From a virus (taxonomy: Duplodnaviria > Caudoviricetes): DNA of 40,557 nt. The translations under genes and the position numbers were made by a program. The stretch covers positions 1 through 40,557 of IMG/VR virus record IMGVR_UViG_3300035338_000018; one strand, given 5' to 3'. Each line of letters starts with the position of its first letter. Within the stretch, counting starts at the first letter, position 1. Under the pieces are notes generated by a model that saw nothing but the letters and a program-made list of their open reading frames with translations, was not told the DNA's origin and did not search any database. Shown here one piece after another: positions 1 to 40,557 of the stretch.

Positions 1-1590
1 TCAGCGGCAAGTCTTATATCTATTTTCTATATCTATTTCAATACTTGACTTAAATTCCACCTCAATTCTGTCATCATGCACCGTAACCCTTTCAATAAGC
101 CACCTTACTAATTGCTCATCATACTCCTCTAACTCGCAGGATTGCTCATTCAAGAAATCAGTCATTTCAGCGATTCGTTGCCTTTTTCCTTCTCGCTCTG
201 CATTTTCAACTAGTGCATTTTGCTTTAATTCTCGAAGGCGGTAAATTTCATCAGCCACATCATCATAGTCATTCTTGGACTTTGCTTGTATAAGAAGCTG
301 TTGCTGTAATTCTTCCAATTTACCATCAATATCATCGGTGGCATTATCATTTTCTTCATTAAATATAGTAGCTATATTTTTCTGTAGCGTCTGGAGGAAG
401 GGTTCTTTGTTGACCAAAAGTTCGTTTATAGCCTTAACAACTGCATTCTGCAATGTTTCCTCATTTATGGTAGGGGCAGTGCATTCAGAGTCCTTCTCCT
501 CCAATCGACTAACGCATCTCCAAACGATTGACTTGTAACCTCGGTTATTCCAATGTACCCGTCGGTAAATATCGCCGCAGTATCCGCAGTAAACAATACT
601 AGATAAAGCATACTTACTGCTGTAAACTCGCTTTCTACCACCCTTGCCGCTGCGAAGATTTGCTCTTCGAACCATCTCTTCTTGAACTTGCATAAAAAGC
701 TCACGTGGAATGATAGGCTCATGGCTATTTTCTACATAATACTGGGGAACGATGCCGTTATTCTTTACTCGCTTTTTAGAAAGGAAATCAACCGTATATG
801 TTTTTTGTAGAAGTGCATCACCAATGTATTTTTCGTTTTGCAGGATTTTCTTCAATGTTTCCGGCCTCCACTTAGGCTTATTGGCAGCCGTTAGGATACT
901 ATCTTTTTCAAGGCTCCTAGCAATCTGGGTCAGACTTGCTCCTTCCAGATATTCACGATAGATGCGTTTTACCACTTCCGCCTCCTCTGGAACAATCACC
1001 AGGTTTTTATTTTCATCCTTGGTATAGCCAAGAAAACGATTGTGGTTAACCTGAACCTCTCCGTTTTGATAGCGGTACTGCAATCCCAGCTTTACATTCT
1101 GACTAAGTGACTGACTTTCTTGCTGTGCCAAACTTGCCATGATGGTAAGCAGTACTTCACCCTTGGAGTCCATGGTATTTATTCCTTCTTTTTCGAAAAA
1201 TACGGGGATGTTTTTATCCTTTAGTTGACGGATGTATTTCAAACAATCCAATGTATTTCTTGCAAAGCGGCTGATGGACTTAGTGATAATCATATCGATA
1301 TTGCCTTTCATGCACTCTGCAATCATGCGGTTGAATTCCTCACGCTTTTTGGTATTGGTACCACTGATGCCATCATCGGCAAATATGCCCGCCATTTCCC
1401 ACTCATTATTTTTCTGTATAAACTGGGTATAATGCTCCACCTGCGCTTCATAGCTGGTAGCCTGCTCCTCACTATCCGTAGAAACACGGCAGTAGGCAGC
1501 GACCCTAAGCTTTGGTTTTTCTTCTAATTGTATCGTATTACCCACACGCTTTCGTGCGGGAATGACCGTAACATTTTTAGTTGCATTCAT
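1..1590 (-). CDS. Large serine recombinase (resolvase + recombinase + zinc ribbon)
   Basis: AAYCRVST catalytic motif, [22 protein letters not shown]...WRC zinc ribbon, coiled coil. Confidence 0.95.
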
Positions 1591-1593
1591 GTT

Positions 1594-2007
1594 TTACACC
1601 TCGCATTCGATTAAACTATAGGCATACTCTGCCTGTTGAAAGGGATTTGCATATTCCTCCTGAACCTTTGGAATGGTAAAAGACCTGGGGTTATAAGTCT
1701 TTATCGGCTCTACTTTTTCATACACCCTACCTAGTGCTTTTGCCCTTTTTAGGCGTTCCTCCTCTGCTTTTTCGAAGGTTGTCCTATCAATAATTGCAGG
1801 ATAATACTCATCACCAAGATATTTTCTATTCCGCAGCAACCTACCAGCACTGCCGTGGAACAGTTTCAGTCCTGCCTTTTCAGCCGCATCTTTAAGCGCC
1901 AACCCTGAAAGGTACCCCTCAAACAAGCCTCTGACCTGTTTTGCTTTGTTTTCATCAACAACTGCTATACCGTTTTCAATCCTATAGCCATAAGGTGTAT
2001 GTCCCAT
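1594..2007 (-). CDS. Small recombinase-domain protein lacking the catalytic resolvase domain
   Basis: PYGY...LLRNRKYLG...YPAII resembles the LSR DNA-binding recombinase domain; no YxRVS motif. Confidence 0.8.
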   Translation of the reverse strand: MGHTPYGYRIENGIAVVDENKAKQVRGLFEGYLSGLALKDAAEKAGLKLFHGSAGRLLRNRKYLGDEYYPAIIDRTTFEKAEEERLKRAKALGRVYEKVEPIKTYNPRSFTIPKVQEEYANPFQQAEYAYSLIECEV

Positions 2008-3570
2008 TTAATCCACCAGCCTCTCTTTAAGTTGCAGGCCACATTTCAATTCAAACACAATGTCTGTACTGGATAAAACCTTGATTTTTTCCACATGGGC
2101 AAGAAACGCTTCATCATCAAATTGGCTCACCATTTCACCTTTAGCTGTGAACTTTATCAACTTTTGAAGTTCATCTGCCTTGGTTCTATCTCCACCGATG
2201 GAATATACCATCTTTTCTTTTTCCTTTCGGAGCATTTCTGCCTCCATAGTTAGCCTGTTATTCTCTTTATTAAAAAGAACAGGGTCAAGGTATTTACTTG
2301 CCATTAGGCTTGTTAATACTTGGCGCTGTTCTGTATTTTTCTCAATTCGTGATTTAATTTCTTGTATTGCAGAAAATTTATCGTTATCATTTATGCTTTG
2401 CAAACTTTTCAGCAAAGGTTTTAATATAACCTGATGTCCAAAAGCCAACTTATTCATCATGGTTACAAATGCTTTTTTTATCATTTCGTCAGTGATGTAT
2501 TCCATAGAGCAATCCCTTATATTTTTAATGTGGTTGGAACAGCACCACACAACGTATGTACCTTTGGTCTGATACCGAATTCTGCGTTTAAAACTACTGC
2601 CGCACTCTGCGCACTTAATTCTGCCGGAAAAGGCATATCGATTCTGATATTTGGTACTTTGCTTTTCAATCCCTTTCTCTTTACCACGCTGCTCAAGTAC
2701 CGCATTAGCTTTTTCAAAATCATCATGGGTAATAATGGCTTCATGATGTCCTTTTACAAGGTACATATCCTGCTCTCCAAAATTAACATGGCGGTTAAAG
2801 CTACTATCCGTATACGTCTTTTGGAAAAGAGCATCCCCTGTATATTTCTCGTTTCCAATCAGTCGTGCTACCGTTTCAGCATACCATCTACCACCCTTTT
2901 TGCTTGGAACACCCCTTTTAGTCAAAGCAGTTGCAATAGTGTGTGTACCTTTCCCTGCCAGAACTTCTGCAAATATCTCTTTGACGATTTCAGCCTGTTC
3001 TGGCACAACCACCATTTCTCCATCTATATTTTTATAGCCGTAAGGCGGATAGGAAATTACATAGGTTCCGTTTTGAAAGCGTTTTCTAATACTCCATTTT
3101 TCATTTTCTGAAATGGATATGGATTCGTTTTCCGCAAGGCTACCTAATATAGAAAGCATGAGTTCACTTTCCATGGAACCAGTATCCAGGTTTTCTTTCT
3201 CGAAATATATAGAAATTCCTAAGGTTAGAAGTTTTCTAACCAGTTCCAGGCAATCTGTGACGTTTCTTGCAAAGCGGCTGATGGACTTGGTAATGATGAA
3301 GTCAATTTTTCCATGTTCACAATCCGTAATCATAGGAAGTAAACCTTGGCGCCTTTCTTTCTTGGTGCCAGAAATACCTGTATCATAATACAGCCCTGCA
3401 AATTCCCATTCTAGATTTCCTTTGATGTAGTTTTCATAGTGTTCCTTTTGTGCGTCCAAACTTTCAAGCTGTTCATCCTTAGCCGTTGACACACGACAAT
3501 AAGCTGCCACACGCAGTTTTTTGACTTGCATAAGCTCTTTGCTTTCATGAAGTTTTGTTATCCTTTTCAT
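2008..3570 (-). CDS. Large serine recombinase
   Basis: [27 protein letters not shown]...WCC; start moved to ATG 3570 (MKRITK) behind AGGAGG. Confidence 0.95.
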   Translation of the reverse strand: MKRITKLHESKELMQVKKLRVAAYCRVSTAKDEQLESLDAQKEHYENYIKGNLEWEFAGLYYDTGISGTKKERRQGLLPMITDCEHGKIDFIITKSISRFARNVTDCLELVRKLLTLGISIYFEKENLDTGSMESELMLSILGSLAENESISISENEKWSIRKRFQNGTYVISYPPYGYKNIDGEMVVVPEQAEIVKEIFAEVLAGKGTHTIATALTKRGVPSKKGGRWYAETVARLIGNEKYTGDALFQKTYTDSSFNRHVNFGEQDMYLVKGHHEAIITHDDFEKANAVLEQRGKEKGIEKQSTKYQNRYAFSGRIKCAECGSSFKRRIRYQTKGTYVVWCCSNHIKNIRDCSMEYITDEMIKKAFVTMMNKLAFGHQVILKPLLKSLQSINDNDKFSAIQEIKSRIEKNTEQRQVLTSLMASKYLDPVLFNKENNRLTMEAEMLRKEKEKMVYSIGGDRTKADELQKLIKFTAKGEMVSQFDDEAFLAHVEKIKVLSSTDIVFELKCGLQLKERLVD

Positions 3571-3595
3571 CCTCTCAACCTCCTTTCTGTCGGTC

Positions 3596-3626
3596 ACATA
3601 TTACCTCTGAAACCCCACTTTATCAA
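3596..3626 (-). promoter_or_regulatory. Promoter of recombinase operon
   Basis: TTGATA-17bp-TAATAT, -10 embedded in AGAGGTAATATGT. Confidence 0.6.
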
Positions 3627-3630
3627 GGTT

Positions 3631-3864
3631 TTAAGGCATTAGTTCAGCTAAAGAAGGAGAGAATGTTTTTCTATTTAACGCCGTGATTTTGTGGAATTCA
3701 TCCTCTGTAATCAATCCAGTTTCAAGCATAGATTTTAAAAACTTTTGAGCAAGGATGTAATCGTATTCCCGTTGCAGCTGTTCCTGTGACATCTTTTTTG
3801 CTTCACTCTTGTTATTGATGCTTTCCACAACTTTTGTTGTTTTCTTGTTTTCTATCTGATTCAT
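3631..3864 (-). CDS. SHOCT-like small protein preceding the recombinases
   Basis: MLETGLITEDEFHKI SHOCT-like motif; AGGAGG RBS; usual position in this module. Confidence 0.75.
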   Translation of the reverse strand: MNQIENKKTTKVVESINNKSEAKKMSQEQLQREYDYILAQKFLKSMLETGLITEDEFHKITALNRKTFSPSLAELMP

Positions 3865-3982
3865 TCACATACCCTCCTACCTTTTACCATTTCACCTTAA
3901 ATACACTTTGTAAAATTGATACATCTTTGTTTTTTCTCCCCAAATCTCAGTCAAAGAAAATCACGGTTTGTAAACCCCATAC

Positions 3983-4023
3983 AAAAAAATAATGCCTATG
4001 GAAATTTGATCTCCACAGGCATT
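3983..4023 (-). terminator. Intrinsic terminator after endolysin
   Basis: AATGCCTGTGGA...TCCATAGGCATT stem followed by a T7 run. Confidence 0.8.
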
Positions 4024-4031
4024 GCTTTGTT

Positions 4032-4715
4032 TTATTTCTTCTTTAATACCGGAATACTCCCCTTGCTCGTAATGTCGTAACCTACGGCCTCTGCAATATC
4101 TCTTATCTTCACGTAATTGGTACCATCCTTAAGAATACGATTTACTTCATAGGTCTTTCCATCAATCATGATCTTTGCCTGTTCCACCATCTCACCATCC
4201 ACCAGCCTTTCCTTCCACTTTTTCCATGCTGCTTTATTTTTTACAAAGGGTTTGGGACAAATCTTCCCAACCACATCAAAATGTCGAATGACGTTTTCTA
4301 CGGGAACATTGTATTTCTTCATCAACATTTGGCACAGCTTTGCTGCATTCATCAGCGTTGCCTCCGTAAAGTCAGACACACCATCTTTCTTGGTATCGCA
4401 TAGCTCTATGGAAATGCTATTGGCATTAGTGCATTTTCCGTACCAATTCCCACCCCCGGTTTTAGAGCAAGAGGGATATTTATCCCCACCAACACTCCAT
4501 GCGATATGGTTATCCGGCACACTCTGGATGATTTCCATATCATCAACAAAGTAGTGGGCCGATGCATTTACAATACGTTCTTTAAAATACCGCCCATTGG
4601 AAGCAGCTCGATCGCCATCATTTCCTGTATAGTGAATGACGATATAACGAATGGTGGATGTATTTCTTTTGCCACCATAATTATTCTGATTAGCAAGTAA
4701 ACTCTTAATCTCCAT
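4032..4715 (-). CDS. Endolysin, N-acetylmuramoyl-L-alanine amidase (Amidase_2) with C-terminal cell-binding domain
   Basis: YIVIHYT, ASAHYFVD, NSISIELC, RHFDV..KICP; start ATG 4715 after GAGGAGG. Confidence 0.92.
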   Translation of the reverse strand: MEIKSLLANQNNYGGKRNTSTIRYIVIHYTGNDGDRAASNGRYFKERIVNASAHYFVDDMEIIQSVPDNHIAWSVGGDKYPSCSKTGGGNWYGKCTNANSISIELCDTKKDGVSDFTEATLMNAAKLCQMLMKKYNVPVENVIRHFDVVGKICPKPFVKNKAAWKKWKERLVDGEMVEQAKIMIDGKTYEVNRILKDGTNYVKIRDIAEAVGYDITSKGSIPVLKKK

Positions 4716-4911
4716 TAGCGTCCTCCTCTTTTCCTTTTTGATACTGGGTACCAAAATAAAATGCCACTACTACGGAGAAGATGGTAAGAAACTGTTCTCC
4801 TGAAATTCTCCCTACGATGGATAAGTAAGAAAATACCATTGTCAGCAAAACGGTTACGATGCTTTTCACCGTCAATAAGTTTTGAATTGTAACTTTCGTT
4901 GTTTCATTCAT
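4705..4911 (-). CDS. Holin-like membrane protein
   Basis: 68 aa, two hydrophobic segments, FYFGTQ then charged tail, directly before endolysin. Confidence 0.75.
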   Translation of the reverse strand: MNETTKVTIQNLLTVKSIVTVLLTMVFSYLSIVGRISGEQFLTIFSVVVAFYFGTQYQKGKEEDANGD

Positions 4912-5185
4912 TGTGTGTCCCCCTTTCTTTTCTCCTCATTTTTCGTTGTTCCTGTCTTTTATCCTGTGCATCAGACCATCTTCGAAAAATGGTCATAACA
5001 CCGCAAATACCAAGTTCTGTGCCAAATACCCTCAGTGCACTATCTACTATGGCAGAACTATCTATACCGTGCTGGGCCTGGACCATTCCCCAGACGACAA
5101 CCAAAACACAGAAAATCAAAGAGGATTCCACAATCGTTGTCATGGTATCCCCGTTTATCTTCCATCTTTTCTTCATGCTATTCAC
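4904..5185 (-). CDS. Membrane protein in lysis cassette
   Basis: Hydrophobic segments, FGTELGICG motif, basic C-terminus. Confidence 0.6.
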   Translation of the reverse strand: MNSMKKRWKINGDTMTTIVESSLIFCVLVVVWGMVQAQHGIDSSAIVDSALRVFGTELGICGVMTIFRRWSDAQDKRQEQRKMRRKERGTHNE

Positions 5186-5459
5186 CCTCCCAGTTATGGG
5201 CGGATTGGTTCAGATGCTTCCCCAGCTTTTTATGAGCCTCCGTTACGCCCCCATTTGCCCCTAGCTGCTTCAAACCGTCAAGTGTCGCAAGTAATGCGAA
5301 ACAAATGATGCACTGCTCCTTTTTAATGTTCTGGATTTCTATGTCTTGCACTTTTTGCCGTTCCATCCAACGAAATGCCCGATACAAGATTACACCCAAA
5401 GTACCTATTGCTCCTGCCAGTGCAGCTAGCTTGATGATCATATCCCCGTTAATGTACAA
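5178..5459 (-). CDS. Holin/hemolysin-like membrane protein
   Basis: N-terminal TM helix, then EQCIICFALLATLDGLKQLGANG motif typical of Firmicute phage lysis cassettes. Confidence 0.6.
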   Translation of the reverse strand: MYINGDMIIKLAALAGAIGTLGVILYRAFRWMERQKVQDIEIQNIKKEQCIICFALLATLDGLKQLGANGGVTEAHKKLGKHLNQSAHNWEGE

Positions 5460-5485
5460 TTAACTCACCTTCTCCCATTTCCACC

Positions 5486-5581
5486 TTTATAATGGTGTGT
5501 GTTTCCTCATTTATAATAGTGTCTGTTTCTTCCTATTATATAGAGTCTGTTTCTTCCTTTATAATATAGTCCTTTTCCGCC
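5486..5581. repeat. Four degenerate 24-bp tandem repeats
   Basis: tttataatggtgtgtgtttcctca / tttataatagtgtctgtttcttcc / tattatatagagtctgtttcttcc / tttataatatagtccttttccgcc. Confidence 0.8.
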
Positions 5582-5679
5582 ACTGTAATTTTCCCATCGG
5601 CAACCATTTCATCTAGCCGTACCGTATCAATTTTTCCAGAAAAAAAGAGCCGTTTTAAGCTCTCTACCAATATCCTCAT
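5536..5679 (-). CDS. XkdX-like small tail-region protein (47 aa, not in ORF track)
   Basis: MRILVESLKRLFFSGKIDTVRLDEMVADGKITVAEKDYIIKEETDSI; ATGA overlap with upstream gene; GKIT..E motif. Confidence 0.75.
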   Translation of the reverse strand: MRILVESLKRLFFSGKIDTVRLDEMVADGKITVAEKDYIIKEETDSI

Positions 5680-6014
5680 AATATGCCTTCCTCCATCAGC
5701 TCCATGGTATAAGTATCAATGGCTTCATTTACAAGCTCACCTTGGGTTTTGTTGAGTGCTGCTTCAATACGATCCAACTGTGTGGGTTCGGGCATAGGTT
5801 TTGGTTCCGGAATAAACTCATGAAATCCTGCTGAGTCTGGCTCATAAACCCATCCAAGAACAACATCCTCCCCACAAAGCACAGCGGTTACTGAATTGCC
5901 TGTTGGATCTGGCGGCCAATATGGTTCTGTATCCTGTTCATGGAGGATACCAATCACTCTGTTCTGTAAAATCATTGCGTAATTCATTCTAACAAACCTC
6001 CCCTTACCACTCAA
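5676..6014 (-). CDS. Tail fibre assembly/chaperone-like protein
   Basis: Position after fibre gene; PEPTQLDRIE motif and acidic C-terminus. Confidence 0.6.
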   Translation of the reverse strand: MSGKGRFVRMNYAMILQNRVIGILHEQDTEPYWPPDPTGNSVTAVLCGEDVVLGWVYEPDSAGFHEFIPEPKPMPEPTQLDRIEAALNKTQGELVNEAIDTYTMELMEEGIL

Positions 6015-6747
6015 TCATAACAATACCATTTCCACCGGCGGAAGCTGAATTACTATCACTATGTGAGCCTCCACCGCCACCGCCATTTCCGGGTAACAGC
6101 TGTGAGGCACCACTGCCTCCCATGCCTAATGAGCCTCCACCACCGCCACCATCATTCATTAAAATACCACCGCTAGATATGCCATCCGTTCCATTTGATC
6201 CATCAACAGATGTGCCATTAGACGCTCTTGGTCCAGTACCCTCTCCACCATGACCTCCCCCTGTTCCTCCGGAAAGGCCTCCTCTATAAAATGCGCCACC
6301 AGTACCGCCAGGTAGTGTAATTAGATTGCCTATTACAGTGGAAGCACCAGTAGCCCCTGCAGTTGTGGTGAAATTGGGGTCGGAAGATTCTCCACTTCGA
6401 CCTGGAGCTCCTCCATTTCCAACGGTGATACTAATTACTTGTCCAGGATTGACGGCAAATGCCCTTTTTTCAATGCTTGCACCACCGCCACCTCCGCCTC
6501 CACCAGTGCCCCAGTTAAAACGTGTGTTTGCGCCACCGCCACCGCCTCCGCCAGCACAGGCTGTGACTAAAATTTTCTTAACGTTTGCCGGAACAGTGAA
6601 TGTTCCATTGGCGGTAAAAACTTTCACGCCACCCCAAAGACATTTTACATTATCGTCCACCTCTGAAAGAATCCTGTCCAAGGGCTTAAACCCCGTTGTC
6701 CCCAACGAGCTATTCAAAGCATATTTAATTCCTGACCAAAGCCCCAT
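6004..6747 (-). CDS. Glycine-rich tail fibre/adhesin
   Basis: FTANGTFTVP..V..ILVTACAGGGGGGG...GGNGIVMIEW glycine-rich domain. Confidence 0.75.
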   Translation of the reverse strand: MGLWSGIKYALNSSLGTTGFKPLDRILSEVDDNVKCLWGGVKVFTANGTFTVPANVKKILVTACAGGGGGGGANTRFNWGTGGGGGGGGASIEKRAFAVNPGQVISITVGNGGAPGRSGESSDPNFTTTAGATGASTVIGNLITLPGGTGGAFYRGGLSGGTGGGHGGEGTGPRASNGTSVDGSNGTDGISSGGILMNDGGGGGGSLGMGGSGASQLLPGNGGGGGGSHSDSNSASAGGNGIVMIEW

Positions 6748-7094
6748 TACACAAACACCTCCCGAATGCTGCCATCCTCCTGAAAGATTGTCTTTTTTGC
6801 GATTATTACGCCTTCTGTGTTGGTAAAGGTTTCTGTAATGGAACCATCCGCATTGAAAGTTGTAACCAATGGTTCCCCGGCTCCGTTCAATTCTGTAATA
6901 CTACCATCTTCATTGAACATGGTATTTGTTTCCTGAAATCCCTGTAGGGCCATAAAAACTTCACGATTTAAAACAGTACCATCTCTCGTAGGATTATCAG
7001 CTCTTTCAATGGTGGCATATTTTATGCCACCGCCTTCCTCTGTGATTTTGTATCTATTTGGTTTTTCTGCCAATCTATCTTGAAAATCCCTCAA
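6747..7094 (-). CDS. Tail/baseplate protein
   Basis: Tail module synteny; probable TTG start at 7094 overlapping upstream stop; repeated FNxDGSIxE. Confidence 0.6.
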   Translation of the reverse strand: MRDFQDRLAEKPNRYKITEEGGGIKYATIERADNPTRDGTVLNREVFMALQGFQETNTMFNEDGSITELNGAGEPLVTTFNADGSITETFTNTEGVIIAKKTIFQEDGSIREVFV

Positions 7095-7525
7095 TATAAA
7101 CCTTCTCCTTCTCCACAAGTTGTTGTTCCACAATATCTTCTTGTCTTTTGCATCTGACGAATGCTTTTTTCAATCTCAACAAAGACTTTTTCTATGTTGT
7201 TCGCTGCGATATAATCCAGGCCATCCATAGTGTGGGGTAACGGAATGCCTAAATCAAAAAAAGAGTCCCGGCATTTATGCACTTGTGAGAGGTAATATTC
7301 CATTTCTTCTAATAGAGGTATTTCACCATCCATATAATCTGTACGAAAAGTACCAACAATGGGATAACCAGCATTAATACCAATGAGTCGCATTTCCTCC
7401 GCAGCAGTACCCACACGGTTTAGGTCACTTGCATTATAGGTCCCTTTTTCATTTTGGCTAAGGACATCTCCCAGTGTTCTATCTGTTATTAGCTCTGTTG
7501 TCATAACTGTCGTCGTTTCTGCCAT
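7091..7525 (-). CDS. Tail/baseplate protein
   Basis: LITDRT...KGTYNASDLNRV motif seen in Firmicute phage tails; synteny. Confidence 0.6.
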   Translation of the reverse strand: MAETTTVMTTELITDRTLGDVLSQNEKGTYNASDLNRVGTAAEEMRLIGINAGYPIVGTFRTDYMDGEIPLLEEMEYYLSQVHKCRDSFFDLGIPLPHTMDGLDYIAANNIEKVFVEIEKSIRQMQKTRRYCGTTTCGEGEGLY

Positions 7526-9084
7526 CAGTCTAACCCCCTCCCGGTGATGGTTCCTGTTAGGCCTTCTGTATCAAAGGTAAGCGAATGTGTCATAACAATG
7601 ACCTTACTTTTTGTAAAATCATTCTGAATCGTGAGGCTATCTGCCGCCTCAATACTCATATCCCCTCTATAATCCACAGTGTGTGTTAAACGAAGGTTCT
7701 TGAAATCCATATAAGCCTGTGCAACTTCTGCTGCCTGTGATTCGGAACATATATAATAGGAAGTAATACTTAATTGTTGCCCGTCATCCTCATCTTCTGT
7801 TACAGTTACATCCGCGCCTTTTAAGGTACTATTAGTGCTATCCCAGTAATAATAGCGCACAGTGCAGGACGTATATCTTTCCCCCATACTGATACTAGGC
7901 TTGCTCCACATATTTTCATAATCGATATCATTGGTCATAACCTCAGGCAATTTCCACTTCTTTAAGGAATAGCTCCCGTCTCGTTCAAATTTCCAATAAC
8001 CGCAACAAGCAATGGCCAGATATGCCATGGCTGTATGAATGGGAATATCATCCCCTATGTACTGATTGACCTGTATATTTTTCAATTCTTCCTCAATGAC
8101 GACAGTTTCTTGAATATTCGCAAACAAAATAGATACAGCTTCTGCTACCGTTTGCAGCCCTCGTCCTTCATTTTTATAATTCCCTAGTTCAAAAGCAATG
8201 GAAGGTCTGCAATATACTTTGGCTTCATTGGGTTGGTCTGTTTTTGGAAAAGAATACAGATAAAACTGTCCCATACCAATGCTGTCCGTCCTCGCCCCTA
8301 CAATTAAATCCAGCTTTGGTACCGTTTTCATTTTCTGCCGCAGAAAGGATGCAAAGCCATCGGGGTTGATAATATTAAACTCATTATCCGTATTATCAAA
8401 CACCAAAGTAGTCTCTGGAAACCGAAGGGACGAGCTAAAAGGGTCAATGCTTTCCTCAAAATCAAACTGAAAAATCCCCTCCGATGCAAAGGAAAGAATG
8501 ATACCAGGTACAATCTGGCTCACCTTACAATACCGCAGCCCTTTGTTCCATTTCTTAAAAGAAAACACAAGCTTTTTGACATTACGCTGCCGGATTTCTG
8601 TATAAAATAAGGCTTTGTTATTGATAAAAGAAAGAGATGAGAGTAAATTCCCATCACCATCATAGGCCTTGATATCCAACTTTTCAGCCCATTCTCTGCC
8701 CAAATCATCAAAAGCAATCGAAACCCCTGCAATGTCATAAAGGGCATCAAATGTATAAGTCACTTCTTCTGCTGGTGAGAAATAACCCTCGCTATCACAC
8801 ATCCCCGCAGAAAAAAAACCAATCTGCTGTGCATTGTTCTTTGGAATAAAAGATACGCTGCCATCCAGAACAATTCTTTTATGTTCCAATGTCCCCCAGT
8901 TGGCATCCATACCAAAGGAACCGTTCTTCAACTGCTCCACATGACTGACCGTATGGGTTGGCGTGGTGGAAACCTCTGCACCTTCCGTAGCACCAGGAGG
9001 AACGAAAGAAAGCTCTGCCCTACACTGTATCAATTCTGTATCCCCTTTGATATTTTCCTTATATTTATCACTCGTCTGTATCAT
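7525..9084 (-). CDS. Tail tip/baseplate hub protein
   Basis: About 520 aa ORF two genes after TMP; C-terminal DYRGD...E..D motif. Confidence 0.65.
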   Translation of the reverse strand: MIQTSDKYKENIKGDTELIQCRAELSFVPPGATEGAEVSTTPTHTVSHVEQLKNGSFGMDANWGTLEHKRIVLDGSVSFIPKNNAQQIGFFSAGMCDSEGYFSPAEEVTYTFDALYDIAGVSIAFDDLGREWAEKLDIKAYDGDGNLLSSLSFINNKALFYTEIRQRNVKKLVFSFKKWNKGLRYCKVSQIVPGIILSFASEGIFQFDFEESIDPFSSSLRFPETTLVFDNTDNEFNIINPDGFASFLRQKMKTVPKLDLIVGARTDSIGMGQFYLYSFPKTDQPNEAKVYCRPSIAFELGNYKNEGRGLQTVAEAVSILFANIQETVVIEEELKNIQVNQYIGDDIPIHTAMAYLAIACCGYWKFERDGSYSLKKWKLPEVMTNDIDYENMWSKPSISMGERYTSCTVRYYYWDSTNSTLKGADVTVTEDEDDGQQLSITSYYICSESQAAEVAQAYMDFKNLRLTHTVDYRGDMSIEAADSLTIQNDFTKSKVIVMTHSLTFDTEGLTGTITGRGLD

Positions 9085-9085
9085 C

Positions 9086-9451
9086 CTAGACCTCCTCGAA
9101 GGTTGCACCAATGGCCGTATAGGCTCTACTTCTACCTCTTACCACATCTAACGCAGAAGGTGTCTTTTTGGCGGTGCATTTCATTTTGGCAGATACCGTT
9201 TCTCCGATATAAGGATCTGTAAAGCTGACAATGCCGTAGGCAGAGCGCATTTCCAAACACTTAGAATAAAATGCTTTTTGAAAATCAAGGGAAAGGGTTT
9301 TATTTTCGAAGTTAACAGTTATTTTCCATTTTTCCATAGGTGCCAATTTGGTAATCATCCTGCCGGATACCGTCCTTCGATTGGTGTCAAAGTTCTGCTT
9401 TTCGATGATAATGGAGGTATCCTCCGGTAATTTCAATCCATCAATAACCAT
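9086..9451 (-). CDS. Distal tail protein-like
   Basis: Immediately after TMP; GGAGG RBS. Confidence 0.6.
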   Translation of the reverse strand: MVIDGLKLPEDTSIIIEKQNFDTNRRTVSGRMITKLAPMEKWKITVNFENKTLSLDFQKAFYSKCLEMRSAYGIVSFTDPYIGETVSAKMKCTAKKTPSALDVVRGRSRAYTAIGATFEEV

Positions 9452-9463
9452 AAAAACACCTCC

Positions 9464-11866
9464 TTATTCCGCGCTCGAAACAGATTTTGCAGCACGAAGT
9501 GCAATGCTATAAATCTCGCCATAGGTGGGTGCAAACATCCTATTTCTCCGATCGCCCTCACCATCAAAAGCATCCCATGTGGTCTTTGCCATCTTCACAC
9601 TATCAATGTAAAAGTCCAGGATTTTAGGAATGGCATCAAAGATACCATTTCCCACATAATTTAAACCTTCCAAGAGTGCCGTTGCGAAGGTTTCTGCAAT
9701 CAAGGTATGCAGCTTTTCATTATCCGTTTCCTGTTTTGATGAACCAGTATTGCTGTTTACCGCATAAGCTGCGTTCTCTGCCATTTCACTAACCACAGGT
9801 TTAACCGCTAACTGCAAACCACCCAATTCGGCAATGGCAGATTCCGTAGAAAGCTTAATCTTCTGGGCATAAAGTTCTCCGAAGGCGCCCAGTTCATCAT
9901 CTGACATTTGGGTTAATGCGTGGATTTCCGCCGCAGCCTTTGGCCCCTGCTCCCGTAACTCATCTAGCATTGCATTAGAAATACCCTTTGACATCAAATC
10001 CTGTAAGTCATTCTGCCACTGGCTTAGGAGTTCTACCTGACCAGAAAGATTATCAATTAATGATTGTGCGCTCACATCCGTGTTCTGTGTTACTGCATCG
10101 AACAATCCAGCAAAGCTAGAAATGGCACCTGCCCTGGATTCTACATTCTGCTGGAAGGCATCCAATACGTCATTGGTTTGAGACAGCACAGCAGTTCCCA
10201 TCTCATCCACAGCATAAAGGACCTCCGTTGTTCCATCTTCGATACCCTCCGCCACGCCAAGGGCCATATTTTTACCTACTTCGTCTCGGAATACGGTGGA
10301 TGGAGAATGGATCCCGAAGAAAGCCTTTATCCCATTCAAAACGCTGCCGCACCATTCCTTCACCTTGTTCAAAAGCCATGTTTTAGCATTGCTAATGCCT
10401 TGCCAAATACCCTCCACCATGTTTCTACCAATGGAGATAAATTCGCTAACCTTATTTTTGATGGCTCTTATAACATTAGTTACAGTATCTTTCACTGCTT
10501 CAAAAGCAGCATTCACCTTGTTTCTGAATTCCTCCGATGTCTGATAGGTATGAACAAATTTTGCAATCAATATGCCAATGAGTGCCATGATTATGGTTAT
10601 GGGGCCTCCTATGGCGGCAAGGGCAGTCCTAACCAATTGAAATCCCGTTACTAATTTCGGTGCAAGAGCTACAATGGCACCAAAACTGGTTATTAAATTT
10701 CCTACTATCAAGATAACAGGGCCGATGGCAGCAGCAATGCCTGCAATCACCAGAATGACTTTTTGCATTTCCGGGGAAATATCATTGAACTTTTCCAGCA
10801 GCATCGCCGCAAAACTTACAAACTGTGCTGCGATGGGATCAAGAAGCTTTCCTAGTTTGGCAAGCTCTGATTGCAGTTCATACTGGGCTTCGGCAGCATC
10901 AATCAAATCAGGGTTGCCCTCTCTGAACTGCTGATAGAAATTAGCAAGGCCTGTTTTAGATAGCGTATCAAGAATGAAATTCTCCTGTTCACCATTCGTG
11001 ATAGCTTCCTGTAATCCAATATTAAAATCATCAAGAACCATACCCGAGCGTTCCAGCAGTTCTGCAAATGGCCCTACTGCCGATCCGGTAGCAAGGGTTT
11101 CCTGCAAACCGTCTGAAATACCTTCAAACCTCAAAGTATCAGAGAACTTGATTGCCGCACCTGAAAGGGCATCCATCATCTCTTGAAACCCTTCATCGCT
11201 AATGCCTGCTGCCAGAAGGTTTGATAAACCCTCCACAGAACTATCTACTTCATCCGTAACCCCTACAATCTGTTTCATGTAGTCGTTCATTTTCTCCATG
11301 GACTGTCCAGCTTGTTCTGCGTTGGTTTCCAACCTTGCCAAATCAGAGCGGAATTCTCGCGTTCCTTCTGTTGCCAATGCAAGACCTGCCGTCAACGGAG
11401 CAGTTACCTTGGTAGATAAAGAGCCACCGATATTCCCTAGCTTATCTCCAAACTCCTGCATCTTACCGCCTGCCGCGGCGATCTGTTGTGTAGTTACACT
11501 ACCGAATTTCTTCATGGACTGTGTTAAATCATCCAGCTTATTTTCAGTACTAGCAACCTCACGCACCAGATTTCGATATTCCTTTTGGTTTACGTGTGTA
11601 CCGAAAGCCATATCTTTATCAGCCTGTTCCTTAGCTGCCTTTAATGCTTCCAGCTTGGTTTTGGTGTCGACAATACTTCGATTTAGCAGTTCTTCCTTTT
11701 GCCTCAACAAATCCACATTGGAAGGATCAAGTTTTAACAAGCTTTCTACGCCATTTAATTCTTTTTGCAGACCTCTAGCTTCGGAATTGACTGCTTTCAG
11801 TGCCTTAGATAGTGGGTTAACATCGCCGCCAATTTCCACGGTAATCCCTTTAATATCTCCTGCCAT
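9464..11866 (-). CDS. Tail tape measure protein
   Basis: 800 aa helical protein, N-terminal IKGITVEIGGD, hydrophobic middle, FFGIHSPS motif; GGAGGG RBS. Confidence 0.92.
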   Translation of the reverse strand: MAGDIKGITVEIGGDVNPLSKALKAVNSEARGLQKELNGVESLLKLDPSNVDLLRQKEELLNRSIVDTKTKLEALKAAKEQADKDMAFGTHVNQKEYRNLVREVASTENKLDDLTQSMKKFGSVTTQQIAAAGGKMQEFGDKLGNIGGSLSTKVTAPLTAGLALATEGTREFRSDLARLETNAEQAGQSMEKMNDYMKQIVGVTDEVDSSVEGLSNLLAAGISDEGFQEMMDALSGAAIKFSDTLRFEGISDGLQETLATGSAVGPFAELLERSGMVLDDFNIGLQEAITNGEQENFILDTLSKTGLANFYQQFREGNPDLIDAAEAQYELQSELAKLGKLLDPIAAQFVSFAAMLLEKFNDISPEMQKVILVIAGIAAAIGPVILIVGNLITSFGAIVALAPKLVTGFQLVRTALAAIGGPITIIMALIGILIAKFVHTYQTSEEFRNKVNAAFEAVKDTVTNVIRAIKNKVSEFISIGRNMVEGIWQGISNAKTWLLNKVKEWCGSVLNGIKAFFGIHSPSTVFRDEVGKNMALGVAEGIEDGTTEVLYAVDEMGTAVLSQTNDVLDAFQQNVESRAGAISSFAGLFDAVTQNTDVSAQSLIDNLSGQVELLSQWQNDLQDLMSKGISNAMLDELREQGPKAAAEIHALTQMSDDELGAFGELYAQKIKLSTESAIAELGGLQLAVKPVVSEMAENAAYAVNSNTGSSKQETDNEKLHTLIAETFATALLEGLNYVGNGIFDAIPKILDFYIDSVKMAKTTWDAFDGEGDRRNRMFAPTYGEIYSIALRAAKSVSSAE

Positions 11867-11892
11867 TTCATCCCTCCTCTCTATTTTTTTGC

Positions 11893-11922
11893 AAAAAGAA
11901 AACACATCTTATCCGATGTGTC
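11893..11922 (-). terminator. Terminator-like hairpin between tail chaperone and TMP
   Basis: GACACATC-GGATAA-GATGTGTT followed by TTCTTTTT. Confidence 0.6.
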
Positions 11923-11955
11923 AATCCGTGAATTGATGTGCCGTTGTGTGAATTT

Positions 11956-12162
11956 TTAAAAGCCATCAATATCTGCCTGCGTTGCTGTTCGTGTTGGATG
12001 CCTTGCTTCATACTCTGCGTTCTGGCAAGTTGTTAGAAAGTCAATAATCATGCCCAACTCCATTGTTTCAAAATCTGCCGTTGTCAATCCTCTGGCAATG
12101 GCCATACGCAAAATATCCTCTGTAGTCACTTCCCCTACTTGGGAGTGCGTGGCTTTTTTTTT
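11956..12162 (-). CDS. Tail assembly chaperone -1 frame extension (gpGT-like; not in ORF track)
   Basis: -1 frame after A9G reads KATHSQVGEVTTEDILRMAIARGLTTADFETMELGMIIDFLTTCQNAEYEARHPTRTATQADIDGF*. Confidence 0.8.
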   Translation of the reverse strand, partial: KKKATHSQVGEVTTEDILRMAIARGLTTADFETMELGMIIDFLTTCQNAEYEARHPTRTATQADIDGF

Positions 12163-12524
12163 GACTTCACCGTAGTTTTTGCCATAGAAAACAGCAGCTC
12201 TGTTACTTGGGGGAACACATCAGATACGAAGTCCATGGGTGTTACGTCAAAACCATCCAACCATTCCTCCATAGGCGGAATACTGGGATCACCTGCTTTG
12301 GCAAACACCCAAATAAAACGATACAACGTATCAATCTCAAAATCTCCATCTAAAAAAGCACTGACGGCCACATCCTTCGGATGATCCTTAAGGTTCATGC
12401 CTCCCACCAGTGCCAACAAATCTCTCATACCATCTCTACCGAAATTTCTCCTGTAAGAAAACAGGCTCGCCGCTGTGCTTTTTACAGGGAATTCATACTC
12501 CCCAACTCTTACGATTTTTTCCAT
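12135..12524 (-). CDS. Tail assembly chaperone (gpG-like)
   Basis: Between major tail protein and TMP; WVFAK...IPPMEEWLD; slippery run near end. Confidence 0.85.
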   Translation of the reverse strand: MEKIVRVGEYEFPVKSTAASLFSYRRNFGRDGMRDLLALVGGMNLKDHPKDVAVSAFLDGDFEIDTLYRFIWVFAKAGDPSIPPMEEWLDGFDVTPMDFVSDVFPQVTELLFSMAKTTVKSKKKPRTPK

Positions 12525-12527
12525 AAA

Positions 12528-13091
12528 TTATCCCTCCGCACTCAGATAAACAGCATTATACCAACCGTCAAAGGCTGTGTTTGCTGTGATGCCGCCTACA
12601 ACCGTTGCTTTTACAGCACCTGTATCAACAGCAGGGCTACAAGTAATGGGGAGCGTAAACTCTGCTGCCTCTGTACTTTCTTCTTTTGTTTTACCCGCAA
12701 AGTCTGGTCTACCTGCGACGCAGTTATAAAGTACAAAACGCTTCTTCTCTGCTGTTTCAGAGGAAAACTCTCCCAACAGGGCAAAGCTCTCTTTTGCATC
12801 CTCTGCATTTTCTACAACCACACCATTTGTATCCTTTGTCATCCCCATAATCTCCGTCATAAAAGTTTCCGGGACATTCAGTAATGTTAAGTCACCCTCA
12901 TAGCCCTGATTTGATGTAATAGTTACATAGGCAATATCATCTGCGTATACAGCCACGTCTTCGCCCACAGGACTTAGGGACATTTCCCTTGCACCTGGCA
13001 GCATCACAGGTGCGTCATATGTAACGACATCTTCAGCGCTGATTGTAATTTTGGCATATGCTAATTTCTTCAAACCATATGTTACTTTCAT
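12528..13091 (-). CDS. Major tail protein (phi13 family-like)
   Basis: VTYGLK, YADD, NQGYEGDL, FALLGE, VLYNC..RP motifs. Confidence 0.88.
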   Translation of the reverse strand: MKVTYGLKKLAYAKITISAEDVVTYDAPVMLPGAREMSLSPVGEDVAVYADDIAYVTITSNQGYEGDLTLLNVPETFMTEIMGMTKDTNGVVVENAEDAKESFALLGEFSSETAEKKRFVLYNCVAGRPDFAGKTKEESTEAAEFTLPITCSPAVDTGAVKATVVGGITANTAFDGWYNAVYLSAEG

Positions 13092-13402
13092 TCAGCCATC
13101 ATCTCCATTTCATAAATGATTTCGTACATCTTCTCACTTTCAATATAAGTTTCACTTCTCGTGTAATAAAAGCCGGATAGCACCAACTCAACCAATGCCT
13201 CCGTGAAAACATCTTTCTTTTCCGTGTATAGCTCCACCCTTAGCACCGATACTTTTTGGTAGACTCCATCATCGGCAGCAATGTTATTACTGTCCGGAAT
13301 ATAATAAACCAAAAAAGGGAGGTCTTTTTCCTCCCCAAAATGATGGTATGCCACAGGAAGCCCCGTAGCTTCCAGCAGCTTTTTCACTTCTTCAACTTTC
13401 AT
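13088..13402 (-). CDS. Tail completion/terminator protein
   Basis: GLPVAYHHF, VELYTEKKD, ETYIESEKMYEIIYE; start moved to 13402. Confidence 0.75.
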   Translation of the reverse strand: MKVEEVKKLLEATGLPVAYHHFGEEKDLPFLVYYIPDSNNIAADDGVYQKVSVLRVELYTEKKDVFTEALVELVLSGFYYTRSETYIESEKMYEIIYEMEMMAE

Positions 13403-13796
13403 TCTCAACCTTCTCCTTGATTCGTTTTGGCAGCTGCTCCTTGGCATATTTTTCTCCATATTTAATATGAGGAAACTCCTGCACACGGCCACCGCCACGT
13501 TTCGCATGGCCATATTCCAAAAGATGTGTCAGGCGATAATGAGGTGCTTTTACATACCAGACCTTGACTTTACTTTTCTTTGTTTCTCTCACCGTTTTTA
13601 GGGCCATGGCCTTTTTATATTTTCCCGTCCTGTTTTGGAATGAAATATGACTATCAATCTCCCTTTTCACACCATTGGCTACCTCATCAACAGTCTCTTT
13701 TGTCTTTTGTGTTACTGCTTGGTTGTATTCCTCCAGTTCCCCTGCGATGGCTTTTGCCAGAGCATTTACATGAATTGATCTGCTTATAGGAATCAC
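13392..13796 (-). CDS. HK97 gp10-family neck protein
   Basis: RTGKY, YRLTHLLEYGHAKRGGGRV..PHI. Confidence 0.85.
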   Translation of the reverse strand: MIPISRSIHVNALAKAIAGELEEYNQAVTQKTKETVDEVANGVKREIDSHISFQNRTGKYKKAMALKTVRETKKSKVKVWYVKAPHYRLTHLLEYGHAKRGGGRVQEFPHIKYGEKYAKEQLPKRIKEKVENES

Positions 13797-14122
13797 TCCC
13801 TTTCCCGTTCTCCTCGAAACTTTAGGGATTTCTTCTTGAAACCCATGTTATCAATGGATTTGATGTTGTAAGCCTTATCGTTGAAGAAAATGCGATATTG
13901 GGTTGCATTAATATCAGCCGCCTTTTTGCAGTATTGCACTGTAAAGGAAAGGTTCTCGTTTTCAGTAACTACGGCTTTTTCCGTTTCACCACTAGTTCCG
14001 TTACTTATGGTTGCATAACAGGAAAAATAATCACTCCATTCAAGGGTGTAATTTCCAACCTCATCACAAACGCTAGCGCTTTTCTGTATGATAATACGGC
14101 AATTCAAAGCAGCGATATCCAT
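13793..14122 (-). CDS. Head closure protein (SPP1 gp16-like)
   Basis: LN.RI.IQ, YRIFFNDKAYNIKSID; synteny. Confidence 0.85.
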   Translation of the reverse strand: MDIAALNCRIIIQKSASVCDEVGNYTLEWSDYFSCYATISNGTSGETEKAVVTENENLSFTVQYCKKAADINATQYRIFFNDKAYNIKSIDNMGFKKKSLKFRGERERE

Positions 14123-14430
14123 CAGAACACCGCCTTTCTGGAACCAAAGAGCAGAGAACGGAGGGTGAGCATTAATTCGTGGTGGTCAGCTTCTTCACGG
14201 TGTTCATAGAGATATGCCACGGTGTACATGGTTGCGGCTTTTGCATTTTCGTTACTTGCAAAAAATTCTAAATCTTCAGTTCTTACAATATCCATACAAA
14301 TCTGCTCAGCTACCGAAAGCAATTGCGTGATAAGCCTATCTTCCTCTAAAAAATCCACACGGAGATATTCCTTCATTTCATCCAATGATACGATTGTTCC
14401 TTCATCATTTAGCATACCCACCACCACCAA
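14122..14430 (-). CDS. Head-tail connector (HK97 gp6-like)
   Basis: VSLDEMKEYLRVD..ED.LI, AYLYEHRE. Confidence 0.88.
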   Translation of the reverse strand: MVVVGMLNDEGTIVSLDEMKEYLRVDFLEEDRLITQLLSVAEQICMDIVRTEDLEFFASNENAKAATMYTVAYLYEHREEADHHELMLTLRSLLFGSRKAVF

Positions 14431-14435
14431 TCTTC

Positions 14436-14475
14436 AAAAAACAGAGCGATGCAGTCATGAAAACTACACCGCCCT
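14436..14475 (-). terminator. Intrinsic terminator after capsid gene
   Basis: AGGGCGGTGTAGT...GACTGCATCGCTCT stem (several G-U pairs) then GTTTTTT. Confidence 0.65.
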
Positions 14476-14480
14476 TATCC

Positions 14481-15650
14481 TTACGCACCCAGTTTCAAAA
14501 TCTGCACGGCTTCCGGCAAAATCAGCTTGCCATCCACACGTTCCTTGGCTACATAACCAATCATGCCATTCCCTGCAAACAGCTCTCGCAGTTCAGAGAA
14601 AGAACGGCTACCACGGTCACCGATGTTGTAGTAGCTATAATCACCAAAAGCAATGGCATCCAGGGGTGCATAGGCTGAGGTATGTACCGCATAGCCTAAC
14701 AGTCTATCTGGTTCCCCCACTTGATAGGATGGCTGCCAGATATAAGCGCCATTGTTGTCCTTGAGCTTACGAAGAATGGCAAGGTTCTGGTCATTGATGA
14801 TAAACGCTGCATTTTTACGGTAAGGACGTTTCAAAGCATAAACAAGACTAATTACATCATCTGACTTGATTGCCGCAGTCAGGGTATTGGCTACGGTACC
14901 GCCACCGGCAGCTGCAAACAGACCCAGTGGCTTGCCTACACCATCACCATTCAAGAAAGAATCCTCCTCAGCATTTGCCAGGGCCTTGCCAAACTGCTCC
15001 AAGATATAGCCCTCCAGATTGAATACATTATCGTATAAAAGTTCCTCCGTCACTTTGATTGCAACATGAAGCTTATGGGCATCCAATAAAATCTGGCTAA
15101 AGGTTGCATCTCCAAAGGATAACGCACCACCTTCTTCAATCCATGCTGCCGCAGGCTTTGTAGCCGCGATATTAATTTTATGCTCGCCCCTTGTGGTGAT
15201 GGTGGTTGCCAAACGGCGCATGATATTTTCTTCGGAAAGGGTGTCAATCAGCCTGCGGTCATATTCCTCAGGAACAAGATAACCGCCGTCAGCGTCTACC
15301 CCCTCCTGTAGGACGTTATTTACACGCTTAAAGTTGGAACGAAAAGCATCCAACATGGCGTTTCTATATTCGTCAGATGCACGGCCAGTCTTTTTTTCAG
15401 GTTCTTTTCCGATGTAAGGTTTTGAAGTGAGTGGCGTATTCACAGGCTTAGAGAGCTCTGCCTCTAACTGTTCCTGCCGTTCCAAACGGCTGATTTCTTT
15501 TCCTAAATCAGTGATTTCCTGCTCCATCTTGGAATAGGTGGCATCATCCTCAGCACTTAAAATGCCTTTCTCAGTACGACGGGAGTCTAAGAATGCCTTA
15601 GCAGCATTCCAAGCTGTATTTCTTTTTTGTCTTAATTCTAAAATCGTCAT
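14481..15650 (-). CDS. Major capsid protein, HK97 family
   Basis: N-terminal coiled-coil delta domain, DGGYLVPEE, FLNGDG.GKP.G, LKD.NG.Y.WQ. Confidence 0.95.
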   Translation of the reverse strand: MTILELRQKRNTAWNAAKAFLDSRRTEKGILSAEDDATYSKMEQEITDLGKEISRLERQEQLEAELSKPVNTPLTSKPYIGKEPEKKTGRASDEYRNAMLDAFRSNFKRVNNVLQEGVDADGGYLVPEEYDRRLIDTLSEENIMRRLATTITTRGEHKINIAATKPAAAWIEEGGALSFGDATFSQILLDAHKLHVAIKVTEELLYDNVFNLEGYILEQFGKALANAEEDSFLNGDGVGKPLGLFAAAGGGTVANTLTAAIKSDDVISLVYALKRPYRKNAAFIINDQNLAILRKLKDNNGAYIWQPSYQVGEPDRLLGYAVHTSAYAPLDAIAFGDYSYYNIGDRGSRSFSELRELFAGNGMIGYVAKERVDGKLILPEAVQILKLGA

Positions 15651-15665
15651 AGTATTTTACCTCCA

Positions 15666-16439
15666 TTAAATATGTTGTTTGATTAAGTCTAGACGTTCCA
15701 TCAAAGAATCTACCGCCCGGCCTTTGGTTTCAGGAATAAGCGTTTCGTCCGTTTCTTTCTGAATCTTACACTTGGCAGCAATTTTATCCATGAGGGAGTT
15801 GGTAACTGACACCTTGGAATACATCATAGAAACCTGTGGCTGTTCCATATTTTCCGTTTCAGACGGCCTGGTCAAGATCCCATCAGCAAAGCCTAATTCC
15901 ACAGCTTTATTGGCGTTCATCCAACTCTCTGCATCCATGAGGTGGGACAGCTTTGCACGGCTCATACCTGTTTTAATTTCATAAGCGTTGATAATACTTT
16001 CCTTTACTTCATCTAACATTGAGATTGCCTTTTGCATTTCAGCACTATCACCCCATGCAATGGTGGCCGGATTGTGGATCATTAGCATTGAGACGGGTGA
16101 CATCAAAACCTTTGTACCGGCCATAGCAATGACACTGGCCGCTGATGCTGCAATGCCATCAATTTTCACTGTGACATTACCTTTGTAGTTGATAAGCATG
16201 TTGTAAATCTGTGCTGCGGCCACGCAATCGCCCCCCGGCGAGTTGACCCAAACAGTAATGTCACCACTGCCTGAAAGCAGCTCATTCTTAAATATCTGTG
16301 GAGTAACATCATCGTCAAACCAACTATCTTCTGCGATGGTGCCGTTGAGAAACAGCGTCCTCTCCTGTGTCTGCTCCTGCGTCTCCTGATTCAGAACCGT
16401 CTGGTTCGTCCACTTCCAAAACTTCTTCATTTTCTTCAT
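15666..16439 (-). CDS. ClpP-like head maturation protease
   Basis: VNSPGGD, DGIAASAASVIAMAG, MIHNP; start 16439 or 16430. Confidence 0.92.
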   Translation of the reverse strand: MKKMKKFWKWTNQTVLNQETQEQTQERTLFLNGTIAEDSWFDDDVTPQIFKNELLSGSGDITVWVNSPGGDCVAAAQIYNMLINYKGNVTVKIDGIAASAASVIAMAGTKVLMSPVSMLMIHNPATIAWGDSAEMQKAISMLDEVKESIINAYEIKTGMSRAKLSHLMDAESWMNANKAVELGFADGILTRPSETENMEQPQVSMMYSKVSVTNSLMDKIAAKCKIQKETDETLIPETKGRAVDSLMERLDLIKQHI

Positions 16440-17685
16440 CATCTCCTTTAACAGCTGTAGCTGCAAAAATACCTGCGTCCTCCAATTTTGTTTGGTTCCC
16501 GTTTATTAAGAAAAAATTTCCTCCTTTTTCCTCCGGGATAAGGTCCAAATTTTCAAGAGACCGTATATCATTGGCTGACATCCAGCCATTCTGTCTGCCT
16601 ATGGCATAACCGTTCATACGGCTTTGGTAATCGCCCCGCAAAAGCCCGTCAACATTATATTTAATAAAATACTTCTGTTTTTCCTTGGGCGAAAGTAAAG
16701 AGCGTACCATGGACTGCTCCCACCGTACAAGCCAAGGCTCTAGGGTGTATTTCACAAACTCCAGGGACTGCTCCTCAATATTAGAAAAGCTCGCCTTCTC
16801 CAAATCACCAACCATGTGGGGCGGGATACGGAAAATTCGAGCTATCTCGTTAATCTGAAATTTTCTTGTTTCTAAAAACTGTGCCTGTTCCGGGGAAATG
16901 GCAATGGGAGTATATTTCATCCCCTCCTCCAAGACGGCAACCTTGCTAGAATTACTGCTGCCACCAAAGGTAGCATTCCAACTCTCACGAATACGAGCGG
17001 GGTCTTTCAATGTTCCAGGATGCTCCAGAACACCACCGGGCGCTGCACCGTTGGCAAAGAACTTTGCTCCGTACTCCTCACAGGCGATTGCCATGCCGAT
17101 AGCATTCTTGGCCATAGCGATTGGAGAATACCCAACCAAGCCATCAAAACCAAGCCCGGGAATATGCAGCACCTCCGATGATTTCAGGATAGCAGTGGAC
17201 CCTTTCATAGTTGGTGCTTCATCTTTGCTAGATTGATATTGATAATAAAGCTGTCCATTGGCATCTCTATCCACCGTCATTCGGTTTGGCATCAGAGGAT
17301 AAAGGGCTATAACCTCACCTTTGCCATTTCGGATAATTTGCGCATAGGCGTTCCCCCACAAAAGAAGATGTGTCATTAAGGTTTCTCTGAAAACAAAGGA
17401 AGTCATCTCCGGGTTCGGTTCATCGTGTAGGAGAAAATACAATGGATGGCTGATCGCTTTTTCTTTGCCGCCTGTATCTGTGTATTGATAAAGATGGATT
17501 GGCAATCCGGCAACCGCCTCAGCTAATATTCGCACACAAGAATACACAGCCGTCATCTGCATTGAGGAACGCTCATTCACAGGCTTTCCTGCTGTTGTTC
17601 CACCAAAGAAAAAGCGGTAGGAACTGCCAGTGGTGCTGTTTGTGGGTTTGTCTCTTGACTTGAAAAGTCCGCTTAAAATACTCAT
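16324..17685 (-). CDS. Portal protein, HK97 family
   Basis: AVYSCVRILAE, LLLWGNAY, GYSPI, IARIFRIPPH; start moved to 17685. Confidence 0.95.
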   Translation of the reverse strand: MSILSGLFKSRDKPTNSTTGSSYRFFFGGTTAGKPVNERSSMQMTAVYSCVRILAEAVAGLPIHLYQYTDTGGKEKAISHPLYFLLHDEPNPEMTSFVFRETLMTHLLLWGNAYAQIIRNGKGEVIALYPLMPNRMTVDRDANGQLYYQYQSSKDEAPTMKGSTAILKSSEVLHIPGLGFDGLVGYSPIAMAKNAIGMAIACEEYGAKFFANGAAPGGVLEHPGTLKDPARIRESWNATFGGSSNSSKVAVLEEGMKYTPIAISPEQAQFLETRKFQINEIARIFRIPPHMVGDLEKASFSNIEEQSLEFVKYTLEPWLVRWEQSMVRSLLSPKEKQKYFIKYNVDGLLRGDYQSRMNGYAIGRQNGWMSANDIRSLENLDLIPEEKGGNFFLINGNQTKLEDAGIFAATAVKGDDEENEEVLEVDEPDGSESGDAGADTGEDAVSQRHHRRR

Positions 17686-17717
17686 AAAAATCAATCTTCC
17701 TTCCTGAAAACGAGCAT

Positions 17718-17744
17718 AAAAAAACACTCCCGAAGAAGTGCTTT
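17718..17744 (-). terminator. Terminator of Fic moron
   Basis: AAAGCACTTC-TTCG-GGAGTG then T7 (C-UUCG-G tetraloop). Confidence 0.85.
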
Positions 17745-17761
17745 AAATTTTAGGATTTCTT

Positions 17762-18658
17762 TTATTCTTCTTGTAACATCGATAAATACATATCAAGCCG
17801 TTCGTTGACATAACCTGCAAACAACTTTTCCATTGCCGATAAATCATGTTTCACATGGTATGCATCAAAGGCTCCATAATACGCAATTCGATCGGCAAAC
17901 TTAATGTCAATGGGAGGATATCCTGCTTTCATCAATTCAAGATTAACAAGAAGCCGCCCTGTTCTGCCGTTCCCATCAATGAATGGATGTATACTTTCAA
18001 ATTCAATGTGAAATCTAGCCAAACGAGGAATGATGTGCTCTGTACTTTTGCTATATCCTTGTAAGAGCTGCTCCATGCGAGGTTCTATCAAATACGGCTG
18101 CACCGGCTCATGTTTCGCCCCCATAATACGCACTGGGACTCGACGATAAACCCCACGGTCATCTTTTTTATCAGCCAAAATCAAATAGTGAATCTGCTTT
18201 ATGATGTTTTCAGTCATAGGTGCATTTTCTTTTACTAGCTCTCTAACAAAACTGAATGCCTCTTTGTGTCCAACGGCCTCCAAATGATCTTTTAAAGGTT
18301 TTTTATCAATGGTCAGACCTCGTAAAACCATATCTGTTTCGCGTAAAGTAAGGGTGTTTCCCTCAATTGCATTTGAATTGTAGGTGTATTCAATGATAAA
18401 TTCTTCTGTTAGCCGTTCAACCTCTCCTTCTGTTAGGGGGCGTCGAAAATCCAGTTCGTGCTTTTTCTTGTCAATCAACTCAAGGAGATTTGCGGCCGTT
18501 TTATATCTTCCATCCACAGGCTTTACAGCGTTTTCTGGAATATTCCACCCGCGTCCGACCTGAAATGCACCAGGAATTTTTCCTTCGGCACAAAGAATTC
18601 TAACTCGTCTATCAGAAATGCCCCATTTTTCAGCAGCTTGCTTTACCGTTATATACAT
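17762..18658 (-). CDS. Fic-domain protein with N-terminal excisionase/MerR-like HTH
   Basis: Canonical HPFIDGNGRTGR; SNAIEGN inhibitory motif; N-terminal TVKQAAEKWGISDRRV HTH. Confidence 0.92.
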   Translation of the reverse strand: MYITVKQAAEKWGISDRRVRILCAEGKIPGAFQVGRGWNIPENAVKPVDGRYKTAANLLELIDKKKHELDFRRPLTEGEVERLTEEFIIEYTYNSNAIEGNTLTLRETDMVLRGLTIDKKPLKDHLEAVGHKEAFSFVRELVKENAPMTENIIKQIHYLILADKKDDRGVYRRVPVRIMGAKHEPVQPYLIEPRMEQLLQGYSKSTEHIIPRLARFHIEFESIHPFIDGNGRTGRLLVNLELMKAGYPPIDIKFADRIAYYGAFDAYHVKHDLSAMEKLFAGYVNERLDMYLSMLQEE

Positions 18659-18681
18659 AATCTCACTCCAATCTTCTTAAT

Positions 18682-18751
18682 ATTATGCTCCGGTATCGGA
18701 ATAATATCAAGACTTATCGGAATAATATTTGTTGAAATAACGGAATAATAG
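18682..18751 (-). promoter_or_regulatory. Fic promoter with three direct-repeat operators
   Basis: TTGATA-17-CATAAT; TATCGGAATAATAT at 18694 and 18715, TAACGGAATAATAG at 18738. Confidence 0.7.
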
Positions 18752-19300
18752 TTAAAATTCGTAATATCGTTTATTTTCCAGAGTAGTATCTAATTGCTTT
18801 CCTCTAGGAGTTGGATGTCTGGGTTCTCCTCTTTTTGTTGGTTCATCAAAATGAAAAATTTTTACATCAAGTTCTTTGAACAAAGCTAAAATATCATTTT
18901 TCCCTTCTTTCAAAGCTTTTTGGTTTAAATTTCCCCAAGCACCCCAGACCTCTTTAATCTTATTCTCAATTATATTTTCTCTAATAACTGCAAGATTCTT
19001 TTCAGATAATTCTTTGTTATATTCATCCAGATTCGCTGAATCAGTTGCACGTTCTGGATAAGTATTAAAAACCATCCAACCATCATAACCAAGTTCTATA
19101 CTTGCGTTAATAATTCTATTTACAGTTTTATCGCTCATTTCATCATTTGCAGCGGATGGATTCATGCAGATAGTAACAAGCATATTCCCCGTTTTTTTAC
19201 CAATTGCATAACGATAATATTCATAACTTTGTGGGCTGCAAAAATTCGGCTCTTGCCCTTTTGGATACGGCGGTCTATGGTTTGTTACTTTATCGGACAT
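18752..19300 (-). CDS. DUF1643-like protein (moron)
   Basis: YRY, MNPSAA....DKT, GY.G..VFN.YP.RAT, WGAWG, G.PRHP; AT-rich. Confidence 0.75.
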   Translation of the reverse strand: MSDKVTNHRPPYPKGQEPNFCSPQSYEYYRYAIGKKTGNMLVTICMNPSAANDEMSDKTVNRIINASIELGYDGWMVFNTYPERATDSANLDEYNKELSEKNLAVIRENIIENKIKEVWGAWGNLNQKALKEGKNDILALFKELDVKIFHFDEPTKRGEPRHPTPRGKQLDTTLENKRYYEF

Positions 19301-19330
19301 ACAATCTCACCTCTAATATATTTTTGTTAA

Positions 19331-19360
19331 ATTATACCACGAAATCCCCTTTTTTGTAAT
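19331..19360 (-). promoter_or_regulatory. Moron promoter (extended -10)
   Basis: TGGTATAAT upstream of DUF1643 gene, followed by GAGGTG RBS. Confidence 0.6.
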
Positions 19361-20913
19361 TAAAGAATGAGCAAACCTCTGTCATCATAAACCGATGCAC
19401 CACTGCCATTTCCACACCTTATAGCTCTGTCCAACGCCATAATGATAGCAATTACACCGTCAATCTTCTCCGTAGATTTTTCTTTATCCGCCTTGATATT
19501 TCCAGCTGGGTCTGTCCTTATATGAATGTTATCCATCATCCAACTTAGTACAGGGTGCCCTCCATGAGCAATTCTTTTTTCCAGTGCCAGCTTCATAAGC
19601 TCTTTCGTTGGCGGTGACATATCTTTAAAGCCTTGACCGAAGGGAACCACTGTAAAACCTAACCCTTCCAAGTTTTGCACCATCTGCACAGCGCCCCATC
19701 GGTCAAAGGCGATTTCCTGTATATTAAATTGAGTCCCTAAGTCCTCAATGAATTTTTCAATAAATCCATAGTGAATAACATTTCCCTCTGTAGTTTCTAA
19801 ATGTCCTTGCTGTTTCCAAATGTCGTAAGGGACATGATCCCGTCTTACTCTTAAATCCAGATTATCCTCAGGAATCCAAAAGAAGGGCATAACATAATAT
19901 TTATCATCTTCTTCCGTTGGGGGAAATACCAGCACAAAGGCTGTAATGTCCGTAGTACTAGAAAGATCCAGTCCACCATAACAGACTCTGCCCTTTAGCT
20001 TTTCTGGATCCACTTCAAAGGAGCAATTTTCCCAAGTCTCCATGGGCATCCACTTAATGTTTTGCTTTAACCACATATTTAGTCGCAGCTGTTTAAAAAG
20101 GGCCTCTTCTACTGGATCCTGTTTTGCCTGCTGAAAATGTTCTCGGATCCTTTCGATCTGAATGGTATGCCCTAAACTGGGATTTGCCTTATACCAGTTC
20201 TTTTCATCTTCCCAATCATCTCCCTCATCAAGACCATAAATGATGGGAAGAAATGTATCATCTACTCTTCTCCCATTTAAAATGTCTTTTGCCTTTTGAT
20301 GCATATCCCAGCCATAACCCCTTAGCTTATCTCCTGCTGTGGTAAGATAAATGAATAATGGCTGTTCCCTAGCATCACCGGAACCGGTAGTAAGCATTCT
20401 GGCAAGGTCCGCATTAGGATAGGTCCAGATTTCATCCAAGATAACACAGGAAACATTTAGTCCTGATTTGGATTTGACATCGGAACTTAGCACTTGAAAA
20501 AAGCTCCCCGTTCTTGGATAGACAACCCTTTTGGTAGACATCACCGTTTTTGTCACATTGGATAGTGTTTGATTTCCTTCCACAAAATTCACACTGGTAT
20601 TAAAAATAATGCTAGCTTGTTGTCTATCACAAGCAGCTACATACACTTCTGCGTTAGATTCTCCATCCGCAAGAAGCATATATAGTGCAATGGCGGCGGC
20701 GATTTCCGACTTCCCAGATTTTTTGGGGATTTCCACATATACTGTCCTATACTGCCTGGTGCCATCATCCCTTACAGTTCCAAAGGTCTTTTTTATTAAG
20801 TCAATCTCCCATGGCAGGAGGGTAAAGGGCTTCCCCGCCCACTTTCCCTTGGTAAGCTTTAGCTGCCGGATGAAGTTAATGACTCGATCTGCTTTGTCTT
20901 CTGAGTATGGCAT
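19360..20913 (-). CDS. terL: Terminase large subunit
   Basis: EIPKKSGKS Walker A, ILDE Walker B, GGLDLS, FDRW, KIDG nuclease motifs. Confidence 0.95.
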   Translation of the reverse strand: MPYSEDKADRVINFIRQLKLTKGKWAGKPFTLLPWEIDLIKKTFGTVRDDGTRQYRTVYVEIPKKSGKSEIAAAIALYMLLADGESNAEVYVAACDRQQASIIFNTSVNFVEGNQTLSNVTKTVMSTKRVVYPRTGSFFQVLSSDVKSKSGLNVSCVILDEIWTYPNADLARMLTTGSGDAREQPLFIYLTTAGDKLRGYGWDMHQKAKDILNGRRVDDTFLPIIYGLDEGDDWEDEKNWYKANPSLGHTIQIERIREHFQQAKQDPVEEALFKQLRLNMWLKQNIKWMPMETWENCSFEVDPEKLKGRVCYGGLDLSSTTDITAFVLVFPPTEEDDKYYVMPFFWIPEDNLDLRVRRDHVPYDIWKQQGHLETTEGNVIHYGFIEKFIEDLGTQFNIQEIAFDRWGAVQMVQNLEGLGFTVVPFGQGFKDMSPPTKELMKLALEKRIAHGGHPVLSWMMDNIHIRTDPAGNIKADKEKSTEKIDGVIAIIMALDRAIRCGNGSGASVYDDRGLLIL

Positions 20914-20926
20914 CGTCGTGTACCTC

Positions 20927-21400
20927 CTAGCATCTGAAACTTAATAACTCAGCCATCGGATCATCCTTGACCTGTTCTTCTACATCTACTCTGATACGGC
21001 TTCTAGCTGCTGGAGTTAAACCAAACTCAGAGCAGAAGTCCTTCATGACCTTCAGATACGTCTGGGCGATGGACACATGCGGCACCTGCTGAATGTATCC
21101 TGATGGCGTTTTAAAAATGGTACCGTGCATGGATAGAAATTCCTCAGCTTCTTTCCATCTGGCATAGGCCTGACAATATCCAGCAAAGGCGGTCATATCC
21201 ACCTGTGTGAGAATACCCATAGACTCTAAGATTTTGGCCATTCGTTTCCATTCTTTTTTCGCCTCTGGCTCCAGCCATGGCGGGCATTTGGGCGCTCGTT
21301 TCTCAGGCTGTGGTTCTTTGTCATTTAGTGGTCTTCTCCCTGGATTTCCTTCTAATACTTTTAGTGCTGTCGGTTTTGGTTTTCTGCCTCTTTGGGCCAT
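20927..21400 (-). CDS. terS: Terminase small subunit, P27 family
   Basis: RGRKPKPTALKVLEGNPGRR, FGLTPAARSR. Confidence 0.92.
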   Translation of the reverse strand: MAQRGRKPKPTALKVLEGNPGRRPLNDKEPQPEKRAPKCPPWLEPEAKKEWKRMAKILESMGILTQVDMTAFAGYCQAYARWKEAEEFLSMHGTIFKTPSGYIQQVPHVSIAQTYLKVMKDFCSEFGLTPAARSRIRVDVEEQVKDDPMAELLSFRC

Positions 21401-21421
21401 GGCTTTCACCTCCTCTACAAC

Positions 21422-21443
21422 AAAAAAAGACCCTAAGGTCTTT
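21422..21443 (-). terminator. Terminator after small DUF6900-like gene
   Basis: AAAGACC-TTAG-GGTC then T7. Confidence 0.75.
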
Positions 21444-21459
21444 ATAAATTATTTTTTCT

Positions 21460-21639
21460 TTATTTGTCTTTTCGCCCTTCTTGTCTTCCTAATTCAAAGG
21501 CAAGCTCTAGGGCTTTCTTTACTCCCCATACGGAAACATCATGAAAATCTAGTCCATCAGAGTATCTTGTTTCTAGGGTTTCAATAAAAAGTTCTTCTTT
21601 TGCGATTTCCTCAAGTTTTTTCTCGATTTTTTTATTCAT
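21460..21639 (-). CDS. DUF6900-like 59-aa protein (not in ORF track)
   Basis: MNKKIEKKLEEIAKEELFIETLETRYSDGLDFHDVSVWGVKKALELAFELGRQEGRKDK; purine-rich RBS; own promoter and terminator. Confidence 0.85.
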   Translation of the reverse strand: MNKKIEKKLEEIAKEELFIETLETRYSDGLDFHDVSVWGVKKALELAFELGRQEGRKDK

Positions 21640-21667
21640 GGTTTCCTTCCCCTTTCTTTTGGTGTGT

Positions 21668-21698
21668 ACATATTAGCTCTAGTCAGGGAATATATCCA
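21668..21698 (-). promoter_or_regulatory. Promoter of DUF6900-like gene
   Basis: TGGATA-17bp-TAATAT within AGAGCTAATATGT. Confidence 0.55.
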
Positions 21699-21722
21699 GT
21701 ACATTTTGCAATACTTGAGGGT

Positions 21723-22958
21723 TTATTTTTCAATGGCTTTATATTTGATTTTCTGACCATCCCTTAGAAGAAACACATCTTCATCTGTCCCTACATGCTC
21801 AATGAATCTTTTCACAATTACATCCACAAAACGTTCATCCAACTCGGCACCATAGCATATCCTATCCGTCTGTTCACAGGCAACCCATGTACTACCGGAG
21901 CCTCCGAATGGTTCTAATACAATACTATTGGTTAAACTTGAGTTTTTAATGGGATAAGCCAATAAAGGCACAGGTTTCATGGTACTGTGAAGATTGTTTT
22001 TAGAAGGTTTGTCAAATTCCCAAACTGTTGTCTCTGCCCTTCCTGCATACCATTTGTGCTTCCCTTTTTTCTTCCAGCCAAATAGACAGGGCTCATGTTT
22101 CCACTGATAAGGAGACCTTCCTAATACCAAGGATTGTTTTACCCACTGGCATACTCCCGAGAGATAAAATCCAGCATCTTGGAAAGCTTTTCTAAAAATA
22201 TGCCCTTTTGTATCTGCATGGAACACATAGATTGAAGCATCATTCGCCATATGGTTTTCCATATTTATAAATGCATCATAAAGAAACTGATAAAACTCAT
22301 CGTCCTTTAAATTGTCATTTTGAATCGTTCCTTGACTTCCATTATAGGAGACTCCATAAGGAGGGTCCGTCACAACTAAATTTGCTTTTTTCCCATCCAT
22401 TAAGCTTTCATAGGTTTCAGCCTTAGTACTATCCCCACACACCAATCGATGTCTCCCCAAGAGCCAAAGGTCTCCTTGTTTTGATATCGGTTCTTCTTCC
22501 AAAGCTGCATCTACATCAAAATCATCATCGGACACTTCTTTGTCATGAATATTAGAAAATAGGTCATCAATCTCTGCTGCATTAAAACCGGTAAGCTCTA
22601 CATCGAAGTTCAGGTCTTTCAAACTTTCAAGCTCTACTGCTAAAATCTCATTATCCCAGCCAGCATCAAGGGCCAGTTTGTTATCTGCAATGATGTAGGC
22701 TTTCTTCTGAGCCTCCGTTAAATGCTCCACCATTACACAGGGCACTTCTTTTATCCCTTCTGCTTTTGCAGCCTCACACCGTCCATGTCCAGCGATGATA
22801 TTTTTATCTTTATCAATCAGCACTGGGTTCACAAATCCAAACTCCCGAAGGCTGCTGCGGATTTTGGTAATCTGCTCTTTGCTATGGGTCCTGGCATTAT
22901 TCGCATAGGGGATAAGCTCATCAATGGGTAAGAGCTTCATTTCTTCTGTTGTTTTCAC
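21723..22958 (-). CDS. ParB-like domain fused N4/N6 DNA methyltransferase
   Basis: LIPYANNAR, IIAGHGR, IADNKL; TDPPY; HSTMKP; PFGGSGST. Confidence 0.92.
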   Translation of the reverse strand: MKTTEEMKLLPIDELIPYANNARTHSKEQITKIRSSLREFGFVNPVLIDKDKNIIAGHGRCEAAKAEGIKEVPCVMVEHLTEAQKKAYIIADNKLALDAGWDNEILAVELESLKDLNFDVELTGFNAAEIDDLFSNIHDKEVSDDDFDVDAALEEEPISKQGDLWLLGRHRLVCGDSTKAETYESLMDGKKANLVVTDPPYGVSYNGSQGTIQNDNLKDDEFYQFLYDAFINMENHMANDASIYVFHADTKGHIFRKAFQDAGFYLSGVCQWVKQSLVLGRSPYQWKHEPCLFGWKKKGKHKWYAGRAETTVWEFDKPSKNNLHSTMKPVPLLAYPIKNSSLTNSIVLEPFGGSGSTWVACEQTDRICYGAELDERFVDVIVKRFIEHVGTDEDVFLLRDGQKIKYKAIEK

Positions 22959-23087
22959 ATGGTCACCTCATTCTATTTTTAGTATAAAAAAACACCCTTA
23001 AACCCCTCTATTTTTCAGGATTTTCAGGTGTAAAATTCTTCATAAAGCTTGTATTATCAACGTTTCCAAAGGATTGAAGGGCTTTGA

Positions 23088-23185
23088 TACCCCCCTCTGG
23101 AATTTCGCGACTTCGCACATAATGGAGGGCGTCGGTCCTTGTAAACACTGGGTTTGGAGATAATATGGGCCCCTCCCCCTCTGGT
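23088..23185 (-). other. Probable cos/packaging region
   Basis: Non-coding GC-rich tract after HNH with G-runs and duplicated CCAGAGGGGG flanking GACCGACGCCCTC; position typical of HNH-assisted cos phages. Confidence 0.5.
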
Positions 23186-23191
23186 CTCCAC

Positions 23192-23551
23192 CTAGTATTT
23201 GTACTCCGGGTGCTGGTCTTTTGTTCCTGTCTTTTTGTCATGACATCTCTTGCAAAGACTTTGGAAGTTGCTCTCGTCCCAGAACAATTCAGGGTCACCA
23301 CGATGTGGAACGATATGATCCACTACAGTAGCTTTTACAAGTTTCCCTTCTTCCTTGCACTTAACGCAGAGGGGATGAACCTTTAAGAACCTAGCTCTAG
23401 CTTTCCTCCACCTGCTGTCATACCCGCGCTTCGCTGCACTGGGTCTATCACCACGGTGCAATACCTCATGCTTGTCGCAATAGGACCTACCATACTGTAC
23501 CAGGGCAGGACACCCAGGGTGCTTGCAGGGGACGTTTGGTTTCCTCGGCAT
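23192..23551 (-). CDS. HNH endonuclease (terminase-associated)
   Basis: RGYDSRW, PLCVKC, VVDHIVPH.GD..LFWD..N.QSLC..CH; GGAGGTG RBS. Confidence 0.92.
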   Translation of the reverse strand: MPRKPNVPCKHPGCPALVQYGRSYCDKHEVLHRGDRPSAAKRGYDSRWRKARARFLKVHPLCVKCKEEGKLVKATVVDHIVPHRGDPELFWDESNFQSLCKRCHDKKTGTKDQHPEYKY

Positions 23552-23571
23552 CTGTTCACCTCCTGATGTGT

Positions 23572-23609
23572 ATAAGAAAAGCCCTTGCAGGTAGTACCCA
23601 CAAAGGCTT
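23572..23609 (-). terminator. Long hairpin with U-rich tail just after late promoter
   Basis: AAGCCTTTGTGGGT-ACT-ACCTGCAAGGGCTT then TTCTT. Confidence 0.6.
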
Positions 23610-23633
23610 GTTAGATATATTTTCACTAACACC

Positions 23634-23690
23634 ATTTTAGCATAGGGGCTATGTGTCCTCAAGTGAACTCAGGTGAACTTAGGTGAACTT
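23634..23690 (-). promoter_or_regulatory. Late promoter with three 10-bp activator-binding repeats
   Basis: AAGTTCACCT/AAGTTCACCT/GAGTTCACTT upstream of extended -10 TGCTAAAAT. Confidence 0.7.
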
Positions 23691-24323
23691 ATATAAACTC
23701 TTTTTCTTGCGAGAGTAAAGTACTGCTTTAATAGCTGGTAAAAGTTTTGTTATGTTAAGATTTATATTTTCTGTGGAAATCCGTATAACTTCATATCCAT
23801 CACCTAGTTTTTGTTCTATAACTTCATCCCTTATTATTTCCTTCGTATTTTTGTTGTGGTATATAGAACCATCAACTTCCAATGCCACTTTTAAATCTGG
23901 AATAACAAAATCCACTCTATAATCATATACCTTAACTTGATGATGCGCTTTAATTCCCTGTTTTACCAGTTCAAGTGCCACCATTATCTCTTCCGTACTT
24001 TGATACCAACTTGTATTATTAAATCCTCTGCGTACAAGTATAATTGCTTTTTCGTAATCATCAATATTTGTCACTTTTTCTATTCGTTTCAACGCCCTCT
24101 GTAGCTTTTCTTCTTTTTTATCTACTGATAAATCACCTCTGGATTCAAATTCTAATTTGACTAATTCTTTTCGGCAAGAACTACAAATATAGTTCGCACT
24201 ACGGATATAACCCCAATTGGGAACAGGAGTACCACAAATCTTACAAGGGGGATAGTACCAATTAAAACCCTTAGAATCTTTTTGAATAGGAATCTTATCT
24301 TCAAGAGCTTCTTTATGACTCAT
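23679..24323 (-). CDS. Zn-finger + DUF559/Vsr-like endonuclease
   Basis: CKIC...CSSC; YRVDF......ALEVDG..YH; RD....G..VIRI. Confidence 0.75.
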   Translation of the reverse strand: MSHKEALEDKIPIQKDSKGFNWYYPPCKICGTPVPNWGYIRSANYICSSCRKELVKLEFESRGDLSVDKKEEKLQRALKRIEKVTNIDDYEKAIILVRRGFNNTSWYQSTEEIMVALELVKQGIKAHHQVKVYDYRVDFVIPDLKVALEVDGSIYHNKNTKEIIRDEVIEQKLGDGYEVIRISTENINLNITKLLPAIKAVLYSRKKKSLYKFT

Positions 24324-24735
24324 GATTAAACACTCCTTCCAAATCTTCTAATGCTCGACCGTGTAATTTGTATATCCATCTTGTAGAATAAAACATACAC
24401 CTTGCAATTCTATCCCACGATAGTTTTTCAAAATATCGCTTAATTAAAACTGTTTGATGTTCAGTATTTTCTATTTCACCTATAAGTTCTAAAAGAAACA
24501 CTTTCTTCTCCTGCAAAGCTATTTCATCTTCTTTTATTTCTGACTCTAGTGTAACGACTTTACAAATAGCATCTGCCATAGTTGAACCTCCACCATTAGA
24601 TTTTTTGGGCATTCCAGTCATCACAGGAGAAGATGAAGTTTCAGCTAAGCTTCGCAATGCATCAACTCTTTGTTTCTTTGCGTTAATAAAGGCTTCTGTT
24701 CTTGAAAGTTGCCTTAAATATTCTTTAGCTTTCAT
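24313..24735 (-). CDS. Late transcriptional activator (DUF1492/ArpU/RinA-like)
   Basis: MKAKEYL.Q, VLIKRYF..LSW..IA..M.YS.RWIY.LHGRAL. Confidence 0.8.
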   Translation of the reverse strand: MKAKEYLRQLSRTEAFINAKKQRVDALRSLAETSSSPVMTGMPKKSNGGGSTMADAICKVVTLESEIKEDEIALQEKKVFLLELIGEIENTEHQTVLIKRYFEKLSWDRIARCMFYSTRWIYKLHGRALEDLEGVFNHES

Positions 24736-24794
24736 AATGCACCTCCCAAAATTTAAAATTTCCCTCGGATTGGCATTGATTGACTCTGATTTTC

Positions 24795-26162
24795 TTAGAT
24801 GTGCAGGTCTGCTTTTATGGCATCGATGAGTTTTGATTGTGTATCATCCTTTTGGGATAATGCTTCCATAATCCTTTCATCAATCGTGCCTTTTGCAATA
24901 AGGTGCTGCACTACCACGGTTTCCTCTGTCTGTCCCTGTCTCCATAATCGGGCTACCGTCTGTTGGTAAAGTTCCAAACTCCAAGTAAGTCCGAACCACA
25001 CCAGGGTAGATCCGCCACTTTGGAGATTAAGGCCATGTCCCGCAGATGCAGGATGGATAAGTGCCACAGGCAGTTCCCCTTTATTCCACTTACGCGTACT
25101 CTCCTCTGAAGATAAACGACCATAAGTTACTTTCAAAGAATCCAGCCTTTTTGTGATTCTATCAAGATCATGCTGAAACCAATATGCTACTAAGATTGAT
25201 TTTCCATTGGCAGCCTCGATAATATCCTCCAAAGCATCTAGCTTCCTGTCATGGATATGTACCACCTCGCCTGATTCAGAATAAACAGCACCGTTTGCCA
25301 TCTGGCAAAGCTTTCCGGAAAGAGCCGCAGCATTTGCAGCAGTAATTGCTTCATCTTCTTTGTATGGAAGAATCAGGTCTTTTCTCATTTCGTCATAAAG
25401 GGCTGTTTCTCCTTCATCCATATACACCAGATATCTGGTATTAATAAGCTCTGGCATTTTCAAATGGTCCATTGCTTTCATAGAAATGGTGATATCAGAT
25501 ATCTTTTCGTAAATTTTCTCCTCAGCACCAGGCAGTAACTTATAGCTATAAACAATCTGGCCATTCATACGGTCAGGCTTGAAGTAATTGGTGCGGTACT
25601 GTGTAATAAATCTTCCCAGACGTTCTCCCATATCAAGGACCCTGAATTCAGCAAATAAATCCATCAAGCCATTGCTAGAAGGTGTTCCGGTAAGCCCGAT
25701 GACTCTTTTCACCTTCGGTCTAACTTTCATAAATGCCCTAAAGCGTTTACTGCCCCAATTTTTAAAAGAACTAAGCTCGTCTAGAACTACCATGTCGTAA
25801 TCGAAAGGCCTGCCACTTTTCTCAATCAGCCACTGCAAGTTTTCGCGGTTCACAATATAGATATCCGCTTTTACATCAAGCGCTGCCATTCGCTCTTTTG
25901 CTGTTCCGCAGACTACCGAAAAAGATAGCTGCTTAAATTGGTCCCACTTTCTAAGTTCATCTGGCCAAGAAACCAGGGCGACTCTTAACGGTGCTACCAC
26001 CAAAACTTTATTAACTTCAAAGCTGTCATACATCAGCTGTTCAATTGCACTTAACGTTATTGAGGTCTTGCCCAAACCGCAATCAAGGAAAATCGCTGCC
26101 TGGGTATGATCCAGAATGTACTGAATGCAATACTGCTGATATTCATGTGGCTTGTATTCCAT
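24795..26162 (-). CDS. SNF2-family helicase
   Basis: LDCGLGKT, LDELS, GLTGTP, GHGLNLQ, RLWRQGQ; start moved to 26162. Confidence 0.92.
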   Translation of the reverse strand: MEYKPHEYQQYCIQYILDHTQAAIFLDCGLGKTSITLSAIEQLMYDSFEVNKVLVVAPLRVALVSWPDELRKWDQFKQLSFSVVCGTAKERMAALDVKADIYIVNRENLQWLIEKSGRPFDYDMVVLDELSSFKNWGSKRFRAFMKVRPKVKRVIGLTGTPSSNGLMDLFAEFRVLDMGERLGRFITQYRTNYFKPDRMNGQIVYSYKLLPGAEEKIYEKISDITISMKAMDHLKMPELINTRYLVYMDEGETALYDEMRKDLILPYKEDEAITAANAAALSGKLCQMANGAVYSESGEVVHIHDRKLDALEDIIEAANGKSILVAYWFQHDLDRITKRLDSLKVTYGRLSSEESTRKWNKGELPVALIHPASAGHGLNLQSGGSTLVWFGLTWSLELYQQTVARLWRQGQTEETVVVQHLIAKGTIDERIMEALSQKDDTQSKLIDAIKADLHI

Positions 26163-26436
26163 CAAGGATTCCTCCAATCTGTTCTGGGCTGTCAAGAACA
26201 TAAACTTTATATCCAAGAGACCGAAGCTGCTCGTGCCGATGGAGCTGCAGAGGCCTTGGCTCCTTCCCGGGAGCCTTAACCTCGACAAATGCTAACTTTC
26301 CTTCAGGAAGAATTACGATGCGGTCTGGCCAACCCGATGTGCCTGAGTTCCATTTTTCACAAAGGCCACCACGCTTCTTTACTTCCTTTACCAGCTTCTG
26401 TTCAGTGAATTTCTCACGCTTATTCAAAGAGCTCAT
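26143..26436 (-). CDS. VRR-NUC nuclease
   Basis: GWPDR, FVEVKAPG, PRPLQ. Confidence 0.9.
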   Translation of the reverse strand: MSSLNKREKFTEQKLVKEVKKRGGLCEKWNSGTSGWPDRIVILPEGKLAFVEVKAPGKEPRPLQLHRHEQLRSLGYKVYVLDSPEQIGGILDGIQAT

Positions 26437-26743
26437 CAGCCACCTGCCTTGCCCTCTCGATTATTTCTTCATCAAGAGAATTTCGTGGAGTATTATTAAT
26501 CGCTCCATAAAAAACGCTAAGGTAGTCATTACTCAACTCCGGGTGGTCATGGAACATGCGGTCCTCGGCTCTGCTACAGACTTCATCCATTTCGTCTAAG
26601 GTTCTAAGAAGTTTGTCTGTTTCAGCTGCAGGTAACACTTTGGAAATATCCACCACGAGCTTTGTGCCCAGGTTCTTCATCAGGCGCATCTCGGCTCCTG
26701 CCTGTTTATATTCATCAATTGTTCTATCTTTTTTAGGTAACAT
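26420..26743 (-). CDS. Hypothetical phage protein
   Basis: 107-aa ORF with GGAGG RBS. Confidence 0.7.
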   Translation of the reverse strand: MLPKKDRTIDEYKQAGAEMRLMKNLGTKLVVDISKVLPAAETDKLLRTLDEMDEVCSRAEDRMFHDHPELSNDYLSVFYGAINNTPRNSLDEEIIERARQVADELFE

Positions 26744-26794
26744 TCTTTAATCCTCCGATACACATCTTCTTCATCAGCGCTTTAATATTTTAGA

Positions 26795-27006
26795 GTGTGT
26801 CACTCGTGTCACTTATCACATAAACTCTTCTTATATAAATTTTATAATTTATATATAGGACTTTTATAGTAAGAGTGACACGACTGTCACACATATACAC
26901 ATATTGGCTTATACAAATAAGAGAAGTTATAACTTTCCATGGCACGACTGACACCACAGCCATAACTCTCTGAAAACCTTTACTCTACAAGTGGCACGAC
27001 CGTCAC
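26795..27006. repeat. Putative replication origin: four 16-bp iterons around an AT-rich core
   Basis: GTG(A/G)CACGA(C/G)(T/C)G(A/T)CAC at 26797 (inverted), 26875, 26939, 26991. Confidence 0.7.
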
Positions 27007-29288
27007 TCCAGGAAATCCTGACCTTCCTTCAGGCGAAGTCCAACAACCATTCTGCCATTTCTGGTTCTGCGCCTGCTGAATCCAGCCTTTTCAAGACAAC
27101 CATAAAAATCTGTGGTGCTGCGGACATATTCACCGTTCTGCATACAGCTTGCACGATACTGCTGGTACAGCTCGCTGGACTTTTCTTCGTAAGAAGGATC
27201 AATGTCGCAATGGTCTTCAATGAACTGACCTAACCAGTCATTGTCATCGCGATAGGCATTGATGGCATCCGCAACCACCTTAGGCTCAGTGAACTTGAAC
27301 CCCTTATTGATGGCAATCTCGGCACCTTCAATGATCCATGCCATAATAGCCGGGCCCGCATTCTCATAAAGGTAATCTGAGTAGTTTTTGATGTCTGAAT
27401 TGCCAGTAATCTTCGCATTGAATGGAATTACAATCAGGCGGCGCCAGGTTCCATCGTCATTGGCAGATACCTTAGGCAGATGGTTCGTGTACAGTACCAG
27501 CGTATGTGACGGGTCGAAGTGGAACGGGTCCTTATACTTCTTCTCCGCCTCGATGGGGTCAACGGAGCAGAGCTGCTTTACCATGCCGGTGTTCAGGCGG
27601 GTGCCTTCCTCAAGCTCCGATGCAATGATGAGACGCTTTCCCTTAAGCTCAGCCATCTCAGGCTTCACATTGCGCTTGCAATTCATTGTCAGAGCCTCTG
27701 CTGATATCTTACCGCTGTAATTACCAAGCACTCTGGCGATGGTATTCCAGAAGGTAGACTTACCATTGGCACCGCCACCATAGGCGATAATCATGTGCTC
27801 CGCGTAAACCTTACCGATTGCAGCCATACCGACAATTTCCTGAACATAAGAAATCAGTTCCTTGTCCTTACAGAAGAATAGCTGCAATGAATCTTCCCAG
27901 AGCTCTTTGCCCTTATCGCCAGGAGCACAAGCGGTAACCTTTGTAATAAGGTCATCCGGGTCATGGGGATGCCCACCAGAAAGGCCCTTCGTCAAATCGT
28001 AGGTTGCTTCCGGTGTGTTTAAAAGCTCTGGATCGTAATCCAACTCACTAACATCAATGGCCAGCATAGGCTTTGCAGCATTCTGGGTATTGATGATATT
28101 TTTGTAGTTGCGATATTTCATGACGAACTTCTTATATGTATCTGCACCAAGCAGCCCATAGAGCATTCCCATCTTGTCCACGGGTACCAGCTTCGGCAGA
28201 TCCTTTGTGCGACCTCTTACATCAACGGCGCTTACCCCGATGGAGATCAGTGCCTCCTCTGCAATGTGGATCGCCTCTTCTGCGTCTTTGAGCTGGTTAT
28301 CCATGAAATCCTCAATGGTTCCCAGGGACTTCTGCTTATCCTCATGCCAGCGATCGCCATGAAATGTGATGTAATCAGTAGCACTTGTATATCTGAGCTT
28401 GTTTATGCATTCTCTGGATAGTACCTTCGCTTCACCGATGTCTGAGTAATCCTCCGGTTTTAAGAAGCTGCTGCCAAACTCGTCGTTATACTCTCCCGGA
28501 GCAACGTACCCATCCTGAGAAGCAACCTTCTCATAAAACTTAATGGCACTGTTCCAGATGGTTTCCAGCTCATACTCCGAAAGAGGCGGTTCACATTTGG
28601 TGGCTCTTTCTTTGAAGGCTTCCTTGGCCTTATCGCAGATACCCAGCTTCTTTAAGACTCTCCCTGCAAAGTGGCTCATGGTATTATTGCGGCTTCCTTC
28701 TAAAATGGGACCGATGTGCGTCGGAGCATCAAACTCGTCGTCCGGTCTCCTTTCTACGAGAGAACCATCTTCTAGATCATCGTCGATATCCATCCAGCCT
28801 TCATGCCATACAACCGCATCCACATCGCAGCCATACAGGAAACGGGCTGCATCCAGCGCATTATCATCAAAGAACGGATACTTTCTGTGAAGCTGTTCTT
28901 TCATGCCTGCATATTCGTCAGAGTTGTTGCAGTCAGCAATCGGAAACATAACATGGAATCTAGGTGCTTCAGGGAGTGAGCCCTTAGGCAACATATGATT
29001 GCGGCTCGGTACCAGCGCGTAGTTGATATCTGGAAACAAATCATCCATCTTTTCTTCTGTAATAAACTCGTCTGGGTCATCGGTATGGTCGTTGTCGATA
29101 TCCATAACCAGTACATCTGATGTAAGGAAATTATCCTTACTTCTATAGTTATCCTTATAGGTAGCGCAAACATGGTCATAAGCCACTGCTGCCTTTAACT
29201 CCTCCGGATTACTGATAGGCACCTTATTGGGATAGATGCAGTTAACAGCGTTCCCCGTGCAATTGGCTGTAAAAATGGTAAATTGCAT
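27003..29288 (-). CDS. Primase/SF3 helicase, P4 family
   Basis: MDIDNDH primase motif, EGSRNN PriCT, GGGANGKST Walker A, WRR. Confidence 0.92.
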   Translation of the reverse strand: MQFTIFTANCTGNAVNCIYPNKVPISNPEELKAAVAYDHVCATYKDNYRSKDNFLTSDVLVMDIDNDHTDDPDEFITEEKMDDLFPDINYALVPSRNHMLPKGSLPEAPRFHVMFPIADCNNSDEYAGMKEQLHRKYPFFDDNALDAARFLYGCDVDAVVWHEGWMDIDDDLEDGSLVERRPDDEFDAPTHIGPILEGSRNNTMSHFAGRVLKKLGICDKAKEAFKERATKCEPPLSEYELETIWNSAIKFYEKVASQDGYVAPGEYNDEFGSSFLKPEDYSDIGEAKVLSRECINKLRYTSATDYITFHGDRWHEDKQKSLGTIEDFMDNQLKDAEEAIHIAEEALISIGVSAVDVRGRTKDLPKLVPVDKMGMLYGLLGADTYKKFVMKYRNYKNIINTQNAAKPMLAIDVSELDYDPELLNTPEATYDLTKGLSGGHPHDPDDLITKVTACAPGDKGKELWEDSLQLFFCKDKELISYVQEIVGMAAIGKVYAEHMIIAYGGGANGKSTFWNTIARVLGNYSGKISAEALTMNCKRNVKPEMAELKGKRLIIASELEEGTRLNTGMVKQLCSVDPIEAEKKYKDPFHFDPSHTLVLYTNHLPKVSANDDGTWRRLIVIPFNAKITGNSDIKNYSDYLYENAGPAIMAWIIEGAEIAINKGFKFTEPKVVADAINAYRDDNDWLGQFIEDHCDIDPSYEEKSSELYQQYRASCMQNGEYVRSTTDFYGCLEKAGFSRRRTRNGRMVVGLRLKEGQDFLE

Positions 29289-29708
29289 TTATGTTTCCTC
29301 CTTCAAGTCTTCTGTAAAGTAGCGAATTGTCATTTTCTTACGCCTGGCCTTGTCAATCTCCGCTTTCATGCCATTTGAGATCACATTTCCAAAAACCCAA
29401 ACTTCACAGCACTTACCCATAAGTACCATATTCATAAACAAGGCGAGACCTCTTTCTTTTGGATTTTCATCATCCATAAACTGCGGAAACAGTAAATGTG
29501 GCGCTAGTGGTATGCAGTTTCTCGTAACAACAAATTTGCAGAACTCACGAGCCTTTTTGATATTATTTTCCATATCCCCAGAGAACGGGGAACAGATATA
29601 TACCAACGGCTTAAATGCGGCCTTCTTTTCTTCTTTTTCCACCCTGGTCAAAGCCTCATATGTAGTCGGGTCATAATAACCCACACTGTTGAATTTATTT
29701 ATACTCAT
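29289..29708 (-). CDS. DUF4406-like nucleoside deoxyribosyltransferase-fold protein
   Basis: VYICSPFSGD, PLAPHLLFPQF, SNGMKAEI. Confidence 0.75.
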   Translation of the reverse strand: MSINKFNSVGYYDPTTYEALTRVEKEEKKAAFKPLVYICSPFSGDMENNIKKAREFCKFVVTRNCIPLAPHLLFPQFMDDENPKERGLALFMNMVLMGKCCEVWVFGNVISNGMKAEIDKARRKKMTIRYFTEDLKEET

Positions 29709-29717
29709 GCTATCACC

Positions 29718-31667
29718 TCAATCTTTCTTATAAAATTCGCATTCATACCCTTCAGCACGAAGTAATAATCCTTTTGCCCAAGGTGGGGTTCGTCCCATCT
29801 GTTCACATACAGCATCAAGGGACAACTTTCTATCCGCCTCAATAATAATTTCATCGTGAACATGGGCCACAATACTGCAGCATCTAAGTGTTTGCAGGGC
29901 ATAACACAAAATATCTCTAGCGCTAGCCTGGACAATATTTTCCACAAACTTGGGTCCGTAGCTTTCAAGCCTCTCCCATTTCTTCGTACCACCAACACCC
30001 TCATATGTAACAGACTCCCCACCGAAAATGTTTTCTCCAATGCGTGGTTTTACATAGGATAGCTGTCTGCCACTTGGCAGTTTTATAAACAACATTCCGC
30101 TTTTGCAGGAAATTTGAAGTCCATAGGTGTTTACAGTGGTTCGTTCCTTTATAGCTGTTTTCACTGCACGGTCAATATCCCACCAAAACTTTGTAATCAT
30201 GGGATTAGAATTTCTCCATGCATTAACAAGACCTTGTAATTCATCTTCTGCAAGTCCCATCCCCAAAGCACCCATTGATTTCAAGGCGCCCACCGAACCG
30301 CCATATCCAAGGGCAAGTTCAGCAATTTTACCCTTTTGACGTAGATGGCTGTTTATCCCATGTTTTTCTACGGGCACCTTAAACATCTGTGATGCAGAGG
30401 CACAGTAGATATCTCCACCTTTTTCAAAGACATCTAACCGCCACCGCTCTCCTGCATACCAGGCAATCACACGAGCCTCGATAGCAGAAAAGTCAGCTAC
30501 GATATATCTACAACCCCTTCTTGGTACAAAAGCTGTACGGATTAACTCCGATAACACCTCAGGCACAGAATCAAACAAAAGTTCCAATGCCTCATAATTA
30601 CCCGTGCGAACCAAACCACGAGCCTCTTTCAAATCCGGCATATGATTTTGAGGAAGGTTTTGCAATTGTATGAGCCTTCCACTAAATCTGCCTGTCCTAT
30701 TAGCTCCATAAAATTGAAACATTCCTCTGGCTCTGCCATCTTCACAAACGGCATTTTCCATAGCGTTGTATTTCTTCACAGATGATTTTGCAAGTTGCTG
30801 ACGAAGGCTCAATACCTCTGCCAGTTCTTTTGAAGCAGTTTTTAAAAGTTCAGCCACTGCCTTTTTATCCAAGGTATCTGTTTCCATCCCGTGTGCTGCC
30901 AACCATTCACGCATCTGTAACACTGAATTTGGATTCTCCAATTTCGTAACCTCCCGAAGACGGGTCATAGTACTTTCACGGGATATTTCATCCATCTGGA
31001 TAGCTTGTTTTGCAAATACCCTATCAAGACAAACCCCACGGTCATTGATTTCTTGGTCTAAGTGGTATTCATCCCACACCATGTCCGGCACAGGAAATTT
31101 CATGAGTTTTTGCTGTATCTGTATTTCCACCTCAACATCTCGAAGGTTATATGCTTTGAAACGCTCCCACTTACCAATATCATGGGCAGGAAGATTTCTA
31201 ATGCGACCACCGTTGTTTTTTGTAGGTTTGCATGGTGTACAGAAATACCTTATTAGGTCTTTGCCCTCAGATAGTTTCTGTTTATCTAGCCCAAGCACCG
31301 CACCCGTGCCCGCCAAAGACAGGGGCAACCCCATATATGCCGACCACACCATAGAACATTTCCATGATTTTGGCTCAAGGTACTCTCCAACCTCACAGCC
31401 AAGGAAATGTGATAAACAGATGCGTTCAAACTGTGCGTTAAATGCCCACTTAGTTACAGTTTCATCATTAAGTGCTGCAATAATCTCTTTTGGAATTTCT
31501 TCTCCACTTGCTATATCGATAACGGTAACTTCACTACCATCCACAGAAAAGCCAAACAACAGTATTTCAAAATCGGGGGAGGATGCATATTTATATACAC
31601 CACACTTAGCCAAATTAACACTGCTATAGGTCTCAATATCAATCCCGAGAATCTTCATGCTCCTCAC
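29718..31667 (-). CDS. Phage DNA polymerase, family A
   Basis: DIET exonuclease, AFNAQFER, RTGR, ADFSAIEAR, RQKGKIAELALGYG, HVHDE. Confidence 0.95.
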   Translation of the reverse strand: MRSMKILGIDIETYSSVNLAKCGVYKYASSPDFEILLFGFSVDGSEVTVIDIASGEEIPKEIIAALNDETVTKWAFNAQFERICLSHFLGCEVGEYLEPKSWKCSMVWSAYMGLPLSLAGTGAVLGLDKQKLSEGKDLIRYFCTPCKPTKNNGGRIRNLPAHDIGKWERFKAYNLRDVEVEIQIQQKLMKFPVPDMVWDEYHLDQEINDRGVCLDRVFAKQAIQMDEISRESTMTRLREVTKLENPNSVLQMREWLAAHGMETDTLDKKAVAELLKTASKELAEVLSLRQQLAKSSVKKYNAMENAVCEDGRARGMFQFYGANRTGRFSGRLIQLQNLPQNHMPDLKEARGLVRTGNYEALELLFDSVPEVLSELIRTAFVPRRGCRYIVADFSAIEARVIAWYAGERWRLDVFEKGGDIYCASASQMFKVPVEKHGINSHLRQKGKIAELALGYGGSVGALKSMGALGMGLAEDELQGLVNAWRNSNPMITKFWWDIDRAVKTAIKERTTVNTYGLQISCKSGMLFIKLPSGRQLSYVKPRIGENIFGGESVTYEGVGGTKKWERLESYGPKFVENIVQASARDILCYALQTLRCCSIVAHVHDEIIIEADRKLSLDAVCEQMGRTPPWAKGLLLRAEGYECEFYKKD

Positions 31668-31683
31668 ATCCTTTCATCACCTT

Positions 31684-31717
31684 AATGGTGGCAGAGGCTT
31701 GTACCTCCGCCACCATT
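31684..31717. other. GC-rich intergenic hairpin
   Basis: AATGGTGGCAGAGG-CTTGTA-CCTCCGCCACCATT; no U tract. Confidence 0.6.
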
Positions 31718-31730
31718 GGTTAATATTTAA

Positions 31731-32297
31731 TTATGACAAGAAGTCATTGTCTTCTTCTGTTGCAAAGTCATCTTCCGCACGAGATTTACCGCCAAGAGGC
31801 TCTCCATCACGAATCTTCTGAAGATTGTTAAGACCACAGGCGATACCTTTATTACCGTTGGAGTTGAATGCATAAAAGTTAATACTTGCTCGTCCATAAA
31901 CACCACTGTAAACTTCGCTACGGTCAATAATAACCTGGCGGTCAGCATCTACGATGCCTGGTGCAGTAGCACTATTGGCATTGATGAAATATGAATCAGC
32001 GTATGCCTCGTCATCGGGTCTTTCAATATCTCCATCACGGAAAGGAGTCTTAAGAATAGAAAGCGCTGGTACGGTTCTGCCATTCCCCTTAAGCTTGCTT
32101 TCCCCCTCTTTGTATGCAGCCTCAATGGCAGCCTGGATTTTAGCAACGGTCTTTGTATCAGACTTTGGGATAATAAGGGAAACCGAATACTTAGGTGTAC
32201 CTCCATTGATGGATTTTGCTTCCCACACATTTGCGTATGACCAACGAGTATTAGGTCCTGTAATAACTTTCATTGGGTTAGTAACTTTATTTGACAT
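31731..32297 (-). CDS. DUF2815 ssDNA-binding protein
   Basis: RWSYANVW, KYSVSLIIPKSD, EVYSGVY, acidic tail. Confidence 0.88.
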   Translation of the reverse strand: MSNKVTNPMKVITGPNTRWSYANVWEAKSINGGTPKYSVSLIIPKSDTKTVAKIQAAIEAAYKEGESKLKGNGRTVPALSILKTPFRDGDIERPDDEAYADSYFINANSATAPGIVDADRQVIIDRSEVYSGVYGRASINFYAFNSNGNKGIACGLNNLQKIRDGEPLGGKSRAEDDFATEEDNDFLS

Positions 32298-32311
32298 AGA
32301 ATTTGTCCTCC

Positions 32312-33433
32312 TTAATCTTCTTTAAAATCATCTTTTGCCGTATTAATTCCCGGACGTTTATCGCTTTCCGGAACAAGGGTTGGTTTGCCTTGTGGCTTTT
32401 CAATAAAGGTACTCAGGATTTCATCAAATTTCTTCTTCCCGAGAACTGCTGTCATAGCAGTGATGCCAAGTAGCTTTTCTTCATATGGATTAAAGCCTGC
32501 CTCTGTTACAACCTTTGCAACAGCAGTTTCATTGGTGTACTTACGATTGGAGCGACCCTCTACGAGCTTCCAACCGTTCCACTCCTTGCCACTGATAGCG
32601 GATTGTAGCGCATATTCTTTAATATCAGACGCCCAGGCTACCAACCCGTCCACCCTAGCAAGAATTACTTCAATTTCATCATCTTCCAATGTGGCGGGCA
32701 TCGCAAAATCATAACGAGCAAGTTCAAGGTTGTACTCGGCTCTCTTTCTACAAGTAGCCCTTGCCTTACAGAAGTGACAATGGTCTCCAGCATTGAATTC
32801 ACCCTCTCCCGCAAATGCCAACTTTGCAGTAGGCGCAAGTACCGTTTCTGCCCATTGGTAAATTTCTTCTTTGGTAACTGTGTAAGTACTGATGTTTTCT
32901 CTGCGTGGCTGATAAATTGTCATGCTGACCTGTTCAATATCGTAGATTCCATCAAAGAGTTCCAACGCCCCCAAGGCATAGCACATCATCTGTGGATTTT
33001 TCTCAGCCGCCACTAAGATGCCTTTTCCGTGCTTATAGTCGATTACGGATAAAGTGCCGTCGGCAATAATCACACAGTCCCCTGTACCGAATCCTTCCTC
33101 CACGAACCTTGAGAAATCCAATCGCTGTTCAATAAGAACACCCGGGTCTGCACAAGTCTGCTTTGCCTTTTCTACTTGCTCCAAAACATAAGATGCATAC
33201 CCTTCGGCACAGCTTTCCATTTCCTCATCAAAATATGTAAGGTTTTTTCTTGGATCCACAGCCTTGATTCCAAGAGCCGATTGTAGCTTGTACTCACAAA
33301 GGCTATGGGCATCTGTACCTTGCTGCGCATATTCGCTACCCTTATCCTCGTAACCCTCACAAAGTCTTGCTGAAGGTGGGCATGCTAGCCATCGATGGCT
33401 AGCAGAGGCTGACAATAATGCATGTTTGCCCAT
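32312..33433 (-). CDS. DUF2800 Cas4-like PD-(D/E)xK nuclease
   Basis: HALLSAS..HRW..CP, FGTGD, IDYKHG.G, CHFC. Confidence 0.88.
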   Translation of the reverse strand: MGKHALLSASASHRWLACPPSARLCEGYEDKGSEYAQQGTDAHSLCEYKLQSALGIKAVDPRKNLTYFDEEMESCAEGYASYVLEQVEKAKQTCADPGVLIEQRLDFSRFVEEGFGTGDCVIIADGTLSVIDYKHGKGILVAAEKNPQMMCYALGALELFDGIYDIEQVSMTIYQPRRENISTYTVTKEEIYQWAETVLAPTAKLAFAGEGEFNAGDHCHFCKARATCRKRAEYNLELARYDFAMPATLEDDEIEVILARVDGLVAWASDIKEYALQSAISGKEWNGWKLVEGRSNRKYTNETAVAKVVTEAGFNPYEEKLLGITAMTAVLGKKKFDEILSTFIEKPQGKPTLVPESDKRPGINTAKDDFKED

Positions 33434-33795
33434 TACAGCACCTCCGCATCCGCAAGCAGCGCCTCATAATTTTTAGGATCGATTTCAGACAGCTTATCTG
33501 CCCCGTGCTTAATAAGGAGTTCCTTAACTGCTGCCGTATGACCTTTACGGGATTTTTCAGCAAGAACCGCTCTCACATCTTCAAGGTTTGCAACAGGCTT
33601 ATCATCCTTCTGTTGAGAAGTTTCTTCTCCAGAACGACTTGTTTCCTTTGCTTGCGCTTTTACAACTTTCTGCGGCTCCCTCTCCAAAGCTTCCATAGCA
33701 GGTGAATCTTTTGTCTGTTCTACGATTGCTATCAACGTCAGCGATAATCTGTTTAAGTCCCGGGCCAAGTCGTTTATCAATGCTAATGGTGTCAT
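33433..33795 (-). CDS. Conserved phage protein preceding DUF2800
   Basis: LEDVRAVLAEKSR.G.T..VKELL.KHGA.KLS.IDP..Y motif; GGAGGG RBS. Confidence 0.8.
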   Translation of the reverse strand: MTPLALINDLARDLNRLSLTLIAIVEQTKDSPAMEALEREPQKVVKAQAKETSRSGEETSQQKDDKPVANLEDVRAVLAEKSRKGHTAAVKELLIKHGADKLSEIDPKNYEALLADAEVL

Positions 33796-34117
33796 GATTT
33801 ATCCCCTCCAAATTCGAATCATAAAATCTGATATCTATTCCAAGTTCCATAGCTCTTTTGATTTCCAGCTGCATGCCTTCTGTAACCTCATTACATACAA
33901 CCCACATCTCTGAGCAATTTTTCATAAGCTCCAAGCCCATTTGAATTCCAAGCAGGCGTTCAGCTTCTTTGCTATCATCCAAAAACTGCGGGAATATTAA
34001 ATGAGGAGCCACCGGCACTTTGCCACATCTTGAAATGATGTATGCTGTCCGCTTTGCCAGCTCTATGTTTTTCTCTACATCGCCTCTATATGGCGAGCAC
34101 AAAAATGTCATTTTCAT
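33602..34117 (-). CDS. Second DUF4406-like protein
   Basis: FLCSPYRGD, PVAPHLIFPQF, TEGMQLEI. Confidence 0.75.
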   Translation of the reverse strand: MKMTFLCSPYRGDVEKNIELAKRTAYIISRCGKVPVAPHLIFPQFLDDSKEAERLLGIQMGLELMKNCSEMWVVCNEVTEGMQLEIKRAMELGIDIRFYDSNLEGINHDTISIDKRLGPGLKQIIADVDSNRRTDKRFTCYGSFGEGAAESCKSASKGNKSFWRRNFSTEG

Positions 34118-34264
34118 TAAAATACCTTTCCTTTCTACCGCTTTTGTGTTACCATAGCGGTAAGTGATGAGCGTCTTACCAATTCTCTTCTTGCCGGTTG
34201 AGTGGTTTGGCGTTCTTTGCTTTAAGTTTCCGTTTCACACCCCAGAATTTTTGTTTTGGTAATT

Positions 34265-34501
34265 TCATGACTTTGTTTTTAAACATTTGGTAAGCTTTCG
34301 GTCAAAAAAAATAGCGTCGAATTCCGAAAATGATAAGTTTAGCTCTCTTATGATGGTTAACATCTCATCTGCTTTGAACTTATTTTCTGGACTACACTCC
34401 TTATGGCACATCGCCTTTTCACTGATTTTCAAGGCTTTTGCCAGATCTCTTTGCAGAACATCTCGCTCCACTCGTTTGGCTTTCAATAATCTTACGTTCA
34501 T
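34265..34501 (-). CDS. Cro-like XRE HTH regulator
   Basis: LKAKRV...QRDLAKAL.IS...KE; divergent from repressor. Confidence 0.85.
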   Translation of the reverse strand: MNVRLLKAKRVERDVLQRDLAKALKISEKAMCHKECSPENKFKADEMLTIIRELNLSFSEFDAIFFDRKLTKCLKTKS

Positions 34502-34537
34502 ATCGTTCTCACTTCCTCTCTTTTTGGTGATGGACTA

Positions 34538-34566
34538 ATTATATTAAACATTCGGTAAGCAGTCAA
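34538..34566 (-). promoter_or_regulatory. Lytic (cro) promoter
   Basis: TTGACT-17-TATAAT; spacer is the operator. Confidence 0.85.
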
Positions 34567-34649
34567 TCCCTAAATTTCCATTCATTTTCGCAAAACATGA
34601 ACAAACCCTTATTTTATCAGGATTTTTCTATTAAAAAATATTTTTCACC

Positions 34650-34678
34650 TTGACACAAACGGTAAATTCAATTATACT
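34650..34678 (+). promoter_or_regulatory. Lysogenic (repressor) promoter
   Basis: TTGACA-17-TATACT. Confidence 0.85.
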
Positions 34679-34923
34679 TATGGTAAATAATTCAGATAAT
34701 CCTACAATGAATATTAAACCAAAACAATACTACAATATGAATGCAAAGAATTTGCTTGATTGCGGTAGTGCAGGTCGAGAAAGAGCCGGTCATAAAAGCA
34801 AGCCAGTTGGTGCCGAAAAAACAACAAAAAGTAAGCCATACACTGCAAAAATGCAAAAGACGCAGAGCCAAAAGTGCCATGCTAAAGCATATGCAAATCT
34901 AAATTAGAAAGAGGTATATTATT

Positions 34924-35256
34924 ATGAAGAATACTTTAGGAGGAAGGATTTCTGAATTATTACAAAAAAATGGATTGACTCAACGAGAGCTTGCTGAACA
35001 GGTTGGCGTAACCGAGGTCTCTATGTCCAGATATATTAGCGGTGACCGAACTCCAAAAGGCCCTGTCATTGCCAATATAGCGACTGCACTGCACACTACT
35101 TCCGATTACCTATTAGGAACAGAAGCAACCGGCGATTTTGAAAGTGAATACTACAAAATTCATCGGTTAATTGCACGCAACGCACCAAACATGTCGACTG
35201 CACAGAAACGCGAACTTGTTAATGCCCTTTTTGAGTCCGACGATCAGGAAGGATGA
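34924..35256 (+). CDS. XRE-family repressor (ImmR-like)
   Basis: GLTQRELAEQVGVTEVSMSRYISGDRTP, DYLLG; GAGGT RBS. Confidence 0.9.
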   Translation: MKNTLGGRISELLQKNGLTQRELAEQVGVTEVSMSRYISGDRTPKGPVIANIATALHTTSDYLLGTEATGDFESEYYKIHRLIARNAPNMSTAQKRELVNALFESDDQEG

Positions 35257-35263
35257 TTATTTT

Positions 35264-35839
35264 TTGTATTTACCGGACACTACTCGGTATGATGAGATTA
35301 AACGTGAAGTTCTTTATATGTATGAAGAATGCGAGGTCTATACATACCCCATTAACTGCTTTGAGATTGCAAAAAAGCTTTGCTATATACTAATGCCTTA
35401 TTCCCAACTAACGGACCATCAACTCAGACTTGCAATGGAATATAGCCCTGATGGTTTTTCCTTACTTAGAAAAATGCCAGACACAGGTATGTTTCGTTGG
35501 TATATTTTTTACAATGATAATAGCTGCTACGAAAGGCAACGCTGGACTATCCTTCACGAAATAGGCCATATATACCTTGGTCATCTTGAACCAAATTGTC
35601 AATTGGCCTCTACAGAAAAAGAAGCAGAAGCCAACTTCTTTGCCAAGTACAGTATTGCCCCACCACCACTAATAAATTACACAAATTGCAGCTGTCCAAA
35701 GGACGTAGCCAACCGCTTTCATGTGTCCAATCAGGCTTCCATTTATCTGTTTGATTACTATCAGAAATGGTTGCAATTCGGTCCAAAAAAATATGAGCAA
35801 TTTGAATTTGCAATGATAGTTAGGTTCCTACCTGCATAA
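35264..35839 (+). CDS. ImmA/IrrE-family metallopeptidase (anti-repressor)
   Basis: RQRWTILHEIGH (HExxH), EKEAEANFFA; probable TTG start after AGGAAGGA. Confidence 0.88.
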   Translation: MYLPDTTRYDEIKREVLYMYEECEVYTYPINCFEIAKKLCYILMPYSQLTDHQLRLAMEYSPDGFSLLRKMPDTGMFRWYIFYNDNSCYERQRWTILHEIGHIYLGHLEPNCQLASTEKEAEANFFAKYSIAPPPLINYTNCSCPKDVANRFHVSNQASIYLFDYYQKWLQFGPKKYEQFEFAMIVRFLPA

Positions 35840-35878
35840 AAAACAAAAAACCCGACAAACATTTTTAGTTTGTCGGGG
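35838..35878 (-). terminator. Terminator between convergent immA and hsdR
   Basis: CCCGACAAAC-TAAAAAT-GTTTGTCGGG then T-rich tail on minus strand. Confidence 0.8.
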
Positions 35879-35999
35879 ATAAATCATTCTATTCCGCTAC
35901 CGAATATATAACTTTTAATGTAATCAATTTCTAATATTACCATCAAATGACACATAATATTTCAAACTCAAATCAACAAATTCGTACCATTAATGCCTC

Positions 36000-38900
36000 T
36001 TATACCACCATATTTACACTCATGAGTTCAGCCTGCTTAATAACAGTTTCAATTGCATCCTTCGCCTGATCTGGTGGGTACTTATATTTGCGCAACAGAT
36101 GCTTAATCTGAGTTCGCATATAAGCTCGCGCTGATTGTTTTTTATCCCAATCAACAGTCCTGCTTTTTTGAATAAGTGCCGTCAACTCATGGGCCATCTC
36201 AACAAGTATTGAATCTTCCATATTTCTAAGTACTTCCGGATCAGCAACAAGCGCATCATAAAACGCCAATTCCTCCGGCGACAAGCCTTTCTCATCACCT
36301 GCAGCATAAGCTTCCGTCATTTCCTTCGAAAGATTTAGAAGTTCCTCAATGACCTCCGCACTGGTTATCATTCTATTATTGTATCGTTTTAGTACATCTT
36401 GCATTTTTTCTGAAAAAAGCTGTGCCTTTACAACACCTGTCCTTGCAAACACTCTAATATTATCTTCTAACAGGCTACGCAACATTTCTGCAGCTATATT
36501 TTTATGCTTCATTTTGCGCACTTGAGCCATATATTCATCTGACAATAAGGAAATCTCAGGATTTTTCTGACCAGATTGTTCAAAGATATTAACCACACCA
36601 TCCTGTTTGATAGCTTGTTCAAGCATCTTCATAATGCGAGCATTAATCTCGTTGGATGTAATCTTCCCTTTGCCACCAACTTTACAAAGTCCAGCCTTTA
36701 CACATTTGAAAAATTCAATTTCTTTTTTATCATGTTCATCCATAAGACTACGACAAAGTGTCTCGGCTTGACTAAGCGCTGTCGCTTCCTTAATGTATTC
36801 CTTCGATTCATCTTCTTCAAATCCAAGAGCAAATTCCACACCATCAGCGATCACTTTCAATCGCTGCATATCAGATTCTCCAAAAAAACCGTTGTAATTA
36901 AAGCCATAGAACATATCACGCATAACTTCCAGTTTTGCCATCGCAATAGAATAAGCAATACCAAGATCCGGTACCTTGTCCTGATCTCTCTTTGTATATT
37001 GATTCAATGCAGCTTTTAATTCTGCTGCCATTCCTATGTAATCAACAATCAGTCCCGCTTCTTTATCTTTATATACCCTGTTTACACGAGCTATGGCCTG
37101 CATAAGATTGTGGCCTTTCATTGGCTTATCTATATACATTGTTGCCATTGAGGGAACATCAAATCCTGTTAGCCACATATCTACAACGATAGCAATCTTA
37201 AAATCACTGTTGTTATCCTTAAATTCAATCATTAAACCGTCTCGATATGCTTTGTTCCCTATAATATCATGCCAATCTTCTGGGTCCTGATTGCTTGATG
37301 TAAGAACCACTTTAACTTTTTTATCCCATTCAGGACGTTTCTCTAATAGTGTCTTGTACAAATTGATTGCTATACGCCGAGTCATACAAACAATCATTGC
37401 CTTACCCGTCAAAACATATTGGCGATCCTCATAGTGAGCAATAATATCATCAGCCAACATATTCAGACGATCCGAAGATCCAACAATCGCTTCAATGCCT
37501 GAAAGATCCGTTTTCGATTTCTCTATTTCAATTTCCGTGGACTCTCCCGCTAATTCCGCGTATTCTTTATCTATTTGTTTCAATATATCTTCATTAAGTT
37601 TAAGCTTTGGTGTTCTATTTTCATAATAAATCGGTACCGTTGCACCATCATCCACTGCTTGTGTCATATCATAAATATCTATGTACTTACCAAACACCTC
37701 AATAGTAGACTTGTCCTTCATGTCAATTGGAGTTCCAGTAAAACCAATGAATGTAGCGTTTGGAAGAGCGTCACGCATATGTTTTGCCATACCGTATTTC
37801 CATTCACCAGTTTCTCTATCGAGTTTAGCTTCCATGCCATACTGAGAACGATGTGCTTCATCCGCCATGAAGATAATATTGCTACGATCGTTGATAATGT
37901 CATTACCTTCCTCAAACTTCTGAATGGTAGTGAATACAATTCCTCCAGCCTTAACCTTTAATAGTTCCTTTAATCCATTAGGCTTTCCACTTCTACACTC
38001 TGCCTGCTTCGGTGTCTGACGCAAAAGCAGCTTTGAACTGGCACTGAAAGTTCCAAAGAGCTGATTGTCCAGATCGTTACGATCAGTGAGCACTACGATA
38101 GTTGGATTCTCAAATTCCGGATCACTAACAACAATACCGGAATAGAATACCATTGATAAGCTTTTGCCGCTGCCTTGGGTATGCCAAACAACACCGACCT
38201 TACGGCTCTTTTCTTTTAATGCTTTTCTAGTGCTTTCCACCGCCTTGCGCACTGCAAAATACTGGTGGTAGCCAGCCAATATTTTTATAGTTTTTCCTTG
38301 TATATCCTGAAATACAATGAAGTTTCGGATGATATCCAACAACCGTTTTTTAGGAAACATCCCGTTAAGCGCTACAGTAAAAAAATCTGTCATATTTTCC
38401 GCAGGCTTTTCCCCATCCTCTGACTTCCATGCCATGTAACGGGTATAGTCAGATGTAATGGTTCCCACTCTAGTATCAATACCATCGCTGATAACATTAA
38501 ATGCATTGTACTTGAACAAGGAAGGAATATCCAGCTGATAATTCTTAACCTGCATGTAAGCTTGTTCAACTGTGGTGTTATCATTTGCCATATTTTTTAA
38601 TTCAAAAAGAATCATAGGAATTCCATTGATGAACACCAAAATGTCTGGACGTTTATTCTTATACTCAATAATTGTGTATTGATTTATGACTTTAAAATCA
38701 TTTAAAGTTGGATTATCAAAATCTATTAATTTTACAGTGAATGTACGATTTTCCTTATCTTTCTGGTATGGTATTGGCACTCCTTCCACAATATACTTAT
38801 GAAAGGATGCATTTAGGTCCTCTACTCTCAAAAGCCCTAGGTTCTTTATTTCCTTATAGGCTTCAGAAATTATTTCTTGAGTTATACCAGAATTTATATT

Positions 38901-39050
38901 TAACATTGAAGCTCGAAAGCAATCCTCCAAGATTACCTCATGATAGTCTCGGTCGATGTCTGGGCCATATACATATTCATAACCTTTTTCCTGAAGCTCT
39001 GAAATAATAGCTTGTTCTAATGTATTCTCATTAATTGGCACTGTTTTCAC
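36000..39050 (-). CDS. hsdR: Type I restriction endonuclease subunit R
   Basis: RPDI...NGIP...ELK nuclease, WHTQGSGKS, DEAH, FTGTP, MWLTGFD, QAIARVNR. Confidence 0.95.
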   Translation of the reverse strand: MKTVPINENTLEQAIISELQEKGYEYVYGPDIDRDYHEVILEDCFRASMLNINSGITQEIISEAYKEIKNLGLLRVEDLNASFHKYIVEGVPIPYQKDKENRTFTVKLIDFDNPTLNDFKVINQYTIIEYKNKRPDILVFINGIPMILFELKNMANDNTTVEQAYMQVKNYQLDIPSLFKYNAFNVISDGIDTRVGTITSDYTRYMAWKSEDGEKPAENMTDFFTVALNGMFPKKRLLDIIRNFIVFQDIQGKTIKILAGYHQYFAVRKAVESTRKALKEKSRKVGVVWHTQGSGKSLSMVFYSGIVVSDPEFENPTIVVLTDRNDLDNQLFGTFSASSKLLLRQTPKQAECRSGKPNGLKELLKVKAGGIVFTTIQKFEEGNDIINDRSNIIFMADEAHRSQYGMEAKLDRETGEWKYGMAKHMRDALPNATFIGFTGTPIDMKDKSTIEVFGKYIDIYDMTQAVDDGATVPIYYENRTPKLKLNEDILKQIDKEYAELAGESTEIEIEKSKTDLSGIEAIVGSSDRLNMLADDIIAHYEDRQYVLTGKAMIVCMTRRIAINLYKTLLEKRPEWDKKVKVVLTSSNQDPEDWHDIIGNKAYRDGLMIEFKDNNSDFKIAIVVDMWLTGFDVPSMATMYIDKPMKGHNLMQAIARVNRVYKDKEAGLIVDYIGMAAELKAALNQYTKRDQDKVPDLGIAYSIAMAKLEVMRDMFYGFNYNGFFGESDMQRLKVIADGVEFALGFEEDESKEYIKEATALSQAETLCRSLMDEHDKKEIEFFKCVKAGLCKVGGKGKITSNEINARIMKMLEQAIKQDGVVNIFEQSGQKNPEISLLSDEYMAQVRKMKHKNIAAEMLRSLLEDNIRVFARTGVVKAQLFSEKMQDVLKRYNNRMITSAEVIEELLNLSKEMTEAYAAGDEKGLSPEELAFYDALVADPEVLRNMEDSILVEMAHELTALIQKSRTVDWDKKQSARAYMRTQIKHLLRKYKYPPDQAKDAIETVIKQAELMSVNMVV

Positions 39051-39082
39051 ATCCTTTCATGTATTAAAATTTATCGTACTAA

Positions 39083-39724
39083 CTAGAACTTTATATGATT
39101 TAAATACTTTATCAATTTTTTCCATTCTGAATAATCCCATTTTATATTATTGTATTTATCTACTTTTCGTAAGATAAAACACTTTGGTTTCAAATCCTGT
39201 AGATTAAACTGTTTCAATATCCTTTGATTTACGTTTTCCCATTTTTCTTTTACTTCCTGTTTGCTACCGCGAATGGAATATGTCTCTTTTTGCAAGTCAT
39301 CTATTCCCTTTTCGGAAACGTTATACCAATCACAATTATATATTCTCCATTCAATTCCATTTGTATAGATAACATATTTAAACCATAACAAATGACCAAT
39401 CAATTGCGATTTATCTTCGTCTTTTAAAAGCAATTCCACCCCTACATATTTTGCTTCTAATGCACCCAAAATCATATTTTTAGTTTTCTCTTTTATTCCA
39501 TACTCTTTATCAATTAAAACAAAATCCGGAAATCCCTTTATTCCCCAAAAGAGAAATTCATCTTGATCAATCGTTCTTTTTCTATCACAAACATTTCTAA
39601 CCGATATTTTTTTGAACGCTTTTCTTTCCTTTAAAATATTGAAAATGATATTATATAAATCATGCTCAACATTATTTTGTTTTTCTATCAGTTCTATTTC
39701 TTCAATATACTCTTTCCAAGTCAT
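39083..39724 (-). CDS. Stand-alone PD-(D/E)xK nuclease-like protein resembling the HsdR N-terminal domain
   Basis: GFPDF...LEAK...SQL..H...YTNGIEWRIY. Confidence 0.6.
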   Translation of the reverse strand: MTWKEYIEEIELIEKQNNVEHDLYNIIFNILKERKAFKKISVRNVCDRKRTIDQDEFLFWGIKGFPDFVLIDKEYGIKEKTKNMILGALEAKYVGVELLLKDEDKSQLIGHLLWFKYVIYTNGIEWRIYNCDWYNVSEKGIDDLQKETYSIRGSKQEVKEKWENVNQRILKQFNLQDLKPKCFILRKVDKYNNIKWDYSEWKKLIKYLNHIKF

Positions 39725-39829
39725 AATAGCCCTTCTTAAAATTTATCGCCTAAACTATTCTAGATTATTGCGCAGAAAGCAAGCTGTTTTATACTCAATG
39801 TACAACTTTAATTTGTATAGACAATTTCT

Positions 39830-40264
39830 CTATTCAATGTCATTTCTTCGGATTTCATGCAAACCTTCTAATCCACCATCTCTCCATCCCTTAAAAGTAT
39901 ATACTCGTTTGGATATTCTTCTACCTGAACCTGATAATCCTAAACTTACATTGCCCTCTTCAGCATTTAGACCAACTTTCCCTTCTCCTGCCCCCTCATA
40001 ATACTCTTCGATAATAACTTCTTTAGCAGTATCTATGCGTCTTGCTATAGCTATTTCTTGAGCAACTTTTGCTTGTGATTCTGCCATTTGCATTTCAATT
40101 TTCTGTTTTAAGGCCATTTTTTGTAAATCTTCAACATTCCCATTATTTGATACTTCGTTTGTTTTTTCAATACTCTTTTCTACAGTTTCCACGACAGCCC
40201 AAGTAATTGGGCTTGTATACTTTAGAACCATCATAGAAGCTTTGGCAATATCATTTACATCCAT
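39830..40264 (-). CDS. Hypothetical protein (helical/coiled-coil N-half, beta-rich C-half)
   Basis: 144 aa from ATG 40264 after AAGGAG. Confidence 0.7.
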   Translation of the reverse strand: MDVNDIAKASMMVLKYTSPITWAVVETVEKSIEKTNEVSNNGNVEDLQKMALKQKIEMQMAESQAKVAQEIAIARRIDTAKEVIIEEYYEGAGEGKVGLNAEEGNVSLGLSGSGRRISKRVYTFKGWRDGGLEGLHEIRRNDIE

Positions 40265-40353
40265 AAATACTCTCCTTAATTTTTTATTCAAAATATTCTT
40301 GTATAATAGAATCAATGGTCTTCATTTTATATTAAAATTTAACTACTATGTAT

Positions 40354-40557
40354 CTACGGTCTACCTCCCTGACATTGAGGACATTTTCTTTGATAAATAT
40401 CCGTACCGTTAGCTTTATATTTGTAATGACAGTCTAGACATTCCATTTCATAAAACCATTGACCATGATCCGAACCAATTTCTTCCGTTTTTCCATTATT
40501 TCTTTGATTATTACGGTTTATTGAACCTGCCACAGTCGATGGAGATTGCTTTTTCAT
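40354..40557 (-). CDS. Small zinc-ribbon protein
   Basis: CLDC...CPQC. Confidence 0.7.
   Translation of the reverse strand: MKKQSPSTVAGSINRNNQRNNGKTEEIGSDHGQWFYEMECLDCHYKYKANGTDIYQRKCPQCQGGRP

Follow-up and report, generated by a model that had tools for sequence, protein, structure and literature searches.

The tailed prophage studied here raises the question of what two complete large serine recombinases, a protein with only a recombinase domain and a small helical protein do together at one end of an element. The window, by which we mean the whole stretch of 40,557 nucleotides, is a single virus record with replication, packaging, head, tail and amidase genes. After these phage genes come S, A, M and B; the module runs to base 1 of the record, and every gene and element located below is on its minus strand. 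The open reading frames bear out the four-gene minus-strand module described in a first-pass annotation, which had been made from the letters alone.

The S-A-M-B module and its conservation

The genes A (2008..3570, in an ORF of 2008-3597) and B (1..1590) code for large serine recombinases of 520 and 529 aa with the catalytic serines S28 and S37, respectively. In each, the Pfam domains Resolvase, Recombinase and Zn_ribbon_recom scored above cut-off, and both proteins thus have the three domains along with the catalytic Ser and Arg of this enzyme class. The YCRVS and SRFAR motifs and the zinc ribbon that had been read from the letters were all present in A and in B, with four zinc cysteines apiece. 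We observed that the catalytic serine, both SRFAR arginines and the four zinc cysteines were kept in 90/90 complete modules, in A and B alike. The identity between the two is 38% over 412 aa and, therefore, they do not stem from a recent duplication; the tree places them in separate clades. With 72-138 bits against NCBIfam equivalog cut-offs of 700-900, neither is a Ccr member. Matches to other integrase families were absent among the 50 window ORFs scanned.

The gene B is a mosaic, with residues 1-250 being 96-100% identical to L001 (the closest relative for S-A-M) and residues 250-500 being 92-100% identical to L025. Its C-terminal half has been exchanged between lineages, the window's B being one such case, and such swapping speaks against any close A-B or M-B contacts of a lineage-specific kind in that half. 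The final residues of B arise from a one-base deletion near window position 21, common to L025 and L038. The 3' end of B was considered as an att junction and ruled out, as it carries a one-base deletion upstream of a terminator.

For A, the most likely start is the ATG at 3570 and not the GTG at 3597, because an AAGGAGG site precedes this ATG while the GTG coincides with the -10 box in what looks like a promoter. This sigma-70-like promoter (TTGATA-17-TAATAT, 3598..3626) occupies the gap between S and A and is predicted to drive A-M-B. The genes first listed are, then, real and abutting, with the beginning of A probably at 3570 instead of 3597. The start of M (1594..2007) directly abuts the stop of A (TAA-ATG), and the gap between M and B is 3 bases; from this spacing only, we infer that translation of A-M-B may be coupled.

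The middle gene had been described as having the recombinase domain only, and Recombinase was indeed the sole Pfam domain of M, at 23 bits versus a cut-off of 21.1. Both Pfam and the structure model showed no catalytic resolvase domain, which sets M outside the large serine recombinases; a zinc-ribbon domain is missing as well. What remains is a trimmed recombinase domain (residues 1-93) and a conserved tail helix (122-135). The model of M aligned with 9dxd_A over 93 residues (Z 10.8, rmsd 2.6), and the structure comparison indicated that M is without a 9-residue wing and a hairpin of ~27 residues that A has. The sequence of M had no match among PDB sequences, its tail had no known match, and a search for the tail fused to longer proteins gave 0/11 candidates, a weak test. 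M-like proteins of 75-240 aa numbered 874. Judged from its sequence, M is a working gene. Since it is predicted to share a transcript with A and B, and the stretch between these genes offers no promoter for M alone, it is likely a subunit and not a switch.

The gene S (3631..3864) codes for a helical hairpin that matched SHOCT_2 (PF20612) with 69.6 bits versus a gathering cut-off of 24. The earlier description of S as SHOCT-like therefore holds for SHOCT_2; the classical SHOCT family stayed below cut-off. Upstream of S are its leader (3865..3990) and, between the lysin gene and S, a terminator-like hairpin with 15 pairs and a T-rich tail (3991..4023). Given this hairpin after the lysin gene and the promoter between S and A, we predict that A-M-B belong together in a single unit from which S is separate. 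A strict search found the S-A promoter pattern in 23/36 representative modules. The leader of S recurs before or within replication genes in 6/8 relatives (E <= 5e-4); within the window itself no clear second copy was seen. Because this lytic-type leader, its own, recurs at the relatives' replication genes, S rather than M is favoured as the induced switch. Fold searches with S gave a best Z of 5.5 and no E <= 0.001, with no known directionality factor matched above background. We consider S a candidate directionality factor and would give that role an even chance. The proposal that the small proteins set direction thus fits S, with its own leader, and does not obviously extend to M.

With respect to conservation, the 160 M loci had a full A in 125 cases, a full B in 114 and S in 129, while all four genes were complete in 89. 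The complete module was present in 28/38 metagenome loci with room for it, and A-M-B followed S in 66/67 of the S loci with room. Among the 20 M loci without S, A was 5'-truncated in 18. Such a truncated A was considered as a split att site and ruled out, the breakpoints being scattered from residue 44 to 512. The median dN/dS, taken over pairs that are not independent of one another, was 0.132 for S, 0.088 for A, 0.127 for M (0.121 for its tail) and 0.058 for B. All four genes are co-conserved and under purifying selection. The first-pass annotation had named as a point that would count against it the case in which the partners of one recombinase were not co-conserved; across the M loci, S, A, M and B were conserved together. 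The cassette is a widespread, conserved prophage unit. The phage family that carries it reaches the same site in Clostridia, Bacilli and lactobacilli and brings defence and resistance cargo.

The rlmD target and its half-sites

Twelve relatives could be delimited at both ends. They measured 50.9-59.2 kb and lay in rlmD (rumA), at the 3' end of the gene; 7/12 belong to one close family, which leaves about six independent lineages. A and B were the only large serine recombinases inside the 12 elements, and a tyrosine recombinase was absent from 10/10 of those checked by Pfam (a separate regex test for tyrosine recombinases was weak). Among 16 genome regions with intact modules, the rlmD junction was found at the far (left) end of the prophage in 13, inverted beside the module (right) in one and nowhere in two. 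The relatives are inserted at the His codon in an H-V-E stretch of rlmD, and the phage supplies a replacement gene end. We infer that crossover would take place at the CA of this codon because the flanks change there and because of the symmetry about it. An 8-base match at this rlmD site is reported for a related phage (PMC10269897), and rum figures as a known hotspot in two accounts (PMC5053989, PMC13693407). The rlmD ends accumulate stacked elements, with hybrid sites being common.

It is very likely that rlmD is where the module integrates across the family as a whole, and the same target, taken from the relatives, is quite probable for the window's phage. The att sites of the window itself fall beyond the record, and in reads on window positions 1-8000 there was no join that would betray an att site. 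Searches with the ends of the window gave no near relative, and the record of L001 showed no att arm. An automatic count placed an att arm in 30/50 and 8/19 loci with 8 kb downstream, which is an undercount as it misses arms seen otherwise. Judging by the 12 att-bearing modules nearest to the window's in the C-terminal half of B, an attR whose P arm has B-type copies near -55 and -94 would be expected within ~7 kb past B, and rlmD past hsdR.

The half-sites P and P' of the relatives are symmetric about the CA, and B' resembles P'. These three share a common pattern, GAC at 24 and CTC at 7-5 from the centre. The fourth, half-site B, is made up of the rlmD codons D-M-F-P-x-T and differs at inner and outer positions. 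Three alike half-sites and a different one in the host coding frame are the arrangement that characterizes CcrA/CcrB targets. We consider it likely that A and B split target recognition. The earlier idea that the subunits bind different att half-sites thereby gains ground as a prediction: one half-site is unlike the other three, both enzymes keep their catalytic residues, and CcrA/CcrB offer a precedent. For the two-enzyme part that precedent is a worked-out one, which goes against the former statement that no worked-out mechanism was known. That A would read the coding half-site is our guess, by analogy.

Assignment of half-sites by covariation was tried and dropped. In a first pass with 43 modules, the zinc ribbon of the B protein gave a rho of 0.79; after dereplication (28 modules), the P arm tracked zinc ribbon and coiled coil of B in a tie (rho 0.60 and 0.59, respectively). 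The B-type copy of the half-site also tracked B (rho 0.40-0.43). As the P arm tracks both parts of B equally and the B-type copy follows B too, the covariation is explained by linkage.

An extended attP and what it may mean

The attP of the relatives spans ~390 bases in all, ~135 to the left of the centre and ~250 to the right. On the left (P) arm the odd half-site B recurs in 2-3 copies that keep helical phase. On the right arm a single B copy stands inverted, mostly at 130, 140, 150 or 160, and beyond it the P' pattern is repeated directly, in 2-3 units ~30 bases apart (mostly 29-31), with an information content of 12.8 bits compared to 6.1-6.2 when shuffled. At least one B-type copy was present in 33/33 of the P arms first found, where chance would give 0.063 in a stretch of 130 bases. 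When every locus was counted, a B-type copy occurred in 60/60, two or more of them in 53, a figure that includes 32 loci chosen by a pattern demanding two. The distances of the B copies cluster at 44, 54-56, 64-66, 84, 92-98, 104-108 and 113-119, and the distinct distances were phased at a period of 10.2 (Rayleigh p 1.7e-4) and not at 7-9 or 11-15.

The arrays also lead back to the module. When 32 viral loci were chosen by left-array DNA alone, M and B lay upstream in 24 and B lay at the flank edge in one; the remaining 7/32 had no recombinase upstream of the array (three with <2.1 kb, four with 10 kb), and another recombinase type was found in 0/32. Right arrays with a core had B or B-M-A within 5 kb in 14/21. 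The repeat search had also returned unrelated repeats (51/76 matches), which were left out. Neither array was seen in Phi-m46.1, a one-phage control with two recombinases, no M and the same rlmD site, and the single-recombinase end of phi1605 had no B copies; such controls are few, and a wider set of two-recombinase contigs was uninformative, as most of these stop at the module. The joined attP in G021-G023 was not supported as free phage, as there are no end repeats and tandem accretion fits as well. The extra half-sites are conserved and reach beyond the 40-50 bases of classical phage serine integrase att sites. We predict, with somewhat more confidence than doubt, that they are bound and functional; that M acts at them is possible, if rather uncertain.

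Taken together, we moderately favour the reading that S-A-M-B brings the prophage into and out of rlmD at the 3' end of this gene, in which A and B split an asymmetric target and attP is extended and wrapped. Of the two enzymes, one would recognize the half-site in the coding frame and its partner the three that resemble each other. In serine recombinases each subunit cuts one strand, and a mixed cutting tetramer, in which both enzymes would need their serine, would explain why this residue is kept in A as well as in B. Further A and B subunits would occupy the extra half-sites, and M, as a non-cutting DNA-binding subunit, would help to build the wrapped complex with A and B. Such a complex may raise efficiency or verify the presence of both phage ends. 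S, made from its lytic-type promoter, would turn the reaction towards excision. A more ambitious form of this reading, which we offer as a tentative analogy, is that of a serine-recombinase counterpart of the lambda intasome, with two catalytic subunits plus the non-cutting M, an attP of ~390 bases with two kinds of phased arm sites, and SHOCT_2 as a new class of directionality factor.

Some of these observations could be read otherwise. The enzymes may be a plain CcrAB-like pair acting on ~50-60-base sites, with the extra half-sites as functionless scars of repeated insertion or local duplication; the stacked elements and hybrid sites at rlmD ends, and a copy number of 2 to 3, fit with scars. 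However, the copies end short of the crossover, hold fixed places on both arms, keep their helical phase across diverged lineages and diverge while the motif stays, and we regard this reading as unlikely. It is similarly improbable that B does all the cutting while A serves the reverse reaction or regulation, the enzymes working in turn with no mixed tetramer. The stronger conservation of B (dN/dS 0.058 vs 0.088) agrees with such an arrangement, as does an A-truncated unit, delimited at one end, that has two different non-rlmD flanks right after the CA core (L142/L148 vs L144), explicable by B without full A. The same secondary-site flanks equally fit A as the rlmD specificity subunit, though, and half-site B, unlike the other three at inner and outer positions, together with the single promoter of A, M and B, speaks for joint action.

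The roles of the small proteins could also be reversed, with M being a directionality factor or a dominant-negative brake on the half-sites and S doing something else. A recombinase domain without catalysis could compete for sites, and structure searches with S brought up no known directionality factor above background; but M lies tightly between A and B and lacks a promoter apart from theirs, which would keep it from being switched on alone, and the separate lytic-type leader belongs to S (6/8 relatives), which is tied to the module. We hold this reversal to be quite unlikely. Least of all do we expect the module of this prophage to be a leftover or an inactive chimera. The mosaic B with its late frameshift, the frequency of decayed modules and the att sites outside the record would allow it, yet each of the four genes keeps an intact frame, with no catalytic or zinc residue lost, and no other integrase family was found among the scanned ORFs to do the work instead.

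If the favoured reading of a wrapped, two-enzyme module is true, a common family with phased arm sites, a dead subunit and recognition split between enzymes would widen the rule for which large serine integrases are valued, namely that they need no auxiliary DNA or proteins. The control of two-recombinase systems such as CcrAB would become testable with defined sites. The reading would also explain how one phage family comes to occupy a single conserved site across Clostridia, Bacilli and lactobacilli, and the mining of large serine recombinases with single enzymes and 50-base sites would overlook this family.

Comparison with known systems

Among the openly accessible papers searched, supplements and the primary paper on SMphages aside, none tests this module or describes the arrays. 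Classical phage serine integrases are described as one enzyme acting on 40-50-base sites with no auxiliary DNA (PMC3783163). The module's recombinases have the same domain order as the integrases of phiC31, Bxb1, A118/LI and SPbeta, and the outer motif of attP, at 17-24 from the centre, fits the position 16-24 given for the zinc-ribbon motif of LI integrase (PMC3783163). The module differs from these single-enzyme systems in its two co-conserved enzymes, asymmetric attB and patterned attP of ~390 bases.

The gin element of B. cereus (GirA, GirB, GirC, GirX) likewise combines multiple serine recombinases with a very small directionality factor, and there GirC and GirX are reported to suffice and the girAB pair to be dispensable (PMC5595907). 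By analogy, this dispensability would count against a need for both enzymes in the module. The account of gin drawn on here (PMC5595907) describes no recombinase-domain-only gene, in which the two loci differ.

The streptococcal ICE triplets of the Tn1806 and ICESsuYZDH1 types share with the module three tandem recombinase-family genes, all with a catalytic domain in the published cases (PMC4701971, PMC12942858). Their targets are mutT, hsdM, traG and snf2, and the middle gene of our module, M, is non-catalytic. The first-pass annotation had stated that such triplets recur in Firmicute elements; the published ones are a different arrangement.

Also comparable to the module are the streptococcal phages Phi1207.3, Phi-m46.1 and the SMphages, in which a recombinase pair follows the lysin gene and the second enzyme groups with B. 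Phi-m46.1 occupies the same rlmD site as the module's relatives, and for Phi1207.3 a cooperation of two resolvases has been proposed (PMC4260502). On the other hand, the first enzyme of these phages has ~410 aa, M is missing, and Phi-m46.1 is without both arrays. A review assigns three types of integration module to the SMphages, and these may include the one described here.

A worked-out parallel is that of CcrA and CcrB, with further literature on the systems compared in PMC11470126, PMC10581047 and bioRxiv 2024.08.21.608926. In SCCmec, three half-sites are reported as alike and one as lying in the coding frame, which is the only one read by CcrA (PMC13739063, PMC10018568). CcrAB is described as acting without element cofactors on ~60-70-base sites, and its control is called poorly understood (PMC12286644). 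Like the module, the Ccr pair comprises two large serine recombinases that share one operon, targets an rRNA methyltransferase gene at its 3' end and takes part in tandem accretion. The module differs in that the gene hit in its relatives is rlmD and not rlmH, in residing in a prophage, in its additional M, S and phased half-sites, and in recombinases that score below the Ccr cut-offs.

Recombinase genes and rlmD sites as insertion points

A phage with two recombinases, of 406 and 521 aa, was found to end exactly at the N-E-K-Y codons of the A or the B gene in S-A-M-B modules (SHOCT_2 gene S, large serine recombinases A and B, and the recombinase-domain-only M); therefore, the recombinase genes are its target. 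The loci concerned are L080:3418-5160, L293, L295, L296 and L298.

At the rlmD att sites (the 3' end of the rRNA-methylase gene, where relatives are inserted), stacked small elements carry short serine recombinases of 306-316 aa that end before the zinc ribbon (L107:16364-17290, L111:12208-13128, L261, L403 and the fetched genome region G002). These small elements are possibly satellites of the S-A-M-B system. Single serine recombinase genes, stacked at the same rlmD site, overlap the att core (L276, L284 and L162:38598-40346). Some of the short recombinases adjoin P'-type arrays, i.e. direct repeats of the P' half-site pattern.

Sequence features of the window

The family consensus sequences of S and A (window 3631-3864 and 2008-3570, minus strand) have in common a short T-K-I stretch at the N-terminus. 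This stretch may be a docking strand common to both proteins.

Elsewhere in the window, a protein with an HTH and a Fic-like part is encoded between the terminase and portal genes (17762-18658), and the replication region contains two nucleoside 2-deoxyribosyltransferase-like genes (29289-29708 and 33602-34117). A pair of an XRE repressor and a metalloprotease on the plus strand (34924-35839) is likely an immunity module. The type I restriction subunit HsdR is carried as cargo at the far end (36000-39050).

Truncated units, joined sites and spread of the module

One A-truncated unit, a module copy with a 5'-deleted A gene, bears metal-transport cargo, and two different non-rlmD flanks directly follow its CA core, the inferred crossover (L142, L144 and L148, with the att arm near 16692, 8303 and 16692, respectively). 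L146, L147, L149 and L150 share one A-truncated unit, identical among them, with an MFS and ABC efflux pair behind it; this unit is present in Anaerobium, Lachnospiraceae and a Brevinema bin.

In viral contigs L398, L409, L412, L413, L415, L417 and L264, the P x P' sites are joined with both arrays present, which represents either excised phage or tandem insertion.

Module DNA is 92-98% identical across Clostridium, Bacillus, Ureibacillus, Robertmurraya, Ligilactobacillus and Anaeromicropila (L088, L090, L093, L094, L096, L099, L100, L102 and L105), which indicates a recent wide spread.
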